Below, one piece after another: positions 1 through 64,000 of a stretch of DNA of 64,000 bases. Location of the stretch: the IMG/VR virus record IMGVR_UViG_3300037466_003648, positions 64,001 to 128,000 of that record; one strand, written 5' to 3'. Within the stretch, counting starts at the first letter, position 1. Each line of letters begins with the position of its first letter. The stretch comes from a virus. Taxonomy: Duplodnaviria > Caudoviricetes. The position numbers were made by a program, and so were the translations under genes. The notes beneath the pieces are model-generated. The model was not told the origin of the DNA, ran no database searches, and worked only from the letters and a program-made list of their open reading frames with translations.

Positions 1-11
1 ATCTGCGCACC

Positions 12-326
12 GTGATGCCGGACTGTCCGGGGTTGCCGTACCTGTTCTCTTTCGAGGAACCGAACGGCGCGCTGCGCGAGATCCACGCGGTGTTCCAGAA
101 GAACTTCATCGCGTTGCCTGGTCTGGGCGAATCGCACCCGTCGGAACTACCAGGCGATGAGCTGACGCGGGTAGCCACGCGCTGGTTCGCCAGCAACACG
201 TCGACCGAGGCGATTCAGAAGCATCGAGCCGACCTGCCGACCGCGCTCTGCAAGAAGTGCAGTAACCGGGACGAGTGCAAGCAGCGGATGATCCGCGCTG
301 GCGTTCGCTCTGGAGCTACTCCTTGA
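12..326 (+). CDS. 3' part of a protein, probably truncated by the window edge, ending in a CxxCxxxxxC motif
   Basis: ORF track; LCKKCSNRDEC near the C-terminus resembles the three C-terminal Cys of Cas4/AddB-type nucleases. Confidence 0.5.
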   Translation: MMPDCPGLPYLFSFEEPNGALREIHAVFQKNFIALPGLGESHPSELPGDELTRVATRWFASNTSTEAIQKHRADLPTALCKKCSNRDECKQRMIRAGVRSGATP

Positions 327-351
327 TCCCTGGCTACTCCTGTGTTATGCT
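323..351 (+). promoter_or_regulatory. sigma70-like promoter
   Basis: TTGATC 323-328, 17 nt, TATGCT 346-351 with upstream TG. Confidence 0.6.
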
Positions 352-387
352 GGCGATGCTAGCCCTGCGATCCACAAGGAGCCTCCT

Positions 388-663
388 GTGAAGACCGTCA
401 ACAACACCACCGTCCTGGAAGCCGGAGACATCGACAAGGTCGAGTACCGCGCCGCTGCCAAGGCTGCTCTGCTCAACGGCGGCAGCGTGTCGATCCCGCA
501 CCTGGGGCTGTCGCTCCACATGGTCAACACGACCACCGTGGAAGTCGTGGACCTCGCCAAGGGCGAACCCAAGCAGTACCCCGGCAAGACGGCCGAGGCG
601 GTCATGGACTGCATCGCCAGCTACAAGACGACGGATCGGATCCTCGCCTTCCTGGGCGCCTAG
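388..663 (+). CDS. hypothetical protein
   Basis: AAGGAG SD, GTG start, typical codon bias. Confidence 0.75.
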   Translation: MKTVNNTTVLEAGDIDKVEYRAAAKAALLNGGSVSIPHLGLSLHMVNTTTVEVVDLAKGEPKQYPGKTAEAVMDCIASYKTTDRILAFLGA

Positions 664-672
664 GTCACGACC

Positions 673-972
673 ATGAGCGACGCCGCAGAAGCTCTCTGGG
701 TTGAAGTCGAAGGTGCCAACGGCACCGAGAACTACTTCGTCGACGAGACCTTCGAGTTGGAGTGGAGCGGCGTCGCTTACACCTACGCCGTGCTGGTGCG
801 CGAAGAAGACTTCTCCGCATACGCCGAGGGCGAAGAGGTCATTCCAGACGTCCTGCGCTTCTCCGAGGACAAGCAGACTCTGGAGGAGATCGAGGACGAC
901 GACGAGAAGGCATACGTCATCGACACCATCGACGCGTTCTACCGTGCCGATGCGGAGTCCTCGCCAAGCTAG
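673..972 (+). CDS. acidic hypothetical protein
   Basis: ORF in operon context, strongly D/E-rich. Confidence 0.75.
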   Translation: MSDAAEALWVEVEGANGTENYFVDETFELEWSGVAYTYAVLVREEDFSAYAEGEEVIPDVLRFSEDKQTLEEIEDDDEKAYVIDTIDAFYRADAESSPS

Positions 973-1041
973 GGTGCCCAGACTTCACCGTCGCCCTCCC
1001 CTACGCTGGTGGTGAGCCCCTTCCAGCCTAGGAGGTCCGCC

Positions 1042-1272
1042 ATGTTCATCATCGTTGGGTCGCAGCTCGCCTACCGCCAGCTCCTCACGGTCGATCCTAA
1101 CAACATGGACCCTTCGGAGATGCTGAACCTGGTCGACCTGGCTCGCCAGGAAGCCCGGCGCTCTACCGATCCGGCCACCGCCGAACAGGTCGAGGCCAAG
1201 TGTCGCTCGATCGAGCTGGACGTCCATCTGACCTACACTCCGCCCAGCCTTGCCTTGGTCTGCTGCGAGTAA
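1042..1272 (+). CDS. hypothetical protein
   Basis: GGAGG SD before ATG 1042. Confidence 0.7.
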   Translation: MFIIVGSQLAYRQLLTVDPNNMDPSEMLNLVDLARQEARRSTDPATAEQVEAKCRSIELDVHLTYTPPSLALVCCE

Positions 1273-1275
1273 GTC

Positions 1276-1593
1276 ATGCGGTCCATCCTGATCAAACGGT
1301 GCGAGGCTTGTGGGGAAACCCGCGGGCTGACCAAGCACCATGTCTATCCGAAGAGCCTGTCCGAAGTATGGGGGCACAAGGTCAAGCAGGTGATGGCACT
1401 GTTGTGCCGCACCTGCCACGACGTCGTGCACTACCGGGGAGGTCGTCGGGTAGCGCGGCTGCAAGGTAAGCACGAGTACGTGCGCCGCTTCTGTGACCCA
1501 CAGATGCAGGCGGTTATAGGATCGTACCGTTTGATCATTCGGCAGTTGGAGCGCGAGTCCCGCGCCCTGCACATCGGGGAGTTGTTGAACTAG
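1276..1593 (+). CDS. HNH endonuclease-like protein
   Basis: CxxC...HHVYP...LCxxCHxxxH pattern. Confidence 0.7.
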   Translation: MRSILIKRCEACGETRGLTKHHVYPKSLSEVWGHKVKQVMALLCRTCHDVVHYRGGRRVARLQGKHEYVRRFCDPQMQAVIGSYRLIIRQLERESRALHIGELLN

Positions 1594-1626
1594 ACAACCT
1601 ACCCTTAACCCTTGTATGATAGGAGC

Positions 1627-2133
1627 ATGATGAAGAAGCTGATCCCCACCATCCTCGCCCTTGCCTTGATCGCGCTCCCTGCCAGCGCCGCGGAGCAACC
1701 TCTGCACCAGTACATCCGCACCCAGTGCGAACTGGAGTTCGGCTCCAAGGCAATCGCCAAGGAGAAGGCCGACTACTACGCGCCCCTGATCACGAAGTAC
1801 GCCACGCGCTATGGGCTGCCGCCCGAGGTCGTGGCCGCCGTCGTCTGGCACGAGAGCAACTTCCGCCCGCGCTGTACGTCCAGCTGCAATGCACAAGGCT
1901 TGATGCAGGTGATCCCGTTCGCCGGTCGGTTCCCCGCCGGGTCGGACCACTACGATCCCGATGTCAACTTGAATGCCGGGTGCAAGTTGCTCAAGGGTTA
2001 CCTGTTGGAGTTCCATGGCGACTGGCCGCGTGCCCTCGCCGCCTACAACTGGGGACCGGCCAACGTCTCTCGCGGTACCTACCGCCTCGACTACTCACGC
2101 GCGGTGTTGAAGAGCGCTGGTCACGCTCGTTAA
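1627..2133 (+). CDS. lytic transglycosylase (SLT domain) with N-terminal signal/anchor
   Basis: VVWHESNF catalytic Glu, AQGLMQV, ALAAYNWG motifs; hydrophobic N-terminus. Confidence 0.9.
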   Translation: MMKKLIPTILALALIALPASAAEQPLHQYIRTQCELEFGSKAIAKEKADYYAPLITKYATRYGLPPEVVAAVVWHESNFRPRCTSSCNAQGLMQVIPFAGRFPAGSDHYDPDVNLNAGCKLLKGYLLEFHGDWPRALAAYNWGPANVSRGTYRLDYSRAVLKSAGHAR

Positions 2134-2648
2134 GGTTTCTTCTTGGGCCAGGTCTTGCCTTCCGGCTCGCGACCCGTCTTGAGGTCCCACTTGAGCGGGT
2201 GGAGTTGGAAGTGCCGCTCCAGGTGGCGCAGGCCATCCTCGAAGTCGGGAGCCATCAAGACCGGTTCGGGGTCACCCGGCTGCGTCTCGGGGCAGGTCAT
2301 CGAGCGTACGTAGCAAGACGCCAACTCCTTTTGCTTCGTGCGCAGCTGCTCCAGTCGCCACTCCACGTACTTCGCGAGGTTCTCGTCCTCGGTGTACATT
2401 TCCCAGACCTGCTGCTTCTTCACCTCGAAGATGCGCAAGGTCAGGCGGGTGCCGAACTCCAGGACCAGCTCGCGCAGCGTGTGCATCTCGCCCAGTCCCA
2501 TCGTACGCGGCTGGACCGTGTAGCGTTGGGGCTTGGCGCCGCCAACGGGTTTCTTGTCATTGGGTTCACGGTCATGTGTCGCGGACACGAGAGACCTCCT
2601 CAAGCGAGATGGGCCGTCCCCATGGTGGGGCGGCCCATCGTGCATCAT
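2130..2648 (-). CDS. hypothetical protein
   Basis: ORF downstream of 2658-4184 on the same strand. Confidence 0.65.
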   Translation of the reverse strand: MMHDGPPHHGDGPSRLRRSLVSATHDREPNDKKPVGGAKPQRYTVQPRTMGLGEMHTLRELVLEFGTRLTLRIFEVKKQQVWEMYTEDENLAKYVEWRLEQLRTKQKELASCYVRSMTCPETQPGDPEPVLMAPDFEDGLRHLERHFQLHPLKWDLKTGREPEGKTWPKKKP

Positions 2649-2657
2649 CTGGGTGGC

Positions 2658-4184
2658 TTAGGTCCAGCTCATCTGGGTTGGGAGGTAGACCTCATCCGGC
2701 CGACGGTAGTAGTACTTGCCGCCCACCGCCGCGAAGTCGCCCTGGATCAGGACCGGCTCCGGCACCACGATGCCCGTCTCGGGCATGACGTGGAAGATCG
2801 CGAAGCCGCGGTCGCTCTTGTCGAAGCCGTCCGTGTACTCCGCGTTGCCCCGGCACGCCGAGGGCGTGATGGTCCAACTGTAGGGAGCCGGGGTACCCTT
2901 GTTGAGGACGCTGCCCGTGTAGAGCTGCTGCTTGTGGATGTGACCGCTGGTGCCCGGCATGCCGAACTTGTCGTTGCGGATGTGCATCGCCACAAAGCTG
3001 TCCCAGAACACCACCCAGTTGTTCTTGATCTCTTCCTGCTCGTCCGCCTTGTTGAAGGCGCCCAGGTCCCACTTGCAGTTGACGTTGATCTGCAGATCGC
3101 GAATGCCGAAGAAGTCCGCCCACGTCCAACCGTGGAAGTCGGCCAGCACGGACCCCGTGTAGGGGCTGGCGATCGCCATGTGCTTCTGTACGCGCCACTC
3201 GTGATTGCCCAGGTTCCAAACGATCTCGCTGTCCGGGCAGACCTCACGCGCCGCACGGAAGATCTTGTCCCGCAGGAAGAACATCGACTTCACGATCTCC
3301 GCGTTGCGCGGGTCGACCGTGTACTTGCTGAACTCGTAGCAGTCCGCCTGGTCGCCGTTGAACAGGACGACGTCGGGCTGCATGTCCCGAAGCACTTCCA
3401 GGAACACCCGGTAGACGAAGGGGTCCTGCATCCGGTCGTGGTTGTCGCTGATGTCAACGATTGTGTTGATGGCCGCCTTCGCCGCGCGGGGGTAGAGCAT
3501 CTGGATGGGCTCGATGTCCCGGCGGTAGTACTGACGGAAGTCATCGAGGCTTGCGTGCTTCGCGATCTGCTTCTCGATCATGTGCTGGCTGCGGTGCAGC
3601 TGCAGCCCCGCCTGCCGACGGAACTCCAGGAACGTACCGAAGTGACGGCTCCAGGTGGCCTCGGAGTACTTGCCCTGATGCTGGTACATCGTGCGGCTGA
3701 CGAAGGAGTACTTGTTCTCGCGCTGAACGCGGCGCAAGTCTTCCCGACAGTCGTCCGGCGTAGCATTCGGGTCGAACTTCTTGCCCTCTTCGCTCATGAG
3801 GGCCAGCTGGCGCTGCGTTGGCTTGGGTTCCTTGGGAGGCTTCTCCTCCGTCGAGGGATCCGTGGGCGGCTCCTGATCCAACTGCTGGTACACGGGTTGG
3901 CCGCCAGGAATGTCCAGCTTGGCGTAGTTACCACGCTTCGTCGCGGGCTCGCCTTCACGGGCGATCGGCTGACGGGTGCGCTCGCTTGCGGACTTGCGGT
4001 AGTCGGGATCGATGACCGCGCGCACCGCGTTGCGCTTGATACCCAGTGTATCCTGGATCTGGTTGATCGACTGACCCACCTTCCAGCGCTGGATGATCTC
4101 CACCCGTGTCGCACGGTCGAGCGCCGATCCGTTGGAGGGCTCCAGCTCCTCGTTCGAGACCGCAATGTGCCGGAACTGCAGCAT
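2658..4184 (-). CDS. calcineurin-like metallophosphoesterase with N-terminal HTH-like region
   Basis: DxH (SDNH), GDxxD (GDQAD), GNHE, GHxH (GHIH); GGAGG SD before ATG 4184. Confidence 0.8.
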   Translation of the reverse strand: MLQFRHIAVSNEELEPSNGSALDRATRVEIIQRWKVGQSINQIQDTLGIKRNAVRAVIDPDYRKSASERTRQPIAREGEPATKRGNYAKLDIPGGQPVYQQLDQEPPTDPSTEEKPPKEPKPTQRQLALMSEEGKKFDPNATPDDCREDLRRVQRENKYSFVSRTMYQHQGKYSEATWSRHFGTFLEFRRQAGLQLHRSQHMIEKQIAKHASLDDFRQYYRRDIEPIQMLYPRAAKAAINTIVDISDNHDRMQDPFVYRVFLEVLRDMQPDVVLFNGDQADCYEFSKYTVDPRNAEIVKSMFFLRDKIFRAAREVCPDSEIVWNLGNHEWRVQKHMAIASPYTGSVLADFHGWTWADFFGIRDLQINVNCKWDLGAFNKADEQEEIKNNWVVFWDSFVAMHIRNDKFGMPGTSGHIHKQQLYTGSVLNKGTPAPYSWTITPSACRGNAEYTDGFDKSDRGFAIFHVMPETGIVVPEPVLIQGDFAAVGGKYYYRRPDEVYLPTQMSWT

Positions 4185-4300
4185 GTTCAACCTCCTGGAA
4201 CCACGCCTTATCACAGGCCATGCTCCCAGGACAGATCCACCAAAAACTGCGCAAGCCTAGGTGGGTTGGGACGGTTGGGGTAGTTGGTCGGGCTGTTGCC

Positions 4301-4585
4301 CTACCTGGAGTGGAACACGCTGGCGAACACGGAGGCCAGGTGACACGCACGGCGCAGGTCCACCAACATGACCCAGCCTCCATCGAACTCGTGGAACGTG
4401 AAGGTGAACAACTCCGCTGGAGACGCAAGCTTCTCGATGACGATGTCGCGTGCTCGGTCCCAGCTCATGCTCTTGGTGATCGGGATGGCAAACACGAAGC
4501 CGTTGTCTACCGCTTCCGGTGGGTAGAGCTGGCGCACCAAGGGCTGCAACCGTGCGACCAGCTCGTCAGAGTAGGGCAACTCCAC
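4301..4585 (-). CDS. hypothetical protein
   Basis: ORF track, operon context. Confidence 0.55.
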   Translation of the reverse strand: MELPYSDELVARLQPLVRQLYPPEAVDNGFVFAIPITKSMSWDRARDIVIEKLASPAELFTFTFHEFDGGWVMLVDLRRACHLASVFASVFHSR

Positions 4586-4588
4586 GGA

Positions 4589-4906
4589 CTACCCCTTCAC
4601 CTGATTGGGCACCACGAACGCGTGCTCGAAGCCGAGCTTCGCGATGTAATTGCCGTACGCCATGAGCCCGTTCACCTCTACCAACCCGGCCTCGCCGTGC
4701 ATCTGATGGTACAGTCGTCCCATGGCGTCGACCCCCAACACCAGCACCGTACGACTGGGCGGCAGGGCCAGGTTGACTTGTTGAGGCGCGTTCGTCGCCT
4801 CGTTCTTCGGCTTCCGTTCCTTGCTACGTGACATAACAACTTCCTCCTGTGGGTCGTCTTGCATGACGGACCTCAGTCTACCAGATCCAACAGCCCCAGG
4901 GAACAC
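4589..4906 (-). CDS. hypothetical protein (true start probably internal, MSRSKERK)
   Basis: ORF track; GGAGG-like SD before the internal Met. Confidence 0.55.
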   Translation of the reverse strand: MFPGAVGSGRLRSVMQDDPQEEVVMSRSKERKPKNEATNAPQQVNLALPPSRTVLVLGVDAMGRLYHQMHGEAGLVEVNGLMAYGNYIAKLGFEHAFVVPNQVKG

Positions 4907-4949
4907 GGCAGTACATCTTACTCACCCAGGCAACCGTAAGAATTAACTG

Positions 4950-4979
4950 TTGACACTTCTACATTAACCAATGTAAAGT
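4950..4979 (+). promoter_or_regulatory. sigma70-like promoter with operator-like inverted repeat
   Basis: TTGACA 4950-4955, 18 nt, TAAAGT 4974-4979; TACATT-aacc-AATGTA dyad in the spacer. Confidence 0.65.
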
Positions 4980-5020
4980 GAACTCCAGTTGTTCCCTATC
5001 CGCTATGGAGGTACCCTCGA

Positions 5021-5644
5021 ATGTTTCAGCCGGTTCAACCCCACGTCTTCAAGAACAAGGATCAGCGGCGCCTCCTCGGCGAGAAGCTGGCTCTGGCCCG
5101 CTTGACCAAGGGCTACTCGCAGGCAGAAGCCCTGCGTGCGTCGGGCCTGCTCAACCCCGACGCCAGCCACACCACCCACGAAGGTGGTGTGACCCGCGGC
5201 TTCCTGACCTACGTGGAGGCCGGTACCCGCGGCGTCACGAAGGACCAGCTCTCCGCGCTCGCCAAGCTCTACGGCGTTAGCTATAAGAGCTTGATCGATC
5301 CCGCAGCCCTGACCGCTTCCCAGGTCAAGATGCTCAAGACCCTGCAGCTTGGGATGAAGCATCGGACCGCGCCGACCGGCACCAAGAAGTCCACGTCCAT
5401 CGGGGCGGGACGTACCCACAAGGTGATGGCGACCGCCAACGGGCGTCGCACCCAGCGCCAGGCGACGGTACCCCAAGCAGCGCCGCAGCATGGCATCACC
5501 CCGGCGGACATCGCCATGCTCGATGTGGTCCGCGACTGCTCTGAGCCCGAGAAGGTTTGGTTGCGGGATGGGCTGATCAAGCTCAAGGACCGCATGCGGT
5601 CGACGGTCGCGTCACCCACCAAGCAGTTGGTCGGCACCCGCTAA
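5021..5644 (+). CDS. XRE-family HTH transcriptional regulator
   Basis: LGEKLALARLTKGYSQAE...YVEAGTR...LSALAKLYGVS pattern. Confidence 0.8.
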   Translation: MFQPVQPHVFKNKDQRRLLGEKLALARLTKGYSQAEALRASGLLNPDASHTTHEGGVTRGFLTYVEAGTRGVTKDQLSALAKLYGVSYKSLIDPAALTASQVKMLKTLQLGMKHRTAPTGTKKSTSIGAGRTHKVMATANGRRTQRQATVPQAAPQHGITPADIAMLDVVRDCSEPEKVWLRDGLIKLKDRMRSTVASPTKQLVGTR

Positions 5645-5650
5645 TCCACC

Positions 5651-5682
5651 GGGCTCGGGAGAGAATCCCGAGCCCTTCTTCT
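5651..5682 (+). terminator. intrinsic terminator
   Basis: GGGCTCGGGA-gagaa-TCCCGAGCCC followed by TTCTTCTT. Confidence 0.75.
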
Positions 5683-5693
5683 TAGGAGGCTTC

Positions 5694-6038
5694 ATGACGC
5701 AGACCTTACAGTTCAAGCGTCTCGAAGTCGTAGGGGCACGGTTCCAGGCTGGGGTTGACTGGGCAGCGCTCCGAACGGGTGACCGGTTGGAGTTGATCCC
5801 GGAACCAACCAACGAGGTTGACAGCACAGCCGTGGCGGTCTATGCTGGCGCGACCCGGATCGGTTACCTGGCTCGGGAACGTGCCGAGATGTTCAGTCCT
5901 CTGTTGATTCACGGCTACATCAAAGCACGCGTCCAGCTTGTTCAGATCGATCCGTGGGTCGAGCGGCGACGCTTCACCCCCATCTTGATCGACTGTGAGA
6001 TCGAGAAAGTTGCTACGCCTACCCCCTTACCTGGCTAA
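5694..6038 (+). CDS. HIRAN domain protein
   Basis: VVGARF...LELIPEPTNEVDSTAVAV...IGYLAR matches the HIRAN pattern. Confidence 0.85.
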   Translation: MTQTLQFKRLEVVGARFQAGVDWAALRTGDRLELIPEPTNEVDSTAVAVYAGATRIGYLARERAEMFSPLLIHGYIKARVQLVQIDPWVERRRFTPILIDCEIEKVATPTPLPG

Positions 6039-6233
6039 GCGCATCCTGCTGGCCTTGATGCGATTCTGGTACCGCCGCGCCCACCAGGCGATCGCATCCA
6101 CCCTGACCCTGTTTGGCCTCGACCGCGTGTCATCCGACAAGCTGGCCGAAGGCTTCTTGCTGCGTGCCCTCACCCGGTACCGCGCTTCCCTGTCACAATC
6201 CCCAAGCAAGTCACCCAAGGAGGAGACCATCCC

Positions 6234-7160
6234 ATGGCTGAAGAGTTGAAGCTGCCCACGAACCTGCCGAAGGACATCGCGGAGTTCATGTCCTCGCAGA
6301 AGTACGCGAACGGCATGTGCATCCGCAACGTCAACAACTTGGCAGCGACCATCGCCAACAACGCCGCGATCACCGACGAGGTCTTCGCGGACATCCTCTC
6401 GAAGACCAACAAGACCTCGATGGAGACCCTGCCCGACATCTACGCGGTGCGCAACGAGATCAACGCGCGCTACGGCGATGGCAAGGGTGCTGCGCCTGCC
6501 CCCGCTGCCGCGGCGCCGACCCCGGCCCCCACCCCGGAGCCCGAGGCCGCTCCGGCTCCCACCCCCGAGCCCGCGGCTGCTCCGGCGCCGTTGCTCGAAG
6601 GCTTCGGCGCGCCTCCCACTTCGACCCCGACTCCCACGCCGGAGCCCGAGGTCGCTCCGGCTGCCGCTCCCGCGCCCAAGAAGCTGTCCGCTGCCGGTAA
6701 CAATCCGGTCGTGAGCAGCGCTGCTGCCGCGCCCCCGGTGGACGACATCGCGGCGGCGTTTGCCGCGGCGCCGACCGCGGTCACGGCCCAGCTGGAGACG
6801 GCGGTGGACGAGATCATGGACGAGCTGCCCGAGCCCCCGGCGGCGGAGGAAGAAGGTCCGGTGATCGACACGGAAGCGGAGACGGTCACTTCGGCACCCA
6901 CGCCGAAGCCCGAGACGCCTGCCCCGTCGGCTACCACGACCGAGGAAGCTCCCAAGCCGATCAAGGCTGGTGGTCGGGGTGCCAAGGTTGTCGCGGCCGG
7001 TCCCGAGAACGTGGTCAAGCAGCTGCTCGACAAGATCGACGAGCGCGACAAGCGGATCGAAGAGCTGGAGAAGGCGCTCACCGAGGCCAGCGCCAGCTCG
7101 ATGAAGCTGTCGGCTTCCATCGCCAAGCGCCTGGAGGCGGTGGGCGTCTCCGTCGAGTAG
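6234..7160 (+). CDS. Pro/Ala/Glu-rich low-complexity protein with C-terminal coiled coil
   Basis: AAGGAG SD; PTPEPE/APA repeats; C-terminal heptads. Confidence 0.75.
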   Translation: MAEELKLPTNLPKDIAEFMSSQKYANGMCIRNVNNLAATIANNAAITDEVFADILSKTNKTSMETLPDIYAVRNEINARYGDGKGAAPAPAAAAPTPAPTPEPEAAPAPTPEPAAAPAPLLEGFGAPPTSTPTPTPEPEVAPAAAPAPKKLSAAGNNPVVSSAAAAPPVDDIAAAFAAAPTAVTAQLETAVDEIMDELPEPPAAEEEGPVIDTEAETVTSAPTPKPETPAPSATTTEEAPKPIKAGGRGAKVVAAGPENVVKQLLDKIDERDKRIEELEKALTEASASSMKLSASIAKRLEAVGVSVE

Positions 7161-7164
7161 ATCC

Positions 7165-7193
7165 TTGTAAGCGGGGCTTCTTCATGGTAGGAT
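7165..7193 (+). promoter_or_regulatory. sigma70-like promoter
   Basis: TTGTAA 7165-7170, 17 nt, TAGGAT 7188-7193. Confidence 0.6.
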
Positions 7194-7214
7194 CACTGCC
7201 ATTGGAGGAGCCCC

Positions 7215-8000
7215 GTGAACTGGGATCACCCTGACCACGAAGTATTCAAAGAGCGGCGGGACGAGAGCCAGATTCTCACGAGCTGGTACGTCGCCCGCCC
7301 TCTTGTTCAGAAGCAGCTCGACGGTCATCCACTAACCGAAGCCGAGCGGATGTACGTTCGACGCTTCTACGGCTCGAACGTCAACCAGGAGTTCTTCTGC
7401 CGCCTGGGGCTGACCTTCGCCAACAACAGCGAGTGTTGGCTGCCGGGCATCCCCACAGAGGAGCAGTGCCAGCGCTGCTCGCTGCATTACGCCTCGACCC
7501 ACGTCGTGAACTTCGGTCGCGATGAAGTCCCGAACGCGCCACCCGATCGTACCAACGTGAGCATGGTGGCAACCAAGGACGAGCAGGGCATCACCCGCAT
7601 CACCTGGATTCCCGTGAAGGACGCGCCAGCTGGAATGAACGGCCAGTTCATCGCGGGGGTGCAGCACGCGTTCAGCTCGTCGCTGACCCGCATCTTTCCC
7701 GTTTGCCTGCCTGGCCTGAGCCCCAGCTTCGACAAGTCCTGTGACGGGAACTGTGCGAAGTGTCCTGGCTATGGGTATTATGATGCTACACAAGAAACAA
7801 CCACGACCAACCTTGGGAACGTGAAGCTGACCAATGCCACCCTGCACCCTCGCATCGCCGAGCGGTTGAAGGTGATAGGCACGCAGCATGAGGAGCCACC
7901 TCTTGACGAACGAATCGAAGTACGATCCAATGATACCGATGGACTTTCACCAAGCGGAGATCCGAGTCGTACCGAGCTACCGCCGCCGGAAGGGTCGTGA
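7215..8000 (+). CDS. hypothetical Cys-containing protein
   Basis: GGAGG SD, GTG start. Confidence 0.7.
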   Translation: MNWDHPDHEVFKERRDESQILTSWYVARPLVQKQLDGHPLTEAERMYVRRFYGSNVNQEFFCRLGLTFANNSECWLPGIPTEEQCQRCSLHYASTHVVNFGRDEVPNAPPDRTNVSMVATKDEQGITRITWIPVKDAPAGMNGQFIAGVQHAFSSSLTRIFPVCLPGLSPSFDKSCDGNCAKCPGYGYYDATQETTTTNLGNVKLTNATLHPRIAERLKVIGTQHEEPPLDERIEVRSNDTDGLSPSGDPSRTELPPPEGS

Positions 8001-8166
8001 GCTGATCGGCTCTCGGTACGCTGGTCGCAAGGGGACCATCGAGGTCCGTCCCGCCATCCACGGCGCCTACGCCTCCGCCTTTGTGATGCCCAACGGCTAC
8101 CGTGCTGGCAAAACCGACGAGGTCGTCACCATCCCCGTGGACATCTCGTCCGCCACCCTAATCTAG
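7888..8166 (+). CDS. hypothetical protein (start probably near 7930)
   Basis: ORF track. Confidence 0.55.
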   Translation: MRSHLLTNESKYDPMIPMDFHQAEIRVVPSYRRRKGRELIGSRYAGRKGTIEVRPAIHGAYASAFVMPNGYRAGKTDEVVTIPVDISSATLI

Positions 8167-8175
8167 GAGATCCAG

Positions 8176-8496
8176 ATGCTCAAGAAGACCCTGCTCGCTG
8201 TCGTCGCTGCGCTGTTCATGACGGGCTGTGCCAACGCCTTCAACCGCGTTGACCGTACGTTCTTCCAGAACTCGGCGGGCGACTACCACCTCGTCCAGTA
8301 CACCCTGGCAGGAAATGTGGACTACTGGGTCCACAACATCAAGGTGACCCAGGAGCACGAGACCGATGGCGTGTTCTTCTTCCTCGCCGACGGTACGATG
8401 GTGGAGATCCAGGGTCCGGTGACCAGCGTCCGCCTCAAGCACGGCTTCGACGGCCCCGATCGGTTGCCCGCGAACCTGCTGGCTCCGGCCAAGTAG
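8176..8496 (+). CDS. putative lipoprotein
   Basis: signal peptide ending LFMTGC (lipobox-like). Confidence 0.7.
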   Translation: MLKKTLLAVVAALFMTGCANAFNRVDRTFFQNSAGDYHLVQYTLAGNVDYWVHNIKVTQEHETDGVFFFLADGTMVEIQGPVTSVRLKHGFDGPDRLPANLLAPAK

Positions 8497-8504
8497 GCGC
8501 ACCC

Positions 8505-9611
8505 ATGAGCGCCAGCTACCCCGAGAACCTCGTCGAGCTTGAAGCCTGGTTGAAGGACCGGGACCGCGAGTACTACGAGAAGGATGCCCCTACTGTCAGC
8601 GACGCGGTCTACGACGCCGCCACCAGCTACTGGGAGCGCATGGCGGGCAAGACCTGGGAGGTGCTGGGCAAGCCCTCCGAGCAGTTGACCCGCATCCCGC
8701 ACGTCGTGCCGATGCTCTCGCTCTCGAAAGAGACGGAGATCGAAGGCGTCGTCGCTTGGATTCCCGACCCCGACGAAGTCTACGTGCTGCTGCCCAAGAT
8801 CGACGGCATGGCAGGTCGCCTCAAGTACGATGCGGGTCAGCTCGCCAACGCGGTGTCTCGTGGTGACGGGTCCGTGGGTGAGAGCATCCTGCACAGCCTC
8901 AAGCTGCCGCTTGCCTCGGGTCACATCCCCGACGTGCTGCCCGACCCGCCACCGGGCGATCTCTACCCCGGTGGTGAGGTCTACCTGCCCAAGGAGCTGT
9001 TCAAGCTCGTGGGTGGTGCCAACCCCCGCAACGTGGGCGCTGGTCTGGTCCGTCGTCAGACACCGCACCCGCACCAGGCGCATCTGCGCTTCGTCGCCTA
9101 CCACCTGGTGGACCCGACCGGTCATGCGGGCGAGACGTACCTGGAGCAGCTGGAGTGGCTGCGCTGCCAGGGCTTCGAGATTCCCCCGCACGCGACCATC
9201 CATGGGGCGGACTTCCAGCACCTGACGCTCGACGCGCTGCACCCCGACCAGTGGCTCAACCCCGGCGAAGTGCTGCCCTACGAGATCGACGGCGTCGTCA
9301 TCACCTTGAACAACCTCGCCAAGCGCGCGGCGTTGGGCGAGACGGGCCACCACCCGCGCTGGGCGTGTGCCGTCAAGTTCGCGACGGAGATCGCCGTGAC
9401 CAAGCTGATCACCGTAGAGTGGAGCGCCACCCGTACGGGTGTCGTGGTCCCCACCGCGGTGTTCGAGGCGGTCAACTTGTGCGGCACCATCGTGACCCGT
9501 GCCACATTGCACAACCTGGAGCACTACCAGAAGTTGGGTGTGCGTCCGGGGGATATGGTGAAGGTCAGGAAGGCGAACGACATCATACCCGAGCTGATTG
9601 GCAAGGCGTGA
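8505..9611 (+). CDS. ligA: NAD+-dependent DNA ligase, N-terminal half (Ia, adenylation and OB domains)
   Basis: YY...SDAVYD, PKIDG active-site Lys, SRGDG, YEIDGVVI, PRWACAVKF, RATLHN; ends after KVRKANDIIP. Confidence 0.9.
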   Translation: MSASYPENLVELEAWLKDRDREYYEKDAPTVSDAVYDAATSYWERMAGKTWEVLGKPSEQLTRIPHVVPMLSLSKETEIEGVVAWIPDPDEVYVLLPKIDGMAGRLKYDAGQLANAVSRGDGSVGESILHSLKLPLASGHIPDVLPDPPPGDLYPGGEVYLPKELFKLVGGANPRNVGAGLVRRQTPHPHQAHLRFVAYHLVDPTGHAGETYLEQLEWLRCQGFEIPPHATIHGADFQHLTLDALHPDQWLNPGEVLPYEIDGVVITLNNLAKRAALGETGHHPRWACAVKFATEIAVTKLITVEWSATRTGVVVPTAVFEAVNLCGTIVTRATLHNLEHYQKLGVRPGDMVKVRKANDIIPELIGKA

Positions 9612-9766
9612 TGGGTGTGGTCCTTTGTTTCTTCGGGTTCGTCTTGCTGCTGGCCGACCTCGACAACATCCTACAGCATGACTACTTCTGGGGCTTGGTT
9701 GGCCTGGGTGTGATGATCGTGGGCTACGTCATCGACGCCTACGAAGATTGGAGTATGACCTCGTGA
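9611..9766 (+). CDS. small two-TM membrane protein between the ligase halves
   Basis: TGATG overlap with the upstream stop, GTGA overlap with the downstream start; 51 aa with two hydrophobic stretches. Confidence 0.65.
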   Translation: MGVVLCFFGFVLLLADLDNILQHDYFWGLVGLGVMIVGYVIDAYEDWSMTS

Positions 9767-10641
9767 CCGTTTCGTTGGATCTCCCCTATCCGCCGACCTG
9801 CCCCAGCTGCAAGCACCCGACCGTCGTGTCGCTGCCGCACCTGGTCTGCCCCAACCCCTCGTGCCGGGCCAAGCTCGTGTTCCTGTTGGCACACGTCGCC
9901 AAGCGCCCGAACTTCGACATCGGCACGCTGGGCGAAGAGGTGGCCGAAGCCCTTGTCGCGTCGGGCTTGGTCAAGAACCTGTACGATCTCTTCACCCTCG
10001 AAGAGGCCAAGGTTGCGTCGATCCCCTTCGGCAAGGGCACGTACGGCAGCGTGCGGGCCAAGAAGTTGGTCGACAACATCGACAAAGCACGCGAGAAGCC
10101 CTGGAACGTGGTGCTGCACTCGCTGGGCATCCCCGGTCTGGGCGAGCCCGAGTGCGACATCATCGCCGCCAAGTACTCGCTCTGGGATCTCGCAGTCGCG
10201 ATGAACCCCGCGCAGCTCAAGGTCGAGCTGATGACCCTCAAGGGCATGGGCGAGAAGACCGCGGTGGCACTGGCCGAGTGGTTGAAGATCAACCGGGACT
10301 GGCTCGTCCAGTACGAACTGACGGAGGCTGGTGGACGCGCAACGGGTGGTCTCATCACGCTGCTCAACACGCGTCCCGAGGTCATCGACAGTCGCACACA
10401 GCCCTTGCTGGGCTACAAGATCGTGCTGACCGGCAGTTTCAGCACCAAGAGCGCTCGCAGCGACTACGAGAAGCGCCTGAAGAAGCTGGGTGCCGAGGTG
10501 CCCGGCAGCGTCAGCGTCAACACCACCTACCTCGTGGCCGGTGCCAACGTCGGCGCCAACAAGACCGACGCGGCCAAGAAGCACGGCGTCAACATCATCG
10601 ACGAGGCGACGCTGGTCGCCCTGCTGAAGGAGCACGAGTAA
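9763..10641 (+). CDS. ligA: NAD+-dependent DNA ligase, C-terminal half (Zn finger, HhH, BRCT)
   Basis: CPSC...CPNPSC, FDIGTLGE, LGIPGLGE, VLTGSF...VSVNTTYLVAG; GGAG SD before GTG 9763. Confidence 0.88.
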   Translation: MTVSLDLPYPPTCPSCKHPTVVSLPHLVCPNPSCRAKLVFLLAHVAKRPNFDIGTLGEEVAEALVASGLVKNLYDLFTLEEAKVASIPFGKGTYGSVRAKKLVDNIDKAREKPWNVVLHSLGIPGLGEPECDIIAAKYSLWDLAVAMNPAQLKVELMTLKGMGEKTAVALAEWLKINRDWLVQYELTEAGGRATGGLITLLNTRPEVIDSRTQPLLGYKIVLTGSFSTKSARSDYEKRLKKLGAEVPGSVSVNTTYLVAGANVGANKTDAAKKHGVNIIDEATLVALLKEHE

Positions 10642-10850
10642 TGCCCACCAACAAAGCCGAGACGCCCGAACCGAAGCCGACTCACGGCACACCGGTTGTG
10701 CGGATCTTCCGCGAGAAGCAGACCCTGATCGTCGAGGCCAACGAGATGCTCGTCGACCGCGATGCCTTGGGCCAGCTCGCGGGCAAGATGCCCGACCTCT
10801 ACCGACACCTGTCGTCCTACGGGATCGACACCGTCGAGCTGCGGGTGTAA
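10641..10850 (+). CDS. hypothetical protein
   Basis: TAATG coupling to the ligase C-half; 69 aa. Confidence 0.6.
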   Translation: MPTNKAETPEPKPTHGTPVVRIFREKQTLIVEANEMLVDRDALGQLAGKMPDLYRHLSSYGIDTVELRV

Positions 10851-10852
10851 CC

Positions 10853-11425
10853 ATGGCCGAAGTCGAAGCCAAGTTCCATCTGACGGACATCCAGGTTGGC
10901 GAGATCACCCGCATCCTGGGCCGACCCAAGGCTCATCTTGTCCAGACGGACACCTACTTCGACACGCCGAAGGGCTTGAGCTTGCGCATCCGCGAGGAGC
11001 GTAACCTCGCGCTGGGCAGCCACACCGCCTACCTTACCGCCAAGAGCGTGAGCGACCACACCGGCGGCATCCGTGCCGTCGAGGAGATCGAACCCGTCAT
11101 CGACCCCGACGACATCGACGTGTGGACCCGCATGTTCACGAACCTGATGGGCTTTCCTAAGGACGTGACGGTGGAGAAGCAGCGTGCGGAGTACGAGATC
11201 GACCGCGAGAGCGGTGGCATTGCCAAGCTCGTGCTCGACTTCATCTCCCAGCTGGGCCACTTCTGCGAGATCGAGATCGTCACCGAGGCATCCGACACGT
11301 TGTCGTGCGAAGCAGCCACTACCGAGCTGCAGAAGCTCATCAAGGAGCTGGGGCTGAGTCACCTGACCCCTGCCACGGGCTCGTACCGCTACATGCTCAA
11401 GCAGAAGGTGAAGGAGGGTGCATGA
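10853..11425 (+). CDS. CYTH-domain (class IV adenylate cyclase / triphosphatase family) protein
   Basis: N-terminal ExExK (EVEAK), QTDTYF, LRIR, VEKQR, LGHFCEIE. Confidence 0.85.
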   Translation: MAEVEAKFHLTDIQVGEITRILGRPKAHLVQTDTYFDTPKGLSLRIREERNLALGSHTAYLTAKSVSDHTGGIRAVEEIEPVIDPDDIDVWTRMFTNLMGFPKDVTVEKQRAEYEIDRESGGIAKLVLDFISQLGHFCEIEIVTEASDTLSCEAATTELQKLIKELGLSHLTPATGSYRYMLKQKVKEGA

Positions 11426-11763
11426 CGTCTCTCCGCTTCGGTGTGGCGTTCGCCGTGACGTTGCTGGTCAGCCAGCTGCTCCTCTCGGCCTCGGTCGGCG
11501 CCCGTCAGCCGTACCATCCTGATGTTTCGATGCCGGGTTGGACACTCAACAACCACCCCGGCGGTGGTCCCTACGTCTCGATCTTCGAGCAGTGCCCGAA
11601 CTTCGACCTGTTGCTGGTACACGATCGCTTCGGCATCGTCGAGCCCCGACCGGGTTGGTGGTACGCGGGTCAGGACGAACACGTCCCTGGTTACTTGATC
11701 TACCGCCGACCGCAGAACAAGAGCTTCCAACAGATCTGGACGGTCGATCCGTCCCCGCACTAG
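11422..11763 (+). CDS. secreted or membrane hypothetical protein
   Basis: GGAGG SD, ATGA overlap, hydrophobic N-terminus. Confidence 0.65.
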   Translation: MTSLRFGVAFAVTLLVSQLLLSASVGARQPYHPDVSMPGWTLNNHPGGGPYVSIFEQCPNFDLLLVHDRFGIVEPRPGWWYAGQDEHVPGYLIYRRPQNKSFQQIWTVDPSPH

Positions 11764-11771
11764 GAGATCCA

Positions 11772-12314
11772 ATGCCCGACACGAACTACAGCGGCTACTA
11801 CCAGCACTACAAGGGTGGCTACTACCAGCGGCAGCTCTGCGGTAACAGCTGGACGGTGCTCGACACCACCTCCGGGAAGGAGCTGGCGATCTACAGCGCC
11901 GTTAACGAGGACGAGTACAAGCACGCCGCGTTCGCTCGTCCCGTCGAAGAGTTCGAAGGCACGGTCGAGGTGGATGGCAAGACCGTCCCGCGCTTCCGTC
12001 TGATCGGAGCCGACGAGAAGGTCCGCGTCGTCTGGTACACCTACATGTGCCCGATGTGCGGAGACCAAGCGCTGCCGGGCAAGTTCAGCTCGAAGCAGAT
12101 CTTGCTTGACTCTCGCGAGGCGCTCACTCTCGACGAGTTCTCGTGCTACAGCTGCCGCATGGACTTCGAAGAGTCCGTTGGCGAGGGCTGGCGCGAAGCC
12201 CAGTCGTTCTCGCGCAACATCCGCGAGAACTCGATCAGCGTCGTGCCTCCCCTGGTGGCACGCTGGCGCAAGGACATCGAGACCGTCGCCCGTGTAGCAC
12301 CGACCGACGAGTAG
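11772..12314 (+). CDS. DUF1653-like domain protein with CxxC motifs
   Basis: YQHYKGGYY...IY...FARPVEEFEG...RF pattern. Confidence 0.7.
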   Translation: MPDTNYSGYYQHYKGGYYQRQLCGNSWTVLDTTSGKELAIYSAVNEDEYKHAAFARPVEEFEGTVEVDGKTVPRFRLIGADEKVRVVWYTYMCPMCGDQALPGKFSSKQILLDSREALTLDEFSCYSCRMDFEESVGEGWREAQSFSRNIRENSISVVPPLVARWRKDIETVARVAPTDE

Positions 12315-12392
12315 CCTACCGGGTGTCCGGTTGGGGCGGTTGGTCCGTTTTGATCCTGCCCCATCCGGGAACACGCCCGCAAGGAGAACCTG

Positions 12393-14111
12393 ATGCCCCC
12401 GACCAAGTCCCTCGATTGCTACGACCACTACCAGGAGAGCCTGTGCGGACTGCTGTCGCGGTTCCCGTTCTTCTACGCGTTCACGAACCAGTCGCCCTAC
12501 ACGGAGTCCCGGCAGGTTCCCATCGCGGAGATGTCTTTCGACGAGACCTCCAACAACATGAAGCTCGTTCTCAACCCGGACGAGTTCCCGCGCTACAACC
12601 TCAAGGACCAGATGTTCCACCTGGGTAAGCAGACGATCCACCAGATCCGTCTGCACCCGATCAGCCCCTTCGCCAAGCACGATCTCTGGCCCCTGGCCGC
12701 CAACATGGATGCGGTCAGCACGATGCTGGCCATGCAAGGACCAGACGGCAAGCCCTTCTTCACCATGCCCGAGGACCCCGATGACCCCGGCCATGGTGTC
12801 TACGTCACCCTGGATGGCGTGGCACGTCAGATCGAAGCGATGTGGGCGGCCAAGGGACAGCTCAAGCAGATCACCGCGCCCGAGCCCGAGCTGGGTGCGC
12901 TCGACTACTTCAACTGGCTGCTGGAGAACGTCCCCGCGGAGGCCAAGGAACCGGGCAAGGACAGCCAACCCAACCCGGAGGGCAAGCCCCAGAAGCAGAA
13001 GAACGACAATCCCGAGCCCGACGACGAGACCGAGCCCGAGCAGGAGCCCGAGGAGGAAGACGACGAGTCCGACCAGCCCGACAAGGGCGAGGGTGAAGAC
13101 GGCGACGGCGAATCCGACGACGACAGCCAAGGTGGCGGTGAAGAAGACAGCGACGACGAGGGCGACAGCGGGGAAGGCAAGGACGACCCCAAGGAAGACC
13201 CCAACGGCGAGGACGGCGACGGCAACGAAGACGATCCCGACACCGACAGCTCCGGTGACGACGGCGACGGCGAAGGTCAGGACGGCAAGTCTGGTGGCGC
13301 GCCACAAAACAAACCCGGCAAGGGTGGCGGTAGTCCCCGCGAGCTGATGCAGGAACTGCTGGACAAGTGCCAGCAGGACTGGCCTGACATGAACCCCGAT
13401 GAAAAGGAGATCATGAAGCAGGTCATCGCCGACCAGGTCGTGCAGGCGATGGCACAAGCCAACCCACCCGGCTCGTTGTCCGGCTCGTGTGCCGAGCTGA
13501 TCGAGAGCCTGAAGGACAAGGAAAGCTGGGAGCGTCACCTCAACAAGTTCACGGGTATGTCGGGTGGCCTCGATGGCCGCACCACGATGGCCCGTCGCAA
13601 CAAGTACGGTTCTTTCCCGCGCTACGTCTGGCGTCCCACCAAGAAGATCCTCATCATGATCGACACCTCCGGGTCGATGGATTCGCGCTGGATTGCTCGC
13701 GCCATTGGCGCCTGCGACAAGATCGCGAAGCACGCCGACGTGGACGTGATGTGGATCGATTGCGAGGTCCACGAGATCATCTCGTTCGCGGAAGCCAAGC
13801 GTCGCTCCAAGAAGCCGCGCGAGGACGGTCGCACTGGTTACGAGGCCAAGGGTCGGGGTGGTACCAGCATGCGTGCTGGCTTCCGTCACGTCCGCGATCA
13901 CAAGCTCAAGTACGACGCCCGCCTGGTCTTCAGCGATCTGGAGCTGGGCGATGCGAAATGGGGCGACAACTTCGGCTTCCCGCCCAAGACGGAGCAAGCT
14001 GGAATCCGTACCCTCTGGATCGGCGTCAAGGGTGATGCCAAGTCCCACCCCGTCCCGCGTGAAGCGGGTCCTGCCATCTACATCCCCGAGAGCGACCTGC
14101 TCGCTGCCTAA
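12393..14111 (+). CDS. VWA-domain protein (DUF2201-like) with acidic linker
   Basis: MIDAS IDTSGSM, GRGGT, LVFSD; long D/E/G-rich linker. Confidence 0.85.
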   Translation: MPPTKSLDCYDHYQESLCGLLSRFPFFYAFTNQSPYTESRQVPIAEMSFDETSNNMKLVLNPDEFPRYNLKDQMFHLGKQTIHQIRLHPISPFAKHDLWPLAANMDAVSTMLAMQGPDGKPFFTMPEDPDDPGHGVYVTLDGVARQIEAMWAAKGQLKQITAPEPELGALDYFNWLLENVPAEAKEPGKDSQPNPEGKPQKQKNDNPEPDDETEPEQEPEEEDDESDQPDKGEGEDGDGESDDDSQGGGEEDSDDEGDSGEGKDDPKEDPNGEDGDGNEDDPDTDSSGDDGDGEGQDGKSGGAPQNKPGKGGGSPRELMQELLDKCQQDWPDMNPDEKEIMKQVIADQVVQAMAQANPPGSLSGSCAELIESLKDKESWERHLNKFTGMSGGLDGRTTMARRNKYGSFPRYVWRPTKKILIMIDTSGSMDSRWIARAIGACDKIAKHADVDVMWIDCEVHEIISFAEAKRRSKKPREDGRTGYEAKGRGGTSMRAGFRHVRDHKLKYDARLVFSDLELGDAKWGDNFGFPPKTEQAGIRTLWIGVKGDAKSHPVPREAGPAIYIPESDLLAA

Positions 14112-14123
14112 AGGAGAACCACC

Positions 14124-15455
14124 GTGTCCGACACCACCATCGACCAGGTCGTCGATCAGCAGATGGCCGAGCACGCCATCCCCGCCCCGTCCCAGGCACC
14201 CGTTTACCGGGCGCTGAGTCAGACGGAGGTAGCCGAGAAGCGTTTGGAGCGTGTCCTCGCCACCGTCGAACGTGCCATGAAGTACTTCCCCGAGAACCCG
14301 TACATGCGGGCGGGCTTGTACTGCCACGCGGCGACGTTGGAGGGGCGCGACAACCCCAAGCTGTCGCCACGTATCATCACCCCGATGATCGTGGGCAAGG
14401 CAGGCTACGGCAAGACGTCCGTGCTTCGTCAGCTGGCGCGCGACACCGGCATCGGCTACCGCGAGATCCAGCTGGGCGGCATCACCGACATCGCCGAGGT
14501 CTTCGGTCTCGTCGAGAAGATCGTCATGGCGCCTGGTGAGCGGCCCAAGACCGTGCTGGCGCTGCCCGAGTGGTGGCCCGACCCGGACACCAACCCGCAG
14601 GAAGCGGAAGGCATCATCGTCTTCGACGACGCCACCCGCGCGCTGCCGCACATCCTGCAGGCCATCATGCAGTTCGTCATCAACGGCGAGTACAACGGCC
14701 TGCGCCTGCCCGAGGGCTGGAGCTGCCAGGTGACCGCCAACCCCGCGGACGGCGAGTACAACGTGGCAGAGCTGGACCCCGCGCAGTCCTCGCGCATGCT
14801 CGTGATGGGCTACAACCGCGCGCCGGAGACCTTCCACCACCAGTGCGAGGTGCAGGAAGTCGACGAAGACATGAAGGCTTACTGGGCTTCGCACCCGGAA
14901 GAGCTGGAGGTCGCGCCGGTCGAGGTTCCGCGCCCCGACAACAACGACCGTACCAAGATGATCTGGAACCGCATCTTCACCTACATGAAGCACGACCTCA
15001 TCGTGCTCAAGATGGTGGGCAACACGATGTTCGGTTCCGCCTGGGTGACGTCCTTCCTGGCGTCGCTCAAGAAGGATCAGCCCATCGACCCGGTGTCGAT
15101 CCTGTACAACTGGGATGGCGTGAAGGAACGGATGCAGAAGTACGTCGACGCTCGTCGCACGGACCTTGTTTCCGCCACCGTCGTTCGCCTGGTGACCTGG
15201 GTCAACACGCGCGAGCTGAAGGACTTGGAAGACGAGTGCTTCTCGAACCTCGCGCACCTGGGTGCGATGCTCCCCACCAGCGACGCGCACAACCTCATCG
15301 AGCGTCTGTGCGGTAACGGTGACCGCGGCGTCCAGATCTCGATGCGGATCAAGATGCGCACCGATGGTACGCCGCGTACCGAGGAGCACATCCAGGCGTT
15401 CGGCAAGAAGATGCGCGAGGTCATCTTGAGCATCAAGACCAAACTCGGCATGTAA
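14124..15455 (+). CDS. MoxR-like AAA+ ATPase
   Basis: Walker A GKAGYGKT, Walker B IIVFDD, TANP, LDPAQSSR; adjacent to the VWA gene. Confidence 0.85.
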   Translation: MSDTTIDQVVDQQMAEHAIPAPSQAPVYRALSQTEVAEKRLERVLATVERAMKYFPENPYMRAGLYCHAATLEGRDNPKLSPRIITPMIVGKAGYGKTSVLRQLARDTGIGYREIQLGGITDIAEVFGLVEKIVMAPGERPKTVLALPEWWPDPDTNPQEAEGIIVFDDATRALPHILQAIMQFVINGEYNGLRLPEGWSCQVTANPADGEYNVAELDPAQSSRMLVMGYNRAPETFHHQCEVQEVDEDMKAYWASHPEELEVAPVEVPRPDNNDRTKMIWNRIFTYMKHDLIVLKMVGNTMFGSAWVTSFLASLKKDQPIDPVSILYNWDGVKERMQKYVDARRTDLVSATVVRLVTWVNTRELKDLEDECFSNLAHLGAMLPTSDAHNLIERLCGNGDRGVQISMRIKMRTDGTPRTEEHIQAFGKKMREVILSIKTKLGM

Positions 15456-15650
15456 ATGTCCGAGCCGCTCCATCGGTTCGTCGACCTCCCGCTGGATGTC
15501 CAGCGGGAGGTCGCTCGTTCTTGGGCACGCGCTGCCCAAGACCTCGTGGACACCGACCACGAACCCAGTGAAAGCGCGCTCATCTATGCGTGGGAGTGTC
15601 TGCGCACGGAACCCGAAGCGAAGTTTACGGCCGACGGCCGGGAGGTTTGA
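15456..15650 (+). CDS. hypothetical protein
   Basis: abuts the upstream stop, translationally coupled. Confidence 0.55.
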   Translation: MSEPLHRFVDLPLDVQREVARSWARAAQDLVDTDHEPSESALIYAWECLRTEPEAKFTADGREV

Positions 15651-15829
15651 TGCAGAGTGCTCTGGAAGACTGGGCGTGCCGCCAACTCCAAAAGGCGCAG
15701 AGTATCCTCGAAGAGTTCGCCAATGACGTTGAAGCCGTTGGTGTGCTTGATGTCGATCGAGACTGGCCGGACCTTAGCCAAACCTACCGGAAGGCACGCG
15801 CCTTCCTCGATCAGAACAAGGACAAGTAA
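15650..15829 (+). CDS. hypothetical protein
   Basis: TGATG overlap, GGAGG SD. Confidence 0.6.
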   Translation: MQSALEDWACRQLQKAQSILEEFANDVEAVGVLDVDRDWPDLSQTYRKARAFLDQNKDK

Positions 15830-15831
15830 CA

Positions 15832-16026
15832 ATGCCGAAGACTGACAACATGGAGATGTTCCGCGAGGGTGACATCCTCACGATCTCCATCGACCTCTCC
15901 AAGCGCTACGGCGACAGTAGCACGGGCAAGACCACCACGGTCGCCAGTAGCGGCGGCTTCATGGACGTGCCGGATTCTCCCGGTATGATCCTGAGTCTCA
16001 ACCTGGCCGAGAAGAAGCCCAAGTAG
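15832..16026 (+). CDS. small hypothetical protein
   Basis: ORF in operon context. Confidence 0.65.
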   Translation: MPKTDNMEMFREGDILTISIDLSKRYGDSSTGKTTTVASSGGFMDVPDSPGMILSLNLAEKKPK

Positions 16027-16027
16027 G

Positions 16028-16056
16028 TTGACGATGCGGATCGTCTCCTGTAGGAT
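16028..16056 (+). promoter_or_regulatory. sigma70-like promoter
   Basis: TTGACG 16028-16033, 17 nt, TAGGAT 16051-16056. Confidence 0.7.
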
Positions 16057-16094
16057 TGGATCATTAGATCCCTATCCGATAAGGAGACGATCCC

Positions 16095-16553
16095 ATGTCC
16101 GACGACCGCCTGGGTACCGCCCAGCTCAACCCGATCACCCCGCTGGGCAACACCGCGGGTGTGCCCGAGGCCAACCTTCCGCCCGCGACGCCGACCTACT
16201 CGGCCGACTACATCGCCGAGGCCGCGCGCCAGGCGCACGAGATCAACCGTGCCTACTCCAAGGGGTTGGGTGACCACTCCCACCTGCCGTGGGACGAGGC
16301 GCCCCAGTGGCAGAAGGACTCCGCCATCAAGGGTGTCGAGGCCGTCATTGCTGACCCCGACGTGACCCCCAAGCAGCTGCACGAATCTTGGTTGGGCGTC
16401 AAGCTCGCCGCTGGCTGGGTCTACGGCGAGGTCAAGGACGAAGACAAGAAGACCCACCCGTGCATGCTCCCGTACGAGGACTTGCCCGAAGCGCAGCGCG
16501 TCAAGGACGAGCTGTTCGGTGGCACCGTCCGTCGTGCACTGGGGATGGTGTAG
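16095..16553 (+). CDS. RyR-domain-like phage protein
   Basis: HESW...GWVYG...KKTHPCMLPYEDLPEAQRVKD pattern. Confidence 0.75.
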   Translation: MSDDRLGTAQLNPITPLGNTAGVPEANLPPATPTYSADYIAEAARQAHEINRAYSKGLGDHSHLPWDEAPQWQKDSAIKGVEAVIADPDVTPKQLHESWLGVKLAAGWVYGEVKDEDKKTHPCMLPYEDLPEAQRVKDELFGGTVRRALGMV

Positions 16554-16555
16554 CT

Positions 16556-17329
16556 GTGGAGCGCCGCATCCTCAACGTCAAGCTCACACCGCCCTCGCCC
16601 GAGAAGATCGAGGGGCTGCACAAACAGCTGGACCTGCGCATCGCGAGTCCTGCCCTGTCGGTCGACCTGCGCTCCAAGTGCCCGGCGATCTATGACCAGG
16701 GCTACCTGGGCAGCTGCACCGGCTTCGCGTCGGCCAAGGGCTTGCGCGAGATCCTGGACTTGATCGAAGGTCGCCCGCACACCGAGTTCTCCGCGCTCTT
16801 CGCGTACTGGAACGAGCGGTCGGCCGAGAAGACCATCGACCACGATGCGGGCGCCCAGATCGTGGACGCCGTGGCGGTACTCCTGCACGAGGGCGCTTGC
16901 CCCGAGGCGCTGGACCCGTACGAGATCGGTGCCTTCCGTACCGCGCCGTCGCGGGAAGCCTTCGAGGCGGCCAAGGCGCACAAGGTGACCGACGCCACGC
17001 ACTTGCGGTCGGTCTCGACCCTCATCGATTGCCTCGCCAAGGGTTACCCGGTGATCGGTGGCATCCCGGTGTACGACGGTGACAACGGGTTGGAGAGTTC
17101 CCAAGCGCTGGTCTCCGGCAACGTGGGGATGCCCAACCCCGGCGACAACATCGCTGGTGGTCACGCTGTCGTGCTCGTGGGCTACGACCTGCGGTCGCGG
17201 ACCTTCTTGGTGCGCAATAGCTGGGGTAGCAACTGGGGTGACCGCGGCTACTTCCGTCTGCCTTTCGACTACGTCGAGCAGCTGGCGAACCCGGCCACCG
17301 GCGACTGGTGGACCGTCCGCATCTACTAG
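16556..17329 (+). CDS. papain-like (C1) cysteine peptidase
   Basis: DQGYLGSC, GGHAVVLVGY, VRNSWG catalytic motifs. Confidence 0.9.
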   Translation: MERRILNVKLTPPSPEKIEGLHKQLDLRIASPALSVDLRSKCPAIYDQGYLGSCTGFASAKGLREILDLIEGRPHTEFSALFAYWNERSAEKTIDHDAGAQIVDAVAVLLHEGACPEALDPYEIGAFRTAPSREAFEAAKAHKVTDATHLRSVSTLIDCLAKGYPVIGGIPVYDGDNGLESSQALVSGNVGMPNPGDNIAGGHAVVLVGYDLRSRTFLVRNSWGSNWGDRGYFRLPFDYVEQLANPATGDWWTVRIY

Positions 17330-17512
17330 ATGCTGGTCTGCTGCGAGACGCACGGAGTTCCCCTCCTGGACGGTGGTCCAGGAGGGCTCTTCTGTCCTGC
17401 CTGTGAGTACGAAGACGCACAGGCAGCCGAGTACGTGCCGTCCGACTTCAGCACCGTCCACCCCATCACCATGGAGACAAGTTTCAAGTATGCCATCATC
17501 GTCCGAGGCTGA
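17330..17512 (+). CDS. small Cys-rich (Zn-ribbon-like) protein
   Basis: CCETHG...FCPAC. Confidence 0.5.
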   Translation: MLVCCETHGVPLLDGGPGGLFCPACEYEDAQAAEYVPSDFSTVHPITMETSFKYAIIVRG

Positions 17513-17789
17513 GTGCCAACACAACTGGGTCTCGTCGGGCGAAGCCTTCATGACGAGTGACCCCGTGCACACGGTGTTCTGCACCAAGTGCGATGCACTA
17601 GATAACCGCTATCGTCAGAGCCTGGGCAACTTCACGATAGATATGTCCGCCACGGTAACCGAGATGCGTAAGCGCGGTGGCGTCTGGACGAGCACCGCGG
17701 ACTACCTGGAGAACAACCTGAAGCTGAAGCGACCCTCGCTGTGGGAGTACCGCCGCTGGGTCGAGCCCGGCACCCGGAGCTTGTCATGA
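17490..17789 (+). CDS. hypothetical protein with CxxC
   Basis: 3' part of ORF 17058-17789; ATGA overlap with the next gene. Confidence 0.5.
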   Translation: MPSSSEAECQHNWVSSGEAFMTSDPVHTVFCTKCDALDNRYRQSLGNFTIDMSATVTEMRKRGGVWTSTADYLENNLKLKRPSLWEYRRWVEPGTRSLS

Positions 17790-18538
17790 GCCGCCCGCTG
17801 TTCTCCACGACCGACCTGCACGGCTGCTACGACGAGACCCTGCGCGCCTTCAACCAGGCAGGGTTGGTGGTCGGTGATCGCTGGGTAGCACCTGATGTTG
17901 ACCTGGTACTGCTGGGCGACTACATCGACCGTGGCCCCAAGTCCGCGCAGCTCATCGACATGCTGATCCGCTGGGAGGCAGAGGCCCAAGCTCTGGGTTC
18001 CATCTTCACCAAGCTCATGGGCAATCATGAGATGATGATGCTGACGGCGCCGCGGCAGGTGGAGATGGCCCAGCTCTGGCTGCAGCCACATGTGGGCGGT
18101 GTCGACACCCTGGAGTCCTACGGTGTCAAGCTGAGCTACCACCTCCGACCGTTCTACGAGCCGCGCTACACCAAGGCGATCATGAAGCGGCACAAGGAGT
18201 TCTTCCTGAGCCTCAAGAGCTATCACGTCCAGAACGACATTCTGTTCGTGCACGCGGGGCTGCCACCGGGGACGACCCGCGCGCAGATGGACATCGGTGT
18301 AGGCCACCTGTGGGTTCCCCGCAACCAGTGGGTCCACAACATCGACTACACCCGGTTGATCCAGGACTTTGGGGCTCACCGCATCGCGTTTGGTCACAGC
18401 ATCCTGTTCGAGGGTCCCGTCGAGTTCTACGGTATCGCCTTGAGCACGGACACCGGTAGCTACGAGCCCGAGGGCTGCGTCACCGTCGTTCACTACCCTT
18501 CCTCCGGCGGCTTCGTCGTCGCCGGTACCTCTCGATAG
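17786..18538 (+). CDS. Ser/Thr protein phosphatase-like metallophosphoesterase
   Basis: DLHG, GDYIDRG, GNHE, FVHAG, FGHS. Confidence 0.88.
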   Translation: MSRPLFSTTDLHGCYDETLRAFNQAGLVVGDRWVAPDVDLVLLGDYIDRGPKSAQLIDMLIRWEAEAQALGSIFTKLMGNHEMMMLTAPRQVEMAQLWLQPHVGGVDTLESYGVKLSYHLRPFYEPRYTKAIMKRHKEFFLSLKSYHVQNDILFVHAGLPPGTTRAQMDIGVGHLWVPRNQWVHNIDYTRLIQDFGAHRIAFGHSILFEGPVEFYGIALSTDTGSYEPEGCVTVVHYPSSGGFVVAGTSR

Positions 18539-18546
18539 GAGACTTC

Positions 18547-19215
18547 ATGAACATCCAAGAGTACCAGCTTGCCGCCGAGAAGACCTCGCCCGCCTATGGG
18601 TTGGTGGCGACGCCCTTGTCGCGTGAAGTTGACGGTGTCATGGTCCTGCACTACGGCATCGTTCCTCGGGACCAGGGTGCGAGCCGCGCTGCCTGGCGTC
18701 TGGCGAACGGCATTGCCGGGCTGGGCTCCGAGTCCTGCGAGCTGGTTGCCTTGACCCTCGACTGGGACAACCAGTTCCCGGACCTGTCGACGATCACCGC
18801 GGCCGACGAGGAAGAGCTGGTCAACCTGGTCAAGAAGGAGTTGGGGGACATCGCCTGGTACATCGCGGAGTCCGCGAGCGCCATGGGCTTCAACCTCGGC
18901 GGCATCACGAACTGGTCGAACGTCCTCGTGGACCACTGTGACTGGGGTCTCAACGCCCTGCAGGTCGCCAAGTACGCGGGTGGGGCGGCCGACTACTTCA
19001 AGAAGCTGGCGTGGCACGACAAGACCATCGACTGGGCCACGGTCGAGAGCCACTTCGCCTGTGCGCTGGGGGCCATCGCCATCCTCGCGAAGACGCTGGG
19101 CTTCACGATCGAGGACGTCCTCGACGCCAACATCGCGAAGTTGTCCGTCCGCTACGAGAAGGGCTTCTCCGGCACCACTTCGGAAGCGCGAGTCGATCTC
19201 GCCGCGGGGGCTTGA
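18547..19215 (+). CDS. MazG-like NTP pyrophosphohydrolase
   Basis: GLGSESCE, KKELGDIAWY, LDANIAKLSVRY. Confidence 0.8.
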   Translation: MNIQEYQLAAEKTSPAYGLVATPLSREVDGVMVLHYGIVPRDQGASRAAWRLANGIAGLGSESCELVALTLDWDNQFPDLSTITAADEEELVNLVKKELGDIAWYIAESASAMGFNLGGITNWSNVLVDHCDWGLNALQVAKYAGGAADYFKKLAWHDKTIDWATVESHFACALGAIAILAKTLGFTIEDVLDANIAKLSVRYEKGFSGTTSEARVDLAAGA

Positions 19216-19241
19216 CAACCAAGGGCACTTCCGCTTAGGAT
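19212..19241 (+). promoter_or_regulatory. sigma70-like promoter P1 of the RNA island
   Basis: TTGACA 19212-19217, 18 nt, TAGGAT 19236-19241. Confidence 0.65.
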
Positions 19242-19247
19242 GGACTT

Positions 19248-19352
19248 GCCCGTGCCAACTGGCGTCTGTGAGGGGTGTTCCCTGTCCCCAACAGTCCACC
19301 CCGTACACAGACGAGAATCGAGCCCCCGATGTCGCGATCGGGGGCTCTTCTC
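19248..19352 (+). ncRNA. putative small RNA (hairpin plus terminator-like hairpin)
   Basis: CGTCTGTG/CACAGACG and GGGGTG/CACCCC stem; AGCCCCCGAT/ATCGGGGGCT hairpin at 19321-19346; no ORF. Confidence 0.45.
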
Positions 19353-19373
19353 ATGGTGATCGATCCTAACCTC

Positions 19374-19403
19374 TTGACGGACGAGCCGGGGTCATGTTAG
19401 GGT
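19374..19403 (+). promoter_or_regulatory. sigma70-like promoter P2
   Basis: TTGACG 19374-19379, 18 nt, TG-n-TAGGGT 19398-19403. Confidence 0.6.
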
Positions 19404-19686
19404 AGGATCATCTTGGCTCTGGTGGACTGTGGGGACAGGGAGACCAACCGAGATGAAGTCGAAGGGGCTTTATACGCCAGTTCTGCTTCCAGCGTAGGTA
19501 GCGCGTTACCTGCCGTGAACCTCCCCCTGCCTCACTCCGCTGTCGCCTCCGGGTCGATGGCTCTCCTGTGTTGTCTTAGTAAGACACCATTGGATCGGCA
19601 CGAGTGAACTAGGGGTAGGGGGACACGGTTGTTTTGGAAGTCTCAGCTAACATTACCGCCAGTTTGCGGGCGCGCGAAGAAAGTGC

Positions 19687-19716
19687 TTGACAGATCCGTT
19701 AGGGTCATGCTACTGT
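19687..19716 (+). promoter_or_regulatory. sigma70-like promoter upstream of the tRNA array
   Basis: TTGACA 19687-19692, 18 nt, TG-n-TACTGT 19711-19716. Confidence 0.65.
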
Positions 19717-19957
19717 CACTTTCACCGGCTGAAAGAGCCGATCGACCGAAGGAGTTTCCTGTGTTTACGATGGGCAACCAGATTGAAGGAGCCGCCAGCG
19801 GCTCGAATCAGGTCTCGATCGTGACGGTCGATCCGAGCAACGCCGGGCGCCACCCGAAGTGAGTGGCAAGTAGGTCCAAGCCTACAAGGTTCCCGCCCGG
19901 CACCCAGGTCCAAGTGACCAACGGATGCCGGGCTTCTTCTTGGGACAACAAGTTTGT

Positions 19958-20030
19958 GGCGGAGTGGGCCAGCGGCTACGCCGGGAGTCTCATAAGCTCC
20001 AGATCGAGGGTTCGAGTCCCTCCTCCGCCC
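19958..20030 (+). tRNA. tRNA-Met/Ile2 (CAT), elongator type
   Basis: GGCGGAG/CTCCGCC acceptor, GGAGT-ctCATaa-GCTCC, TTCGAGT loop. Confidence 0.9.
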
Positions 20031-20061
20031 CCTAATCGTACCTTGACAACCTAACACACTA

Positions 20062-20153
20062 GGGCAGATGGTCGAGAGGCCGATGGCACCTGTTTCGAAA
20101 ACAGGAGGCCGGTGTAACAAGCCGGTCCGGGGGTTCGAATCCCTCTCTGCCCG
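20062..20153 (+). tRNA. tRNA-Ser(CGA)
   Basis: cloverleaf with long variable arm, G73. Confidence 0.92.
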
Positions 20154-20161
20154 CTTAACTT

Positions 20162-20247
20162 GGGTGGTTGGCAGAGAGGCCGATCGCGCGACTTTGCTAA
20201 AGTCGTGACCTCTATGGGGTCCGTGGGTTCGACTCCCACACCACCCG
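20162..20247 (+). tRNA. tRNA-Ser(GCT)
   Basis: cloverleaf with long variable arm, G73. Confidence 0.92.
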
Positions 20248-20250
20248 CCT

Positions 20251-20326
20251 TGGTCTGTAGCTCAACTAGCAGAGTGCTGGATTCTGACTCCAGAGGTTGC
20301 GGGTGCGAGTCCCGTCAGACCTGCCA
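20251..20326 (+). tRNA. tRNA-Gln(CTG)
   Basis: cloverleaf, encoded CCA, T-loop TGCGAGT. Confidence 0.88.
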
Positions 20327-20331
20327 TCAAT

Positions 20332-20404
20332 GGTCCTATCGTTCAGAGGCCAAGGACGCCGCATTGTCAATGCGGTAACACGGGTTCGAATCCCGTTAGG
20401 ACCG
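20332..20404 (+). tRNA. tRNA-Asp(GTC)
   Basis: cloverleaf parsed by hand. Confidence 0.92.
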
Positions 20405-20408
20405 CCTC

Positions 20409-20467
20409 GGGCATCGCCTACCCAGACCGTGGTGACGCGGCGTAAGTAGGAGCAACGGTGTCCACCA
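20409..20467 (+). ncRNA. armless Ala-identity (G3:U70, A73, CCA) minihelix-like RNA
   Basis: GGGCATCG/CGGTGTCC stem followed by ACCA; inner CCTAC/GTAGG stem; no D, T or anticodon arm. Confidence 0.55.
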
Positions 20468-20471
20468 ATAT

Positions 20472-20544
20472 GCGCGTGGAGCTGGGTTGGTTCAGCGCCG
20501 CCTTGCCAAGGCGGAGTCCACGGGTTCGATCCCCGTTACGCGCT
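20472..20544 (+). tRNA. tRNA-Gly(GCC)
   Basis: cloverleaf, U73. Confidence 0.92.
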
Positions 20545-20549
20545 CTCAT

Positions 20550-20621
20550 TGCTACGTAGCACAGCGGTAGTGCGGCGCACTGTTAATGCGAAGGTCGCTG
20601 GTTCGATCCCAGCCGTAGCAG
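20550..20621 (+). tRNA. tRNA-Asn(GTT)
   Basis: cloverleaf, G73. Confidence 0.92.
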
Positions 20622-20626
20622 CCTAT

Positions 20627-20698
20627 GCCCCAGTAGCTCAATGGCAGAGCGTCTGCCTTTGGAGCAGATGGTTGTCCGTTCAAGTCGGACCTGGGGTT
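20627..20698 (+). tRNA. tRNA-Gln(TTG)
   Basis: cloverleaf parsed by hand. Confidence 0.88.
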
Positions 20699-20709
20699 CT
20701 CAAGTTCCT

Positions 20710-20782
20710 GGTGATGTAGCTCAACAGGTAGAGCAAGCTCTTGATAAGGGCTAGGTCGGAGGTTCGAGTCCTCCCGTCACCA
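20710..20782 (+). tRNA. tRNA-Ile(GAT)
   Basis: cloverleaf, A73. Confidence 0.92.
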
Positions 20783-20790
20783 CCTCAAGA

Positions 20791-20925
20791 CGGTCGCGGG
20801 TAGCCAAATGGGTTTAAAAGTACCCGGCGGACGAGCGGCTGGTGTTCCTACGGGACCCGGTCATCCGCCTCGACGGTCTGATCTAGCGGAAGGACGCTCC
20901 GCAAGTGGGTGAGAATCCCACACCC
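20791..20925 (+). ncRNA. structured RNA ending in D-arm/T-arm-like elements
   Basis: GGGTA/TACCC; GGCGGA/TCCGCC stem with cTACGg loop; GTGGG-TGAGAAT-CCCAC T-arm-like hairpin. Confidence 0.45.
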
Positions 20926-20928
20926 TTT

Positions 20929-20999
20929 GGGTCTATAGCTCAATGGCAGAGCTGCCGACTCTTAATCGGTAGATCAGAGTTCGACTCTCTGTGGACCCA
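20929..20999 (+). tRNA. tRNA-Lys(CTT)
   Basis: cloverleaf parsed by hand. Confidence 0.92.
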
Positions 21000-21003
21000 C
21001 TCC

Positions 21004-21075
21004 GCCGGTGTGGCTCAATGGTACAGCAGTTGATTTGTAATCAACCACCTCTCGGTTCAAGTCCGGGTACCGGCA
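21004..21075 (+). tRNA. tRNA-Thr(TGT)
   Basis: cloverleaf parsed by hand. Confidence 0.92.
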
Positions 21076-21088
21076 TCGCACAGTTCTC

Positions 21089-21161
21089 GCTGGTGTAGCT
21101 CAGTTGGTAGAGCGGCTGCTTCGTAAGCAGCGGGTCACGAGTTCGATTCTTGTCACCAGCA
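21089..21161 (+). tRNA. tRNA-Thr(CGT)
   Basis: cloverleaf parsed by hand. Confidence 0.93.
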
Positions 21162-21166
21162 CCTAC

Positions 21167-21238
21167 GGTCGTCTGGCGCAACGGTGGCGCGGCTCCTTTA
21201 CACGGAGAGGGTTCAGGGTTCGAGTCCCTGGATGACCA
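21167..21238 (+). tRNA. tRNA-Val(TAC)
   Basis: cloverleaf parsed by hand. Confidence 0.92.
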
Positions 21239-21242
21239 CTAA

Positions 21243-21314
21243 CGGAATGTACGCAAGGGGTATGCGGTCTGCTTTGGGAGCAGGAAGTCGGGGGTTCAAA
21301 TCCCTCCATTCCGA
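21243..21314 (+). tRNA. tRNA-Pro(TGG)
   Basis: cloverleaf, C1:G72, A73. Confidence 0.92.
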
Positions 21315-21319
21315 CCTTT

Positions 21320-21401
21320 GGGGGTATAAGGGCTGTCGATTCGGTGAAAGCCCCATGCGGGAACGCCGAAGACCTGGGTTCAATTCCCAGTACCTCCACC
21401 A
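21320..21401 (+). ncRNA. tmRNA-like RNA reduced to the tRNA-like domain (no tag reading frame)
   Basis: GGGGGTA/TACCTCC with G3:U70, stemless D-loop ending TCGA, helix TTCGGTG/CGCCGAA, GAC linker, CTGGG-TTCAATT-CCCAG, ACCA. Confidence 0.8.
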
Positions 21402-21404
21402 ACG

Positions 21405-21541
21405 ACAGGGGCAACAAGGTGACCTGACCTTCCCCTACGCACCGCTCAAGGCCGTGTGGTTACAGGTGACGCTCGGGAGAGGACACCCGCTGATGGCTTG
21501 CCTCGCGGACACCGGGTGACAGTCGGGAATAGACCGGCACC
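21405..21541 (+). ncRNA. unassigned structured spacer RNA
   Basis: nested AGGGG/CCCCT and AAGGT/ACCTT; 3' GTCGG-GAATAGA-CCGGC hairpin. Confidence 0.3.
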
Positions 21542-21547
21542 TTTCAC

Positions 21548-21619
21548 GCCCGTTCAGCTCGTCGGTCGAGCATCTCCTTGACATGGAGAAGGCGGCTGGT
21601 TCAACTCCAGCAACGGGCT
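21548..21619 (+). tRNA. tRNA-Val(GAC)
   Basis: cloverleaf; U73 is atypical. Confidence 0.88.
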
Positions 21620-21625
21620 CTACAC

Positions 21626-21701
21626 GCCGTGACAGTCTGACTGGACAGATCTCTGGCCTTCATCCAGAGGGAAGCGGGTTCGAGTCCCGCACGCGGCACC
21701 A
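21626..21701 (+). tRNA. tRNA-Glu(TTC), atypical (C33)
   Basis: TCTGG-ccTTCat-CCAGA, encoded CCA, one acceptor mismatch. Confidence 0.75.
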
Positions 21702-21713
21702 TCAACAAATCAT

Positions 21714-21788
21714 GCCCCGGCAGACTGCTCGGCAGGGTCGCCAGGTTCTCAACCTGGAGGTAGGTGGGTTCGAATCCCCCGCGGGGTG
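21714..21788 (+). tRNA. tRNA-Glu(CTC)
   Basis: CCAGG-ttCTCaa-CCTGG; mismatches in the acceptor and T stems. Confidence 0.78.
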
Positions 21789-21795
21789 CCTTAGT

Positions 21796-21922
21796 CCTAC
21801 GTTAGCTTCAAGCCGTATCGAGAGGTGCGGACACCGCCTGGGTGACCAGGATAGTCGGTGGGTTAGAGCGACCCAGGATTCTGTGCCTGGGGAGGTTGTC
21901 GGTTCGAGTCCGGGGCGTAGGA
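21796..21922 (+). ncRNA. tRNA-like RNA with a 57-nt D-loop and 8-nt anticodon loop
   Basis: CCTACGT/GCGTAGG acceptor, TA, D-stem GCTT/GAGC, CCCAGG/CCTGGG stem, TTCGAGT loop. Confidence 0.7.
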
Positions 21923-21929
21923 TACTAAC

Positions 21930-21996
21930 GGGAGATGGCAGATCCTTCCGATAGGCTGCAGGGCGGGCAACCGCCGTAAGTGCAAAACTGCCACCC
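21930..21996 (+). ncRNA. small structured spacer RNA
   Basis: TGGCAG/CTGCCA closing stem; GGCGG-GCAA-CCGCC GNRA hairpin. Confidence 0.3.
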
Positions 21997-22002
21997 TTCA
22001 AT

Positions 22003-22075
22003 GCGGTAGTAGCTCAGTTGGCAGAGCGCGTGCCTTCCAAGCATGATGTCGCAGGTTCGAAGCCTGTCTACCGCA
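22003..22075 (+). tRNA. tRNA-Gly(TCC)
   Basis: cloverleaf parsed by hand. Confidence 0.92.
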
Positions 22076-22104
22076 CCTGGTCGTAGCAAGAGAAGGAGAT
22101 CGCC

Positions 22105-22266
22105 ATGGCACATTACAAGCGGAAGAAGCAGAAGGAACGGGTTCGTCGGACCAGCGGCTACGACACGGAGAAGGTCCGAGCCTCTTACCACGGATGGCAC
22201 GCCTTGCTGCCTGCCATCCGTCTGCAGATGATCAAGGTCAAGGAAGAGCTGCGCGACGCAGCGTAA
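22105..22266 (+). CDS. small basic protein (53 aa) inside the tRNA array
   Basis: AAGGAG SD; MAHYKRKKQKERVRR... Confidence 0.6.
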   Translation: MAHYKRKKQKERVRRTSGYDTEKVRASYHGWHALLPAIRLQMIKVKEELRDAA

Positions 22267-22271
22267 GTTAT

Positions 22272-22411
22272 GGCCGGGTAGCTCAAGAGTAGAGCGCGAG
22301 CCTGATAAGCTCGTCTTCGTTGCGTAGTGGACACTGATCAACCACGGTAGCAACGAAGCGGTTGGAGGTCGCTCCTTCAACTGATGCCGGTGACGACTCC
22401 GGCCCTGGCCG
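22272..22411 (+). ncRNA. tRNA-like RNA (GAT anticodon) with a 72-nt two-hairpin variable region
   Basis: GGCCGGG/CCTGGCC acceptor, normal D arm, CGAGC-ctGATaa-GCTCG, GCCGG-TGACGACT-CCGGC, G73. Confidence 0.72.
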
Positions 22412-22426
22412 CCCTTCACAACATCT

Positions 22427-22499
22427 GGGCCTGTAGCTCCAATGGTAGAGCAGCTCCTTTGCAAGGAAAGGGTTGGCGGTTCGAGTCCGCCCAGGTCCA
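22427..22499 (+). tRNA. tRNA-Ala(TGC)
   Basis: G3:U70, A73; weak anticodon stem. Confidence 0.85.
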
Positions 22500-22501
22500 C
22501 T

Positions 22502-22610
22502 GGTTCTCACGACGTCCCGTGAACCTTGTTCGAACTGTTGCAACAGTTCGAACAAGGGTAGATGACAGGGATCAAAGCGCTGAAAGGTAAGCCGCGTCGT
22601 GAGAACCGCC
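22502..22610 (+). ncRNA. structured RNA with a 13-bp terminal stem and 34-bp perfect palindrome
   Basis: 22502-22514 pairs with 22595-22607; palindrome at 22524-22557. Confidence 0.5.
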
Positions 22611-22613
22611 CTT

Positions 22614-22686
22614 GGTCGGGTAGCTCCAACGGTAGAGCAGGCGCCTGAAAAGTGCCGTGTTGTCGGTTCGAGTCCGACCCCGACCA
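22614..22686 (+). tRNA. tRNA-Phe(GAA)
   Basis: cloverleaf parsed by hand. Confidence 0.92.
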
Positions 22687-22703
22687 CTCTTTTGATCCAG
22701 GGG

Positions 22704-22733
22704 TTGACAGATCCCATCTATGTGTGTTAGGGT
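22704..22733 (+). promoter_or_regulatory. internal promoter of the tRNA array
   Basis: TTGACA 22704-22709, 18 nt, TG-n-TAGGGT 22728-22733. Confidence 0.7.
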
Positions 22734-22867
22734 TGTCCAACTATGAACGCCGTGATCGCCAACTTGCTGTTGCTAGCCCTGCCGGTTGCAGGGTATCGAC
22801 GCTGGCGACATTCTTCTTGCGGCGGTCGACTTACCCTGCATCTGGCGTAACCTCTTCACTCCTTTCT

Positions 22868-22950
22868 CGGGACGTGGCGAAATGGCAGATGCGCCTGGCT
22901 CAGAACCAGGTGGGCGAAAGCCCGTGGGAGTTCGACTCTCCCCGTCCCGA
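22868..22950 (+). tRNA. tRNA-Leu(CAG)
   Basis: cloverleaf with variable arm, A73. Confidence 0.92.
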
Positions 22951-22954
22951 CTCT

Positions 22955-23037
22955 GCGGATGTGGCGTAATGGCAGATGCGCACGCCTGAGTAGCGTGTGA
23001 GCGTAAGCTCGTGTGAGTTCGAGTCTCACCGTCCGCA
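22955..23037 (+). tRNA. tRNA-Leu(GAG)
   Basis: cloverleaf with variable arm. Confidence 0.92.
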
Positions 23038-23043
23038 CTACAA

Positions 23044-23126
23044 GTCGGGATGATGAAATGGCAGCCTTGGTGGTCTCAAAAACCGCTGTCCGTAAGGACG
23101 TGGGGGTTCGACTCCCCCTCCCGGCA
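23044..23126 (+). tRNA. tRNA-Leu(CAA)
   Basis: cloverleaf with variable arm. Confidence 0.88.
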
Positions 23127-23149
23127 CTCTTCCAGTACCTTGACAATCT

Positions 23150-23224
23150 GTGCCCGCAGCTCGATGGACGAGCACTCCCCTCCGAAGGGAGCGGTTGCGC
23201 GTTCGAGTCGCGCCGGGCACGCCA
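23150..23224 (+). tRNA. tRNA-Arg(CCG)
   Basis: cloverleaf, encoded CCA. Confidence 0.92.
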
Positions 23225-23225
23225 T

Positions 23226-23298
23226 GTGCGTGTAGTTCAAACGGAAGAACGTCGGCCTCCTAAGCTGACGGTTGCTGGTTCGAGTCCAGCCGCGCACT
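23226..23298 (+). tRNA. tRNA-Arg(CCT)
   Basis: cloverleaf parsed by hand. Confidence 0.9.
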
Positions 23299-23302
23299 CT
23301 AA

Positions 23303-23375
23303 GCCCGCATAGCTCAATTGGACAGAGCACTGGTCTACGAAGCCGGGGACGTAGGTTCGACTCCTACTGTGGGTG
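23303..23375 (+). tRNA. tRNA-Arg(ACG)
   Basis: cloverleaf parsed by hand. Confidence 0.9.
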
Positions 23376-23379
23376 CTGT

Positions 23380-23451
23380 GGTGACTGTAGGCTAACGGTA
23401 AGCCGCCTGATTGTGGATCAGGTGATGCGGGTTCGATCCCCGTCAGTCACA
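23380..23451 (+). tRNA. tRNA-His(GTG)
   Basis: cloverleaf with encoded G-1; A73 rather than the usual bacterial C73. Confidence 0.9.
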
Positions 23452-23456
23452 CCTAT

Positions 23457-23537
23457 GCCAGTATGGGTGAGTAGCAATACCGGCTGCCTGTAAAGCAGCT
23501 CCCTCTGGGTTCCCTGGTGCAAGTCCAGGTGCTGGCA
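23457..23537 (+). tRNA. tRNA-Tyr(GTA)
   Basis: cloverleaf with variable arm; T-loop TGCAAGT. Confidence 0.88.
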
Positions 23538-23543
23538 CTCCAT

Positions 23544-23614
23544 CTACCGGTAGCCAAGTAGTAAGGTAGCGGTCTGCAAAACCGCCAGCGTGGGTGCGAT
23601 TCCCACCCGGTAGT
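23544..23614 (+). tRNA. tRNA-Cys(GCA)
   Basis: cloverleaf, U73; T-loop TGCGATT. Confidence 0.88.
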
Positions 23615-23618
23615 CTCT

Positions 23619-23690
23619 GCGTCGTAAAGATTACGGTAGTCGGCTGGTCTCCAAAACCAGCAGCGGTGGGTTCGACTCCCCCACGATGCG
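23619..23690 (+). tRNA. tRNA-Trp(CCA)
   Basis: cloverleaf, G73. Confidence 0.88.
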
Positions 23691-23697
23691 CTCTCTT

Positions 23698-23781
23698 GGT
23701 TGGTAGGGTTCAGTGGTGAGCACCACCGTCGGAAGCGGTGGCCGGGTGTCACAGCCTTCGGTTCGACTCCGATGCCAACCG
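23698..23781 (+). tRNA. tRNA-Ser(GGA), 8/4 architecture
   Basis: 8-bp acceptor GGTTGGTA/TGCCAACC, 4-bp T stem TCGG/CCGA, variable arm, G73. Confidence 0.75.
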
Positions 23782-23791
23782 CCTCATCCCC

Positions 23792-23821
23792 TTGCACAAG
23801 CTCCTATGGATCGGGTACAGT
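23792..23821 (+). promoter_or_regulatory. sigma70-like promoter
   Basis: TTGCAC 23792-23797, 18 nt, TACAGT 23816-23821. Confidence 0.6.
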
Positions 23822-23849
23822 AGTGCCATAATCCATAGGAGCTTTTGCT

Positions 23850-24155
23850 ATGTCAACACTCAGTCCCGAAGTCCAACGCGTGATGCGCAAGATTGCAACC
23901 GACTTGGCGATCGCCGCCCAGGCGTTCAGCAAGCCAGCCGATCCTAAGGTTACCCGCGAGACGTACGCCCTGATGTACTTCCGCTACCATTTCCCGGAGA
24001 TCACCCTGCAGGACATTCGTGATCCGCGAGTGACCCTCACCGACAGTACCATCTCGTACGACAGCGACTGGCTCAACGAGCTGCGCGTGCGTCACGGGAT
24101 GCCGCCGTTCGAGTTCCAGCCACCTGCTGTGTGGGCGGAGTTCAAAGTCAACTAG
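23850..24155 (+). CDS. hypothetical protein
   Basis: AGGAG SD. Confidence 0.7.
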   Translation: MSTLSPEVQRVMRKIATDLAIAAQAFSKPADPKVTRETYALMYFRYHFPEITLQDIRDPRVTLTDSTISYDSDWLNELRVRHGMPPFEFQPPAVWAEFKVN

Positions 24156-24163
24156 GAGGACCC

Positions 24164-24508
24164 ATGGACATCGGCGGGTATAGCCACCCCAAAGCTCGCA
24201 AGCAGCACGTCTGCTACATCTGTAGCACGTTCATCGAGGTGGGTGAGACCTACACCCGCTGTAAAGGTCTCTGGCAGGGTGAGTGGCAGAACTGGTGTGC
24301 CCACAAGATCTGTCTTGCCATCGAAGATGCCAGCCGCGACTGTTGCGACGACGAGTTGTCCCAGTTGGGGTGGTCGGAGTTGGTCGAGCTGTGTACCACG
24401 GAAGCCCATCTCTGCACCTTCCTCGAACGTTTCCCTCCCGAAGATGAGGAGCAAGCCAAGCTCGCTCACTTCCAAGCCAAGCATTTAGGAGCACGTCAGC
24501 ATGCCTAG
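24164..24508 (+). CDS. Cys/His-rich hypothetical phage protein
   Basis: GGAGG SD; KARKQHVCYIC...CAHKIC. Confidence 0.7.
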   Translation: MDIGGYSHPKARKQHVCYICSTFIEVGETYTRCKGLWQGEWQNWCAHKICLAIEDASRDCCDDELSQLGWSELVELCTTEAHLCTFLERFPPEDEEQAKLAHFQAKHLGARQHA

Positions 24509-24932
24509 CGCCCTTCTCCCCATCAAGAACGACTACCACATCATGGGTCTGCGGGGCATCTTCCGCACCGAGATCAAGTTCGAGGAGAACCACGTCAACC
24601 TCACGATCAACAACGTCGAGGTCCAGCTGGCGCATCAAGGGCTGCAGGACATGCGCGCCATGGAGATGCGCTACCAGCTCGTGCGTGCCATCCACCAGAA
24701 CCAGGAGTTCACGATGTGCTACACGACGCCGGGCACCAAGAAGGTGGCCTCCACGGATGTCGTCGTGCGCGTGCTGCCCATCAAGCTCGGCTTCATCGAG
24801 ACGCCGCTTGCCAAGGCCAAGTCCTGGGTGCTGACTGCCTCCGTGGACGGCAAGGAGCAGGACTTCCTGGTGGAGAACATCCGGGGCACCTGGAACTACC
24901 TGATGCACGTCAAGCAGGAGGCCACCGCGTGA
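24501..24932 (+). CDS. hypothetical protein, C-terminal part possibly WYL-like
   Basis: Y...RVLPIKL...WVLTA...DFLVENI loosely resembles a WYL domain. Confidence 0.55.
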   Translation: MPSALLPIKNDYHIMGLRGIFRTEIKFEENHVNLTINNVEVQLAHQGLQDMRAMEMRYQLVRAIHQNQEFTMCYTTPGTKKVASTDVVVRVLPIKLGFIETPLAKAKSWVLTASVDGKEQDFLVENIRGTWNYLMHVKQEATA

Positions 24933-25150
24933 CCGGCGCCTGGTGCAAGCACCCGCTCAGCTTGATCGAACACTATGTCCCCGACGCTGGCATGAAGCGC
25001 AAGAAGCTCAAGTCTCTTTGCAAAGAGGCAGAAGCTAACAACTGGCTGCTTGACGAGCAAGGCGCGGCACATTGCCGCGCTTGCGTCGACCTGATCACCA
25101 CCCACTACCAACAGCTCGACGCGCAGGCGTCGGAAAGGACTACCCCATGA
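24929..25150 (+). CDS. small Cys/His hypothetical protein
   Basis: GTGA overlap, AGGAGG SD. Confidence 0.55.
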   Translation: MTGAWCKHPLSLIEHYVPDAGMKRKKLKSLCKEAEANNWLLDEQGAAHCRACVDLITTHYQQLDAQASERTTP

Positions 25151-25689
25151 GCGACGCGCTCGGCAACATCGACCTCACCGCCCTCGTCCAGATGCTCAAC
25201 AGCTGCGACGAGATCCAGCTGCAGGGCACCCCGCGCCTGAAGATCGAGAAGATCACCTGGAGTTCTGCTGACGGCGAGCCGCGCTTCGTCATCACCGGTC
25301 CCTACTCCAAGGTCGGTAGCGACCTGCGTGCCGTCTGGACCGGCGAGACCTGGCTCTTCCAGGAGGAGGGCTCCTCGCGCCTCAACACCAGCCACGGCAA
25401 GGCGTACGACAGCATCACGGACGCCTACAAGGACGTCGACACTGCCCGCCAGGCGCACCCGCGCTACAAGGCACCCAAGCCGGTTGCCCCGGCGCCGATC
25501 GATGCGGAGAAGCTGGGCGAGATCGGCTACGCGCGCATGGCCGAGGTCGGCCGCACGCTGGGCATCGAAGGCTTCGCCGGCTGGGGCAGCATCTCGCCGG
25601 AGATCCGCGGGATGTGGGCCGAAGTGGCGCGCCAGGTCGTGCAGGCGGAGCGGGACAGCGCGGCTGCTCCTGCACCTGCCAGCGTGTAG
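25147..25689 (+). CDS. hypothetical protein
   Basis: ATGA overlap, codon bias. Confidence 0.7.
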   Translation: MSDALGNIDLTALVQMLNSCDEIQLQGTPRLKIEKITWSSADGEPRFVITGPYSKVGSDLRAVWTGETWLFQEEGSSRLNTSHGKAYDSITDAYKDVDTARQAHPRYKAPKPVAPAPIDAEKLGEIGYARMAEVGRTLGIEGFAGWGSISPEIRGMWAEVARQVVQAERDSAAAPAPASV

Positions 25690-25956
25690 ATGTACTGCCC
25701 TCACTGCAAGCGGGTCGCCCCTCGGGGCGGTCCGCGCTTCTGTCGTTGCTCCGGTGCGCTGGAAGCACGGCGCAAGGAGAGACTCTTGTCAGATCCTCAG
25801 GTGCGCATTGCCGCACTCGAAGCAGCTCTTCGCGAGCTGATCGACATCAAGGCGCTCAAGGACAGTGAGGGCAACGACACCCGCGACTACATCGACCGTG
25901 AAGTCAAGGCGTGGGAGACCGCGCGCCAGCTACTCAAGAAGGAGCACATGCAGTGA
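25690..25956 (+). CDS. hypothetical protein with N-terminal CxxC
   Basis: abuts the upstream stop. Confidence 0.6.
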   Translation: MYCPHCKRVAPRGGPRFCRCSGALEARRKERLLSDPQVRIAALEAALRELIDIKALKDSEGNDTRDYIDREVKAWETARQLLKKEHMQ

Positions 25957-26384
25957 GTGACAACAAAGACAAGGGCATCTTACCCAAGTACAACGTGAGC
26001 CGTACGGACGGCAAGCCCACTGGCTTCTGCTTCGTCCTCGACGTGTCGCGCGACCCGATCGCGATTGAAGCGCTCTCGGCTTACGCGATGCACGCACGTC
26101 ATGCAGGCTACACCAAGCTCGCTGACGAGTTGGCCGTTCAGGTCTCGGCAGCTCGCGACGCTCATCTCATGGTGACGCTGAAGCAAGATCTGGTCCGTGG
26201 GCAGGAGCTGCTACGAGAGTTGACTGCGGACCTTTTGTTCTTGGAACCCTTGAGCAATCACCCCAACGAGCTGCGTGGGAAGGTCAAGCTGGTGCGCGAC
26301 GTCATTCGCAAGCTGATTGGTCCCGACCCGATCCAATCCAACCAGCTTTTGGTGGAAGCCCAGCGGTACGCGAGCGGGGACTAG
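25953..26384 (+). CDS. hypothetical protein
   Basis: GTGA overlap, AAGGAG SD. Confidence 0.65.
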   Translation: MSDNKDKGILPKYNVSRTDGKPTGFCFVLDVSRDPIAIEALSAYAMHARHAGYTKLADELAVQVSAARDAHLMVTLKQDLVRGQELLRELTADLLFLEPLSNHPNELRGKVKLVRDVIRKLIGPDPIQSNQLLVEAQRYASGD

Positions 26385-26704
26385 GCGTAACTGTCCAACG
26401 AGCACAGCGGCAGGATGGTTCCCGTCCCGCCGCAGTGTGTCGTCTGGTCGCCCGACCGCGCCGCGGCGTAGTCCTCGACGTACAGCACCGGCGACCCCGA
26501 CGAGGGGTAGAAGGTGTTGGGTCCGGCACACGCGGCGTGCGTGCTCTTGTGGTTGGGATTGGTCGTGGCCGTCGCCCGGTCGTTCGTGTAGTCCGACTGC
26601 GCACCCACCTGGATCAACCCCGTCACGGGCACCGGCCAGCCGAAGGGATGGCCGTCGGCCGGACAGAAGACGGCGTCACCGACGCGCGCGATGGGGTTTC
26701 CCAT
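26381..26704 (-). CDS. PAAR-like spike-tip protein
   Basis: PIARVGD...C...H...SGS..V.VE..AAARSGD..HCG pattern. Confidence 0.75.
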   Translation of the reverse strand: MGNPIARVGDAVFCPADGHPFGWPVPVTGLIQVGAQSDYTNDRATATTNPNHKSTHAACAGPNTFYPSSGSPVLYVEDYAAARSGDQTTHCGGTGTILPLCSLDSYA

Positions 26705-26844
26705 GGTACAGCTCCTTCGGAGGGCTCAGACGCACGAGCATCGGACGCAAGATTCCATCGTCGTGCTTGGGGTTCGACCAGCAGACGCCCAAGTAGGTGG
26801 CGTCGTCCGCCTTCATAACCACGATGGCCTGCAGCGCGGTGTAG

Positions 26845-27060
26845 TCACTGGTGATCATGCAGTTTCCCTTGATAGCGGAATGCCAACCCGCATCCGCACT
26901 CGACGATGCCCCAGTAGTGGTTCTGGAAGTCCTTGAAGGCGGGTCCCTTGAGGCGCCGCACGAGACGACACTTCGGACAGCGCGAGCCATCCGGGGTGGT
27001 CGGAAAGACCAGCTCCCAGAGCCAGTGGCTCAGCGCATCCAGCACCCAACGTCCTGACAT
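26845..27060 (-). CDS. small Cys-containing hypothetical protein
   Basis: CPKC...CGC; same-strand operon. Confidence 0.5.
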   Translation of the reverse strand: MSGRWVLDALSHWLWELVFPTTPDGSRCPKCRLVRRLKGPAFKDFQNHYWGIVECGCGLAFRYQGKLHDHQ

Positions 27061-27061
27061 C

Positions 27062-27694
27062 TCACCACCCCGTCAGGGACGAGCGAATTGCGTAATCGTA
27101 ATCAATTGTGACATCACTCAAGTCAGCGAGATTAGTCAAGACACGCACGGTACCGTCTTCGTTGATCACGTAGTCATCGCCCAGAACCAACCGGCGTCGA
27201 GACGTCCCTGTGAAGGGATAAGTGTCGCCGTTCATGATGCCCGACGGCTCGATGCCCATCGCGTAGACGTGGACCTCCGGTCCGATGCGGTACTCCCACG
27301 GCAGCGCGCCCAGCGTGCTCGTGATCTTGTTCACGGACGCCGTACCCGCAGGCATCGCGATCGGGGTCAACCCCGTGCGGGTGAAGCTCTGCGTGGTGGT
27401 GACCCCTAGCGTGTCCGTCAGCTCGACGTCGAACGTGTTGGGCAGCTGGTCGGCATCCGTCAGCGCCCAGTCCACGAACCACAACCGCAACGGATAGTCA
27501 CCCGCACTGGGCTTCTTCGCGATGAGATCCACGCTGCTAGGACCGATACGCACGACGTTGAAGGCGAACGCCTCCGTCGCGACGATGTGGGTGACCGCGA
27601 TCACCTTCTTGGTGGTTGTGAAGATGTTGCCCGTCCCTGCGACCGCCGTAAAGCTCTCGATCGCCGCGCCGGGAATTTGGGGAATGTTACTCAC
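27062..27694 (-). CDS. putative virion structural protein (beta-rich)
   Basis: T/V/G-rich composition; in the PAAR-containing operon. Confidence 0.6.
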   Translation of the reverse strand: MSNIPQIPGAAIESFTAVAGTGNIFTTTKKVIAVTHIVATEAFAFNVVRIGPSSVDLIAKKPSAGDYPLRLWFVDWALTDADQLPNTFDVELTDTLGVTTTQSFTRTGLTPIAMPAGTASVNKITSTLGALPWEYRIGPEVHVYAMGIEPSGIMNGDTYPFTGTSRRRLVLGDDYVINEDGTVRVLTNLADLSDVTIDYDYAIRSSLTGW

Positions 27695-27815
27695 GCTTCC
27701 CTCCCAGTGAGCAGGCGCCCAAGAGCAGCGTCAGCAACAACGAAGCCACCTCGATCATGGTCGGGTTGATCCGGCTCGCCGCGGCCTTCGTCTTGGTCCA
27801 GAGGGTCTTGAACAT
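27687..27815 (-). CDS. small membrane or lipoprotein-like peptide (42 aa)
   Basis: MFKTLWTK...LLLTLLLGAC; AAGGAG upstream. Confidence 0.45.
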   Translation of the reverse strand: MFKTLWTKTKAAASRINPTMIEVASLLLTLLLGACSLGGKRE

Positions 27816-28385
27816 CTACTCGCTCTCCTTGTGGTCCGGTGGTAGCAGGGTGGCCGCGACGACGATGCGCTCGCCGCCCGGTGCCAGGGTGAACTCCCAG
27901 GTCTTGAGACCGGTGACCCCTGGGTTGGGGACGACCGTGAAGTCGATGGTGTAGCGGTTGCCGGGCGTCGCAAAGCAGTCCAGGATGCCAGGACCACCGC
28001 CGGGTTGAACAGTGGGCAACGGCAGCCCGACGAGCATCCCGGCCGTGATGACCACGGGACTGGGTGAGGCGCTTACAGGCGGTGGTCCGATCACCAACGG
28101 CAAGAACCCGAACCCCACGGGGGTCCAGGTCGGCATCGTGGCGCCCGCGGGCAAGACGCCCTGCGTGGACACCACACACCCATGAATCATCAGGGTGATC
28201 TGTGCCCAGTCGCAGGGAGGGAAGACCGCCGGGAGGCTAAGAAACGGGATGGGCGGCCCGCCATCCTGGACGATAGTCAAGGTATCGTGGAACATCTGTG
28301 TCCCGTCGTTCTTGACTGTGCCCAGCATGATCGAGCCGAGGTTCTGTGTCAGGTCCGCCCGAATGCGGAGAATGTCCGCTGGCAT
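27816..28385 (-). CDS. putative structural protein (start uncertain)
   Basis: P/G/V-rich ORF in the minus-strand module. Confidence 0.55.
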   Translation of the reverse strand: MPADILRIRADLTQNLGSIMLGTVKNDGTQMFHDTLTIVQDGGPPIPFLSLPAVFPPCDWAQITLMIHGCVVSTQGVLPAGATMPTWTPVGFGFLPLVIGPPPVSASPSPVVITAGMLVGLPLPTVQPGGGPGILDCFATPGNRYTIDFTVVPNPGVTGLKTWEFTLAPGGERIVVAATLLPPDHKESE

Positions 28386-28677
28386 CCCGCTCCTCCTTCA
28401 AGCCATGCAGCTTGGCATGCGCGGCGGCGATGTCGTCGCGTGTGCCATAGTTGTCGAGCACCTTGCAGTTGTTCAGCACCGCACCGTGCAGGTTCGTCCA
28501 GGTGGTGTTGCGCACCGCGTAGACGTCCACGTTCCCGTCCGCCCGGAAGCGGACGAACGATCCTGTTGGCGTGTGCTCGATGCGCACGCTGCCGTCTTGC
28601 CCGACGTTGACGGCCACTACCTGGCTCAACCGAACCAGGAGCTTCACCCCACGAAATACGGATCGCAGTAGTTGCAT
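28237..28677 (-). CDS. baseplate-spike (gp5/gpV C-terminal)-like protein
   Basis: IEHTPTGSFVRFRADGNVDV beta-repeat-like segment upstream of PAAR. Confidence 0.4.
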   Translation of the reverse strand: MQLLRSVFRGVKLLVRLSQVVAVNVGQDGSVRIEHTPTGSFVRFRADGNVDVYAVRNTTWTNLHGAVLNNCKVLDNYGTRDDIAAAHAKLHGLKEERDASGHSPHSGGPDTEPRLDHAGHSQERRDTDVPRYLDYRPGWRAAHPVS

Positions 28678-28715
28678 GAGGCGAGTGTAACACGGTACCA
28701 CATAGGAGTAAACCC

Positions 28716-28913
28716 ATGGCCCTTCAGGATGTCATCGAGCAGTTTAACGAGCGCGTGAAAGACACGCGGTACAACCACCGGCAGGCACCCGCGGGGATGT
28801 CTCAGAAGGATCTGGTCCTCCACATCGCCGATCTAATCGACGACCTCCACACGTTGGAAAGCGATCTTCGGATGGATCTCCAGATCCTCCTCGCCGACGC
28901 GCGTAAGTGTTGA
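28716..28913 (+). CDS. hypothetical protein
   Basis: AGGAG SD. Confidence 0.65.
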   Translation: MALQDVIEQFNERVKDTRYNHRQAPAGMSQKDLVLHIADLIDDLHTLESDLRMDLQILLADARKC

Positions 28914-28931
28914 CCGGTTGGGCTGGCGGCT

Positions 28932-29135
28932 ATGTTTGAGCATGCCCAAGATGTCTGCGCGGTGACGATCGGCGATGGGGAACTGTACTTCCACCTCGTC
29001 CGCCCCGACCAGACCCTCAAGATCCAACGAACCGCCCGCACCATTCAGGTGGAGGGTCCCCTTGTCATCACAATCGACGAAGGATCGCAAGGTCCCGTCG
29101 GTGTCCACCTGGTTTTCCCGAAGGAGAAGTCATGA
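28932..29135 (+). CDS. hypothetical protein
   Basis: ORF track, coupled to the next gene. Confidence 0.55.
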   Translation: MFEHAQDVCAVTIGDGELYFHLVRPDQTLKIQRTARTIQVEGPLVITIDEGSQGPVGVHLVFPKEKS

Positions 29136-29650
29136 GCACCTACCGCCACTTCTACAAGCAGGCCAAGGCGGCCAGCCCCAAGCAGTGGGCCAAGATCAAG
29201 ACCGACGTCGAGAAGTTGCTTGCGAGCCTGCCACCCAACTCGGAGAGCGCGGGTGGTACCTTCCGCCAGTGGACCTTGATGATCGGTGACGCGTCCGGTG
29301 CGGTGGGTAGCAAGCCCACCGTGACCGATGACGAGATCGCGCTGAACGGCGTCCACGGCAAGGTCGACCTCTCCCATGAGACCTTCTGGATCACCCGCAG
29401 CAAGAACACGGAGCCCGATGCCGACTACTGCAAGACGGCGCGCAAGCCCTACGACCTGGTCGTCTGCGGCATCCTGATCGTCTTGCAGCACCACGCGCCC
29501 GGCGTCTGGAAGATCTCCACCAACGGCACGCTGGAGGACTGGGACCCGGCTCGCGAGTGGGTGGAGTCGATCCTGGGCTACGCAGGCTTCGATGAGGTGC
29601 TGCACATCTGCGGGGAGGTAGAGGATGCAAGCGACAAACGCGCCTCTTGA
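29132..29650 (+). CDS. hypothetical phage protein
   Basis: AAGGAG SD; HETF...YCKTARKPYD. Confidence 0.75.
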   Translation: MSTYRHFYKQAKAASPKQWAKIKTDVEKLLASLPPNSESAGGTFRQWTLMIGDASGAVGSKPTVTDDEIALNGVHGKVDLSHETFWITRSKNTEPDADYCKTARKPYDLVVCGILIVLQHHAPGVWKISTNGTLEDWDPAREWVESILGYAGFDEVLHICGEVEDASDKRAS

Positions 29651-29674
29651 CCAGAGGCAGATCCGTGGTACGAT
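29647..29674 (+). promoter_or_regulatory. sigma70-like promoter of the DNA polymerase gene
   Basis: TTGACC 29647-29652, 16 nt, TG-n-TACGAT 29669-29674. Confidence 0.5.
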
Positions 29675-29711
29675 GGTCTCCGCCTCGCCCATAGCACCTC
29701 CAGGGATCAGC

Positions 29712-31778
29712 GTGAGTACGACCCTTCGCCAAGCTCCGACGCACCACCCCTACACGTTGGTGGAGACCGACCAGGATGCCCAGGACGTCTGCGAGTACCT
29801 GCTGACTCAAGACCTGCTGGCCCTGGACACGGAGACCCACGCCAACGGCAAGGAAGGCCCCAAAGCGCTCGACCCGAAGAAGGCGTTTACCGACCCCTTC
29901 ATCAACACGGTCCGGTTGTTACAGGTGCGCTCGCGCGATAGCGAGAGTTTCATCTTCGACCTCCGCAAGATGGGCGTCGCGGGCACCTTCGCCATTAAGA
30001 ACCTGCTGTCCCAGGAGCACATCACCTGGGTCGGCCACAACCTGAAGTTCGACTACAAGATGCTCGCCACGAGTCTGGACGTGTACCTCAAGAAGGTGTA
30101 CGACACCATGATCGCGGCCAACTGTGTCGGCTTCGCGGTGGGTGACCAGGCAGCGTTGGCGCGTGGCTACAGCTTGAAGGACGTGGTGCGGGACTACCTG
30201 GGTCACTACCTGGACAAGACTGAGCAGTCGTCCAACTGGAGCGCGCGGGAGCTGACCGAAAGCCAGTTCCAGTACGCTGCCGACGACCTGCTCTACCTGT
30301 TCGATCTCTACGACCTGCTGACCTACACGGTCCGGCACGAGTACGGGATGGAAGGGGGCGTCCAGCTGGAGATGGACGTGATGCCGGTCGTCGCCAAGAT
30401 CGAGCTGAACGGCATGGCGCTGGACCCGGTCATGTTCGAGATCGTGCAGAGGTCCGCCGCTGCGTACATGCCAGCGCTCGAAGAAGAGCTGTGCAAGTAC
30501 ATCAACTGGCCGATGATCGCCTGTCCTCCGCTGGTCAAGCTGAAGACGAAGCGTAACTTCATGCCGAAGCCGGTCAGCTTCGACGGCAAGTCCGGCTCGC
30601 CGCTCATGTCCAACTCGGTCATGCTCAAGGCGTTCCACGAAAAGGGCTTGCCGCTGGAGAACCTGCAAGGCGACTACCTGGAGGAGCTGGCGAAGTCGAG
30701 CGGCAACGAGATCCTGAAGAAGTTCGTCTTCTACCGTGACCTTGCCAAGCAACTCTCTACCAACTATCTGGACTGGGTGCATCCGGTCACGGGTCGCATC
30801 CACCCCAACCTGAACCAGATGGGCGCGTCTACCGGTCGCTTCAGCGGCAGCGATCCCAACCCCCAGAACGTCCCGACCTTGAGTGTCGAGGTTCCTCCTG
30901 ACCTGTTCGAGTTGTACAAGGAGTTCCTGCAGGAGTACATCGACGCGAAGACGGGTAAGTGTCTGGTCAACTACCGCTACTGCTTCGTGCCTGCCAAGGG
31001 TAAGAAGATGGCGTCGGCCGACTACAGCGGGCAAGAGGTCCGCATGATGGTGGCGCTGTCCAAGGACCCGGAGCTGATCCGCATTCACCTCGAACCTGCC
31101 AAGGTCGAGCGCGACGGCAAGATGGTCAAGAACATGGCCGCCGACGTTCACGCCAAGACCGCGGAGCTGATGTGGGGCAAGTCGCACGGCGTCACCTGTT
31201 GGAACGCTGACGAGCTGGTCATGCCGGGTGTGGGCAAGAAGTTCCGCGCCGTTGCCAAGGTGATCGTGTTCGGTCTGGCCTACGGCAAGACCGCGGCAGG
31301 TATGGCACTCGACTGGGGCATCTCCCAGGAGGATGCCCAGGTCATCATCGACGAGTTCTTCCGCGCGTACCCCGTGCTGAAGAAGTGGCTCGACAGCAAG
31401 GGACGCGAAGCCAACGACACCCGCATGTCGTGGTACGGTTGTCGCGAGGCGGGCATCATCCGTTGGCGCATGGTCAACTCCGCTCGCCACGCAGATCGTG
31501 GTGCTCTGGAGCGCGCGGGCAAGAACACGCCCATCCAGGGCGGCTCTGCCTTGCAGATGAAGCTGGCTCTGGTTATGCTGGACAAGGCCCTTGCCGGGAC
31601 CGGCATCTTGATGACCGGGACCGTGCACGACGAAGCGCTGTTCGAGTTCTACGAGGCGGAAGAGAAGCTGGCCGTGACCACCATCGATCGCTGCATGACC
31701 GCGGCAGGTGATGTCTTCCTGCAGCACGTCATCCCCAGTACCTGCGGTGTCGGTGTCGGCACCCACTGGTTCCACTAG
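29712..31778 (+). CDS. polA: family A DNA polymerase with 3'-5' exonuclease, no 5' nuclease domain
   Basis: ExoI DTE, ExoII HNLKFD, ExoIII YAADD; TGRFSGSDPNPQN, ADYSGQE, K...FGLAYG, VHDE. Confidence 0.95.
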   Translation: MSTTLRQAPTHHPYTLVETDQDAQDVCEYLLTQDLLALDTETHANGKEGPKALDPKKAFTDPFINTVRLLQVRSRDSESFIFDLRKMGVAGTFAIKNLLSQEHITWVGHNLKFDYKMLATSLDVYLKKVYDTMIAANCVGFAVGDQAALARGYSLKDVVRDYLGHYLDKTEQSSNWSARELTESQFQYAADDLLYLFDLYDLLTYTVRHEYGMEGGVQLEMDVMPVVAKIELNGMALDPVMFEIVQRSAAAYMPALEEELCKYINWPMIACPPLVKLKTKRNFMPKPVSFDGKSGSPLMSNSVMLKAFHEKGLPLENLQGDYLEELAKSSGNEILKKFVFYRDLAKQLSTNYLDWVHPVTGRIHPNLNQMGASTGRFSGSDPNPQNVPTLSVEVPPDLFELYKEFLQEYIDAKTGKCLVNYRYCFVPAKGKKMASADYSGQEVRMMVALSKDPELIRIHLEPAKVERDGKMVKNMAADVHAKTAELMWGKSHGVTCWNADELVMPGVGKKFRAVAKVIVFGLAYGKTAAGMALDWGISQEDAQVIIDEFFRAYPVLKKWLDSKGREANDTRMSWYGCREAGIIRWRMVNSARHADRGALERAGKNTPIQGGSALQMKLALVMLDKALAGTGILMTGTVHDEALFEFYEAEEKLAVTTIDRCMTAAGDVFLQHVIPSTCGVGVGTHWFH

Positions 31779-31790
31779 AAGGAGAGGTCC

Positions 31791-32123
31791 ATGACCGATA
31801 ACGTTCCCTACATCAACGGCTTCAACAGCCACGTCATTGGCGGCATGGTCGGCCTGACCAGCTTCCTGGGCGGCATGTCCCCGAAGGTTCAGAACGAGCA
31901 GTCCATGGTCATGACACCGGGCGATGCCGTGGACATGGGCCGCGTGCTCATGCAGATGGCGGTCACCGCGATGATCCAGAGCAGCGCTGACCGCGGCACC
32001 GACCGCCCCGAGCTGCGAGAGCGGCTCGTGGCTATCGCCGAGCAGGCGTACAAGGATGCTGTGACTGCGTTGACGCCACCCCCGGCGCCCCAGCAGTCCG
32101 CTCCGAGCAAGAAGAAGCGCTAA
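31791..32123 (+). CDS. hypothetical protein
   Basis: AAGGAG SD. Confidence 0.7.
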   Translation: MTDNVPYINGFNSHVIGGMVGLTSFLGGMSPKVQNEQSMVMTPGDAVDMGRVLMQMAVTAMIQSSADRGTDRPELRERLVAIAEQAYKDAVTALTPPPAPQQSAPSKKKR

Positions 32124-32125
32124 CC

Positions 32126-32500
32126 ATGGCCACCCTGATCATTCCTGTCAGCGAGCAACCTTACCTGCTCATTCTCCCGACTGGGTACGACTCGCTGCAC
32201 ATCGGTGGTGTTCCCATCGAACCCAGCTCTGCTACGGACTTGGCAGCCATGCTGTTCGCTAATCCCTTCCTGCCACCGCCCAGGTTCCCCTTTGCCCAGG
32301 TCATCGACCGAGCCGAGGTGAAACTGGTGGTGCCTGACACGCTGGCCCAGGTCATCGTCAAGAACCTCGCCACCGGCCACGGTAGGATTGTCCTGGCGCC
32401 GGTGGATACAGTTATTGACACGCACGATCAGGTCCACATCACGGACCCCTTGCAGTCGTTGACCTTGACCACCTACTACGGCACCTTTTACATCATCTAA
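32126..32500 (+). CDS. hypothetical protein
   Basis: ORF in operon context. Confidence 0.6.
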   Translation: MATLIIPVSEQPYLLILPTGYDSLHIGGVPIEPSSATDLAAMLFANPFLPPPRFPFAQVIDRAEVKLVVPDTLAQVIVKNLATGHGRIVLAPVDTVIDTHDQVHITDPLQSLTLTTYYGTFYII

Positions 32501-32509
32501 GGAGCACCC

Positions 32510-33631
32510 ATGTTCGTTCGCATCCAGAGCGCTGACCGCCTCGCCAAGGCGCTGGGTTCCGCCAACAGCGCCATCACGGCGAAGGGCACGGACAACCCGA
32601 TCCCGAACTCGATGCTCTTGGAAGCACAGGGCGAAGAGCTGACCATCACCGTCGTCGACACGAGCAGCCACCAGCTCAAGTTGGTGGTTCCGGCGGAGGT
32701 GAACCTGCCCGGCTCCGTCATGTTACCGGGTGACTACTTCACCAAGATCATCGCGCGACTGGGCAACCAGCCCGTGGTGCTCAAGACCGAAGGCAGTCAG
32801 CTGCACGCCCAGTCGGGTGCGAGTGACACGCACAAGTTCGATCTGACGCAAGGCGATCCCGAGGACTTCCCTCTGGAGACGGACCTGCCGCCCATCATGG
32901 GGACGGTCGACGGCGACGGGTTGCACGAGGCACTGAAGGCGGTGCTGAAGGCAGCCACCGAAGCCGAGCAGGAGGTCATCTTCCACAGCGAGACGGGCAC
33001 CCTGGCGATCTACACCTCGCACTGGATCAGCTGCCGCTCGCGGTTCCAGATGATCGATATCGCGCAGGCGTTCACCTTCGCGGTCAAAAAGACGGCCATC
33101 GCCGGAGGTCGCCTCCCCCAGTGGAGTGGTCCGGTCAACATCCACCACGAGGACGGCAAGGCCGCGTTCAGTCAGGGCAACGAGCACCTGCTGATCAAGA
33201 TGCCACCGACCGAGATCGACATCGAGGGGCTGGACGCCATCATCTCCGTGAGCCCGATCGGCCACCTGGTCGTGCACACGGCGACCATCCGCAACCGCAT
33301 CCACACCATCGCCATCGGCAAGCAGCGCTGCGTCATCAAGACTACCGGCAAGGCGCAGAAGAAGCTGCAGATCGTGGCGGAGACCAGTGGCTCCGGTGGC
33401 TCGCGGATGGAGGTGCCCATCAACGGCGAGATTCGGGGCAGCGTACCCGAAGTTCACCTGAGCGTCGAGTTGCTGGAGAAGGCGCTCGCGACGGTAGATG
33501 GCGACGACATGCGTCTGGAGTTCATCGACTACGATGGCACCGGGCAGAGCATCGCCGTGCGGATCTCCAATGATGGCAACCCGGAGAAGCGGCAGACATT
33601 CGTGTTGCCCTTGCAGGATACCCAACAATAA
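32510..33631 (+). CDS. dnaN: DNA polymerase III beta (sliding clamp)-like protein
   Basis: 373 aa; PIPNSMLLEA..ELTITVVD, PGSVMLP, DPEDFP, LEKAL..VDGDDMRLEF; adjacent to the polymerase. Confidence 0.75.
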   Translation: MFVRIQSADRLAKALGSANSAITAKGTDNPIPNSMLLEAQGEELTITVVDTSSHQLKLVVPAEVNLPGSVMLPGDYFTKIIARLGNQPVVLKTEGSQLHAQSGASDTHKFDLTQGDPEDFPLETDLPPIMGTVDGDGLHEALKAVLKAATEAEQEVIFHSETGTLAIYTSHWISCRSRFQMIDIAQAFTFAVKKTAIAGGRLPQWSGPVNIHHEDGKAAFSQGNEHLLIKMPPTEIDIEGLDAIISVSPIGHLVVHTATIRNRIHTIAIGKQRCVIKTTGKAQKKLQIVAETSGSGGSRMEVPINGEIRGSVPEVHLSVELLEKALATVDGDDMRLEFIDYDGTGQSIAVRISNDGNPEKRQTFVLPLQDTQQ

Positions 33632-33635
33632 AGGC

Positions 33636-33664
33636 TTGACGGATCGTCTGGTAGGAGCTACAGT
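33636..33664 (+). promoter_or_regulatory. sigma70-like promoter of the HU gene
   Basis: TTGACG 33636-33641, 17 nt, TACAGT 33659-33664. Confidence 0.65.
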
Positions 33665-33719
33665 AGTCCGGTAACCACTACCCATCTACTTCTCCCTAGG
33701 GAGTAAGAGGAGGACATCC

Positions 33720-33998
33720 GTGAACAAGGCCGAGCTGATCGACGCCATCGCCGCCAAGACCAAGCAGTCCAAGAAGGACACCGAGGAGACCCTGACCGTC
33801 GCGCTCGACGTCATCGCCACCTCCGTCCTGAAGGGCAACAAGGTCCAGCTGAAGGGCTTCGGCACCTTCGAGCAGGTGGAGCGTGCCGCGCGTAACGCCA
33901 AGAACCCCCGCACCGGCGCCGAGATCCAGGTGCCCGCCAAGAAGGTTGCCCGCGCCAAGCTGAGCTTCGGCAAGGAGCCCAAGTCCGCCAAGGCGTAG
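33720..33998 (+). CDS. hup: HU-family DNA-binding protein
   Basis: MNKAELIDAIA...GFGTFE...RAARNAKNPRTG. Confidence 0.95.
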   Translation: MNKAELIDAIAAKTKQSKKDTEETLTVALDVIATSVLKGNKVQLKGFGTFEQVERAARNAKNPRTGAEIQVPAKKVARAKLSFGKEPKSAKA

Positions 33999-34014
33999 AC
34001 CTTCGCCACCCGCC

Positions 34015-34046
34015 AGGCGGGGTCGACTTGTTCGACCCCGCCTTTC
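34015..34046 (+). terminator. intrinsic terminator after HU
   Basis: GGCGGGGTCGA/TCGACCCCGCC stem followed by TTT. Confidence 0.7.
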
Positions 34047-34060
34047 ACTTGAGAGAGCCC

Positions 34061-34696
34061 ATGACCCAAACCGCTCTGACCATCGCCTGTACAGGTACCC
34101 ACTGCTCCGGCAAGTCCACGCTGACCAACGCGCTTGCCAAGCGTCTGCAGCTAGACCCCATCAACATCAGTCGCCCGACCACGGCTGCCCAGCAGCTGGG
34201 CTACGTCAAGGCGGCGGATGTGCCGCCAGAGCAGGTGCAGCTCTTCCAGTGGATGGGGTTGATGGAGCAGATTCACCAGGAGCGCATCCGGCTGGAGCGT
34301 CCTCTGCCTAAGCTAGCGGATGAGCAGCCTAAGATCGGACCCCTCGTGTATACCACGTTGCGTCCTGGCTTCGTGTCGGATCGTGCTACCATCGACTTCC
34401 TGGCGTACTACGCCTACCGGTTGCCGGTGGACGAGCGCGTGCCGACTTACAACGACCTGGTCCTGGCGTACGCTCGCAAGTACAGCGTCATCTTGTACCT
34501 GCCCCCGAACCCCAACGGCGTCGAGGATGACAACCGCCGGTTCGTCGAGGGCACGGAGCAGATCGACAAGAACATCACCAAGATCCTGGGCATGTGGTCC
34601 AAGGGACTGCCGCCGGTGATCACCGTGCCTTGGCTCCCCATCGAGGAGCGCACCAACTTCGTCATCGACGAGCTGACCCGCCTCAAGCTCATCTAG
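34061..34696 (+). CDS. P-loop NTPase (AAA_28/NadR-kinase-like)
   Basis: TGTHCSGKST; SDRATIDFLAY. Confidence 0.75.
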   Translation: MTQTALTIACTGTHCSGKSTLTNALAKRLQLDPINISRPTTAAQQLGYVKAADVPPEQVQLFQWMGLMEQIHQERIRLERPLPKLADEQPKIGPLVYTTLRPGFVSDRATIDFLAYYAYRLPVDERVPTYNDLVLAYARKYSVILYLPPNPNGVEDDNRRFVEGTEQIDKNITKILGMWSKGLPPVITVPWLPIEERTNFVIDELTRLKLI

Positions 34697-34704
34697 GAGG
34701 ACCC

Positions 34705-36186
34705 ATGCTTCCCGATCTCTGGCTGGCGAACTCGCGCGTGCGGTCGCTCTGGAAGGACAAGTTCCCGGAGCAGCCCAAGATCGCGCTGGTCAACCTGGCC
34801 GAGGCGTTGTTCGGGACGGCTGACCTCACCCGCAACCAGGTCTCCATCCTCATCAACACGCTGGCCGAGGCCACGGTGTGGCCGACGGGTGTGGCCGACG
34901 ATGGCATCGACGTGACCATGCCGGACGAGATGTACGGCGAGGAGTACGTGGCCGCGGCGAATCACCCGAGTGCTAACGTCGAGACGTGGGTGCTCGAAGT
35001 CCTCTCGATGCTGCTCGCGATCCCGAACGACGTGAGCGTGCTCGACCTCTACTGTGGGGACGGCACGCTGCTCGACGTCTTGCCGGAAACCTCCTTCTAC
35101 GAAGGGCACGATCCCAATCCGGTTCACGTCGCACGCGCCCGGCGCGCTCACCCGGAAGCGATGATCCGTCACACGGATCTAACGCAACTGGTGAACCAGG
35201 AAGTAGACACTACCTACGGGTTGGTGTTCTGCCACACGACCGTGCAGCGGAGCGAAACCGCGCCCACCTGCTTGGAGCTGCGTCCTCATCTGGAAGCGGC
35301 AGCTGCTCGTCAGCGGAGTCTCCTGGAGGACGTACCCACCCAGCGTGAGCACAGCGAACCCGGCTACCGCATGGGTTGGGCGATGGCCGAAGCAGCGGTC
35401 AAGGCGTGCGTGCCTGGTGGCATCGTTGCCATTGCCAGCCTGAGCCAGCGCGACTTCGTACTGGACTACCTGCGCTCCAAGGGCACGGTGCTGGCTCAGA
35501 TCGGCTCGCAAGAAGCGATGCTGACGCTCACGATCTTCCGCAAGATGCGCGTCAAGAACCACGTCGAGGAGGACATCTTCCTGCCGACGCTGGACGAGGT
35601 GCGCGAATGGGCGGCGACTCGCGGCGTGCTCGCGCGCGTGCCGGTCTGTCCAGACGATCCTCGTCCCATGGTGATCCGACCGTGGGACATTCAGCTCACC
35701 CCCAACCCGGCAGGCAAGAAGTTCGGCAACTGCGCTCTGGGGCGTGATGCCGAACTGTACCTTGCCAAAGGCCGCGTGGGTGTGCGCTGGGCGGACCGTC
35801 TGGTGGCCTTCGAGTGGGCGCAGCATCAAGCGCTGACTGCACCGCCGGAGGAGTCGTGGGATAAGACCGTGGCGCGCTTCAACGAGCGGCTGACGCCGGA
35901 GTCCTACCTGCGTCTGCGGCAGGGCAACCTCAACGTCATGTTGAACCTGCCGCCTGCCTACACGGTGCGGGAAGACCCCGCGCTGGGTACGCATATGGGT
36001 AAGTTAGGTCGTCGCTTGGAGCGTGCCCAGCTCAGCTACCCGGAGAAGACGACCCTCGACAATCGGTACTACACGCTGGGCGTCGGGTCGGTCCTGATGC
36101 AGGGCGAGGACCGGTACGAAGTGCGCTTCTCCGAGCCGGACTTCTCCAACTCCAAGCCGCCCAAGGTCCATATCGAGAAGGTCTAA
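34705..36186 (+). CDS. protein with a central SAM-dependent methyltransferase-like domain
   Basis: motif I VLDLYCGDG, GHDPN; no clear (N/D/S)PPY. Confidence 0.6.
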   Translation: MLPDLWLANSRVRSLWKDKFPEQPKIALVNLAEALFGTADLTRNQVSILINTLAEATVWPTGVADDGIDVTMPDEMYGEEYVAAANHPSANVETWVLEVLSMLLAIPNDVSVLDLYCGDGTLLDVLPETSFYEGHDPNPVHVARARRAHPEAMIRHTDLTQLVNQEVDTTYGLVFCHTTVQRSETAPTCLELRPHLEAAAARQRSLLEDVPTQREHSEPGYRMGWAMAEAAVKACVPGGIVAIASLSQRDFVLDYLRSKGTVLAQIGSQEAMLTLTIFRKMRVKNHVEEDIFLPTLDEVREWAATRGVLARVPVCPDDPRPMVIRPWDIQLTPNPAGKKFGNCALGRDAELYLAKGRVGVRWADRLVAFEWAQHQALTAPPEESWDKTVARFNERLTPESYLRLRQGNLNVMLNLPPAYTVREDPALGTHMGKLGRRLERAQLSYPEKTTLDNRYYTLGVGSVLMQGEDRYEVRFSEPDFSNSKPPKVHIEKV

Positions 36187-36188
36187 CC

Positions 36189-36755
36189 ATGCAACTCCCA
36201 GCCCACCGTGGTGGCGGTCCCCGACTCGAAGCGTTGAGGCACTTGGCAGCGGATGTTCGCGAGGACCCTTGTCTTCGGCTCTTCGCGTTGGTCGTCTTGT
36301 CGATTGCTGGGATGGCGGACGTGCGGGAGATGCCCTTCGTGGTGGAGGGTCGGAATGACCTGAAGCGGGAGTTCGTAGAGACCCAAACCATCCTGCTGGG
36401 TACGGACCAGCGTCAGGTCTTCGTGGAACTGCACAAGATGATGGGCAAGCACGGACGGGCGCGTGCCTGCATCAAGGTCGGCGTCTACCGCAATGGCAAC
36501 ACCCTGCGCCTCACCCGCGATGGCGCGTTGGTGCACGAGGACGACCCGGCGTGGGACGATGCCACCAAGTACTGGACGTTGGACGAGAGTCACATGGACG
36601 AGATCGGTCCGGTGTCACGCAAGATCGCGTTGACCTTGATCGAGTGCGGCATGTGGCACTCGACCGACATGGGTGGGTTGATGCCTCGTTGCGAGACCTG
36701 CCCCCACCAGCTCACCTGCATGGTGGTGCCCCAGTACTTGATCAAGCGGTCCTGA
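36189..36755 (+). CDS. hypothetical protein with C-terminal CxxCxxxxxC
   Basis: CETCPHQLTC. Confidence 0.65.
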   Translation: MQLPAHRGGGPRLEALRHLAADVREDPCLRLFALVVLSIAGMADVREMPFVVEGRNDLKREFVETQTILLGTDQRQVFVELHKMMGKHGRARACIKVGVYRNGNTLRLTRDGALVHEDDPAWDDATKYWTLDESHMDEIGPVSRKIALTLIECGMWHSTDMGGLMPRCETCPHQLTCMVVPQYLIKRS

Positions 36756-36758
36756 TCC

Positions 36759-37238
36759 ATGGTAGACTCTCATCCTACCCTCGATCATGAGTTGCGGGAC
36801 GCGATCCTGAAGCCTCTGGTTGCCAAGCTTCTGTCGGCGTCGTTCCACCAGAATCTGCTGGGTTTGGGAGACTTCCGAGTGGGGCACGATCTGACCATGG
36901 GTCGGGTCGAGATCGAGGTCGAGAACCCCCGTTACTTCATCGTCCTGATCTACCAGCTCGTGCCCACCATCGAGGTCGTGGTGACCATCACCCGCGGCAC
37001 CAAGTCGGGCGGCACCTCGCGCAAACTGCTCTACTACCTGGGGTCGGATGGTCGGCTCATGACCGAGCGCACACCCTGGCCGGGCAGCGCCGTAACAGCT
37101 GACCGGTTGTGGGATGTGATGATTGTCTGTGGGCTGGGCGCCATCCGCGAGCGTCGTGGTACCCAGGAAGCGCACTGTGACAAGTGTGCCTACCAGTTCT
37201 CCTGTTTGACGGACAAACCCTTGTCGAGGAAGCGCTAA
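36759..37238 (+). CDS. hypothetical protein with C-terminal CxxCxxxxxC
   Basis: CDKCAYQFSC. Confidence 0.65.
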   Translation: MVDSHPTLDHELRDAILKPLVAKLLSASFHQNLLGLGDFRVGHDLTMGRVEIEVENPRYFIVLIYQLVPTIEVVVTITRGTKSGGTSRKLLYYLGSDGRLMTERTPWPGSAVTADRLWDVMIVCGLGAIRERRGTQEAHCDKCAYQFSCLTDKPLSRKR

Positions 37239-37900
37239 TGCCCACCCCCAAGAATTGTAAGCTGTGTAAGCTCGGCTGCGGCAAAGCGGTCCCCGGTCAC
37301 GGCCCCAAGGCGCCGCGGCTGATCGTGGTGTCGGACTACCCCGGCAAGAACGAGACCGAGCAGGGGCTGAACATGGTCGGCAAGGCAGGTCAGCTGATGC
37401 GCTCCGCGCTGAAGAACGTGGTCGGTGTCGATCCCGAGACCGAGGTCTTCTTCATGAACGTCATTCGGTGTGAGCCAGGCGATCAGAAGGTGACTCCCGC
37501 GATGCTCACCTCGTGCCGTCGCTGGACGCAGGAAGACCTGCGCGAGGTCGACTGCAACCTGATCCTGATCGCGGGTGCCCAAGCGTTCGAGACCATGCTG
37601 CCGAACATCTACGAGCAAGAAAAGCTCAAGGACAAGAAGTTCGGTGTGGGTCATGCACACGGCTCGGTCTATCAGCATCTGGGCAAGACCTACATGGTCA
37701 CCTGGAACCCGGCTGCGATTGAAGCCAATTCCTTCCGCGCACCGGACGGCAACATCCTCAAGATCCTGGATGGGTTGCCTAAGAAGGCAGAGCTGTCCAC
37801 CTGCTTCCCGACCGGCTCGATGCCCAAGCTGTTCGTTCAAGACCTCGAACGACTCAAGATGATTGTGGAGACGCACTATGGAATCCCAGCTCAAGCGTGA
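37238..37900 (+). CDS. uracil-DNA glycosylase superfamily protein (family 4-like)
   Basis: CKLC, VPGHG, PG..E...G..MVGKAGQL, NVIRCEP. Confidence 0.8.
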   Translation: MPTPKNCKLCKLGCGKAVPGHGPKAPRLIVVSDYPGKNETEQGLNMVGKAGQLMRSALKNVVGVDPETEVFFMNVIRCEPGDQKVTPAMLTSCRRWTQEDLREVDCNLILIAGAQAFETMLPNIYEQEKLKDKKFGVGHAHGSVYQHLGKTYMVTWNPAAIEANSFRAPDGNILKILDGLPKKAELSTCFPTGSMPKLFVQDLERLKMIVETHYGIPAQA

Positions 37901-38159
37901 AGTCGCCGTCGATGCGACGCATGACTTCGGCATCACCCACAGCCACGAGAACGCCAACATCTTGGCAGACGCTATCCGTCAGCAGGTGCAAGAGCGCTAC
38001 GATGCGGGGTACAACCTGGACGGCATCATCCCCGACATCGGTTCGGACGACAGCCACTACCCCTACGCCTTCCTGATCTTCAGCCGCCCCCAACCCACCG
38101 AGATCGACGATGCCTACGAGGTTCGTCCGGTCACCCGTCCCCGAAAGGACAAGTCATGA
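37878..38159 (+). CDS. hypothetical protein
   Basis: GGAG SD, overlap. Confidence 0.6.
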   Translation: MESQLKREVAVDATHDFGITHSHENANILADAIRQQVQERYDAGYNLDGIIPDIGSDDSHYPYAFLIFSRPQPTEIDDAYEVRPVTRPRKDKS

Positions 38160-38911
38160 GCCTCTCCATCAACCTGCTCACCACCGTTGCTCCCGCCGTC
38201 CAGTGCTCTGCCTGTGGGCAGTGGCACGGCATCGATGCTGCGAGCTACATTACGATCGTCGGCGACATCCGCCTGGGCGCCAACTTCAGCATCTATCCGA
38301 CCAATCTCGATGAGAGCGGCCGGGTGGAGAAGGCCACGATCCTGTGTCGCAACGACAAGTGCACCCTCGCCTTGATGGAAGCGCTGACGAAGGCGGACCC
38401 CGACTACGAGAAGATCGCGGATCGTACGCGCGCCTGGCGGCCCCAGTTCGACCAGCCGACTACTACGCGCGAGAAGGCGGTACTCCTGACGCCTGCACCG
38501 GTTGGTAGTCCTTGGGACTACGTGCCCTCTGTTCCGCCGGGCACGCCTTTGGATGATGGCCCCTTGATCCTGAACGCCCAGCAGCAAGCCGCGGTAGATG
38601 CGTTGGCCGAGCACCTGGTCAAGACGACCGAGCCGGTCACCAAGGAGATGATCGAGGAGGCCATCAGCGCCACGATCGTCCCCGCCGACCAGCGGAAAGC
38701 CATGGACGCGGCGTTGCCTGCCGAGCCTGCTCCCTCGATCGAGAGGTCCGTGGGTGATCCCCTCGTTGGGGTGCCCTTGGGTGACCCGGCCAACGTGGAG
38801 GTCGCCACGAGCCCCGAGGACCCTACGCCTGCTACTTCTGCGGCCAGCGATGCTGGGACTCCTGCGGCATCGAGTTCTACGAACTCCGATGACGACATCC
38901 AGAAGTTCTAG
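38156..38911 (+). CDS. hypothetical protein with N-terminal CxxC and P/A-rich tail
   Basis: ATGA overlap. Confidence 0.65.
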   Translation: MSLSINLLTTVAPAVQCSACGQWHGIDAASYITIVGDIRLGANFSIYPTNLDESGRVEKATILCRNDKCTLALMEALTKADPDYEKIADRTRAWRPQFDQPTTTREKAVLLTPAPVGSPWDYVPSVPPGTPLDDGPLILNAQQQAAVDALAEHLVKTTEPVTKEMIEEAISATIVPADQRKAMDAALPAEPAPSIERSVGDPLVGVPLGDPANVEVATSPEDPTPATSAASDAGTPAASSSTNSDDDIQKF

Positions 38912-39111
38912 TGAAAGGACCGGACAGCTGGGAGGGTCGGCCCCGCGACATCGAGACGATTGCTGTCAGCAAGCTTTCGCCCGACCTACGTGCTGACTTC
39001 AAGCGGCTGATCGGGAAGCGACGCTGGACCACCTCCACGGAGGTCCAGCGTCTGCTCGACCTCCGCAAGATTCGCTTCAAGCAAGGAGACCCTGATGGCA
39101 GCCCTTCGTGA
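38911..39111 (+). CDS. hypothetical protein
   Basis: overlap-coupled ORF. Confidence 0.5.
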   Translation: MKGPDSWEGRPRDIETIAVSKLSPDLRADFKRLIGKRRWTTSTEVQRLLDLRKIRFKQGDPDGSPS

Positions 39112-39547
39112 TGGCTTCGCTCCTGCGATCGCGCAGGAGAAGACCGAGCTTCCCACCTACACCGTCCCGGAGAGCATCGACCTCTTCAAGTACCCACGGG
39201 TCATCCGCGACTTCGAGAAGCACCTGCGCAAGCTGCAGCGCCGCCTCGCCGAGGACGAGCGTATGCGCGATGCGCACCGCGACCTGCTTCACAGCACGGA
39301 GTGGCACGCGGGCGGCACCAACGACAAGCAGCGTGACAGCCGCTTCAAGGTGCTGCTCCAAACCGACCGGGTCTTCCAGGGACTGGAAGAGGGCATCATC
39401 GAGTTGTACTGGCACATCAAGGACGAAGAGGCCGAGTACAACAAGCTGATCAGCGAGTCCGTGAACGCCCGCCTGCGCTACCGCAACAACCTGGTAGCAG
39501 CCGAACTGTTCGCCGGTGTCCCGGTCAACCCCTTCGAGGACGAGTAG
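39095..39547 (+). CDS. coiled-coil hypothetical protein
   Basis: AAGGAG SD. Confidence 0.7.
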   Translation: MAALRDGFAPAIAQEKTELPTYTVPESIDLFKYPRVIRDFEKHLRKLQRRLAEDERMRDAHRDLLHSTEWHAGGTNDKQRDSRFKVLLQTDRVFQGLEEGIIELYWHIKDEEAEYNKLISESVNARLRYRNNLVAAELFAGVPVNPFEDE

Positions 39548-39550
39548 CCC

Positions 39551-40240
39551 ATGTCCATCTTCGACCGCGATCCGCGCCAGCTCACTACTGAAGAACTGCT
39601 CAAGATGCCTGTAGCCGAGTTCAACAAACTCGACGTCAATAAGCTGAGCATGCGACAAATGATGGACATGTGGGCTATGTTCGAGGCCGAAGAGACACAA
39701 GCAGATCGTTACGCTCCGCAGAAGCTGTGGCACGATCGGGAAAGCCGAGCCCAGTGGGTCACTGCTGGGATCGAGCCGCCTGTTCAGATCCAACTTACCC
39801 GCACGGTCGCAGGCGTGTGGTATGATCAGACCGGTGCGTACTACACACCGGAGGAAGTCAACGATGGTGAGACGGCCGCCAACGCTGTTGGTCGCCGTCG
39901 GCGCAGCTTCCGGGAGAAGCTGGAGCATACGGATCGCCTATTGAATCAACTGACCATCAGGGTTGGTGATGTTCTCAGGAACCAGTCCAGTAACACCATT
40001 CGTCAGGTCGAACAGATCTGCCACCAGATGCAGCAAGAGATGAAGCGGCTGCAGCTGTTCGTCCCGACCTTCGAGATGACCAACCATGGGGCGAAGGGCA
40101 TCCACTTCGCGTTTAGCGGACCGCCCGACACCCCCGACTACTACGCCCTCAAGTACGGGACCGACGTCCAACCAGACCCCCACCACTTCCCTTCGTTCTG
40201 GTTGGACGAAGACGCCTTCAAGCCAAAGGACAAACCATGA
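39551..40240 (+). CDS. hypothetical protein
   Basis: ORF in operon context. Confidence 0.65.
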   Translation: MSIFDRDPRQLTTEELLKMPVAEFNKLDVNKLSMRQMMDMWAMFEAEETQADRYAPQKLWHDRESRAQWVTAGIEPPVQIQLTRTVAGVWYDQTGAYYTPEEVNDGETAANAVGRRRRSFREKLEHTDRLLNQLTIRVGDVLRNQSSNTIRQVEQICHQMQQEMKRLQLFVPTFEMTNHGAKGIHFAFSGPPDTPDYYALKYGTDVQPDPHHFPSFWLDEDAFKPKDKP

Positions 40241-42069
40241 GCAAGTTGGTTCTCACCGGTCCTGACGACCTGACTGCTCAGGGCTTCACCATCGTTGACG
40301 AGCCGACGCTGCTCGACACCGCGCTGTTCGACGAGCAGCACAAGCTGGTGACCCAGTGGGCAGGCGCGTTGCCGCGTCTCGACGGCAAGGCAGCACGTCC
40401 GTACCAGATCCGCTACGCGGCGATGGTCGCGTGCCGAACCCGTAACCTGCTCGCCCACGAGCAGGGCTTGGGCAAGACCTACGAGACGATCCTGGCAATC
40501 CTGGCACGCTACGGTCCTGCCCTGTTGGGTGGTCAGCGCAAGCTGCGTCGTGGGGCCATTCAGCTGGTCGTTCCGCGTCACACGATGGAGCTGGCGTGGC
40601 TCGCAGAGTTCAAGATGCTCCAGCTGGACGAGCACGTCGAGTTGATCCTGTCGGAGCGCGACGTGCGCATGAGCACCAAGCCCATCTGGTTGATCGACTA
40701 CGACTTCCTCAAGCGCCAAACGGACGCGGGCAGGAAGATGCGGCGCGCCGGTCGGCAACGCGTCCAGGTCAACCGCAAGAAGGAGGTCGAGCCCTTCTTC
40801 GTCGGCAAGCCGATGTGGAAGCTCATCCGCCAGACGGCTCGCCCGCACTTCGTTGCCTTCGATGAGATCCACATGCTGCGGTCGGACTCCGATCGCACCG
40901 AGGCAGTGGAGCAGTACGTCCGGGGTGTGAAGAACCGGTTGGGTCTGACCGGTACCCCGGTGGACGGTTGGATCGAGCACCTGGCGACCATCCTCCGCAT
41001 CATCTACGGTGAGAACAACGCCACGTTCCCCTGGACAGAGAAGACGTTCACCAAGCGTTTCACCCGCGAGCGGGTCATCGACCAGGACTACGTGACGGGC
41101 GAGGTGGGTGGTGCGACGCCGCGCAAGGTCAAGGCGCCGGGCATCAACCCCGACCAGATCCCCGAGTTCTACCGGGCGACCCGCCACCTGTTGCACCGCC
41201 TGATCATCCGCGACCCCGAGGTTGCCGGGCAGGTCACGTTCCCGAAGGTGAACTACCACCTGGAGGTGGTCGACCTCGACCCCGACCATCAAGAGTTCTA
41301 CATGGCGGCGCACGAAGCCATGATCGAAGCCATGACGCGCGAGCTGCAGAAGATCGAAGCCAACCAGACGAACTACGAGCGTCTCAAGGCCAACGTCTTG
41401 CAGCACATTACCCTGCTGCGCGAAGCGGCTTCGACGCCCTGGACGTTGAACAAGATGGGCATCACGCCCTTCCCGCACCGGATGACCAACAAGGTCATCA
41501 AAGCCATCGCGTTGGCGCACGAGGCGGCCGACCAGGGACGCAAGTCGATCATCTTCACGAACCAGATTCCGACGGGCTCCGTGCTGATGAAGCACGCCAA
41601 GGAAACCGGCTTGAAGGCGGTACGGGTGTTCGCGTCGGACCCCTTGGAGAAGCCCAACACGCTCGACCAGATCGCACGCAACCATCGCATCGAGCAGTTC
41701 CTGGTGGATCCCGATGTCAACCTGTTGGTCGGCAACCTGGGGTTGTTGGCGACCGGGTTGAGCCTCCAGACCGCCGCGTCGGTGGTCATCCACCACGACC
41801 ATGACTGGAAAGCCAACAAGTACCGGCAAGGCAACAGCCGCGTCATCCGCCCCAGCTACTGCTGGCCGGATGGTGTGGACGTCTACGACCTGGCGGGCGC
41901 GGGCACCGTCGACAACTACGTGCTGGCCGCCATGCTGCGCAAGGCCAAGGCCAACGACGAGATGATCGACCGCCGCTTCAGCTTGGAGATCCAGCTGACC
42001 CCCGAGGACGAGGTAGACGCCGTGGCCGTTGCACGCGCCCTGATCGCTGGAGACTCCGGTTTGTTGTAG
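40237..42069 (+). CDS. SNF2-family helicase
   Basis: HEQGLGKT, FDEIH, LTGTP, GLSLQTA, QGNSRVIR. Confidence 0.88.
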   Translation: MSKLVLTGPDDLTAQGFTIVDEPTLLDTALFDEQHKLVTQWAGALPRLDGKAARPYQIRYAAMVACRTRNLLAHEQGLGKTYETILAILARYGPALLGGQRKLRRGAIQLVVPRHTMELAWLAEFKMLQLDEHVELILSERDVRMSTKPIWLIDYDFLKRQTDAGRKMRRAGRQRVQVNRKKEVEPFFVGKPMWKLIRQTARPHFVAFDEIHMLRSDSDRTEAVEQYVRGVKNRLGLTGTPVDGWIEHLATILRIIYGENNATFPWTEKTFTKRFTRERVIDQDYVTGEVGGATPRKVKAPGINPDQIPEFYRATRHLLHRLIIRDPEVAGQVTFPKVNYHLEVVDLDPDHQEFYMAAHEAMIEAMTRELQKIEANQTNYERLKANVLQHITLLREAASTPWTLNKMGITPFPHRMTNKVIKAIALAHEAADQGRKSIIFTNQIPTGSVLMKHAKETGLKAVRVFASDPLEKPNTLDQIARNHRIEQFLVDPDVNLLVGNLGLLATGLSLQTAASVVIHHDHDWKANKYRQGNSRVIRPSYCWPDGVDVYDLAGAGTVDNYVLAAMLRKAKANDEMIDRRFSLEIQLTPEDEVDAVAVARALIAGDSGLL

Positions 42070-42077
42070 GAGGTAAC

Positions 42078-42263
42078 GTGAAACAGGCAATCGCGATCGT
42101 CGACCGCATGGTCGAGGGTTACATCAAGAAGAACCAGGAAACACAGACCTACACGGATGCGCACGACAATGCGCTCCGCCAGGTGTTGTACGACCTGATG
42201 GACCGGGTGATGACGCTCGAAGCCTCGCTGGCTCCCGCGCTCTCGCCCACGATCAAGCACTAG
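42078..42263 (+). CDS. hypothetical protein
   Basis: GGAGG SD. Confidence 0.6.
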   Translation: MKQAIAIVDRMVEGYIKKNQETQTYTDAHDNALRQVLYDLMDRVMTLEASLAPALSPTIKH

Positions 42264-42271
42264 GAGCTACC

Positions 42272-42568
42272 ATGACCAAGCGCATCGAACTCTCCTGCCA
42301 ACCCGCCGCCTGTGTGCCAGGCAATCTCGTCTCGACCTTGATGGTCGTCGAGACCTTGGAGCACGGGTCGAAGGTCTGGCCGCAGAACCAGCGACCAGCA
42401 ACGGTGCAGGATCTCGAAGCGCTGGGTTACCTGGCTCCCGAAGCGGTCGAGAAGCTGCGCGCGGCAGGTGCGGCTCTGCTACGATGGATCTACGAGGGTG
42501 GTCTCGCCTACGACAACCCCGAGATCGAAGCTGCCCTCAAGGCATTTGCCGATAAACAGAAGGAGTAA
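42272..42568 (+). CDS. hypothetical protein
   Basis: AGGAG SD. Confidence 0.65.
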   Translation: MTKRIELSCQPAACVPGNLVSTLMVVETLEHGSKVWPQNQRPATVQDLEALGYLAPEAVEKLRAAGAALLRWIYEGGLAYDNPEIEAALKAFADKQKE

Positions 42569-42571
42569 CCC

Positions 42572-42997
42572 GTGGACAAGATCACCGCCCCGTTCACCGA
42601 TGAGCAGGTGCGTGCGCTCAACGAGTACCAACACAGCGGCCTCTTCCACGAGTACACCTGTGGCAACGACAGCCGCCACCGCGTGTTGGTTGCGTCCACC
42701 GAGGGTTGGTCCTGCCCCGACTGCACCTACACGCAGAACTGGGCGCACGCCTCCATGGCCGTGCCGTTGACATCGGAGCAGAAGCGCCAGGCGCTCGCCA
42801 TGGGTGGACAGGTTTCCGTGCCGGACTTGGCAATCCGATACAACGACAACGGCACCCGCGACCTCGTCTCCGAAGAGTTGGGGTTGGAACTCAAGAACTT
42901 CAAAGTAGATTCGTTCAGTTTCGGTGCAACCACTGGTCGCCATGTTGTCGCCGAGTCCTGGCAAGGTGTCGCCCAACCCGATAAGGAGAACCCATGA
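42572..42997 (+). CDS. hypothetical protein with Cys motifs
   Basis: FHEYTC...WSCPDC; AAGGAG SD. Confidence 0.7.
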   Translation: MDKITAPFTDEQVRALNEYQHSGLFHEYTCGNDSRHRVLVASTEGWSCPDCTYTQNWAHASMAVPLTSEQKRQALAMGGQVSVPDLAIRYNDNGTRDLVSEELGLELKNFKVDSFSFGATTGRHVVAESWQGVAQPDKENP

Positions 42998-43125
42998 TCC
43001 GCTTGATCGCATCCGTCATCGTACCCGCTACGATCGCAGCCTACCTGGTACCTCAACAACCAGGATCGTTGATCCTTTCTATCACGGGTACGGTCGTCAT
43101 GCTCGCCCTCTGGCCCAGCAAGTAG
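42994..43125 (+). CDS. small membrane peptide (43 aa)
   Basis: AAGGAG SD, ATGA overlap, two hydrophobic stretches. Confidence 0.5.
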   Translation: MIRLIASVIVPATIAAYLVPQQPGSLILSITGTVVMLALWPSK

Positions 43126-43136
43126 AAGGAGAACCC

Positions 43137-44393
43137 GTGACAACTCCTCCCATCCTGGGCGACGTGCCCACCATCTCGAAGTCCGACAAGGGCGAGCTGG
43201 CCGCCAAGACCACCACCCTCGCACTGGAGAACCGCCCCAAGAAGTGGTCCCAGTTGGTCGGCCAACCCATTCCGGTGACGGTGCTCACGAACTCGATCAA
43301 GCTGGGTGACATCAAGCCCGGCTACGTGTTCGACGGCATCACCGGCTGTGGCAAGTCGTCGGCTGCGTACCTGGTCGCCAAGCGCCTCAACTGCGATAAC
43401 CCGGACCTGGTAGCCCAGGATCCCTGTGGTGACTGCCGGTCGTGTCGTACCATCGACAAGGGCACCAGCCCCGATGTCAAGTTCGTCGATGGTGCCAGCG
43501 ATCGCAGCGTGGCCTTCGTGCGCGAAACGCTGAAGCCGTTCCTCTCGACCGCGCCGATGGGCAAGTACCGCGTCGCCATCATCGACGAGGCGCACCTGTA
43601 TGGCAAGGATGCGATCAGCGCCTTCCTCACCCTGCTGGAAAACATGCCGCGCTTCACCGGCAAGTCCGTGGTCATCCTGACCACCACGGAGAGCGAGAAG
43701 ATGGACCCGGCGGTGATGAACCGCTGCATGAACTTGCACTTCGCCTCCATCCCCAACGACATGTTGGCGGAGCAGATGGCCGCGTACACCGGCGAGGACG
43801 TCGCTGCATTGCGCATCCTGGCCGAGGAAGCAGGCAACTCCTTCCGTTCGATGTGGTCCTACATCGAGGTCTGGCAGCACCTGGGCGAGCCGCTGACCGA
43901 AGCCGTGGTCATGAAGCTGATCGGGGGCGTAAGCCTGGCCGAGCGGCACCGCTTGTGGGGCGACCTCACCAGCGGCAAGGTGGACAAGATCGGCGAGCGC
44001 TGGCGCGGTTGGCTCCAGGGTGGTGCGCGTGCGAGTGTCGTGGGCGCGCTGCTCCTGCGGGACCTGATTGGCGTTGCCGCGAAGTGTCCCGACCGCACGA
44101 CGTGGCACGATCCCATGCGCCTCCTGGCGGGTGCGCAGCAGCAAGGCTCAGATTCCGCCTGGCTGCCAGCGCTATACCTGATGGTGGGGCTGCCACTGGA
44201 CGTCCAAGTAAGCCACCGGCAGGAGCCAGCAGAAGGGCAGCCCCATCTTTCGCAACCCACCGTGCGCCACCCCGCCGGGCGGTTGTCCCCACCCGAAGGT
44301 ACACCAGCAGTGGCTGGGGTGGGACTCACCAGAACGAACAACACCGTTGAGATTGCTCCAGTTCACGACCGCCTGTTGTTCTTTGGTGCGTAA
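43137..44393 (+). CDS. dnaX: DNA polymerase III gamma/tau (clamp loader ATPase)
   Basis: RPKKWSQLVGQ, GITGCGKSS, PCGDCRSC, IIDEAH, SRC-like NRC. Confidence 0.9.
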   Translation: MTTPPILGDVPTISKSDKGELAAKTTTLALENRPKKWSQLVGQPIPVTVLTNSIKLGDIKPGYVFDGITGCGKSSAAYLVAKRLNCDNPDLVAQDPCGDCRSCRTIDKGTSPDVKFVDGASDRSVAFVRETLKPFLSTAPMGKYRVAIIDEAHLYGKDAISAFLTLLENMPRFTGKSVVILTTTESEKMDPAVMNRCMNLHFASIPNDMLAEQMAAYTGEDVAALRILAEEAGNSFRSMWSYIEVWQHLGEPLTEAVVMKLIGGVSLAERHRLWGDLTSGKVDKIGERWRGWLQGGARASVVGALLLRDLIGVAAKCPDRTTWHDPMRLLAGAQQQGSDSAWLPALYLMVGLPLDVQVSHRQEPAEGQPHLSQPTVRHPAGRLSPPEGTPAVAGVGLTRTNNTVEIAPVHDRLLFFGA

Positions 44394-44397
44394 GGGG

Positions 44398-44426
44398 TTG
44401 ACTTCGTACCTCGTATCGTGGAGAAT
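44398..44426 (+). promoter_or_regulatory. sigma70-like promoter
   Basis: TTGACT 44398-44403, 17 nt, TG-n-GAGAAT 44421-44426. Confidence 0.5.
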
Positions 44427-44461
44427 GGGATCGCTCCCATCCTGAAGTACGAGGTACGTTC

Positions 44462-44719
44462 GTGGCAAGCCTTCAGACCCTGCTCACCGCCTGGATGACC
44501 AACGCCCAGGTGGTCACCCTCACCCTCCAGAACGGCCAGGCCGTGTCGGGCGTCGTGACGGACGACGGGGCTGCGGGTGACACGATCACCATCAAGCAGG
44601 GCAACGCGCGCACCAACGTCCCGAAGTCCGCGATCTGCACGCTGCCCGATCCCAGTGACATCACCCCGGCCGTCGGCACGCCGGGCCAGGGCACCAACAG
44701 CATTCGTCTCTTGCCCTAG
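44462..44719 (+). CDS. Hfq/Sm-like protein
   Basis: LQ..L......V.L.L.NG....G (Sm1) and V.KSAICT (Sm2; E. coli YKHAIST). Confidence 0.6.
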   Translation: MASLQTLLTAWMTNAQVVTLTLQNGQAVSGVVTDDGAAGDTITIKQGNARTNVPKSAICTLPDPSDITPAVGTPGQGTNSIRLLP

Positions 44720-44728
44720 TTCGCGGCG

Positions 44729-45085
44729 ATGGCTACCTACCGTCGCCGCAAGAAGCGTGAGGCTGACAGTCTCCCGCTTCCCTGGGGTCGCGATCCACTC
44801 AAGGGTCTGCTGGGAGACACACCGCGTGTCGAAGCTGTGGTGCCTACGCGTAAGCGCACGCGCTACTACTCGCCGCTCAAGGAGCGTGGTTGGTGTCCGC
44901 GGTGCGGTGCTCAGCGTTGGTCGGTGATCCTCGATGACACCCGTTACCGAGACATGTTCCTCGCGTGCGGGCAGTGCCACGAAACCTTCAGGATGGACAT
45001 GACGCCCCTCGACTTCCAGTACGCCTGGCGTGACGGCATCCCGATGCCCAAGGAAGTCAAGCTCAAGTACCATCGGAGGCACTAG
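44729..45085 (+). CDS. Zn-ribbon protein
   Basis: CPRC...CGQC, basic N-terminus. Confidence 0.6.
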   Translation: MATYRRRKKREADSLPLPWGRDPLKGLLGDTPRVEAVVPTRKRTRYYSPLKERGWCPRCGAQRWSVILDDTRYRDMFLACGQCHETFRMDMTPLDFQYAWRDGIPMPKEVKLKYHRRH

Positions 45086-45763
45086 GTGAAGTCGAACGCG
45101 TACGGCGATCCGTTTCCCAACGAGCAAATGACCATCGGTCTGATCGGCTCGCACTGCACGGGCAAGACCACGGCCGGGCAGTTGCTGTCCGCTTGGACGG
45201 GCTTCCCGCTGCTGGCCGAAGGAGTGCGCGACATCGTGCACCTGATGGGCTACCAGCAGATTGCCGACGTCCCCGACCAGGCACTCATGCAGTGGAACAT
45301 CATGCGCCACCAGATCAACCAGGAAGAGTCCATCGTGCGGCTCCAGGAAGTGCAGGGTGCACCGACGATTGCTTACATCACCGACCGTACGACGCTGGAC
45401 AACGCGGCGTACTTCCAGATGTACCAGTTCGGCAAGATCTCCCAGGCGGAGTTCGACGCCTACACGGGCAAGGCGTTCGACCACGCCCAGTTGGCCTACT
45501 CGCACTTCATTTACTTCCCCATCCTGTGGGACGAGATCGAAGACGACGGCTTCCGTGACACCGCACCCGGTCCGCGCCGCGAGATCGATGATATGATCCG
45601 TGGGCAGTTGACCGCGCTGAACCTTTGGGACCGCACTTTCACGGTCGGCGCGGGCTCGACCGCCCAGCGCTGCACCGCGATCATGGAGCACCTGAACCTC
45701 TGGCCGCGTATGCGCGAGCTGGCGCACACCCTCAAGCCTCACCGGGAGATCCCCACGTCATGA
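45086..45763 (+). CDS. P-loop NTPase (AAA_28-like), paralog of 34061-34696
   Basis: IGSHCTGKTT; TDRTTLDNAAY; EDDGFR. Confidence 0.78.
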   Translation: MKSNAYGDPFPNEQMTIGLIGSHCTGKTTAGQLLSAWTGFPLLAEGVRDIVHLMGYQQIADVPDQALMQWNIMRHQINQEESIVRLQEVQGAPTIAYITDRTTLDNAAYFQMYQFGKISQAEFDAYTGKAFDHAQLAYSHFIYFPILWDEIEDDGFRDTAPGPRREIDDMIRGQLTALNLWDRTFTVGAGSTAQRCTAIMEHLNLWPRMRELAHTLKPHREIPTS

Positions 45764-46515
45764 TGAACCAGAACAACGACCAGCCCACGACGGAGACGGT
45801 CCGCCTCAACCAGCCCCTGGACCCCGGTGCTCCTGCCGAACCGGGGGACGACATGTTGGCCGACCTGCCCACCGCGGCGGAAGTGGGGCAGACAGGTCCC
45901 GTGCGCAACCCCAATGCGCCGCCCAGGAGCGACGAGATGACCGCGGGCTTGCCCCGTACCATCAATCCACAAGGCAACGGCCCGACCGTCGTGCCCGCCT
46001 ACGACATCGCGCCCAATGCGCCGGAGGTGGTGATCGGCTTCGGTCCCCCGGTCGCGCCCGAGCTGGCCGACATCGATCCGCCCCTCGTCGCGCCCGTGAC
46101 GAACGTGGGCGGCAAGTCCGACATGTTGCGCTCCGATGCGCTGGGTCCCATGAGCATGCAGAAGCAGTCGGAGAAGGAGCGCATGGCGCTCTTCCTGAAC
46201 GACCTGGTCGACGACCTCAAGCGTCTGGCCCACGGTCCCGTCAACCCGGTCAAGCGCATCATGGGTCGCCAGACCTTGGGCGCCGACCTGCTGCGCTTGT
46301 ACCAGGACCACGAGTACACCATCGATCACTGCATGACGATGGTGGAGATCGAGTCTGTCGGCCACCACACCACCCAGATCTCGCTCACGCTGCCCGCCAG
46401 CAAGATGACCAGCCGCATTCAGATGAAGCTGATCGCCTTGGGCTACAAGACGACGAAGACCGAGAACGGTCTGGTTCTGCGCTCTCCCGTGGAGGCCGCT
46501 GGTGCCGATTCGTAA
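45760..46515 (+). CDS. hypothetical protein with Pro-rich N-terminus
   Basis: ATGA overlap. Confidence 0.65.
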   Translation: MMNQNNDQPTTETVRLNQPLDPGAPAEPGDDMLADLPTAAEVGQTGPVRNPNAPPRSDEMTAGLPRTINPQGNGPTVVPAYDIAPNAPEVVIGFGPPVAPELADIDPPLVAPVTNVGGKSDMLRSDALGPMSMQKQSEKERMALFLNDLVDDLKRLAHGPVNPVKRIMGRQTLGADLLRLYQDHEYTIDHCMTMVEIESVGHHTTQISLTLPASKMTSRIQMKLIALGYKTTKTENGLVLRSPVEAAGADS

Positions 46516-47257
46516 CGACCTCAACCTCGAAGGCGAGGGCTGGCGGAAGTACAAAGGCATCATCCACACCGGTACGCTGCGTCTCATCAACAAGCGCGGT
46601 ACGGGTGGTAGCGCGAACTACCCCGGCAACTTCAGCCCGGAGATTCCGCGCAACGAGATGTTGCGCTACTCCAAGACGGGTGACCTGATCGCAGACCTGT
46701 TCGCGGGTTCCGAGACGACCTTCCACGTCTGTCGCGAGCTGGGCCGCATCTACTGCGGCTGCGACTTGCGCCCGCACAGCGATGCCACCGATCTGGGTGA
46801 CGCTCGCACCTGGGACCCCGGCTGCGAAGTCCAGATGGTCTTCCTGCATCCACCCTACGCGGACATCATCGACTACAACGAGAAGCTGGGCGCGCAGCCT
46901 GGTGACCTCTCGCTCCCGTGGCAGCAGTTCCTGGTGGAGTTCGAAGCGGTTGCCGTCAACGCCGCCCGCATGCTTGCCCCCGGCGGCTTTGCGGTACTCG
47001 TCATCGGTGACCTGTACACCAACAGCGAACATGTGATGCTGGCCTTCTACACCGCCGAGTTGCTGCGCAAGGCGGGTCTCCGGCTTAAGCATGACACCAT
47101 CAAGAACTTCGGCGACGAGGTAGCGAACAAGAACAAGAACGAGAACTTGTGGTACCTTCGGTCTCTCAAAGGCGGCTTCGGCGTCCTGGAGCACGAGCAT
47201 ATCTTCGTGTTCGAGAAGCCCGCAGTATCCAAGAGAAAAGCGAAGCAGCCGTCTTGA
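46502..47257 (+). CDS. amino (N6-A/N4-C) DNA methyltransferase-like protein
   Basis: YPGNF, DLFAGS motif I, HPPY motif IV, HEHIFVF. Confidence 0.8.
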   Translation: MPIRNDLNLEGEGWRKYKGIIHTGTLRLINKRGTGGSANYPGNFSPEIPRNEMLRYSKTGDLIADLFAGSETTFHVCRELGRIYCGCDLRPHSDATDLGDARTWDPGCEVQMVFLHPPYADIIDYNEKLGAQPGDLSLPWQQFLVEFEAVAVNAARMLAPGGFAVLVIGDLYTNSEHVMLAFYTAELLRKAGLRLKHDTIKNFGDEVANKNKNENLWYLRSLKGGFGVLEHEHIFVFEKPAVSKRKAKQPS

Positions 47258-47304
47258 CCGGATGATCCGGTTGGGTTGGTTGCTCTAGGTTGAAGGAGAT
47301 CCCC

Positions 47305-47505
47305 ATGGACATCAACAGTACCATTCGTCCCATCAACACGATCGTGCACCGGACGGGCAGCCACATCACCGCCTCCGACGTCAGCTCGTGGGAGCGCGCG
47401 GGCGGCCGTCACGGTATCTGCGCGCATTGCAAGGGCTGGCGGCGCTTGGGGCTCGACACCTGCTACATCAAGGAGGGTGTCGAGCTGAAGGTCTGCTACG
47501 CATGA
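47305..47505 (+). CDS. small Zn-binding hypothetical protein
   Basis: AAGGAG SD; CAHC...C...C. Confidence 0.55.
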   Translation: MDINSTIRPINTIVHRTGSHITASDVSSWERAGGRHGICAHCKGWRRLGLDTCYIKEGVELKVCYA

Positions 47506-48287
47506 CCCAGATCCTTTTCGGTGAGCGTGAGCTGCTGGTGCGAGCCATCGGCGACGCGCAGCTGATCGTCGCCCCCGACGAGGGAATGGTCAAGGGTCAG
47601 GAGCTGCGGCTTCGGTGGGCGCAACGGTCGCTCAAGCCGAAGCCGCTTGCCATCATGGACCCGCCCGAGCCGTTGAAAGGGTTCAACCCCATCGACGGCT
47701 ACTTCTTGCTCTTCACCAAGGACAAACTCCCCGCTGCGTGGGGCCGCTGGGCGCAGGCGAACAAGATCACGCCGGTCGCCAAGCTCTTCCCCAGCGAGGA
47801 CCAGATGCGCGGCTACCTGGCATCGGGCAAGGCCCCGGTCAAGTTCACGCCGGACGCGGCCGAGTGGTACACGCGGGTCGTGGGCACCTCGCCCATGCGC
47901 TTGGACAGCGAGCTGCGCAAGATCCTCTTGTTGGGTCGCCAGCACGTCGATCTGAACGAGTTGCTGGACCTGATCGGCACCCAGGAAGAGATGAAGGCCG
48001 AGCACATCCTCAAGGCGTTGGGTACCCGACGAGCGCTGGATCTAGCGCGCGAGGTTCCTGACAAGCGGTCGATCCCGCTCATGGCCTACCTCGACAAGGC
48101 GCTGGAGAACCGGAAGAATGGGTGGTCGTTGCTCTTGAAGGCCATCCGCATCGGTGCAGACCGCAAGCGGTACAGCTACTGGACGGGCGTCCAGCTGTTC
48201 GTACATGCTTGTTACCGTATCGAACATGGGAGCAATCAAGTTTCTGTCGCACTGGAGCTACTAGAGGCGGCAAATGTGGTAAAATGA
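47502..48287 (+). CDS. DNA polymerase III delta (HolA)-like subunit
   Basis: FTPDAAEW...VG...RLDSELRKILL...VDLNEL resembles the delta signature. Confidence 0.6.
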   Translation: MTQILFGERELLVRAIGDAQLIVAPDEGMVKGQELRLRWAQRSLKPKPLAIMDPPEPLKGFNPIDGYFLLFTKDKLPAAWGRWAQANKITPVAKLFPSEDQMRGYLASGKAPVKFTPDAAEWYTRVVGTSPMRLDSELRKILLLGRQHVDLNELLDLIGTQEEMKAEHILKALGTRRALDLAREVPDKRSIPLMAYLDKALENRKNGWSLLLKAIRIGADRKRYSYWTGVQLFVHACYRIEHGSNQVSVALELLEAANVVK

Positions 48288-48306
48288 ATCTGTGTCTGGA
48301 GGTTAC

Positions 48307-48861
48307 GTGATCGATCCCATCCACCTGATTAGCTTCGACGTGGACGCCGAGATCCCAACGGTGACCTTCAAGGCGGACTACCGACCCACGACGGGTCCGC
48401 TGCCGGAGTTGTCCTACCCCCTCGTGGGTCTTTGGGTATACAACGGTTTGGTGGTCCGCGCGCTGTTCGAGGCGCCGACCGTTCCCACCCACGAGCGCGA
48501 GCCCATCCTGCACCGCTACGAGGGACCCACGATCGTCCACCAAGGCCAGGCGCGCTATCGCTACTTCACCGTCCCCGGCTACGCTGGGATGGTTCTCACC
48601 CCGAAGGGCTTCGCCGCGGCAGGCGTCCCGGTTCACCACATGTGGGCGTCGTTGTCGGAAGCCACCAACAGCCTTGCCTACCAGGAATGGGCGAACAACC
48701 ACGATACCCACATCGGTGGTCTCGCCCCATCCATCGTCCGTCTGAACGACTTGCTTGGCGGACTTCCCCCCATCCACCTGTGTGTCCCCATCCTCCCCGA
48801 AGAAAGGCTTGATCCCCTTGAGCACCGAGACCCAGACCCGCAACCCTTGGACCGCGCTTGA
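48307..48861 (+). CDS. hypothetical protein
   Basis: GGAGG SD before GTG. Confidence 0.6.
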   Translation: MIDPIHLISFDVDAEIPTVTFKADYRPTTGPLPELSYPLVGLWVYNGLVVRALFEAPTVPTHEREPILHRYEGPTIVHQGQARYRYFTVPGYAGMVLTPKGFAAAGVPVHHMWASLSEATNSLAYQEWANNHDTHIGGLAPSIVRLNDLLGGLPPIHLCVPILPEERLDPLEHRDPDPQPLDRA

Positions 48862-49468
48862 ACACACGCAGCAGCGCGTGAAGAGCGTGCTGCACGCCTT
48901 GAACGTCACCACCCGTCGAGGCAACACCACGACCCTGGTGCGCGGTATCCGCGCGCAGGAGAACGACATGGCCCTCGTGGTCGGCTCCCACGAGCTTGGT
49001 GAGTCGTTCTTGAAGAGCGAGAACTACCGCGTGCCCACCGTCTGCGTCGAGCACTTGCAGTACGCGCTGCAAGGCACGCAGCGCGGGCTCGTGTTCGACA
49101 ACAGCGCCGTGACTTCGATCCTGTCCGAAGTCGACCGCTCCATCACGGACGCCCTGGCCGCCGCGGCGCCTCGCAGCGTCGACAGCGTGGGTGCCGAATT
49201 GGATGCCCTCAAGCAGCAGCTCGGCGAGACCCAGCGTACGCTGGAGACGGCGCAGCGGGGCAACGTCCGCCTCAAGAACGCGTTGGTCAGCGCTAACGCC
49301 ATCATCAAGTCCATGATGATGGCCGGTGACCAGGTCTTCGGCGCCCAGAAGGACGAGATCGAGAAGCAAGCCCACACCATCCATCTGCTGGACGAGCAGG
49401 TGCAAGTGCTGACCCGTGCCCTGGGCGACTCCCAGGACCGCATCGCCGAGCTGACCGCTCGGAACTAA
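48755..49468 (+). CDS. coiled-coil hypothetical protein (start uncertain)
   Basis: long heptad-rich C-terminus. Confidence 0.65.
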   Translation: MADFPPSTCVSPSSPKKGLIPLSTETQTRNPWTALEHTQQRVKSVLHALNVTTRRGNTTTLVRGIRAQENDMALVVGSHELGESFLKSENYRVPTVCVEHLQYALQGTQRGLVFDNSAVTSILSEVDRSITDALAAAAPRSVDSVGAELDALKQQLGETQRTLETAQRGNVRLKNALVSANAIIKSMMMAGDQVFGAQKDEIEKQAHTIHLLDEQVQVLTRALGDSQDRIAELTARN

Positions 49469-49482
49469 GGAGAACACACCTC

Positions 49483-50550
49483 ATGTCCGAGCAGACCCCG
49501 GAAACCACGGATCTCACCACCCAAGGCACCACGGCGCTCAGCACCGGCGCGGAGAACGCGCTGGCTTTGCTGATGCAGGCGGAGGAGAGCCTGGAGCAAG
49601 TCTACGACCAGATGACCGCCATGTCGGAGAACAACATGGGCGGCGCGGGTGCGGGCTCGTCTGGCTACGACTTCACCGGCAAGGTGAAGGTCGAGGTCCA
49701 GCGTAACGGCACGCTGGTCTTCCAGAACCCGTTCACCGGCAAGATCGACGGCGGCAACTCGATCAGCATCGTCCCCATCTCCGTCAAGTTCCAGCTGCAG
49801 CGCTGGTTCGGCGAGAAGGAGGAGATCGAAGGCATCGACAAGGAGAAGCAGAAGGGTCCCCTCTGCCGCTCCGTCATGTTCGAGGAGCCCGTCCCGACGC
49901 GCAACGCCGAGACCGGCGAGATGGAGAACGCCATCAACGAGACCGGCTGGTTCCACCAGCCTGCGATGTCCGCCTACAACGCGCGTCGCATGCTGCCCAC
50001 GCTCACCGGCAACCACGGCTGCGACGGCAAGAGCGGCATGACCCTCTGTGCCGACTGCCCGATGGCTGTTCAGGGCTACAAGGGCAACGAGCAGGGCGGC
50101 AAGTGCGGCCCCATCGGCATGGTCGAGTGCGTCATCTTCCAGGTCAACGACGAGTTCCTGCCGCAGCCGGTCTACGCGTACGTCAAGATGTCGGTCACCT
50201 CGATCATCGAGTACGTGGAGTTCCTCAAGCAGATCAAGAAGGTGCACAAGGACCCACGCACCGGCAAGGAGCTGCAGTCGCCCGTGATGCGCCTGATCCT
50301 GAAGCTCACCTGCGAGTCGCAGACCAGCGGCGCGAAGAGCTGGGGCAAGCTGAACTACCACGCCTTCGGCGCGGTCAACCCCAGCACCGAGCAGGGCCAG
50401 AACATCACGAAGACCATGGCGACCGCCATCGAGCTGACGACGGCCAAGCTGGCCGAGATCGCCGAGAAGGACGCCAGCAAGGCCAACAACAAGGGCAACG
50501 CGGGTGGTGGCGGCACCACCCAGGTTGCCAAGGCGGGCGCGCCCTTCTAG
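49483..50550 (+). CDS. hypothetical protein, possibly ssDNA-binding or recombination mediator
   Basis: AAGGAG SD; Cys motifs; flexible tail ending GAPF. Confidence 0.7.
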   Translation: MSEQTPETTDLTTQGTTALSTGAENALALLMQAEESLEQVYDQMTAMSENNMGGAGAGSSGYDFTGKVKVEVQRNGTLVFQNPFTGKIDGGNSISIVPISVKFQLQRWFGEKEEIEGIDKEKQKGPLCRSVMFEEPVPTRNAETGEMENAINETGWFHQPAMSAYNARRMLPTLTGNHGCDGKSGMTLCADCPMAVQGYKGNEQGGKCGPIGMVECVIFQVNDEFLPQPVYAYVKMSVTSIIEYVEFLKQIKKVHKDPRTGKELQSPVMRLILKLTCESQTSGAKSWGKLNYHAFGAVNPSTEQGQNITKTMATAIELTTAKLAEIAEKDASKANNKGNAGGGGTTQVAKAGAPF

Positions 50551-50568
50551 GCGATCCCACCCTTGGGG

Positions 50569-50608
50569 TTTACAACGAGCGCTGGAGTGGTATACTCACT
50601 CCAGCGCT
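50569..50608 (+). promoter_or_regulatory. promoter with a 12-bp inverted repeat flanking the -10
   Basis: TTTACA 50569-50574, TATACT 50591-50596; AGCGCTGGAGTG/CACTCCAGCGCT. Confidence 0.5.
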
Positions 50609-50635
50609 TGTTGCTTATCTGCTAAGGGAACAACT

Positions 50636-50857
50636 ATGACGACGATCCAACAGGACGACTCGTGGAAGAACATGCTCTCGGCCGCTCTTGACCCGTGCAA
50701 GAACGAACCCGTGACGCTCTACTTCTCGGAGGACTCCAACGCCAGCCGCGGCGTCTTCGAGGTGTTGTACACCTCCGGCGACGACGTTATCGTCTCCATC
50801 CCCAAGGACCAGATCGACCAGGTGCTCGCACCCCACGTCAACCTCAACCGCCACTAG
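50636..50857 (+). CDS. hypothetical protein
   Basis: AAGGGA SD. Confidence 0.6.
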   Translation: MTTIQQDDSWKNMLSAALDPCKNEPVTLYFSEDSNASRGVFEVLYTSGDDVIVSIPKDQIDQVLAPHVNLNRH

Positions 50858-50866
50858 GAGGGCACC

Positions 50867-51277
50867 ATGGGCCATTTCAAGATCGGCGTCGCGCGTCTCG
50901 ACAACGCCAGCGATCCGCACCCGGACCCTGCTCAAGGGTTCGACACCTACGTCAAGTTCATCGACGACGAGGGCAAGGAGCACAGCATCCCGGCAACCGG
51001 GGTCGACGTCCAGCTGCGCGCCGGTCGCGCGGTGAACCTCGTCGCCATCACCACCGGTGCGTTCGAGCTGGATCTGCCTGGTTGCGTGGTCGACTTGATC
51101 CGCGATCCCGACGTCAATATGGAGAACACCTTCGACGCCAACCGCCGCAGCCACGTCCTCTCCGTCACCCCGGACGACCAGTTCAAGGCGGCTATCCTCG
51201 AAGCCATCGAAGTGGAAGCTCCTGGCACGAAGGCGAAGGTCTTGAAGCGCTTGGCCGAGCTGAAGGGAGAGGTGTAG
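50867..51277 (+). CDS. hypothetical protein
   Basis: GGAGG SD. Confidence 0.7.
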   Translation: MGHFKIGVARLDNASDPHPDPAQGFDTYVKFIDDEGKEHSIPATGVDVQLRAGRAVNLVAITTGAFELDLPGCVVDLIRDPDVNMENTFDANRRSHVLSVTPDDQFKAAILEAIEVEAPGTKAKVLKRLAELKGEV

Positions 51278-51278
51278 C

Positions 51279-52196
51279 GTGGCGCCCCGTGGTAAGTTCA
51301 TCCCGCCGTCCGGCATCGTCGTCGTGTTCGACTTCGAGACCACCGGCCTCGACCCCGCCGACGGCTCCGAGCCCATCGAGATCGCGGCCATCGCGATCGA
51401 TACGCGCAAGTGCCCGGAGTACCCCGAAGTGGGTCGCTTCCCGGCGCGCGTGATGCGCGTCACCAACACCGCCAAGTTGACGGAGACCTATGATGTTCGC
51501 GTAGGCGACACCCTCGACTCCATCGCGGGTGCGCACAAGACCACCACCGCCTGCCTGCGTGAGCTGAACCAGGTCGACTGGATCGACAGCATCAACCCCG
51601 GCGACGAGATCATCGTGCCGAGCGGTGCGCTGGGCGTGAACGGCAAGACGCCCCGCCAGGTGCTGGAGGGCGAGGACCCGGTTAAGGTCTTCCAGGAGTT
51701 CATCGACTGGTGTGGCAAGGTCACCGGTGCCCGCCACGGCAGCGTCAAGTGCATGCTCGCGGGCCACAACACCCAGTTCGACGTGCGCTTCCTCAAGGCG
51801 GCGCTGAAGCAGCACCTGCCGACCTTCGACTACGAGTCGTTGTTCGACTACCACGACCTGTGCTCGCACAAGGTCTTCCACTTCCGCCACGTCATGGTCA
51901 GCAAGCGCTCGCAGTTCTCGAACCTCGTGCGTGCCACCAAGATGTACGGCATCCCACACAGCGCCCACGAGGCGATGGGCGATGTGGAAGCCACGGTCGA
52001 AGTGTTCCGTCGCATGGCGACCGAAGAGAAGCAACTGGGCAGCGTCCAGCAGCTGGCCGCGGCTCTGCCGCACGTCCTGTACGGCTCGGCCGGTGACATC
52101 GACATGGTGAAGCTGGAAGCCCTGATCAAGCAGGTCTACCCGTCGATCAACACGAGCGACGAGTCGACCTTCCCCGTCCCCGCCCTCGCCGACTAG
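51279..52196 (+). CDS. DEDDh (DnaQ-like) 3'-5' exonuclease with inserted LysM domain
   Basis: ExoI DFETTG, ExoII HNTQFD, ExoIII HEAMGD; LysM at aa ~70-114. Confidence 0.88.
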   Translation: MAPRGKFIPPSGIVVVFDFETTGLDPADGSEPIEIAAIAIDTRKCPEYPEVGRFPARVMRVTNTAKLTETYDVRVGDTLDSIAGAHKTTTACLRELNQVDWIDSINPGDEIIVPSGALGVNGKTPRQVLEGEDPVKVFQEFIDWCGKVTGARHGSVKCMLAGHNTQFDVRFLKAALKQHLPTFDYESLFDYHDLCSHKVFHFRHVMVSKRSQFSNLVRATKMYGIPHSAHEAMGDVEATVEVFRRMATEEKQLGSVQQLAAALPHVLYGSAGDIDMVKLEALIKQVYPSINTSDESTFPVPALAD

Positions 52197-52204
52197 GAGG
52201 TCTT

Positions 52205-52774
52205 ATGTCCGCACCGACCCGCGAAACCCTCATCGTCAATCTGTTCGCCGGACCCGGTGCGGGCAAGTCTACCCTCGCGGCGGGCTTGTTCTACAAGCTC
52301 AAGATGGACAAGCAGCTGCAGGTCGAGTACATCCAGGAGTACGCGAAGGACAAGACCTGGCAGTCGGAGGCGTTCACCCTCCAGTGTCAGCCGTATATCA
52401 CCGCCAAGCAGCTCTACCGGCAGCACCGCCTGTTGGGCAAGGTGGACGTGGTGATCACCGACGCACCTCTACTGCACGGCTTGATCTACCCCGGTCACTA
52501 CACCGGCCCCGACTTCGAGAAGTGGTTGGTCACCACCTTCCACAGCTTCTGGAACCAGAACATCCTGCTCGTGCGCGATGAAGACCCCGCCAACTACGAA
52601 GGTTACGGACGCTCCCAGACCTTTGACGAAGCGCGTGCCATCGACGAGCGGACCAAGGAGATCCTAGAAACGGCTGGTGTCGGTTACTGCACCGTACCTG
52701 CCCAGGGTCACGAGACCGTTGATCGTCTGGCCGACCTCGTGAACGCTGTCTACCGAGAGGCGAACAAGTCGTGA
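52205..52774 (+). CDS. P-loop NTPase (AAA_28/NadR-like)
   Basis: NLFAGPGAGKST, EYAK, ITDAPL, GRSQT. Confidence 0.78.
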   Translation: MSAPTRETLIVNLFAGPGAGKSTLAAGLFYKLKMDKQLQVEYIQEYAKDKTWQSEAFTLQCQPYITAKQLYRQHRLLGKVDVVITDAPLLHGLIYPGHYTGPDFEKWLVTTFHSFWNQNILLVRDEDPANYEGYGRSQTFDEARAIDERTKEILETAGVGYCTVPAQGHETVDRLADLVNAVYREANKS

Positions 52775-54348
52775 GTTACACTCTCACCTGCGACGGGCGC
52801 CAGGTGTCCATAGGACCCCGGCTGCCCGACGCGATCTACGAGACCTTGAAGAAGGTCTTGAGCTACGAGCCCACGGGTGGCGAGTGGGCACCGAACCACC
52901 AGCGCAACCAGTGGAAGACGGGTGCGGACGGCAAGCGGCAGTACAACCGGCAGGCGCACTGGGACGGCAAGGTCGCGGTCATCAAAAAGAACCGCCAAGG
53001 CCAGCCTCACACCTTCCCGCTGGGTCTTCTGGACGTGGCGATGGAAACCCTGCAGCAGTTCAAGGGATACCAGTTCATGGTGGTCGACGAGATCACCCAC
53101 GTTCCGCCCACCGAGGACACACTGCATGGCCGAACGGTGCCCCTCAAAGGCGAACCCACCACCATCGAGATCCGTGACTACCAGGCACGGATCACCACCG
53201 CGTTGCTCAAGCGCACGCACGCCATGGCCGAGCTGGCTACGGGCGGTGGCAAGAGCATCATCATCGGCGAGCTGAACATCAAGTTCCCCACGCTGCGTCG
53301 GTTGGTCACCGTTCCCTCCAAGTCCCTGATGCACCAGACCGCGGCCGACCTGGAAGCGATGCTGGGCGTCAAGGTGGGCCGGTTGGGGGATGGCCTTCAC
53401 CAGGTGGAGGACATCACGGTTGCCATCATCAACTCGGTCTCGTACGCACTGACGGAGAAGGGCCGAACCGCCCGCCCCGACATCGCTGCGTGGATCGAGG
53501 GTGTCCAGATGTGGGTGTGTGACGAGAGTCACCTGTCCTCCACCGACCAGTACAAGGCGGTGGATGAGGCAATGCCACTCACGCAGCGTCGCTACGGTGT
53601 GTCGGCCACGCTGATCCGCGAAGACGGTGCGGAGATGGTCTTCCACGGGATGTTCGGACCCATCGTCGAGCAGGTCCCCGCAATGGAGCTGATCAACCTC
53701 GGCTGGTTGGTGCGCCCCCGCATCGAGATGCACGTCATCGAGCACAACTACATCCATGACGGCGAGGGCAAGAAGCCCAAGTTCGATGATGTGTACGCCG
53801 CCTGCATCACCTACGACCTCGAACGCAACCTGTTCTTTGCGCGGCAAGCCAAGCGCTGTCTCGACGAGAACCGTTGGCCGGTGCTGATCCTGGTTTCCGA
53901 CCTGGAGCACGGCGCCAACCTGCAAGACCTCATCGCGCAGTATGGCCGCACGGCCTTCCTGCAGGGCGAGGACAAGCAGAAGGTGCGCGACAACGTGCTC
54001 AAGATGCTCAAGCGGGGAGAGCTGCCCTTCTTGGTGGCTTCGACCATCTTCGACATCGGTGTGGACATCCCGCCCCTGCGGGCGGTGTTGCTTGCCGGGT
54101 CTGGCAAGGCACAGAGCCGTGCCGCCCAGCGCGTTGGTCGCGGACTCCGTCCCGACGAGCGATCGGTCTTGGTGCAGCTCGTAGGCCCCAAGGATGAAGT
54201 GCTGATCATCGATGCCGAAGATCGCGAGAAGTACTTCCTTCACGGACACAGCGGCCTGCGCAGGAACTTCTTCGACATGTACTACCCCGGCTGCCGCAGC
54301 ACCTGGAAGAACGGCAAGAAGCTGCAAGAGTTCGGCGACCTCTTCTAG
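52771..54348 (+). CDS. superfamily II helicase (UvsW/Rad25-like)
   Basis: RDYQ, LATGGGKS, CDESH, SAT, GVDIP, QRVGRGLR. Confidence 0.9.
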   Translation: MSYTLTCDGRQVSIGPRLPDAIYETLKKVLSYEPTGGEWAPNHQRNQWKTGADGKRQYNRQAHWDGKVAVIKKNRQGQPHTFPLGLLDVAMETLQQFKGYQFMVVDEITHVPPTEDTLHGRTVPLKGEPTTIEIRDYQARITTALLKRTHAMAELATGGGKSIIIGELNIKFPTLRRLVTVPSKSLMHQTAADLEAMLGVKVGRLGDGLHQVEDITVAIINSVSYALTEKGRTARPDIAAWIEGVQMWVCDESHLSSTDQYKAVDEAMPLTQRRYGVSATLIREDGAEMVFHGMFGPIVEQVPAMELINLGWLVRPRIEMHVIEHNYIHDGEGKKPKFDDVYAACITYDLERNLFFARQAKRCLDENRWPVLILVSDLEHGANLQDLIAQYGRTAFLQGEDKQKVRDNVLKMLKRGELPFLVASTIFDIGVDIPPLRAVLLAGSGKAQSRAAQRVGRGLRPDERSVLVQLVGPKDEVLIIDAEDREKYFLHGHSGLRRNFFDMYYPGCRSTWKNGKKLQEFGDLF

Positions 54349-54356
54349 GAGCCCCC

Positions 54357-55607
54357 ATGGACATCAAGGACATCAAGGCGGAGATCGAGTCGTCGATCCC
54401 CATCTCCGCATTGGCGAACAGCCGCGACCGGCAGATTCAGTGCCCCTTCCACCACTCGCGCGACCCCGACATGAAGCTCGCCCACGACACCAACATGTGG
54501 CGTTGCTTCGGGGCGTGTGACGACGGGAAGTGGCACTCGATCTACGACTGGGTCATGGTGCGCGACGGCGTCGACTACAGCTCCGCGCTCAAGATCCTGG
54601 CCGACGAAGCCGGGGTGTCCTTCGCTCCCAACAAGGAGCGGACGCAGGTGCTGTCCGCTTCTCAGAGCTACTACTACGAGCAGCTGCTGAAGGCGCCGCA
54701 CGTCTTGGAGTACCTGCATCGGCGGGGCTTCCCGGACAGCCTGCTCTTCCAGCGGCAGATCGGCTACGCGCCGGAGGGGTTCTTCCCCAACACGGTCACC
54801 CTGCGTCAGCTGACGGACGTCGGTCTGATGAAGGTCGGTATGTACAAGCCCTACCCCTTCTTCTCCGACCGGATCGTCTACCCTGTCTACGACCATCAGT
54901 ACAACCTGGTGCAGATGCAGGGACGGTTGGTGGGCAGCCCCGAGGTTCCCGAAGGCAAGCACATGCCCAAGTACCTGGCGCTGTCGACCGAGGTCGAGCT
55001 GAAGGGGCGGTCGATCTACCACTGCCTGGGTGGCGAGGAGATCCTGAAGAAGGGCGGCATTCCCTACGTCTTCCTGGGCGAGGGATGGCCCGACCGCGAG
55101 ACCCTGACCGCCTGGGACCTCAACGCGGTCAACCTCTTCGGCCACTCCGGCATGGAGAAGCACGCGTCGAAGCTCAAGGGTGTCAAGGAAGTCTATGTGG
55201 TCCTGGACCCGGACGAGGCGAGCCAGCGCAAGTTGCTCAACGGCTTGTACGCGCTCGCCATCAAGATTCCCGAGGTTTCGTTCTTCGTGATCGACTTGGG
55301 ACCTATCACCAACGGCCTCGACCTCAACGACTGGGGGATGAGCGGCAAGCCTGCTGGTGAGCTGCTCGGCGTGCGCAAGGACGAAGCCAAGATCGACGCG
55401 CTGCGCAATGCCTGCGTCAACGCCACGCCCCTGCCCCAGGCGCTCATCAACACCTGGGGTCAGCACCCTCATCTCATCGAGATGGTCGCGCGCTTCGTGG
55501 CCCGGATGCCGGACCGCGAGCGCTGGGTGCACGCGTTGGCCCAGCGTGTTGGAGAGCCTGCCCGTTCCATCGAGTTCTTGATCCGTGTGTTGACCCCCGA
55601 GAGTTAG
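54357..55607 (+). CDS. dnaG: DnaG-type DNA primase (CHC2 Zn finger + TOPRIM)
   Basis: CPFH...CFGAC, YLHRRG, FSDRIVYP, PKYL, LGEGWPD, LDPD. Confidence 0.88.
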   Translation: MDIKDIKAEIESSIPISALANSRDRQIQCPFHHSRDPDMKLAHDTNMWRCFGACDDGKWHSIYDWVMVRDGVDYSSALKILADEAGVSFAPNKERTQVLSASQSYYYEQLLKAPHVLEYLHRRGFPDSLLFQRQIGYAPEGFFPNTVTLRQLTDVGLMKVGMYKPYPFFSDRIVYPVYDHQYNLVQMQGRLVGSPEVPEGKHMPKYLALSTEVELKGRSIYHCLGGEEILKKGGIPYVFLGEGWPDRETLTAWDLNAVNLFGHSGMEKHASKLKGVKEVYVVLDPDEASQRKLLNGLYALAIKIPEVSFFVIDLGPITNGLDLNDWGMSGKPAGELLGVRKDEAKIDALRNACVNATPLPQALINTWGQHPHLIEMVARFVARMPDRERWVHALAQRVGEPARSIEFLIRVLTPES

Positions 55608-55615
55608 GAGAACCC

Positions 55616-56020
55616 ATGCCCTGGTACGAAGAGTTCAAGATCAACGTCCGCGCCGATGAAAACGGCAACCCCGTCCCCCAGCACCAGATCAACCTGAGCA
55701 GCAAGATGCCGCCCATCCCGCGTAACCCCGGCAACGTGTGGGTGTTCGTCGAAGGGCGTTTGTTGGCGCCCGAGCTGCAGTGGCGGCAGGTCGGTCAGCG
55801 TGAGATCGCGTGTCTGCCGATCAACCCCGGTCAGCATTGGCACGTCAAGATCTGGCTCGATAAGCCGTACGAGGGCACCACCTACACGACGCCCGACAGC
55901 ATGCAGAACGCGGACCCCAATTCCGCCCATGTGCAGGGCATCGTCGAGCAGGGGCGGCATGCCGATCCGAACGCCAACATCAGCATCGGTCGCACGCACC
56001 AAGGGCCGCGGTACCAATGA
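55616..56020 (+). CDS. hypothetical protein
   Basis: AGGAG SD. Confidence 0.65.
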   Translation: MPWYEEFKINVRADENGNPVPQHQINLSSKMPPIPRNPGNVWVFVEGRLLAPELQWRQVGQREIACLPINPGQHWHVKIWLDKPYEGTTYTTPDSMQNADPNSAHVQGIVEQGRHADPNANISIGRTHQGPRYQ

Positions 56021-56760
56021 GCAACGTCATCGGCATCGACGAGGTCGGTTGGGGCGCGCTCGCGGGTCCTGTGGTCGTGTGTGCGGCCAGCGTTCCGTTC
56101 GGGCAGTGGGACGTGCTCAAGGGCTGGGGCTTCCGGGACTCCAAGAAGGTCGGCAACGATCCTAAGAAGGTGTCACCCAACCCCCGCACCCGCTACTCGG
56201 CCAACACCTGCGATAAGCTGGTTGACCTGTTGGAGTCGGATGCTGGGAAGGGTTTGGCAACCTGGGCAATCGGCCACGCGGACGCAGCCGATGTCGACCG
56301 CGAGACCCCGCTCTCTGCCAAGAACCGCATCATCCGCACGGCGTTCATGCAGCTGTGTCTCGCCAATGGGTGGGACATGGCGCACGACGTCGAGGTGATC
56401 ATGGACGGCCAGGACAAGGTGCCGACCCTGCCCGAGTGTGTGCCGCAGGAAGCCATTCCCAAGGCGGACGACCTCATCCTGCCCGTGTCGGTCGCGTCGG
56501 TGATTGCCAAGAGCTACCGGGACAAGCTGATGCGCCAGCTTCACACGCGCTACCCCGCCTACGGCTTCGACACCAATGTCGGCTATGGGACGGAGAAGCA
56601 CTTCGAGGCGTTGATCAAGTACGGCCCTATCCCCGGTGTTCACCGGCTTTGCTACGTCAAGAGCCAGGTGGAGAAGTACTACTACCGCACGTACACCGAC
56701 CGCGACCAACGGCGTAAGGCGCTCCCCAAGTGGGTAAATGACCTGGGTTGGGCGCGCTAA
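56017..56760 (+). CDS. rnhB: ribonuclease HII
   Basis: GIDEVGWGALAGPVV, RDSKK, MDG, SVASVIAKSYRD, NVGYGT..H. Confidence 0.92.
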   Translation: MSNVIGIDEVGWGALAGPVVVCAASVPFGQWDVLKGWGFRDSKKVGNDPKKVSPNPRTRYSANTCDKLVDLLESDAGKGLATWAIGHADAADVDRETPLSAKNRIIRTAFMQLCLANGWDMAHDVEVIMDGQDKVPTLPECVPQEAIPKADDLILPVSVASVIAKSYRDKLMRQLHTRYPAYGFDTNVGYGTEKHFEALIKYGPIPGVHRLCYVKSQVEKYYYRTYTDRDQRRKALPKWVNDLGWAR

Positions 56761-56770
56761 AGGAGAACTC

Positions 56771-57007
56771 ATGGAAAAGTTTGGTGTCATTGCTCTGTTG
56801 GTGCTCGTCGCTTTGTGCGGCTGCCCGGAGAAGAAGGCGGAATACCTCAATCCGGGTTGGAACTACGAGTCCATCAACATGATTCATGACGAAGGCACCT
56901 TGGTGTACCGACTGAACAGCGGTTGGGCGATCTACGACAAGACGAACGAGGGCCGCATCGTCATCATCCGTCGGTGGGGTGGCCCCGGTCCCGCGCCGAA
57001 GGAGTAG
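56771..57007 (+). CDS. putative lipoprotein
   Basis: signal ending VALCGC. Confidence 0.6.
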   Translation: MEKFGVIALLVLVALCGCPEKKAEYLNPGWNYESINMIHDEGTLVYRLNSGWAIYDKTNEGRIVIIRRWGGPGPAPKE

Positions 57008-57010
57008 CAC

Positions 57011-57268
57011 ATGTACTTTCAGAAAGCGTCGGAGGCCGTTCACGCGGTGCTCCGCAAGTGCGAACTGCAGACCCAGAAGGGCACCCACCCAGATGACCAG
57101 AGCCACTTCAGCGACGACCTCCAGATCGACGATCTCGAAGAGCTGGAGCTGATCATGTTCCTCGAAAAGGAGCTGGACATCGAGATTCCCGACGAAGATG
57201 TCGCCGACCTGCGTAATCAAACTGTCGACTGGCTCATCAAGTACCTGATGATCAACCACCATCACTAG
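57011..57268 (+). CDS. acyl carrier protein-like protein lacking the Ppant serine
   Basis: FSDDLQIDDLEELELIMFLEKELDIEIPDED aligns with the ACP F..DLG.DSL...EL...LE..F.I.IPD pattern. Confidence 0.75.
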   Translation: MYFQKASEAVHAVLRKCELQTQKGTHPDDQSHFSDDLQIDDLEELELIMFLEKELDIEIPDEDVADLRNQTVDWLIKYLMINHHH

Positions 57269-57280
57269 AAGGAGAACCCC

Positions 57281-59395
57281 GTGGCAGACCTCCAAGACGG
57301 CTTCGGCAGCGCCCCCGTAAAGATGCGCAGCGCCGATGCCGAGGCGCCCAAGGAAAAGGCGGCGCCGACCGTGAGCCTGCCCGATGGCTTCGGCAGTGGC
57401 GAGAAGCGTGCCCCGCGCAGCCTCGAACGCCTCAACGATGACCAGCGCGAGATCATCGCGTCCAAGGCGAAGCGCAAGCTCGTCGTGGCGGGCGCGGGCA
57501 GTGGCAAGACCTCCGGTGTCTTGCTGCCCGCCTGTGACCAGCTGTACCTCGATCGACCCGGCCGCATCGGCATCTTCTCGTTCGGCAAGCTCATCAAGGA
57601 GGAGCTGGAGGAGAAGATCCAGACGGTCCTCGATCCCATAGCAGCGAGCAAGACCAAGGTGTGGACGAACCACGCGATTGGTTTGCGCATGGTCATGAAC
57701 AACCTGGAAGAGCTGGGGCTGCCCAAGGACACCGAGTTGGAGGGCACCCTCTGGAAGATGGTGGCCTGGCTGCGTGAACAAACCGCCGAAGAGACGCGCC
57801 AATCGGCCGCCAACCGGACGCCGCATTTCCGCTTGGAGTTCGGTGGCTTCTCGGATCCCCAGATCAAGGCGCTGCTTGCGATCGAGGAGACCTTGATCGC
57901 CAACGGTGAGCCGCTCGACGGCGAGAAGATCGGGCAGCAGCTGTCCGCCTTCAAACCGCTGGAGCAGTTGATGCGGAGCCCGGATGGTAAGCGCATCGCG
58001 TGGAGCTACATCCACTGGGCGCGCACCATGCGCATGGTGCGCGGCAAGCTGATGTTCCGGGACCTGCTGCCCCTGGCGGCGCTGTTGCCCGATGAACGCT
58101 TCCGTTCGCTGAACCTCAAGCACATCCTCGTGGACGAGGCGCAGGACTTGTCGGCCGACCAGCACGCGGTCATGCGCAAGCTCTCGAACGTGGTAGAAAC
58201 CACCCTGTTCGTGGGCGACCCGGCCCAGTGCATCTACCGCTTCAGCGGCTCGCGTCCCGATCTGTTCATGGGCATCAAAGACTCCTACCAGGATGTCCAG
58301 ATGTTCACGATGGGTGTGAACTACCGCTGTGACGAGCCAATTCTGGACCTCGCCAACCACATGCTCAAGAACGTCATCCAGTCCCCGGTGCGCTTGTCGC
58401 CCCCGGAAGACCGGATGGGCGGTCCCATCGAAACAGGCAACGCCACGGGCAAGGAACTGTGCGGTTGGATCGAGAAGCGTATAGCCGACGGCGAGCAGAA
58501 GCGCGACATTGTGGTGCTCACCCGCACCAACGCCCAGCTGTTGACCATCGAGTTGGCGCTGACGCGCGCGGGCATCACCTACAACTGCTGGAAGGGTTCG
58601 CTCTTCGAGCACCAGGCGGTTGACGACTTCTTGGCGTACGTACGCTTCCTGGCCTCCGAGCGCTCCGCGAGCGACTGGAGCAAGATCGTCACGCACATCA
58701 AGTTCCTGGGGAAGAAGACGGCCGACGACGCTTGGGACATCTCGCAGGGCGACCCGCTCAAGATGCCCAGCAGTTGGTACCCCTCGACGGTTAAGGGCGA
58801 CGCGGCGAAGAAGCGCTGGTTTGATCTCACCGGTCGCCTGCGCGAGCTGCGCGACCGGATGCAACCGCGGGAGTTTGGCAGTGCACAGGTCACCTGGCCG
58901 TCCGTATTGTTCAACCAGCTCAAGGGTGTCTGGCTGGAGCGCTGGCCGGATGACCCGGACAGGTTGCGTGAAGCGGAAGAGATCGGCGAGGTCTTCGTCG
59001 AGTGGGCCAGTGAGATTGCCGATCCCATTGCCTTGCTCGACCAGATCGAGACGATGTCCGTCCAGGACCCCAATGGTGTCGTGCTCTCTACCCTGCACAA
59101 GTTCAAGGGTTTGGAGCGCAACTCCGTTGTTGTCTGGAACGTGGGCATGGGCAAGTCCAAGGGTCTCTTCCCCCGCAATGGTGGCGACGCCGAAGAGGAA
59201 GCGTGCATCTTCTACGTGGCCGTCACCCGCGCGCGGCACCATCTCCTGTTGCTCAAGAACATCGAGTGCGCCTGGCCCTACGGGATTGACACGATGTTCT
59301 GCCAGCAAGGTCTCTTGCTCCCAGTCCACGGTACACAGAAACCCTGTGTCTCGTGTCCCTACGAGTTCTCGTGCCTAGCCAAGCTAGGTGCATAG
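57281..59395 (+). CDS. UvrD/Rep-family (SF1) helicase
   Basis: AGAGSGKT, LVDEAQD, VGDPAQCIY.F.G, NYR, STLHKFKGLE, FYVAVTRAR. Confidence 0.93.
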   Translation: MADLQDGFGSAPVKMRSADAEAPKEKAAPTVSLPDGFGSGEKRAPRSLERLNDDQREIIASKAKRKLVVAGAGSGKTSGVLLPACDQLYLDRPGRIGIFSFGKLIKEELEEKIQTVLDPIAASKTKVWTNHAIGLRMVMNNLEELGLPKDTELEGTLWKMVAWLREQTAEETRQSAANRTPHFRLEFGGFSDPQIKALLAIEETLIANGEPLDGEKIGQQLSAFKPLEQLMRSPDGKRIAWSYIHWARTMRMVRGKLMFRDLLPLAALLPDERFRSLNLKHILVDEAQDLSADQHAVMRKLSNVVETTLFVGDPAQCIYRFSGSRPDLFMGIKDSYQDVQMFTMGVNYRCDEPILDLANHMLKNVIQSPVRLSPPEDRMGGPIETGNATGKELCGWIEKRIADGEQKRDIVVLTRTNAQLLTIELALTRAGITYNCWKGSLFEHQAVDDFLAYVRFLASERSASDWSKIVTHIKFLGKKTADDAWDISQGDPLKMPSSWYPSTVKGDAAKKRWFDLTGRLRELRDRMQPREFGSAQVTWPSVLFNQLKGVWLERWPDDPDRLREAEEIGEVFVEWASEIADPIALLDQIETMSVQDPNGVVLSTLHKFKGLERNSVVVWNVGMGKSKGLFPRNGGDAEEEACIFYVAVTRARHHLLLLKNIECAWPYGIDTMFCQQGLLLPVHGTQKPCVSCPYEFSCLAKLGA

Positions 59396-59421
59396 TGCAT
59401 AACGATCCCGAGGAGGGTACA

Positions 59422-59826
59422 ATGACCAAGACCGATCCGCGTACGGCAGGTTTCCTCCGGGCGTACCACAGCTACAAGCTGCGCTACACAGGTGACTCCG
59501 AGCTGCAGTTGCTGCGTCGGATGGACGCCCGGATTCTCCCTTGCTTTGCCACTACGATCGAACACCCCCCGCTCTCGCCCTTGACCACCAAGACCCTCCT
59601 CAACGGGCTCGTAGACTTCGTCACTGCCATGGACAACCGCCTTGCGGAGCTGGGGCACGCCGAGTTCGTCGAGCACAGTCGGATCGTCGGCGCGAAGAAC
59701 TTCTTCGGCCGAGAGGGCATCGATGTCGAGGATGTGATGAAGCCAATGGTGGAACTGGACAACCAGAGCCCCATGCAAGCTTTCATCGCCGTCCGCAAGA
59801 GCCTGTGGGATCAGATCCCCACCTAA
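59422..59826 (+). CDS. hypothetical protein
   Basis: AGGAGG SD. Confidence 0.65.
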   Translation: MTKTDPRTAGFLRAYHSYKLRYTGDSELQLLRRMDARILPCFATTIEHPPLSPLTTKTLLNGLVDFVTAMDNRLAELGHAEFVEHSRIVGAKNFFGREGIDVEDVMKPMVELDNQSPMQAFIAVRKSLWDQIPT

Positions 59827-59846
59827 CCCATCAGGAGAAGAACTGA

Positions 59847-62558
59847 ATGTTCACCGAAGAGCTGCCGAAGGCTGCCCGCGCTCTACTGCCCACGCTCCGA
59901 CCAATGTCGGACAACTCCCTCACCGTCCTGAAGAAGCGGTACTTCGACAAGGACGACAACAAGACCTTCAAGGAAGACGAGAACGGCCTGTTCTGGCGGG
60001 TCGGCGAGTTCCTCGCCCGTGCCGAGCAGCTCTACAACTTCGGGTACAATCACCACCCCGAGATGGCGGTCGAGTTCTTCCGCCTGATGCGCGGCGGCTA
60101 CTTCCTCCCCAACTCCCCCACGTTGGCAAACGCTGGCACGCGGACCGGGCAGCTCTCCGCGTGCTTCGTGCTCCCGATTCTGGACTGCCTCTCGAACGGC
60201 AAGAACGGCATCATGGACACGCTCACCAAGGCACAGCTGATCTTCCAGACCGGCGGTGGTGTGGGCTACGCGTTCAGCCGCCTGCGCTCGGCCAACGCGC
60301 TGGTCGGCAGCACCAAGGGCACGTCGACCGGTCCGGTCTTCTACATGGACGTGTACGACGTCGCCTGCGAGAACATCAAGCAGGGTGGGATGCGTCGTGG
60401 TGCCCAGATGGGCATCCTGCGCGTCGACAGCCCGGACATCGTCACCAACCCGGACGCGCCCCTGGTCGATGGCAAGCCGTCGCAGGTGGGCTTCATCGAG
60501 CGCAAGAGCGACCTGACCAAGCTCACGAACTTCAACGTGAGCGTGGGCGTGACCGATGCGTTCCTGGAGGCCGTCGAGCGCGGTAAGCGCGGCGAGGACG
60601 ACACCTACGAGCTGATCGATCCCAAGTATGGGCCGACCGGTCGTCGCCTGTCCGCTACCATGGTCTGGAACCTGATCAAGGAGCGTGCGCACGCCACCGG
60701 CGAACCGGGTGTCGTGTTCCTCGATCGCATGAACGACGAGAACCCGGTGCCGGGTCTGGGCGAGTACGAAGCGACCAACCCCTGCGGCGAGCAGCCTCTG
60801 GTGCCCTACGAATCCTGCAACCTGGGCTCGATGGTCCAGGATCGCTACGTCAAAGAGCTGAGTGCTGCCAGCGATCGCCACGACGTGTTCTTGTACAGCC
60901 AGGACGGCAAGCGGGTCTTCGACCTGACTGCTTACCAGGCTGACATTCGCCTCTCGACGCGCGCCATGGACGACGTGGTAGACATGAACGAGTACGTTCC
61001 CGCGCGCGGCACGCCGGGCACGGAGAACTACTCGCCGGGCGTCCCCGAGATCAAGGAGACCACGCTCAAGACTCGCAAGCTGGGGCTGGGCATCATGGGC
61101 ATGGCACGCGCCTTGTTCATGATGGGTCTCAGCTACGACAGCGACGAAGGTCGCCGGATGGCGGAGTACCTGTACGCCATCCTGGACGTCACGTCCAAAG
61201 AAGCGTCGGTGCAGCTCGCCAAGGAGCGTGGCGCGTTCCCGTACATGCAAGAGAACTGGGACGAGTGCGTAGCGTTCTACACGCGCATCTGGTCCAAGCG
61301 CATCGCGCGTGCACGGGCGGCGGGTTTCCACACGATCGCCGATCGTTACGAAGCGCTGATCCCGCTGATGGCGGAGTACGGTATGCGCAACTCGACGACG
61401 ACCACGATCGCACCGACCGGCACGATCAGCATCATCGCCGAGACGTCGGGCGGCTGCGAGCCGGAGTTCTCGCTCTACACCTCGCGCTGGCAGGCTGGCG
61501 TCGAGATGGTCGAGCTGAATCCCGTCTTCATCGCCGAACTGCGCGAGCGGGACTTCACGGCTGCGGAGATCGATCTGCTGATCACCGTGCTGAAGGACCG
61601 CAAGCGCGGCAAGGGTTCGCTCAAGCAGACCCTCAAGTACATCGGTGCGGAGTTCAGCCCCGCGTCGGTGGCGCACCTCCACCAGTTGAAGGACATCTTC
61701 GTGGTGGCGGGCGACATCGCCCCGCGCGACCACGTCCTGATGCAGGCGGCGCTCCAGAAGTACAACGACAGCGCGTGCTCTAAGACGATCAACTTCCCCG
61801 AGGAAGCGACGTTGGAGGACGTGTCCGAGGCGTACGACCTGGCGGTCAGCGAAGGCTGCAAGGGCATCACGATCTACCGCGACAACTGCCGCGCGTTCCA
61901 GCCACTCACGGCCGGTTCCAAGGAAGAGGTCAAGGCGACCGTGCCGCTGGACGAGTTCAAGTTCGGTACCGCGCTTGTACTGGAGGAGCCCAGCGCCCCG
62001 CGTCCTCGCCCCGAACGCCTGCCCGGCTTCAACGAGCGGGTGGACACGGGCGACGGCACCCTGCACCTGCAGGTGGGCTACGACGAGTTCGGCATCCGCG
62101 AGGTGATTGCGAACGTCGGCAAGGGTGGTGGCACGATCAACGGACTGGTCGAAGCCATCGGGCGGCTCGTGAGCCTCGCGCTCAAGTACCGCGTGCCGGT
62201 GGGCGAGATCGTCAAGCAGCTGCGCGGCATCCGGTCTGCCAATCCCCAAGGGATTGGTCCGCGTCTGGTGTTGTCCGTCCCGGACGCGCTGGGCAAGGTG
62301 CTCGCGGCGGCGCCTGTCGAGTTGGTGGCGGCGACTTGGGGCGAAACCGAAGAGGAACCGAGCGAGGGTATTACCCACGCCGAGATCCCTCTGATGGAGA
62401 GCGTCACGTTCGCCAAGACCCAACCCGACAACTTGCACAGTGTGCACGACCTGGGCGAGAGCCCGGAGTGCCCGCAGTGCAGTGCCCCGATGAAGTTCGG
62501 GGAAGGGTGCCGGGGTGGTAGCTGCACCGATCCGACGTGCGGCTACGCCAAGTGCTAA
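59847..62558 (+). CDS. nrdJ: class II (adenosylcobalamin) ribonucleotide reductase with C-terminal extension and Zn ribbon
   Basis: PNSPTL, LSACFV, RRGAQM, TNPCGEQPL..ESCNLGS, TIAPTG, KGITIYR; no R2 gene adjacent. Confidence 0.9.
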   Translation: MFTEELPKAARALLPTLRPMSDNSLTVLKKRYFDKDDNKTFKEDENGLFWRVGEFLARAEQLYNFGYNHHPEMAVEFFRLMRGGYFLPNSPTLANAGTRTGQLSACFVLPILDCLSNGKNGIMDTLTKAQLIFQTGGGVGYAFSRLRSANALVGSTKGTSTGPVFYMDVYDVACENIKQGGMRRGAQMGILRVDSPDIVTNPDAPLVDGKPSQVGFIERKSDLTKLTNFNVSVGVTDAFLEAVERGKRGEDDTYELIDPKYGPTGRRLSATMVWNLIKERAHATGEPGVVFLDRMNDENPVPGLGEYEATNPCGEQPLVPYESCNLGSMVQDRYVKELSAASDRHDVFLYSQDGKRVFDLTAYQADIRLSTRAMDDVVDMNEYVPARGTPGTENYSPGVPEIKETTLKTRKLGLGIMGMARALFMMGLSYDSDEGRRMAEYLYAILDVTSKEASVQLAKERGAFPYMQENWDECVAFYTRIWSKRIARARAAGFHTIADRYEALIPLMAEYGMRNSTTTTIAPTGTISIIAETSGGCEPEFSLYTSRWQAGVEMVELNPVFIAELRERDFTAAEIDLLITVLKDRKRGKGSLKQTLKYIGAEFSPASVAHLHQLKDIFVVAGDIAPRDHVLMQAALQKYNDSACSKTINFPEEATLEDVSEAYDLAVSEGCKGITIYRDNCRAFQPLTAGSKEEVKATVPLDEFKFGTALVLEEPSAPRPRPERLPGFNERVDTGDGTLHLQVGYDEFGIREVIANVGKGGGTINGLVEAIGRLVSLALKYRVPVGEIVKQLRGIRSANPQGIGPRLVLSVPDALGKVLAAAPVELVAATWGETEEEPSEGITHAEIPLMESVTFAKTQPDNLHSVHDLGESPECPQCSAPMKFGEGCRGGSCTDPTCGYAKC

Positions 62559-62576
62559 CCTGCTCCTGACGTGTGA

Positions 62577-62606
62577 AGGGGTGAGCTGGTGACAGCTCAC
62601 CCCTTT
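62577..62606 (+). terminator. intrinsic terminator after RNR
   Basis: AAGGGGTGAGCTG/CAGCTCACCCCTT. Confidence 0.7.
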
Positions 62607-62762
62607 AGCGTTATGGTGACAAGTTTACACTTGTTGACATACACACGTTACAATACTTAATTGTCAATGCGAGCTAGGGATCTAGCAAGTTGCACAAGGT
62701 TCAGGGTATAGTCCTTTCGTCCACCAACCGAAGTTGTTGGTTAACCGAAAGGAACCTACTAC

Positions 62763-63197
62763 ATGTCTGAGATGTCCGAGATTCCCATGGCCGAGCAGCT
62801 GGCAACGCCGGATGAGGTCATGATCGTGACCACCGAAGACTTTCTGCAGATGATGAAGGATCACTTCGAGAAGGTGCCCTTCGTTGCCCTGAACCTGACG
62901 CGGTCGCAGACCATGTCGCCTGCTGACGGCGAAGAAGGCTACACAATGGCGACCCTGGTGGCCGTGGCCTTCGAGCGCGAAGAGATCACGATGGTCCCTG
63001 GTGCGATGTCAATGCTGACCAACCACTCCCCGCTGGTCGTTGGTGCCGAAGCCGACGACACCGACATCCAGACCATGATCGACCAGGAGCTGTACGCCAA
63101 AGTCCCCGGCGCCATGAAGGTGCTGGAGGCCGACGTGCCCCAGCAGCTGCAGAGCCACCCGGAGCTGCCGCCCGGCACCACGGTGATGCAGTTCTAG
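62763..63197 (+). CDS. acidic hypothetical protein
   Basis: AAAGGA SD after an AT-rich promoter region. Confidence 0.7.
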   Translation: MSEMSEIPMAEQLATPDEVMIVTTEDFLQMMKDHFEKVPFVALNLTRSQTMSPADGEEGYTMATLVAVAFEREEITMVPGAMSMLTNHSPLVVGAEADDTDIQTMIDQELYAKVPGAMKVLEADVPQQLQSHPELPPGTTVMQF

Positions 63198-63200
63198 CGC

Positions 63201-63229
63201 TTGACACTTGGCAGCGCCTGCTCTAACGT
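63201..63229 (+). promoter_or_regulatory. sigma70-like promoter
   Basis: TTGACA 63201-63206, 17 nt, TAACGT 63224-63229. Confidence 0.7.
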
Positions 63230-63258
63230 AGGATCAACTTGCTCCCGTTGGAGGAACC

Positions 63259-63990
63259 GTGGCCCACAAAACTGAAAGTGGTAAAAACAGTCGGGCGCCC
63301 CAAGCCCTGGAGAACCGCGTCGCCGAGTTGTTTCGCAAGTTCGGCTTCCGTCGCGCGGAACGTGTGATCAAGGAAGCCCACGACTCCCGTCCTGACGTCG
63401 AGGTTCCCGAGTTGCCAGGACTCGCGGTCGACAGCAAGTACTCCAAGGACGGCTGGACCAAGGCGCACAACTTCTTCATGAACCAGGTCGAGACCTACGT
63501 CGGCCAGCGTCGCAAGAACGAAGACAAGACGTACGAGTGGGCGGTGATGCCCATCCGTCCGGGTGGCAGCCCTGACATCCTTGTGGTGATGCGCATCGAG
63601 AAGTTCCTGGAGATGCTCCAGCAGCTCTTCCTGCGCAACAAGGATGGCGCCTGGGGTTGCATGCGCTGCGGCAGTCCGCTCGAAGAAACTGCCTGTTTCG
63701 CCGGTCAGTACCACTACCGCTGCACCGTGTGTAGCATGGAGTGCAGCACCAGCGAGACGCCGGACCCCAAGCACCGGGGCAGGATCTCCTCCCAGCGCGA
63801 GAAGCTGCGCGCCGCGGCACCCAAGCACGAGAAGTCCGTGATCAAGGACCACACGGTCCCTGCTACGACGGGTGATGGGCATCACCCATTGCCGGGTCAG
63901 TTGTCCGTCAAGGACGCCATCGAACGCTTCAAGAACCCACCCGCTGCCCCATCCACGCCCCGGCGCTCGAAGAAGAAGGAGACCCCATGA
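63259..63990 (+). CDS. PD-(D/E)XK nuclease, Holliday junction resolvase-like, with Zn ribbon
   Basis: LENRVAE...PDV...VDSK; CMRC...CTVC. Confidence 0.65.
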   Translation: MAHKTESGKNSRAPQALENRVAELFRKFGFRRAERVIKEAHDSRPDVEVPELPGLAVDSKYSKDGWTKAHNFFMNQVETYVGQRRKNEDKTYEWAVMPIRPGGSPDILVVMRIEKFLEMLQQLFLRNKDGAWGCMRCGSPLEETACFAGQYHYRCTVCSMECSTSETPDPKHRGRISSQREKLRAAAPKHEKSVIKDHTVPATTGDGHHPLPGQLSVKDAIERFKNPPAAPSTPRRSKKKETP

Positions 63991-64000
63991 CGACCAACGG

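What the first reader, a model, noticed from the sequence alone, without database searches (positions are those of the whole stretch)
21320..21401. Mini-tmRNA: intact tRNA-like domain with the mRNA-like domain absent
Seen: 82 nt with every tmRNA TLD hallmark (G3:U70 acceptor, stemless D-loop ending TCGA, helix 2a TTCGGTG/CGCCGAA, 3-nt GAC linker, T arm, ACCA). Helix 2a is closed by just 17 nt (AAAGCCCCATGCGGGAA) instead of ~270 nt of pseudoknots and tag ORF, and the gene is not circularly permuted. Known: this domain binds SmpB and is alanylated; tag-less tmRNAs are described from some protist mitochondria. Inference: an SmpB sponge or dominant-negative inhibitor of trans-translation, or a rescue RNA that adds Ala without a degradation tag. 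Weak side note: loop AAAGCCCC is complementary to GGGGCTTT at 19464-19471 in the short-ORF leader, so a template supplied in trans is possible, but 8 bp may be chance.
Basis: partly seen in the sequence, partly recalled or inferred. Interest (0 to 1): 0.9.

Follow-up and report, generated by a model that had tools for sequence, protein, structure and literature searches.

The report
Phage tag-less mini-tmRNA gene
A 205-kb soil phage carries, inside its tRNA gene array, a real 82-base gene for only the alanine-accepting tRNA-like end of the bacterial ribosome-rescue RNA (tmRNA); this type is already known from mycobacteriophage DS6A, is common in phages, and probably interferes with the host's tagging of unfinished proteins.

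Summary
Window 21320-21401 (+) has a 7-bp acceptor stem with G3:U70, A73 and an encoded CCA. It also has a stemless D-loop, a 7-bp helix 2a, a GAC linker and a T arm. Rfam's tmRNA model aligns to it end to end with 310 of its 374 positions deleted (E about 1e-15, 34.7-43.2 bits, below the cut-off of 47). The 17-nt "loop" is a small hairpin flanked by adenines, also present in phages DS6A and pSt2308 and in many uncultured phages. Independent contigs from two other soil samples span it without change, so it is not an assembly deletion.

It is not new in kind. The tmRNA literature lists DS6A as "TLD only" (TLD = tRNA-like domain) and says such an RNA inhibits E. coli tmRNA. This scan has also reported the class on other DNA (61 notes in at least 55 genomes).

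In a sample chosen without constraining the acceptor stem, G3:U70 and A73 are invariant (83 of 83) while neighbouring pairs covary. This suggests that charging with alanine matters, not only SmpB binding. The phage has no SmpB, release factor/ArfB, Pth or CCA-adding enzyme.

Most likely it is a charged, SmpB-dependent competitor of host tmRNA that prevents tagging. The proposed trans-template 8-mer is chance. I rate it a new member of a known kind, of moderate interest.

The parts
21320..21401 (+). Whole mini-tmRNA gene (tRNA-like domain only), 79 nt to the discriminator plus an encoded CCA
   Evidence: RF00023 aligns end to end, E 1.2e-12 to 5e-17; element-by-element parse
21320..21326 (+). 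Acceptor stem, 5' strand (GGGGGTA); G3 is at 21322
   Evidence: 7 of 7 pairs with 21391-21397; G3:U70
21327..21339 (+). D-loop analogue without a stem (GG...TCGA)
   Evidence: Matches the Rfam consensus GGaUUCGA with a 2-nt insertion; 11-14 nt long in nearly all family members
21340..21346 (+). Helix 2a, 5' strand (TTCGGTG)
   Evidence: 7 pairs with 21364-21370. Across the family the helix averages 6.6 bp against 2.8 bp in shuffles, with 5-6 pair types at each of the first seven positions
21347..21363 (+). Cap of helix 2a: 5' AAAG, a 3-bp hairpin (21351-21353 paired with 21359-21361, loop CAUGC), then 3' AA
   Evidence: Predicted minimum-energy fold. The same motif occurs in pSt2308 and DS6A. 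90 of 93 long caps in the family fold as a hairpin, and the 5' flank is A-rich
21364..21370 (+). Helix 2a, 3' strand (CGCCGAA)
21371..21373 (+). GAC linker (variable-region analogue)
   Evidence: GAC in 66 of 105 family members and CAC in 15; the Rfam consensus has GGAC
21374..21390 (+). T arm: CTGGG, loop TTCAATT, CCCAG
   Evidence: alignment. Identical to the T arm of the Streptomyces phage pSt2308 mini
21391..21401 (+). Acceptor stem 3' strand (TACCTCC, U70 at 21395), discriminator A73 (21398), encoded CCA (21399-21401)
   Evidence: Only 3 of the 32 tRNAs in the array encode CCA
19958..23783 (+). Array of 32 tRNA genes covering all 20 amino acids, in which the mini-tmRNA sits. It starts 3 nt after the ARAGORN end of tRNA-Pro (21243-21316) and lies 146 nt before tRNA-Val (21548-21620)
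   Evidence: ARAGORN and Rfam; spacing table

Best explanation
This is a functional phage gene for a tmRNA reduced to its tRNA-like domain (a TLD-only, tag-less mini-tmRNA).

Inferred mechanism, step by step:
- It is transcribed with the tRNA array and cut out by the host's tRNA-processing enzymes.
- Host alanyl-tRNA synthetase charges it through G3:U70 and A73.
- Host SmpB binds it, since the phage encodes no SmpB.
- EF-Tu delivers it to stalled ribosomes.
- There it competes with the host's full-length tmRNA for SmpB, EF-Tu and ribosomes stalled on broken mRNAs.
- Because it has no resume codon or tag reading frame, the nascent chain can receive at most one alanine instead of the degradation tag.
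- The net effect during infection is to block or bypass ssrA tagging and what follows from it (proteolysis of the product, and possibly decay of the non-stop mRNA).

Shown here: the anatomy, that the DNA sequence is real and not an assembly artefact, membership of a widespread and covarying phage family, and invariant alanine identity in that family.

Inferred: transcription and processing, charging, SmpB binding, ribosome entry and the effect on tagging.
For: Identity:
- End-to-end RF00023 alignment, with every TLD element present.
- The same architecture and cap motif occur in Mycobacterium phage DS6A (JN698994 28478-28560, 43.2 bits) and in Streptomyces phage pSt2308 (PV588686 33356-33436, 61 bits, above the cut-off).

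Family:
Of these, 119 have an acceptor stem, giving 102 unique sequences, most of them 78-80 nt long like this one.
- Positions not fixed by that pattern (acceptor pairs 5-7, T-stem pairs 1-4) are 99-100% paired, with 4-7 pair types each.
- Helix 2a is at least 5 bp in 86% of members, against 9% of shuffles.

Selection for charging:
- With a pattern that leaves the acceptor stem free, G1-C72, G3:U70 and A73 are each 83 of 83, while pairs 4-7 vary.

Dependence on the host:
- The 205-kb genome has no SmpB, RF-1/ArfB, Pth or CCA-adding enzyme, and no second tmRNA.

Placement:
- It sits like a tRNA, 3 nt after tRNA-Pro.

Literature:
- DS6A is listed as 'TLD only'. [quoted passage not shown] 2009).
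- PMC11915505 states that the DS6A form inhibits endogenous tmRNA in E. coli.
- The TLD is the SmpB-binding region, and Ala-TLD with SmpB mimics an aminoacyl-tRNA in the A site (PMC3022190).

Not an artefact:
- Two independent contigs span it unchanged.
Against: - There is no expression data. No RNA run holds the stretch, and the host is unknown.
- The Rfam score is below the gathering cut-off.
- Folding energy is not better than shuffles.
- According to PMC4131195, inhibition in E. coli did not need chargeability, so the tested mechanism may be simple SmpB titration. I could not read Mao et al. 2009 itself.
- How a ribosome carrying peptidyl-Ala-mini-tmRNA and no message would be released is unknown. 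The phage encodes no release factor or hydrolase.
- The window phage has no close relatives, so conservation at the same genomic position could not be checked.
Confidence: 0.6

Rival explanations
1. Productive tag-less rescue. The charged mini-tmRNA accepts the nascent chain and the ribosome is then released by host ArfB, ArfA/RF2 or drop-off plus Pth. Ribosomes stalled on cleaved phage mRNAs, for example after attack by host defence nucleases, are recycled and the phage proteins escape the degradation tag. This differs from the best explanation in claiming a gain of rescue capacity, not only interference.
For: - Alanine identity and A73 are invariant in the unbiased sample.
- CCA is encoded in this copy.
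- The copy sits in a complete tRNA set covering 20 amino acids, which suggests a phage investing in translation capacity.
- CDS-less tmRNAs persist in jakobid mitochondria and some plastids together with SmpB, and are thought still to help with incomplete mRNAs (PMC11915505).
- In other phages the gene often lies among head genes that are translated heavily late in infection.
Against: - No release factor, ArfB or Pth is encoded by the phage.
- No experiment shows release after transfer to a TLD-only RNA.
- The one tested member is reported as an inhibitor (PMC11915505).
Confidence: 0.2
2. Pure SmpB sponge. The RNA only sequesters SmpB, and perhaps RNase R or EF-Tu. It need not be charged and never needs to enter the ribosome.
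For: PMC4131195 reports, citing Mao et al. 2009, that a similar molecule inhibited tmRNA whether or not it was chargeable. The D-loop and GAC elements of the TLD, the region SmpB binds (PMC3022190), are conserved.
Against: If charging were irrelevant, G3:U70 and A73 should drift like acceptor pairs 4-7. They are 83 of 83 in a sample where the acceptor stem was not part of the search pattern.
Confidence: 0.12
3. Decayed remnant of a full-length phage tmRNA, or an assembly artefact, with no function.
For: Some large phages carry full-length tmRNAs in their tRNA arrays, for example Bxz1 at 73.9 bits. This copy scores below the Rfam cut-off.
Against: - All helices are intact.
- It has the same size and architecture as more than 100 diverse phage copies, with compensatory changes.
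- Independent contigs are identical.
Confidence: 0.03
4. Two-piece system in which a tag template is supplied in trans, through pairing of the cap (AAAGCCCC) with GGGGCTTT at 19464-19471, or from the downstream spacer.
For: An 8-nt complement exists at 19464-19471.
Against: - The 8-mer count equals chance: 2 found including the site itself, 1.55 expected, and 44 of 100 shuffles do as well.
- The AAAG-CC part belongs to a cap motif shared by unrelated phages.
- The spacer 21402-21547 has no tag-like frame and no unusual fold.
- The permuted-tmRNA model matches only the 3' part, weakly.
Confidence: 0.02
5. Integration-site mimic (attP copy of the 3' end of host ssrA), or an alanyl donor for a process outside the ribosome.
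For: ssrA is a common integration site for phages and islands (PMC11915505, PMC9004378).
Against: - The genome has no tyrosine integrase.
- The element contains both halves of the TLD, joined by its own helix, which an attP does not need.
- It sits in a tRNA array of a phage with direct terminal repeats.
Confidence: 0.03

Closest known systems
'TLD only' (CDS-less) tmRNA of Mycobacterium phage DS6A (tmRNA Website tmID 11587, Phage__Mycobacterium.9; Hudson, Lau & Williams 2014, PMC4131195; PMC11915505; Mao et al. 2009)
   Same: - Phage-encoded and about 80 nt, with a G3:U70 acceptor, stemless D-loop, helix 2a, small capping hairpin, CAC or GAC linker and T arm.
- No tag frame and no pseudoknots.
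- Nearly the same cap motif: GAAAACCGCACGCGGUAC in DS6A against GAAAGCCCCAUGCGGGAAC here.
- The same Rfam score, 43.2 bits.
   Different: - DS6A is a 60-kb temperate siphovirus in which the gene stands alone between gp33 and a DNA polymerase III gene. Here it is one member of a 32-tRNA array in a 205-kb phage.
- CCA is encoded here but not in DS6A.
- The helix 2a and acceptor sequences differ.
Unannotated mini-tmRNA of Streptomyces phage pSt2308 (PV588686.1 33356-33436)
   Same: It lies inside a tRNA array, has an identical T arm and a very similar cap, and is 82% identical over 55 nt.
   Different: The phages are unrelated at protein level where tested. The pSt2308 copy does not encode CCA, and it scores above the Rfam cut-off (61 bits).
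Full-length one-piece tmRNA (Rfam RF00023), including phage copies such as Bxz1
   Same: The tRNA-like domain is the same. In Bxz1 the gene also lies in a phage tRNA array.
   Different: Here 310 of 374 model positions are missing: helices 2b-2d, four pseudoknots, the resume codon and the tag reading frame.
CDS-less tmRNAs of jakobid mitochondria and Mallomonadaceae plastids (Jacob et al. 2004; PMC11915505)
   Same: tmRNAs reduced to the tRNA-like part, with no tag frame, that depend on an SmpB encoded elsewhere.
   Different: Those are organellar products of reductive evolution and replace the cell's only tmRNA. The phage RNA acts alongside, and probably against, an intact host tmRNA.

Membership tests
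tmRNA tRNA-like domain (TLD) | 7-bp acceptor stem with G3:U70 and discriminator A73 (alanine identity) | tested here: met
   GGGGGTA/TACCTCC pairs 7 of 7, with G3:U70, A73 and CCA. These features are invariant in 83 of 83 unbiased family members
tmRNA tRNA-like domain (TLD) | T arm with a GGGTTCRAWTCCC-type stem-loop, and a D-loop analogue (GG..UCGA) without a D stem | tested here: met
   Alignment to RF00023 with high posterior probability over these parts
tmRNA tRNA-like domain (TLD) | Helix 2a in place of the anticodon stem, followed by a (G)GAC linker before the T arm | tested here: met
   TTCGGTG/CGCCGAA followed by GAC. The helix shows many pair types across the family and is longer than in shuffles
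tmRNA tRNA-like domain (TLD) | Binds SmpB and is charged by AlaRS | not testable with these tools
   Inferred only from the conserved identity elements. The phage has no SmpB of its own
Canonical tmRNA (Rfam RF00023, full function) | Score at or above the family gathering score (47 bits) | tested here: not met
   34.7 bits and 43.2 bits. The relative in pSt2308 reaches 61 bits
Canonical tmRNA (Rfam RF00023, full function) | mRNA-like domain with a resume codon and tag reading frame, and pseudoknots PK1-PK4 | tested here: not met
   Only 17 nt lie between the strands of helix 2a. There is no tag-like frame downstream and no other tmRNA in the genome
Phage TLD-only mini-tmRNA (DS6A type) | Phage-encoded, roughly 60-90 nt, complete TLD, helix 2a closed by a short cap, standard (non-permuted) order | tested here: met
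   At 79 nt to the discriminator, this copy falls on the modal length (78-80 nt)
Two-piece / permuted tmRNA (RF04321 and clan members) | The acceptor 3' half precedes the 5' half and a coding piece is present | tested here: not met
   RF04321 gives only a 16.3-bit partial match to the 3' part. The element is in the standard order
Ordinary tRNA-Ala | D stem and an anticodon arm with a 7-nt loop | tested here: not met
   ARAGORN tRNAs but not this element. In the Rfam clan competition tmRNA beats tRNA at this site. A normal tRNA-Ala(UGC) lies at 22427-22500

The most novel reading that the evidence does not exclude
The mini-tmRNA is a phage counter-measure that performs tag-less ribosome rescue. 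It is charged with alanine and takes over nascent chains on ribosomes stalled by host nuclease-based defences or by heavy late translation. The conserved A-rich bulge plus the short CCG-CAYG-CGG hairpin that caps helix 2a would then be a functional module, for example helping to resolve or release the peptidyl-RNA, and not a mere closing loop.
Probability: 0.17. Interest if true: 0.8.

Novelty: new member of a known kind. Interest (0 to 1): 0.45.

Why it matters
Trans-translation is the main bacterial ribosome-rescue and protein quality-control pathway and is a drug target. A small phage RNA that hijacks or blocks it would be a natural, genetically compact inhibitor. It would also be a new layer of phage-host conflict over translation.

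This copy adds little on its own, because the type was described for DS6A and this scan has met it repeatedly. The comparative data gathered here do sharpen the question:
- The family is large and mostly unannotated. ARAGORN called 3 of 119 copies.
- Its alanine identity is invariant, which suggests charging is needed.
- Many members share a capping hairpin that has no assigned role.
- The gene lies either in tRNA arrays, as here, or in head-gene modules.

These points make direct tests straightforward.

Tried and rejected
- **Trans-template idea.** The 8-mer complement is at chance level. The spacer 21402-21547 has no tag-like frame and no unusual fold (z = +0.33).
- **Assembly deletion.** Rejected, because independent contigs span the element unchanged.
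- **Expression.** No RNA holder was listed for the stretch. This says nothing either way.
- **Relatives of the phage.**
  - megablast and blastn against GenBank phages found only tRNA-sized matches.
  - PolA is at most 27% identical to cultured phages.
  - The DUF2201 protein has no phage match and no similarity to the pSt2308 CobT-like protein.
  - The phosphoesterase gave only distant loci.
  - The 208-kb contig behind L027, which carries the most similar mini (82%), shares no proteins with the window in the 12.9 kb held; an earlier tblastx attempt returned nothing.
  - So the host stays unknown and conservation at the same position could not be tested.
- **MAFFT alignment A1.** It misaligned the 5' acceptor strand, so I did not build a covariance model from it. 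I used an element-by-element parse instead.
- **Bacterial-genome scan.** Most hits were false: the 3' ends of true Streptomyces tmRNAs, with 5 of 7 acceptor pairs. Only 22 hits look like real minis.
- **Mao et al. 2009.** The paper is not held, so its result is quoted second-hand.
- **Origin of the cap.** The idea that the cap derives from the conserved GCAUG box of tmRNA helix 2d (consensus) remains a weak resemblance. It would need more than one deletion.
- **Partner protein.** The neighbour-gene search found no dedicated partner, only head genes.

Full report
**What is there**

The window is bases 64001-128000 of a 205,180-bp IMG/VR virus record with direct terminal repeats and about 62% G+C. 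On the + strand, 19958-23783 holds 32 tRNA genes covering all 20 amino acids. The finding lies between tRNA-Pro (21243-21316) and tRNA-Val (21548-21620).

- acceptor stem GGGGGTA/TACCTCC, 7 of 7 pairs, with G3:U70
- a 13-nt D-loop analogue without a stem, ending in TCGA
- helix 2a, TTCGGTG/CGCCGAA
- a 17-nt cap
- a GAC linker
- T arm CTGGG-TTCAATT-CCCAG
- discriminator A, then CCA

Rfam's tmRNA model RF00023 aligns to it from model position 1 to 374, with 310 positions deleted and 17 inserted. Scores and E-values:
- 34.7 bits, E 1.2e-12, in a 261-nt search
- 43.2 bits, E 5e-17, in the whole genome
- 43.2 bits, E 5e-15, in the 4.7-kb array

All are below the gathering score of 47, which is expected when the whole middle of the model is absent. 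ARAGORN does not call it. The permuted-tmRNA model matches only the 3' part, weakly. No other tmRNA exists in the genome. Folding energy alone is not significant (z = -1.37).

**Is it real DNA?**

Nine soil or rhizosphere metagenome runs hold at least half of the stretch's sampled words. Contigs from two runs that are not marked as possible sources cover 20900-21584 and 21187-21588 with no differences and no gaps. So the short form is not an assembly deletion. No RNA run was available, so expression is unknown.

**Precedent**

Hudson, Lau and Williams 2014 (PMC4131195) list "Mycobacterium phage DS6A (TLD only)". They state that its sequence is little more than the tRNA-like domain (TLD). They add that a similar molecule, chargeable or not, strongly inhibited tmRNA, perhaps by titrating SmpB (citing Mao et al. 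2009). The 2025 database paper (PMC11915505) repeats that the DS6A form inhibits endogenous tmRNA in E. coli. It also reports roughly 65-bp CDS-less plastid tmRNAs. I could not read Mao et al. itself.

This scan has also noted the same class before on other DNA: 61 notes in at least 55 genomes, all pointing to DS6A.

**Relatives**

RF00023 finds the DS6A element at JN698994 28478-28560 (43.2 bits). It also finds an unannotated one in Streptomyces phage pSt2308, at PV588686 33356-33436 (61 bits, above the cut-off), inside that phage's tRNA array. All three share the cap:

| Phage | Cap sequence |
|---|---|
| this window | GAAAGCCCCAUGCGGGAAC |
| pSt2308 | GAAAGCCGCACGCGGAAC |
| DS6A | GAAAACCGCACGCGGUAC |

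So the "17-nt loop" is really an A-rich 5' flank, a 3-bp hairpin and one or two 3' adenines.

Of these, 119 have an acceptor stem, giving 102 unique sequences with a modal length of 78-80 nt. This copy is 79 nt to the discriminator.

Positions that the pattern does not fix are 99-100% paired, with 4-7 pair types each. These are acceptor pairs 5-7 and T-stem pairs 1-4. Helix 2a averages 6.6 bp against 2.8 bp in shuffles, and is at least 5 bp in 86% of members against 9% of shuffles. Of 93 caps of 11 nt or more, 90 fold as a hairpin, and CACG and CAUG are the commonest loops. Twelve short forms close helix 2a with a short loop of 3-6 nt, most often UUCG.

Because that pattern fixed G3 and U70, I ran a second pattern anchored on the D-loop, linker and T loop only. 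Of 85 unique hits, 83 have an acceptor stem. G1-C72, G3:U70 and A73 are each 83 of 83, while pairs 4-7 vary freely. Alanine identity is therefore under selection in this family.

**Context**

The phage encodes none of the following:
- SmpB
- RF-1/ArfB domain
- Pth
- CCA-adding enzyme
- RtcB
- tyrosine integrase

The mini-tmRNA starts 3 nt after the ARAGORN end of tRNA-Pro, like the other tightly packed members of the array. It encodes CCA, whereas only 3 of the 32 tRNAs do. This fits release by the tRNA-processing machinery.

Across the family the tRNA-array setting is the minority. Of 119 copies, 99 have no same-strand tRNA within 1 kb. The recurrent neighbours are prohead protease, portal, capsid and terminase. 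No dedicated partner protein emerged. ARAGORN called only 3 of the 119 copies.

The genes around the array in this window are replication and nucleotide-metabolism genes: PolA, SNF2 and UvrD helicases, ribonucleotide reductase, MazG, a phosphoesterase and a C1 peptidase. The phage has no close cultured or uncultured relative, so its host is unknown.

**How it most likely works**

Established knowledge (reviewed in PMC3022190):
- SmpB binds the TLD.
- Ala-TLD together with SmpB mimics an aminoacyl-tRNA in the empty A site.
- The tag comes only from the mRNA-like domain.

An RNA with an intact TLD that can be charged, but no template, should compete with host tmRNA for SmpB, EF-Tu and stalled ribosomes. 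It could donate at most one alanine. The published inhibition by a similar molecule fits this.

The invariant G3:U70 and A73 found here suggest that in nature the RNA must be charged. That favours entry into the ribosome over mere titration of SmpB. Whether the ribosome is then productively released (tag-less rescue) or stays blocked cannot be decided. The phage brings no release factor.

I put about 0.6 on "charged, SmpB-dependent competitor that prevents tagging". Of the rest, about 0.2 goes to productive tag-less rescue and about 0.12 to a pure sponge.

**Rejected ideas**

- The trans-template note fails. GGGGCTTT occurs twice in the window, counting the element itself, against 1.55 expected. 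The AAAGCC part belongs to the shared cap. The downstream spacer has no tag-like frame and no special fold.
- An attP role is unlikely without an integrase.
- A decayed remnant is excluded by the family-wide covariation.

**A weak observation**

The cap's GCAYGCGGA resembles the conserved GCAUGUAGa box on the 3' strand of tmRNA helix 2d (consensus). It also resembles GCACACGGAG in Streptomyces tmRNAs. It may be a relic of helix 2, but more than one deletion would be needed, so I do not rely on it.

**Verdict**

This is a new member of a known, under-annotated kind. Interest is moderate (0.45). The open questions are what the RNA does on the ribosome and what the conserved cap is for.

Noticed in passing
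L167, L172, L187 (and L227, L233, L240, L241, L245, L249, L253): A nearly identical 84-nt (as extracted) TLD-only element (cap ...AAACCAACAAACGGAC...) recurs in genome contigs. The three with visible titles are cyanobacteria: a Pseudanabaenaceae strain, [Scytonema hofmanni] UTEX 2349 and Calothrix membranacea. Whether it lies in a prophage or is a chromosomal gene was not checked.
   Followed up: no
L139-L258 (genome-contig scan): Most hits of the structural pattern in bacterial genomes are false. They are the 3' ends of genuine Streptomyces tmRNAs, where an upstream GGGG...TCGA occurs by chance (5 of 7 acceptor pairs). Only 22 of 120 loci look like real minis, for example L158 (Sideroxyarcus MAG) and L194 (an Actinomycetes MAG).
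   Followed up: partly
L211:6146-6222 and 6308-6371: Two pattern matches about 90 nt apart on an 11-kb contig binned as 'Candidatus Iainarchaeum archaeon'; at least one passes the mini-tmRNA checks. Archaea have no tmRNA, so this is probably a mis-binned phage contig.
   Followed up: no
window 19958-23783: In all but one of the 32 tRNA genes the base after the ARAGORN 3' end is T (discriminator, then C or CC, then T). Only 3 tRNAs (ending at 20326, 21701 and 23224) encode a full CCA, although the phage has no CCA-adding enzyme.
   Followed up: partly
window 20785-20928, 21402-21547, 22078-22426, 22501-22613, 22688-22867: Spacers of 113-349 nt inside the tRNA array have no tRNA call and no Rfam match at E <= 0.01. 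The one I folded (21402-21547) is no more stable than shuffles. Another first-stage note (e1-5404287) proposes non-canonical RNAs here.
   Followed up: partly
window 19212-19241 (+): A sigma-70-like promoter match (TTGACA, 18-nt spacer, TAGGAT; 10 of 12) lies about 700 nt upstream of the first tRNA. It may drive the array.
   Followed up: no
window 23270-23328 (+): A weak YrlA (Y RNA-like) match of 27.7 bits, against a cut-off of 69, overlaps two adjacent tRNA-Arg genes. It is most likely a cross-hit to tRNA-like sequence.
   Followed up: no
window 12393-15455 (+): Adjacent genes for a VWA-like DUF2201 protein (with a long acidic insert) and an AAA_5 ATPase lie upstream of a C1 peptidase, a phosphoesterase and MazG. 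The DUF2201 protein has no tblastn match in GenBank phages.
   Followed up: partly
L017-L136 and L264-L310 (IMG/VR loci): In most other phages the mini-tmRNA stands alone next to head-morphogenesis genes (prohead protease S78, portal, major capsid, large terminase), not in a tRNA array. ARAGORN called only 3 of 119 copies.
   Followed up: partly

What the first reader, a model, noticed from the sequence alone, without database searches (positions are those of the whole stretch)
21796..21922. tRNA scaffold with a folded domain in the D-loop and an 8-nt anticodon loop
Seen: canonical acceptor, U8-A9 and D-stem GCTT/GAGC, but the D-loop is 57 nt (21809-21865) and folds as a three-way junction (CCG/CGG, TATC/GATA, GGTG-cgga-CACC, CTGG-gtga-CCAG). 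The anticodon stem is 6 bp with loop ATTCTGTG. The acceptor can extend further (TTAG/CTAA). Inference: a tRNA-chassis RNA presenting an aptamer-like domain, a non-canonical intron, or a +1 frameshifting tRNA.
Basis: partly seen in the sequence, partly recalled or inferred. Interest (0 to 1): 0.75.

Follow-up and report, generated by a model that had tools for sequence, protein, structure and literature searches.

The report
Phage tRNA look-alike with D-loop insert
A 205-kb soil phage carries, inside its 32-tRNA gene array, a 127-base gene with a complete tRNA body, two extra hairpins in its D loop and an eight-base "anticodon" loop. It is clearly tRNA-derived and probably does not read codons, but nothing yet shows that it is expressed, conserved or what it does.

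Summary
The element at 21796-21922 is real. It has a 7-bp acceptor (8 bp with T21795-A21922), U8-A9, a GCTT/GAGC D stem, G18G19, a canonical T arm, and a 6-bp stem with the 8-nt loop ATTCTGTG. It lies 5 nt behind tRNA-Glu in a 32-tRNA array of a complete 205-kb phage with terminal repeats. Chance does not explain it: 3 of 20,000 shuffles reproduce acceptor + U8 + D-stem strand.

The 48-nt insert (21813-21860) forms two GNRA-capped hairpins (z = -3.9, 96% of the ensemble), between D-loop CAAG and G18G19. ARAGORN's "tRNA-Leu(UAG)" call is an artefact (-19.5 against -51.6 kcal/mol).

I read it as a non-decoding tRNA-shaped RNA released by tRNA processing. The loop fits no U33-NNN-R37 frame, and the phage barely uses AGA (2 of 501 Arg codons). 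No splicing endonuclease is encoded, and removing the insert would still not give a normal tRNA. A pseudogene cannot be excluded, because no orthologue, paralogue, strain variation or RNA data were found.

The closest analogues are T4 rnaC/rnaD and the Lak megaphage tRNA "introns". Unchecked notes of this scan report D-loop hairpins and 8-nt-loop tRNA look-alikes in other phages.

The parts
21796..21802 (+). 5' strand of the acceptor stem (CCTACGT). T21795 can add an eighth pair with A21922.
   Evidence: Pair probabilities 0.94-1.00, and 0.87 for T21795-A21922. Shuffle test.
21803..21812 (+). U8-A9, 5' strand of the D stem (GCTT), and the 5' part of the D loop (CAAG).
   Evidence: The same TAGCTC-CAAY layout occurs in this array's tRNA-Phe and tRNA-Ala. 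The covariance model aligns it to the UAGCUC of ordinary tRNAs.
21813..21830 (+). Insert hairpin H1: 7-bp stem (two G.U pairs) with a GAGA tetraloop.
   Evidence: Pair probabilities 0.94-0.99.
21832..21860 (+). Insert hairpin H2: 5 bp, a 5-nt AUAGU bulge on the 3' side, then 5 bp, with a GUGA tetraloop. A21831 links H1 and H2.
   Evidence: Pair probabilities 0.91-0.94.
21861..21869 (+). 3' part of the D loop (GGTTA: G18, G19, A21) and 3' strand of the D stem (GAGC).
   Evidence: Aligned to GGUAGAGC of canonical tRNAs by model R1.
21870..21891 (+). GA spacer (two nucleotides where tRNAs have one, position 26), then the anticodon-arm equivalent: a 6-bp stem CCCAGG/CCTGGG with the 8-nt loop ATTCTGTG.
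   Evidence: Pair probability 0.87-0.88. ARAGORN reads it as the four-base anticodon 'tctg' once the insert is deleted.
21892..21897 (+). Variable region GAGGTT. G21892-A21893 could form tandem G.A pairs with G21870-A21871.
   Evidence: The G.A pairing is inference from the sequence.
21898..21914 (+). T arm: 4-bp stem TCGG/CCGG (plus the G.G mismatch 21898/21914) and T loop TTCGAGT.
   Evidence: An 18-nt stretch is identical to the T arm of tRNA-Phe at window 22659-22676. Pair probability 0.53-0.88.
21915..21922 (+). 3' strand of the acceptor stem (GCGTAGG) and discriminator A21922. No CCA is encoded; the next base is T, as behind all 24 class-I tRNAs of the array that were tabulated.

Best explanation
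This is a genuine tRNA-derived gene that most likely yields a stable tRNA-shaped RNA of about 127-130 nt that does not decode.

Shown:
- It occupies a normal slot in a tRNA array with no internal + strand terminator.
- It keeps the acceptor/T-arm minihelix and the D-loop/T-loop elbow nucleotides.
- It carries a very stable 48-nt module of two GNRA-capped hairpins, exactly between D-loop CAAG (positions 14-17) and G18G19.
- Its anticodon-arm equivalent has a 6-bp stem and an 8-nt loop.

Inferred:
- It is co-transcribed with its neighbours.
- RNase P cuts it at the 5' end, and RNase Z or exonucleases trim the 3' end.
- The host enzyme adds CCA, since the phage encodes none.
- It folds into an L-shape from whose elbow side two helices project.
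- It acts as a tRNA mimic that some tRNA-binding factor recognises. That factor could be a tRNA-targeting host defence nuclease, a modification or charging enzyme, or a phage protein. The two GNRA helices would add a binding or docking surface.

Which partner it has is not known.
For: Position and context:
- It starts 5 nt after tRNA-Glu(CTC) in a 32-gene array of a complete 205,180-bp phage record with terminal repeats.
- No + strand terminator-like site lies inside the array.

The tRNA body is real:
- 3 of 20,000 shuffles reproduce acceptor + U8 + D-stem strand.
- Model R1 aligns all four stems to ordinary tRNAs at 20-36 bits.
- After in-silico deletion of the insert, ARAGORN finds a tRNA.

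Core tertiary positions are kept: U8, CAA as in this phage's tRNA-Phe and tRNA-Ala, G18G19, A21, G53, T54, T55, C56, A58, C61.

The insert looks selected rather than random:
- -25.4 kcal/mol, z = -3.86, 0 of 200 shuffles as good, one fold holding 96% of the ensemble.
- Both loops are GNRA. The array holds 8 of the genome's 76 such + strand hairpins in 1.9% of its length.

Decoding is unlikely:
- The loop ATTCTGTG fits no Y32-U33-NNN-R37 frame.
- AGA is 2 of 501 Arg codons and CTA is 11 of 791 Leu codons in 24 phage genes, and tRNA-Gln(CTG) already exists.

The element is unchanged in strains whose array has been rearranged elsewhere.

Precedent: the T4 tRNA cluster encodes the stable RNAs rnaC and rnaD. 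rnaC has a canonical T arm, a large folded domain in the D region and a non-anticodon hairpin.
Against: - No orthologue was found, so there is no covariation and no proof of selection.
- The strains that carry the element are 99.7% identical, so its invariance has no statistical weight.
- The array at this locus is small or absent in the relatives found.
- The body has defects a decaying gene would also show: the G.G mismatch at 49-65, U.G at 50-64, an extra nucleotide at position 26, and an 8-nt loop.
- The D stem is weak thermodynamically (probability 0.05-0.07).
- No expression data exist, and no partner protein has been identified.
Confidence: 0.5

Rival explanations
1. It is a pseudogene. 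A duplicated tRNA gene, with D and T arms like this array's tRNA-Phe/Ala and an anticodon/variable region like its tRNA-Gln(CTG), was inactivated by a 48-nt insertion in the D loop and by changes in the anticodon loop. It is carried along, and perhaps still processed, without any function.
For: - It is a singleton: no orthologue in relatives and no paralogue in the genome.
- The array is plastic between strains and relatives.
- There are several small defects: the 49-65 G.G mismatch, the extra nucleotide at 26, and the 8-nt loop.
- The T-arm 5' strand is identical to that of tRNA-Phe, but the 3' strand has two changes that weaken pairing.
Against: - The inserted sequence is not a repeat or a known mobile element, and no target duplication is visible.
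- It folds far better than shuffles, into two GNRA hairpins.
- It sits at the one D-loop site where length naturally varies.
- All nucleotides for the elbow and the acceptor are intact, and the acceptor has no mismatch.
- Phage genomes rarely keep dead DNA, but this is a general expectation, not a test.
Confidence: 0.27
2. It is a working adaptor tRNA with an enlarged D loop. It would either read a four-base codon (anticodon UCUG or UUCU, giving +1 frameshifting), or read CAG or AGA with an atypical loop.
For: - Eight-nucleotide anticodon loops are the hallmark of +1 frameshift suppressor tRNAs (established knowledge).
- ARAGORN labels the insert-deleted form tRNA-?(Arg|Gln)(tctg).
- GGATTCTG and AGGTTG are shared with the array's tRNA-Gln(CTG) at matching positions.
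- The acceptor, elbow and T arm are intact.
Against: - The loop reads A-U-[UCUG]-U-G or A-U-U-[CUG]-U-G. Neither gives a pyrimidine at 32 together with a purine 3' of the anticodon.
- AGA is almost unused (0.4% of Arg codons), and CAG already has a dedicated tRNA.
- Position 20 is U, not the A20 needed by ArgRS. The acceptor is not Gln-like, which would need G2-C71, G3-C70 and G73 (established identity rules; sequence).
- A 48-nt domain next to the elbow would probably clash with ribosomal elbow contacts (inference).
Confidence: 0.12
3. The 48-57 nt are an intervening sequence that is cut out and the halves are religated, giving a shorter tRNA.
For: - The phage encodes an Rnl2/DRB0094-type RNA ligase domain (PF09414, E = 4e-23) at genome 45140-45691.
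- Archaeal tRNAs can carry introns at non-canonical positions (PMC3241643; PMC4033280).
- Lak megaphage tRNAs carry unexplained 'introns' (PMC6784885).
Against: - No tRNA splicing endonuclease and no RtcB are encoded.
- The tRNAs are of bacterial type: tRNA-Tyr has a long arm.
- The insert matches no group I/II intron or small ribozyme family in Rfam.
- No bulge-helix-bulge motif can be drawn at the junctions in the stable fold.
- The product would still have an 8-nt loop.
- Phage RNA ligases are better known for tRNA repair (established knowledge).
Confidence: 0.05
4. ARAGORN's call is right: the gene is a 90-nt class-II tRNA-Leu(UAG) at 21832-21921, and the upstream 36 nt are a leader.
For: - ARAGORN reports it.
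- TG at 21839-40 and a GG-containing loop resemble tRNA-Leu D arms.
- The 10-mer GATTCTGTGC also occurs in genuine tRNA-Leu(UAG/UAA) genes.
Against: - That fold has two adjacent acceptor mismatches, a 3-bp D stem with two G.U pairs, no position 26 and a G.G in the anticodon stem.
- It scores -19.5 against -51.6 kcal/mol, and its acceptor pairs have probability 0.00.
- Rfam's tRNA model does not report it even at E up to 10.
- In real tRNA-Leu the shared 10-mer lies in a different structural place.
- CTA is 1.4% of Leu codons.
Confidence: 0.03

Closest known systems
Bacteriophage T4 rnaC (species 1 RNA, 139 nt) and rnaD (species 2 RNA, 119 nt), in the T4 tRNA cluster (NC_000866 70908-71171)
   Same: Both are non-tRNA stable RNAs encoded as members of a phage tRNA gene cluster. 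rnaC has a canonical T arm (CCGGG/UUCGAAU/CCCGG), end pairing, a roughly 60-nt folded domain where the D arm would be, and a hairpin without an anticodon loop. Size and layout therefore match. Their function is also unknown.
   Different: There is no sequence or profile relationship: model R1 scores rnaC at 7.6 bits, E = 0.29. In rnaC the D arm is replaced. Here the D stem and the D-loop elbow nucleotides are kept and the extra helices are added inside the loop.
'Enigmatic introns' in Lak megaphage tRNAs (Devoto et al. 2019, PMC6784885)
   Same: These are also phage tRNA genes interrupted by tens of nucleotides with no known splicing mechanism, and they are conserved among strains.
   Different: The Lak inserts were found with eukaryote-mode tRNAscan, so at the anticodon-loop position. 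One of them may itself be a tRNA. Here the insert is in the D loop, and the anticodon loop is aberrant as well.
Archaeal non-canonical tRNA introns (bulge-helix-bulge, many positions including the D arm; PMC3241643, PMC4033280)
   Same: A short insert inside a tRNA gene, away from position 37/38.
   Different: These need a BHB motif and the archaeal splicing endonuclease. The phage is bacterial in type, encodes no such enzyme, and no BHB motif is apparent.
+1 frameshift suppressor tRNAs with 8-nt anticodon loops (e.g. Salmonella sufD; my own knowledge)
   Same: An eight-nucleotide anticodon loop on a tRNA body.
   Different: Suppressors are otherwise normal tRNAs with U33 and a purine 3' of the anticodon. 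This loop has neither in a consistent frame, and the body carries a 48-nt D-loop domain.
Engineered 'tRNA scaffold' for expressing structured RNAs in bacteria (Ponchon and Dardel 2007; my own knowledge)
   Same: The same logic: a tRNA body gives processing and stability to a foreign folded RNA module.
   Different: The engineered scaffold is artificial and places its cargo in the anticodon arm. Here the cargo is in the D loop and arose naturally. No cargo function is known.
Phage tRNAs as counter-defence against tRNA-cleaving host systems (PMC10264068; PMC11555353)
   Same: A member of a large phage tRNA array with an altered anticodon loop.
   Different: Those are functional decoders with point changes that escape nucleases. 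This element probably does not decode, and a decoy role is only a hypothesis.

Membership tests
Canonical tRNA (Rfam RF00005) | 7-bp acceptor stem closing the molecule, followed by a discriminator base | tested here: met
   21796-802 pairs with 21915-921, pair probability 0.94-1.00. Shuffle test.
Canonical tRNA (Rfam RF00005) | T arm with G53, T54, T55, C56, R57, A58 and C61 | tested here: met
   GG / TTCGAGT / CC at 21901-21911. 18 nt are identical to the tRNA-Phe T arm. The 49-65 pair is a G.G mismatch.
Canonical tRNA (Rfam RF00005) | D arm: 3-4-bp stem, loop of about 7-11 nt with G18G19 | tested here: not met
   The stem GCTT/GAGC and G18G19 are present, but the loop is 57 nt. The stem has pair probability 0.05-0.07.
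Canonical tRNA (Rfam RF00005) | 5-bp anticodon stem and 7-nt loop with U33 and a purine at 37 | tested here: not met
   6-bp stem and 8-nt loop ATTCTGTG, with two nucleotides between it and the D stem.
Canonical tRNA (Rfam RF00005) | Reaches the family's gathering score | tested here: not met
   No RF00005 match at the element, either at the gathering score or at E up to 10. The reverse test is positive: model R1 of the element scores ordinary tRNAs at 20-36 bits.
Archaeal-type BHB intron in a tRNA | Splicing endonuclease available, from host domain or virus | tested here: not met
   PF01974 is absent from the complete phage genome. The tRNA set is bacterial in type, with an 82-nt tRNA-Tyr. 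The host genome is unknown.
Archaeal-type BHB intron in a tRNA | Bulge-helix-bulge motif at both junctions | tested here: inconclusive
   I saw none in the dominant fold. No dedicated BHB search tool was available.
Self-splicing intron or small self-cleaving ribozyme | Match to a catalytic core (group I/II, hammerhead, twister, pistol, hatchet) | tested here: not met
   No Rfam match at E up to 10 in 21700-22010. The insert is only 48 nt.
+1 frameshift suppressor tRNA | 8-nt anticodon loop | tested here: met
   Loop 21878-85. ARAGORN reads '(tctg)'.
+1 frameshift suppressor tRNA | An otherwise normal, chargeable tRNA body with U33 and a purine 3' of the anticodon | tested here: not met
   The loop context is A-U-UCUG-U-G, the D loop is 57 nt, and there is an extra nucleotide at position 26.
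+1 frameshift suppressor tRNA | Quadruplet sites in genes that need it | not tested
   No search for programmed frameshift sites was made.
Phage tRNA-cluster stable RNAs (T4 rnaC/rnaD type) | Encoded within a phage tRNA gene cluster, with tRNA-like ends and a T arm | tested here: met
Phage tRNA-cluster stable RNAs (T4 rnaC/rnaD type) | Homology to rnaC or rnaD | tested here: not met
   R1 against the T4 cluster: rnaC scores 7.6 bits (E = 0.29), and rnaD gives no match.
Phage tRNA-cluster stable RNAs (T4 rnaC/rnaD type) | Accumulates as a stable processed RNA | not testable with these tools
   No RNA data are available for this phage.

The most novel reading that the evidence does not exclude
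This is a natural 'tRNA scaffold'. The phage would use the host's tRNA maturation machinery and the stability of the tRNA L-shape to display a two-helix, GNRA-capped module from the D loop. The whole RNA would be a selected effector, for example a decoy or inhibitor of a tRNA-targeting defence enzyme, or a docking partner for another of the phage's many tRNA-shaped RNAs. That would make D-loop position 17 a previously unrecognised site for functional domain insertion in tRNA-like RNAs.
Probability: 0.2. Interest if true: 0.75.

Novelty: new variant of a known kind. Interest (0 to 1): 0.45.

Why it matters
Phage tRNA clusters have been known for 50 years to hold extra stable RNAs of unknown function, such as T4 species 1 and 2. 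Recent work shows that phage tRNAs take part in the arms race with tRNA-cleaving defence systems. This phage offers an unusually rich set of tRNA-shaped RNAs. This member shows that a large folded module can be placed in the D loop while every elbow and acceptor determinant is kept. If it is expressed and selected, it would be a compact natural example of a tRNA body used as a carrier for another RNA domain. It would also be a handle for finding the protein that recognises it. If it is a dead gene, it is only a curiosity of tRNA array turnover.

Tried and rejected
Homologue searches that gave nothing useful:
- BLAST of the element and its surroundings against 50,697 phage records, near and distant modes: no match.
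- The search for related loci in IMG/VR with both array-flanking proteins: none.
- DNA polymerase against the phage collection and IMG/VR: hits of at most 27% identity. Of these records only G005 has tRNAs, and it has none like the element.
- Word-indexed protein searches with the upstream 222-aa protein and the 53-aa ORF inside the array: only themselves.
- The DNA polymerase search did find relatives at 78-38% identity. I fetched eight of their loci. L019 holds a truncated array of 5 tRNAs, L022 holds 2 tRNAs, and L020, L021, L170, L171, L173 hold none at the syntenic site.
- Model R1 finds no element-like hit in any of them, nor a paralogue in the phage's own genome.
- A profile search with the 143-aa protein behind the array: 3 strong hits only, and no new array.

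Pattern scans:
- Viral contigs with the 3' acceptor/T arm: 0 hits.
- Viral contigs with D loop + 8-nt loop + T loop: 2 chance hits.
All those inspected were ordinary tRNAs with a chance upstream 7-mer, so this scan was neither exhaustive nor informative.
- Genome contigs and viral contigs with the loop 10-mer + T loop: only chance hits and genuine tRNA-Leu(UAG/UAA), where the 10-mer has another structural role.

Expression: no RNA holder was listed for the array, so expression could not be examined.

Strain variation:
- Contigs from other soil and rhizosphere runs that cover the element carry no differences and no shortened form.
- L015 and L016 are identical across the element.
- At 99.7% identity this says nothing either way.

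Readings rejected:
- ARAGORN's tRNA-Leu(UAG).
- A match to any Rfam family.
- The insert being a genomic repeat.
- Homology to T4 rnaC/rnaD.
- H2's upper stem (CCTGG/CCAGG) equals the anticodon stem of the array's tRNA-Leu(CAG). A 7-mer match within a 3.8-kb array is expected by chance about one time in four, so I gave it no weight.

Full report
WHERE IT IS. The window is bases 64001-128000 of a 205,180-bp IMG/VR virus record with direct terminal repeats, rated 100% complete. G+C content is about 62%. The record comes from soil and rhizosphere metagenomes. ARAGORN finds 32 tRNA genes between 19958 and 23783, all on the + strand, and Rfam confirms 27 of them. The set is bacterial in type: tRNA-Tyr is 82 nt, so it has a long variable arm. 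The element begins 5 nt after tRNA-Glu(CTC), which ends at 21790. It ends 80 nt before tRNA-Gly(TCC), which starts at 22003. No + strand terminator-like site lies inside the array, so co-transcription with the neighbours is the simplest assumption.

THE OBSERVATION.
- acceptor CCTACGT/GCGTAGG: seven pairs, one of them U.G, and an eighth if T21795 pairs with A21922;
- T21803-A21804 as U8-A9;
- GCTT/GAGC as the D stem;
- a 57-nt enclosed loop;
- CCCAGG/CCTGGG with the loop ATTCTGTG;
- a T arm with the loop TTCGAGT.

It is not chance. A 7-mer able to pair with the 3' acceptor strand turns up in 812 of 20,000 shuffles of the upstream sequence. The combination with U8 and a strand complementary to GAGC turns up in 3 of 20,000. 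With the insert skipped, it aligns from the first to the last position with ordinary tRNAs of this phage, of a related phage and of T4, at 20-36 bits. When I deleted 21809-21859 in silico, ARAGORN called a tRNA with a four-base 'anticodon' tctg. The body is therefore a true tRNA homologue.

Its D arm (TAGCTT-CAAG ... GGTTA-GAGC) has the same layout as this array's tRNA-Phe and tRNA-Ala (TAGCTC-CAAY-GGTA-GAGC). An 18-nt stretch of its T arm is identical to that of tRNA-Phe. Its GGATTCTG and AGGTTG are shared with tRNA-Gln(CTG) at matching positions.

WHAT NEEDS CORRECTING.
1. The insert is not best drawn as a three-way junction. The whole molecule scores -39.7 kcal/mol in that fold and -51.2 with two adjacent hairpins. 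These are H1 (21813-30, 7 bp, GAGA loop) and H2 (21832-60, 5 bp, AUAGU bulge, 5 bp, GUGA loop). The insert alone folds this way at -25.4 kcal/mol, with 96% of the ensemble in that one structure. Its z-score is -3.86 and none of 200 shuffles folds as well. No alternative lies within 3 kcal/mol.
2. The true insertion is 48 nt. What remains of the loop (CAAG, A, GGTTA) is a normal D loop, so the module sits between position 17 and G18. That is the stretch whose length varies among natural tRNAs.
3. The body is not fully canonical. Two nucleotides (GA) instead of one separate the D stem from the next stem. The 49-65 pair is G.G. The nearest-neighbour model gives the D stem little support (probability 0.05-0.07), although the acceptor, H1, H2, the 6-bp stem and the T stem are all at 0.87-1.0.
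4. The TTAG/CTAA extension is weak (0.13-0.30).
5. ARAGORN's own call for this locus, tRNA-Leu(UAG) at 21832-21921, is an artefact. It needs two acceptor mismatches, a 3-bp D stem with two G.U pairs and a G.G in the anticodon stem. It scores -19.5 against -51.6 kcal/mol, and its acceptor pairs have zero probability.

WHAT IT IS NOT.
- Rfam has no match in 21700-22010 even at E up to 10. That covers group I/II introns, small ribozymes, Y-RNA-like RNAs and riboswitches.
- The insert is unique in the genome and shows no flanking duplication, so it is not a repeated mobile hairpin.
- The complete phage genome encodes no tRNA splicing endonuclease, no RtcB and no CCA-adding enzyme.
- It does encode an Rnl2/DRB0094-type RNA ligase domain, a type of enzyme better known for tRNA repair.
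- Even if the insert were removed, the product would keep the 8-nt loop and the odd position 26.

DOES IT DECODE? The loop A-U-U-C-U-G-U-G gives no frame with a pyrimidine at 32, U33 and a purine after the anticodon. In 24 genes (8,459 codons), AGA is 2 of 501 arginine codons and CTA is 11 of 791 leucine codons. CAG is common, but the array's tRNA-Gln(CTG) already serves it. Position 20 is U, whereas ArgRS needs A20. The acceptor is neither Gln-like nor Ala-like (established identity rules applied). A four-base reader cannot be excluded, but it would be an odd one.

CONSERVATION AND EXPRESSION. This is the weak point.
- Near-identical strains (L015, L016, and contigs of four other runs) carry the element without a single change and without a shortened form. 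They are 99.7% identical overall, so this has no weight.
- It is mildly notable that L015 has a rearranged array nearby: tRNA-Phe has moved and a 538-nt segment with an ORF is inserted. The element is kept all the same.
- More distant relatives exist, with DNA polymerase 78, 64, 60, 54, 52 and 38% identical. The array at this locus is truncated at the contig end (L019), reduced to two tRNAs (L022) or absent (L020, L021, L170, L171, L173).
- Model R1 finds nothing like the element in them, in the phage's own genome or in five IMG/VR records reached through the polymerase.
- Pattern scans of the viral, metagenome and genome collections gave only chance hits or ordinary tRNAs.
- No covariation test was therefore possible.

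MOST LIKELY MECHANISM. I read the element as a tRNA-shaped, non-decoding RNA.
- Shown: its place in the array, the intact acceptor/T-arm minihelix and elbow nucleotides, the very stable two-hairpin module at D-loop position 17, and the non-canonical loop.
- Inferred: co-transcription, release by RNase P and RNase Z or exonucleases, CCA addition by the host enzyme, an L-shaped fold with two GNRA-capped helices projecting beside the elbow, and action as a mimic recognised by a tRNA-binding factor.

GNRA-capped hairpins are enriched in the array, with 8 of the genome's 76 in 1.9% of its length. Most of the others are the variable arms of tRNA-Leu and tRNA-Ser, so the insert looks like two extra 'variable arms' grafted into the D loop. 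Work on phage tRNAs that escape or compensate for tRNA-cleaving defences (PMC10264068, PMC11555353) makes a decoy or inhibitor role thinkable, but I have no evidence for a specific partner. I put this reading at 0.5, a pseudogene at 0.27, a decoder (including a quadruplet reader) at 0.12, an intron at 0.05 and ARAGORN's tRNA-Leu at 0.03.

COMPARISON WITH WHAT IS KNOWN. The nearest analogue is T4 rnaC (species 1 RNA) with its neighbour rnaD, annotated in the T4 tRNA cluster as small stable RNAs. rnaC folds with a canonical T arm, terminal pairing, a roughly 60-nt domain in the D region and a hairpin with no anticodon loop. That layout matches, but there is no homology (7.6 bits), and in rnaC the D arm is replaced rather than expanded. 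Lak megaphage tRNAs carry unexplained inserts, but at the anticodon-loop position. Archaeal BHB introns can lie in the D arm but need an enzyme this system lacks.

Earlier unchecked notes of this scan describe other tRNA-shaped RNAs in this same phage: a minihelix, a mini-tmRNA and tRNA bodies with anticodon-loop or variable-region inserts. On other DNA they describe a phage initiator tRNA with a 25-nt D-loop hairpin and a 129-nt phage tRNA-like RNA with an 8-nt loop. I used them as leads only. The T4 comparison is the one I tested.

VERDICT. It is best classed as a new variant of the poorly understood phage tRNA-cluster RNAs. Without orthologues or RNA data, function is not established and a dead gene remains a serious rival. 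Interest is moderate (0.45).

Noticed in passing
window 19958-23783: All 24 class-I tRNAs that I tabulated are followed by T immediately after ARAGORN's 3' end. Most encode the discriminator plus C or CC and then T, and only three encode a full CCA. The element follows the rule too (A21922 then T). This may be a 3'-processing signal.
   Followed up: no
L015 13955-14493, against window about 22501-22700: A 99.7%-identical strain has tRNA-Phe 3 nt behind tRNA-Ala, and a 538-nt segment with a 142-aa ORF where the window has spacers and tRNA-Phe. Five of the nine substitutions in the array fall inside tRNA-Gly(GCC), at 20497-20537.
   Followed up: partly
window 24501-24932; L019 1379-1828; L022 8216-8668; L147 2024-2485: The 143-aa protein right behind the array is conserved in two relatives (48% and 42% identity). 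Its only other detectable relative lies directly behind a T4 Rnl1-type RNA ligase gene, which hints at a tRNA-related role.
   Followed up: partly
G000:C1:45140-45691 (outside the window): The phage has an Rnl2/DRB0094-type RNA ligase domain (PF09414, E = 4e-23) in a 378-aa frame. It has no tRNA splicing endonuclease, RtcB or CCA-adding enzyme.
   Followed up: partly
window 21923-22002: The 80-nt spacer behind the element folds into a closed structure with a GGCGG-GCAA-CCGCC hairpin (-25.8 kcal/mol, z = -1.4). It is unusually long for this array, where spacers are mostly 3-13 nt.
   Followed up: partly
L019 346-420: A relative whose DNA polymerase is 78% identical encodes a 75-nt class-I-shaped tRNA with anticodon UAG. 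ARAGORN calls it Leu, but it has no long variable arm.
   Followed up: no
window 22272-22411, 20409-20467, 21320-21401, 20791-20925: The same array holds further non-canonical members noted by other readers: an Ile-like body with a 72-nt variable region, a minihelix, a mini-tmRNA and an elbow-only RNA. I saw the sequences but did not analyse them.
   Followed up: no
L153, L154, L162, L164, L165, L167, L169: Genuine tRNA-Leu(UAG/UAA) genes of diverse bacteria and phages share the 10-mer GATTCTGTGC: the end of the anticodon loop, the 3' anticodon stem and the start of the variable arm. This explains why the pattern scan hit them.
   Followed up: yes

Follow-up and report, generated by a model that had tools for sequence, protein, structure and literature searches.

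A tRNA-Ile(GAU)-derived gene with a two-hairpin variable region in the tRNA array of a soil phage: a candidate chassis RNA

The stretch of DNA analysed here, referred to as the window, comprises 64,000 nt and corresponds to positions 64001-128000 of an IMG/VR phage record that is 205,180 bp long and bounded by direct terminal repeats. The phage originates from soil or rhizosphere metagenomes, and the G+C content of the window is about 62%. A tRNA array is located at positions 19958-23783 of the window, where ARAGORN detected 32 genes that are all encoded on the plus strand and cover all 20 amino acids. The array is preceded by genes for a papain-like peptidase and a metallophosphoesterase and by a MazG-like gene, and it is followed by small open reading frames and a replication module. 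Inside the array, at positions 22272-22411 and in the same orientation as the array tRNAs, lies a further gene of 140 nt that specifies a tRNA body with a strongly enlarged variable region. A consensus scan yielded no promoter or terminator tied to this long tRNA gene. The relevant features of the locus are the following, with all coordinates referring to the window:

20710-20784, plus strand: canonical tRNA-Ile(GAT) gene with the discriminator A73
22105-22266, plus strand: open reading frame of a 53-aa ORFan with the Shine-Dalgarno sequence AGGAG; its stop codon lies 5 nt upstream of the long tRNA gene
22272-22278, plus strand: 5' strand of the acceptor stem (GGCCGGG), paired with 22404-22410 in the Rfam alignment and the MFE structure; 7 bp including one G.U pair, with T at position -1
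22281-22295, plus strand: D arm (GCTC / AAGAGTA / GAGC) with a 4-bp stem and a 7-nt loop in the Rfam alignment and the MFE structure
22296-22314, plus strand: anticodon arm with a closing G26.U44 pair and a 5-bp stem (stem-loop at 22297-22313)
22302-22308, plus strand: anticodon loop CTGATAA with the anticodon GAT at 22304-22306
22314-22385, plus strand: variable region of 72 nt
22315-22358, plus strand: hairpin 1 with a perfect 9-bp stem (CTTCGTTGC/GCAACGAAG) in the MFE structures of the whole RNA and of the insert
22359-22383, plus strand: hairpin 2 with a 10-bp stem (CGGTTGGAGG/CCTTCAACTG) that includes two G.U pairs and a 5-nt loop TCGCT in the MFE structure
22384-22385, plus strand: AT linker, the sole spacer between hairpin 2 and the T stem
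22386-22403, plus strand: T arm (GCCGG / TGACGACT / CCGGC) with a 5-bp stem and an 8-nt loop
22404-22411, plus strand: 3' strand of the acceptor stem (CCTGGCC) followed by the discriminator G22411

The assignment of the gene to the tRNA family was obtained with the Rfam model RF00005, which matched it in a search of a short stretch with 39.2 bits (cut-off 29) and an E-value of 5e-7 over model positions 1-71. The resulting alignment contains one insertion of 69 nt that is located at the variable loop. No call was made by ARAGORN at 22272-22411, and the gene was missed by the filters of the Rfam scan of the whole window. The MFE structure of the 140 nt consists of exactly the cloverleaf and the two extra hairpins (-70 kcal/mol, ensemble frequency 0.32). 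The fold has a z-score of -5.27, with none of 200 shuffled sequences folding as well, and the insert folded alone reached a z-score of -6.0. A cloverleaf was obtained for 26 of 33 array members, and the long tRNA is equally well-behaved. An earlier sequence-only reading had described normal acceptor, D and anticodon (GAT) arms, and these were recovered at the same positions by the Rfam alignment and the MFE structure. Its variable region at 22314-22385 with a perfect 9-bp stem and an apical extension, its T-loop of 8 nt, its discriminator G22411 and the A73 of the ordinary tRNA-Ile at 20710-20784 are likewise present. The second hairpin that it proposed exists, but the 6 bp assigned to it (CGGTTG/CAACTG) turned out to be too short for the actual stem of 10 bp.

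All four canonical stems of the long tRNA are fully paired. Beyond its 9-bp stem, hairpin 1 continues with an internal loop GTA/GGTA and a 4-bp stem GTGG/CCAC that is capped by an 11-nt loop (ACACTGATCAA). The two hairpins directly adjoin one another and the anticodon stem, with zero unpaired bases between them. T22385 occupies the place of position 48 and can, as read from the sequence, form the Levitt pair with A15 (22286). The D loop AAGAGTA is devoid of the GG pair and belongs to the A18-G19 type, and the T loop TGACGACT represents the TGCGA type with one additional A and without the usual T-Psi-C. The anticodon loop contains G34, A35, U36, A37 and A38 as in tRNA-Ile(GAU), and its sequence CTGATAA occurs only once in the 205-kb genome. 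The discriminator is followed by CCC, so that the CCA end is not fully encoded. Class I tRNAs have a variable loop of 4-5 nt and a T-loop of 7 nt, in place of which the long tRNA has 72 nt and 8 nt.

The body of the long tRNA belongs to a subtype of tRNA-Ile(GAU) of phages and tRNA arrays that is defined by the D-loop A-R-GAGUA and the T-loop UGCRA, in which G replaces the second U. Exact-pattern scans retrieved the same D arm from normal-length tRNAs of phages and tRNA arrays, and tRNA-Ile(GAU) genes of this subtype were found at 11 loci in JGI metagenomes and in three tRNA arrays of GTDB genomes, with TGCRA T loops in most of them. The other members of the subtype that were found are all of normal length and have A73 wherever this position is readable. 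This nucleotide was read in nine normal-length relatives (L097, L099, L101-L105, L107 and L145, with L145 duplicating L103). Positions 15 and 48 are A/T or G/C in 9 of the 11 loci with normal-length relatives, and the long gene keeps A15 and T48. The closest comparison is provided by the normal-length genes of L103/L145, L097, L099, L102, L105 and L147, which share with the long tRNA an identical D arm, the anticodon loop, the elbow variant (no G18-G19 pair, G55), the 15-48 pair and the location in a large array. These genes have a length of 71-75 nt (according to ARAGORN where run), a variable loop of 5 nt, a T-loop of 7 nt and A73, whereas the long tRNA has 69-72 extra nucleotides at the variable loop, an extra T-loop base and G or A at position 73. 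Since the D-arm, T-loop and 15-48 features are common to both, the long tRNA is, judged by these sequence characters, a descendant of the phage-type tRNA-Ile(GAU) that has gained about 70 nt at positions 44-47 and a single additional A in the T-loop.

Several of the phage's own tRNAs, namely tRNA-Gln(CTG) at 20251-20326, tRNA-Tyr at 23457-23538 and tRNA-Cys at 23544-23615, also have T loops of the sequence TGCGA or TGCAA together with D loops that lack GG. The recurrence of this combination of a non-GG D loop and G55 in tRNAs of phages and arrays suggests an alternative elbow design. Since the odd D and T loops of the long tRNA are shared by the phage's own and other array tRNAs, they are not to be regarded as decay.

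The long form is carried by four assemblies that belong to one phage population (the window, L020/L142, L143 and L144). Among these assemblies 139 of the 140 nt are invariant and the discriminator alone varies, with G in the window and L143 and A in L020/L142 and L144; the A73 allele is linked to a different downstream cassette. The contigs from four soil or rhizosphere DNA runs additionally include one short contig that covers the long gene and is identical. All copies are identical apart from position 73, and covariation is therefore absent. A diverged homologue of the long form was not found, and the long form is absent from relatives whose DNA polymerase is 78%, 64%, 60% and 52% identical. 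In the relatives with 78% polymerase identity, the syntenic place holds at least five tRNAs at the contig start of L024 and two in L096, with no long tRNA in either, and in those with 52-64% identity (L025, L026 and L027) no tRNA array is present at the syntenic place; L027 yielded one doubtful ARAGORN call on the minus strand. A 145-nt spacer preceding tRNA-Ala in L024 was considered as a homologue and proved to be unrelated to the long gene. Searches with the neighbouring proteins led to no further arrays.

The long form was also not among the matches of exact-pattern scans of IMG/VR, the JGI metagenomes and the GTDB genomes. In these scans, the pattern of the hairpin 1 tip had no match, that of the T arm matched by chance only, in coding DNA, and those of the D arm with or without the anticodon loop returned normal-length tRNAs alone. 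Patterns with a long variable region gave either nothing or artefacts bridging two adjacent genes. A cloverleaf descriptor permitting variable regions of 25-130 nt retrieved this gene alone from 1.69 Mb of phage DNA, and in the literature we found no report of a naturally occurring tRNA whose variable region of about 70 nt forms two hairpins. Since it was not found beyond this phage population, the long form may be evolutionarily young and not yet tested by selection. The lack of conservation that the sequence-only reading had named as an argument against its own proposals thus applies in part, as the long form is absent from every reachable relative and present in near-identical strains.

The comparison of strains also revealed variation elsewhere in the array. 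A palindromic hairpin element of 113 nt (22501-22613, z-score -7.6) is located between tRNA-Ala and tRNA-Phe, and in a sister strain (L020 2407-2943) the interval 22501-22700 of the window is swapped for another tRNA-Phe gene (79% identical) and an open reading frame of 142 aa without a Pfam family. This strain-variable region of palindrome or tRNA-Phe/ORF cassette starts about 90 nt downstream of the long tRNA. In the compared stretch before the cassette (20096-22501), just two strain differences were detected apart from those in tRNA-Gly(GCC) at 20472-20545, in which five positions differ between two strains. By reading of the sequence, the stem differences at positions 31, 49 and 66 of this tRNA keep pairing by exchange between G-C and G.U.

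The variation at position 73 bears directly on the proposal of the sequence-only reading that the long tRNA is mischarged, with SerRS being recruited by the long variable region and G73 and serine consequently being delivered to Ile codons. In the window's strain, the long variable region and G73 are accompanied by the pairs G1-C72, G2-C71 and C11-G24, and SerRS charges allo-tRNAs with long V-arms and non-Ser anticodons (PMC5389517, PMC7590224). However, A73 replaces G73 in two of the four assemblies and is present in the nine normal-length relatives, including the duplicate record. Because these relatives have A73, G73 is most simply interpreted, on comparison of the sequences, as the derived allele of a strain polymorphism and not as a designed serine mark, an interpretation that removes the main support for a serine-accepting tRNA. 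Moreover, the D arm belongs to class I (4-bp stem, 7-nt loop), unlike those of the phage's three tRNA-Ser genes, and the variable region consists of two abutting hairpins of 44 and 25 nt instead of one arm of 13-22 nt. The long tRNA displays neither the single variable arm of about 13-25 nt combined with a D arm of class II nor the constant G73 by which tRNA-Ser and class II tRNAs are recognised. One bulge in the V-stem can abolish charging by SerRS (PMC7590224), and hairpin 1 contains an internal loop after 9 bp. A substitution of Ile by Ser would also harm the phage's own proteins. Taken together, a serine-accepting tRNA is hardly credible, and this part of the sequence-only reading is not supported.

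The identity elements recognised by IleRS comprise, in the E. coli set, the discriminator A73 and the pairs C4-G69, U12-A23 and C29-G41, and the set of this host may differ. The long tRNA contains C4-G69 and U12-A23, and the pair 29-41 is A-U and not C-G. It is conceivable, although distinctly unlikely, that the gene specifies a working tRNA-Ile(GAU) isoacceptor that is charged by IleRS and used by the ribosome, with the enlarged arm serving as a tag or as armour, for instance against a host nuclease directed at tRNA-Ile or its hinge region. Consistent with this, the anticodon loop CUGAUAA is of the Ile type, the cloverleaf is intact, both of the aforementioned identity pairs are in place and A73 is found in half of the assemblies. 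Additionally, tRNAs with extended, aptamer-tipped V-arms can act in translation (PMC7590224), and defence nucleases are known to attack the variable arm (PMC13096335). Evidence against it is provided by G73 in the remaining assemblies, A29-U41 in place of C29-G41, the 8-nt T-loop and the canonical tRNA-Ile(GAT) that the phage already possesses. Furthermore, the Baby Spinach aptamer (about 50 nt) placed in the V-loop of E. coli tRNAs left no more than marginal tRNA activity, according to the account of that work cited in PMC7590224, and the present insert is larger and comprises two helices.

With respect to the origin of the insert, blastn-short searches detected no second copy in the genome. 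Since it is single-copy, the insert does not represent a dispersed repeat, and it gives no sign of a mobile-element family. A MITE-like insertion, which would be expected to occur in further copies and to be bounded by terminal inverted repeats and a target duplication, was likewise discarded. The two hairpins are unrelated to each other, and the insert had no blastn match among the 50,697 phage records of INPHARED. A derivation from arms of array tRNAs, including a match of 16 of 20 positions to tRNA-Ala, was rejected, as 132 of 500 shuffled sequences scored as well. The 11-nt loop of hairpin 1 contains the self-complementary sequence CTGATCA, which resembles the anticodon loop of the long tRNA. 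GATC occurs 1636 times in the whole genome, with about 700 occurrences expected from the base composition, and TGATCA occurs 78 times with 24 expected. Because both are two- to three-fold over-represented genome-wide, CTGATCA was given no weight, and its interpretations as a pseudo-anticodon, a codon mimic or a kissing palindrome were dropped as evidence. Inspection by eye revealed neither a K-turn in the internal loop of hairpin 1 nor a hammerhead core at CUGAUCA. A phage tRNA-Ile(UAU) with a variable arm of 25 nt and a 7-nt loop CAGAUUA was observed on the minus strand of L135 (730-822). The long tRNA does not conform to such a design, in which a tRNA-Ile with a UAU anticodon bears a short, GAU-tipped second arm, as its main anticodon is GAU.

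Besides the long tRNA gene, the phage genome contains three further sequences that fold as tRNA bodies with large inserts. In the predicted fold of the sequence at 21796-21922 of the window, a tRNA body closed by an 8-bp stem bears two additional hairpins in its D region, together with a T arm with TTCGAGT and a 6-bp arm with an 8-nt loop. ARAGORN reported a tRNA-Leu(TAG) at 21832-21921, and the Rfam tRNA model had no match there. The two others constitute a second small tRNA array at genome positions 11792-11939 and 11613-11784 (L148 993-1140 and 814-985). In the former, the anticodon loop of an outer tRNA body encloses a complete tRNA-Asn-like gene, and the MFE structure is a double cloverleaf; the latter, directly adjacent, folds as a tRNA body that harbours a folded domain of some 90 nt. 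Because three other sequences fold in this manner, with their inserts located in the D region or the anticodon loop, inserts in tRNA loops are, as far as the predicted structures indicate, a theme of this genome and not a one-off accident. It is possible, though somewhat doubtful, that tRNA bodies serve this jumbo phage as a general chassis for folded modules, with one module accommodated in the variable loop (22272-22411) and others in the D region (21796-21922) or in the anticodon loop (genome 11613-11939). In this case, the host tRNA-processing enzymes would mature and stabilise a set of small effector RNAs directed at phage proteins or at the tRNA-binding defences of the host, a natural counterpart of the 'tRNA scaffold' used in the laboratory. 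The sibling RNAs could also reflect an insertion process instead of a function.

A different kind of tRNA-like RNA was noticed at 21320-21401. This 82-nt RNA matches only the tRNA-like domain of tmRNA, with 43.2 bits for the Rfam tmRNA model (cut-off 47), and has an acceptor stem with G3:U70, a normal T arm and an encoded ACCA end. A tag reading frame and pseudoknots are both absent from it.

The insert might alternatively be an intervening sequence that is excised, the halves being rejoined, perhaps with sealing by a phage RNA ligase, or staying paired as an ordinary tRNA-Ile. Without the 69 nt the remaining 71-nt sequence folds as a normal cloverleaf, and the phage does encode an RNA ligase (PF09414 with the PHA02142 OB domain; genome 44627-45748, L108 988-2109). 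Introns of the archaeal type are marked by a bulge-helix-bulge structure, in which two 3-nt bulges separated by a 4-bp helix are located at the exon-intron junctions. The junctions of the long gene (22314/22315 and 22383-22385) coincide with the bases of perfect, bulge-free helices, and the first and last four bases of the intron (CTTC and ACTG) cannot form the central helix. Moreover, the region 22080-22430 had no Rfam match to a group I intron or a small ribozyme at E-values up to 10, self-splicing introns are far longer than 70 nt, and no splicing endonuclease was identified. The product would in addition duplicate an existing tRNA and retain the odd T-loop. A certain parallel is provided by the Lak megaphages (PMC6784885), large phages in which tRNA genes are interrupted by conserved extra sequences described as 'enigmatic introns'; one of these inserts holds a tRNA, as is the case for the tRNA-in-tRNA at genome 11792-11939. 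Since the prediction of the Lak inserts relied on tRNAscan with its eukaryotic intron model, they are presumably located in the anticodon loop, whereas the insert studied here occupies the variable loop, and there is no sequence relation between them. An excised insert is regarded as improbable.

Among the alternatives, more weight is due to a young pseudogene, although we consider it unlikely as well. A spare phage-type tRNA-Ile(GAU) would have received the structured insertion of about 70 nt in the variable loop and the 1-nt insertion in the T-loop, and would now be drifting, persisting because the event was recent. The gene is found in one near-clonal population and in none of the reachable relatives, it is redundant with the canonical tRNA-Ile(GAT) at 20710, and its discriminator, an identity base for IleRS, is polymorphic. 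The T-loop has 8 nt, and the array is in flux, as shown by the palindrome and the tRNA-Phe/ORF cassette that differ between strains about 90 nt downstream. Against a pseudogene it can be argued that a chance insertion would rarely land in a variable loop of 5 nt, that all helices are still perfect and the 15-48 pair is kept, and that the single-copy insert bears no sign of a mobile-element family. The three further tRNA bodies have their inserts just as neatly in loops. If the gene is a young pseudogene, it shows how the tRNA genes of phage arrays gain loop insertions.

The interpretation that we tentatively favour, at somewhat less than even confidence, is that the long tRNA represents a chassis RNA derived from tRNA-Ile(GAU) that acts as decoy or docking platform and decodes poorly or not at all. 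It is preferred because sibling tRNA bodies with large inserts are present in the same phage. It unites two further proposals of the sequence-only reading, a nuclease decoy and a scaffolded functional RNA, on the circumstantial evidence of the intact helices and the other insert-bearing tRNA bodies. Since the phage has a canonical tRNA-Ile(GAT) with A73, decoding does not need the long gene. The RNA is probably a poor decoder or none, because it combines an appendage of 70 nt with a T-loop that is one base too long and a freely varying discriminator. The extra base in the T-loop could equally signal decay.

For the favoured chassis RNA, we infer the following course of expression, processing and action. 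The RNA is probably transcribed together with the array, since the gene lies inside it in the same orientation and no promoter-like or terminator-like site was found around the gene. Because the minihelix of acceptor and T arm is intact, its release by the ordinary tRNA enzymes is expected, with RNase P cutting after T(-1), the 3' end being trimmed and CCA being completed from the encoded N73-CC. The mature RNA would retain the L-shaped core, including G26.U44, A15-U48 and the elbow variant formed by A18/G19 with U54-G55-C56. In place of the variable loop of 4-5 nt it would contain two helices, one of 13 bp with an 11-nt loop and one of 10 bp with a 5-nt loop. As no linker separates the hairpins from one another or from the anticodon stem, both are expected to stack and to protrude from the hinge, at the site used by the variable arms of class II tRNAs. 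Such a stable tRNA mimic would offer a protein both an anticodon loop of the Ile type and two hairpins. Candidate partners are a host defence nuclease that targets tRNAs or another tRNA-binding factor, for which the RNA would be a decoy or sponge, and a phage protein that docks on the hairpins.

Several observations are consistent with a chassis RNA acting in this setting. The variable arm of tRNA-Tyr is cleaved by Septu and retron-Eco7, an attack against which phage tRNAs act as supplements or decoys (PMC13096335); hairpins at the tips of V-arms can sequester tRNAs or recruit proteins (PMC7590224). The RNA ligase and the metallophosphoesterase beside the array fit a phage under tRNA-directed attack. 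The 53-aa ORFan encoded immediately upstream has a coding-like G+C content of 0.61/0.39/0.76 at the three codon positions and contains 8 K/R among its first 15 residues. Homologues of it are lacking outside this phage, and it belongs to neither a Pfam nor a PHROG family. Judged by its composition, this basic product is a candidate partner of the long tRNA and could possibly be an RNA-binding peptide.

The long tRNA was also compared with known RNAs that share part of its architecture. Class II tRNAs (Ser, Leu, Tyr and Sec) and allo-tRNAs likewise have an extra helix between the anticodon and T stems in an otherwise intact cloverleaf. The class II arm is a single hairpin of about 13-25 nt, with D arms adapted to orient it, whereas the long tRNA combines two hairpins of about 70 nt with a class I body. 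Allo-tRNAs are characterised by 8/4 or 9/3 acceptor/T stems (PMC5389517), and the long tRNA has 7/5. Engineered V-Spinach tRNAs and aptamer-tagged allo-tRNAs (PMC7590224) resemble it in that a tRNA body carries a folded foreign module, is matured by tRNA enzymes and is stabilised by the tRNA fold. Such modules in the V-loop or V-arm can bind proteins or sequester RNA; those constructs are man-made and the long tRNA is natural. In the recombinant 'tRNA scaffold' of Ponchon and Dardel, another man-made design of this kind, the cargo reportedly replaces the anticodon arm. The long tRNA keeps this arm, and no ligand was recognised for its cargo. The tRNA cluster of phage T4 specifies species 1 and 2 (rnaC/rnaD), stable non-tRNA RNAs of about 120-140 nt that are released by tRNA processing. 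To our knowledge, these RNAs are not described as complete cloverleaves with an enlarged variable region, and they are likened to the long tRNA by description.

Phage tRNA arrays are now viewed as weapons against tRNA-cutting defence systems. If the favoured chassis reading is true, such arrays also encode non-decoding, tRNA-shaped RNAs that present folded cargo at the hinge. These would constitute a further class of small phage RNAs that is skipped by standard tRNA finders and would provide a natural precedent for the V-loop scaffolds of RNA engineering. They would also point to a so far unrecognised tRNA-binding factor of host or phage.

Two minor observations were made in the relatives and the neighbourhood of the array. 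Intergenic repeats of the motif GGGGA(A)CACGG(A/T), which is not enriched in the window, were detected in L026 (4400-5010), L025 (5690-6135) and L027 (9040-10005), often after promoter-like TTGACA boxes, and are located at or near the counterpart of this phage's array. Moreover, a homologue of the window's open reading frame 24501-24932 is encoded on another metagenomic contig (L149 958-2485) directly after a gene for an RNA ligase of the Rnl1 type, and because of this neighbourhood the family of this open reading frame may belong to RNA repair.
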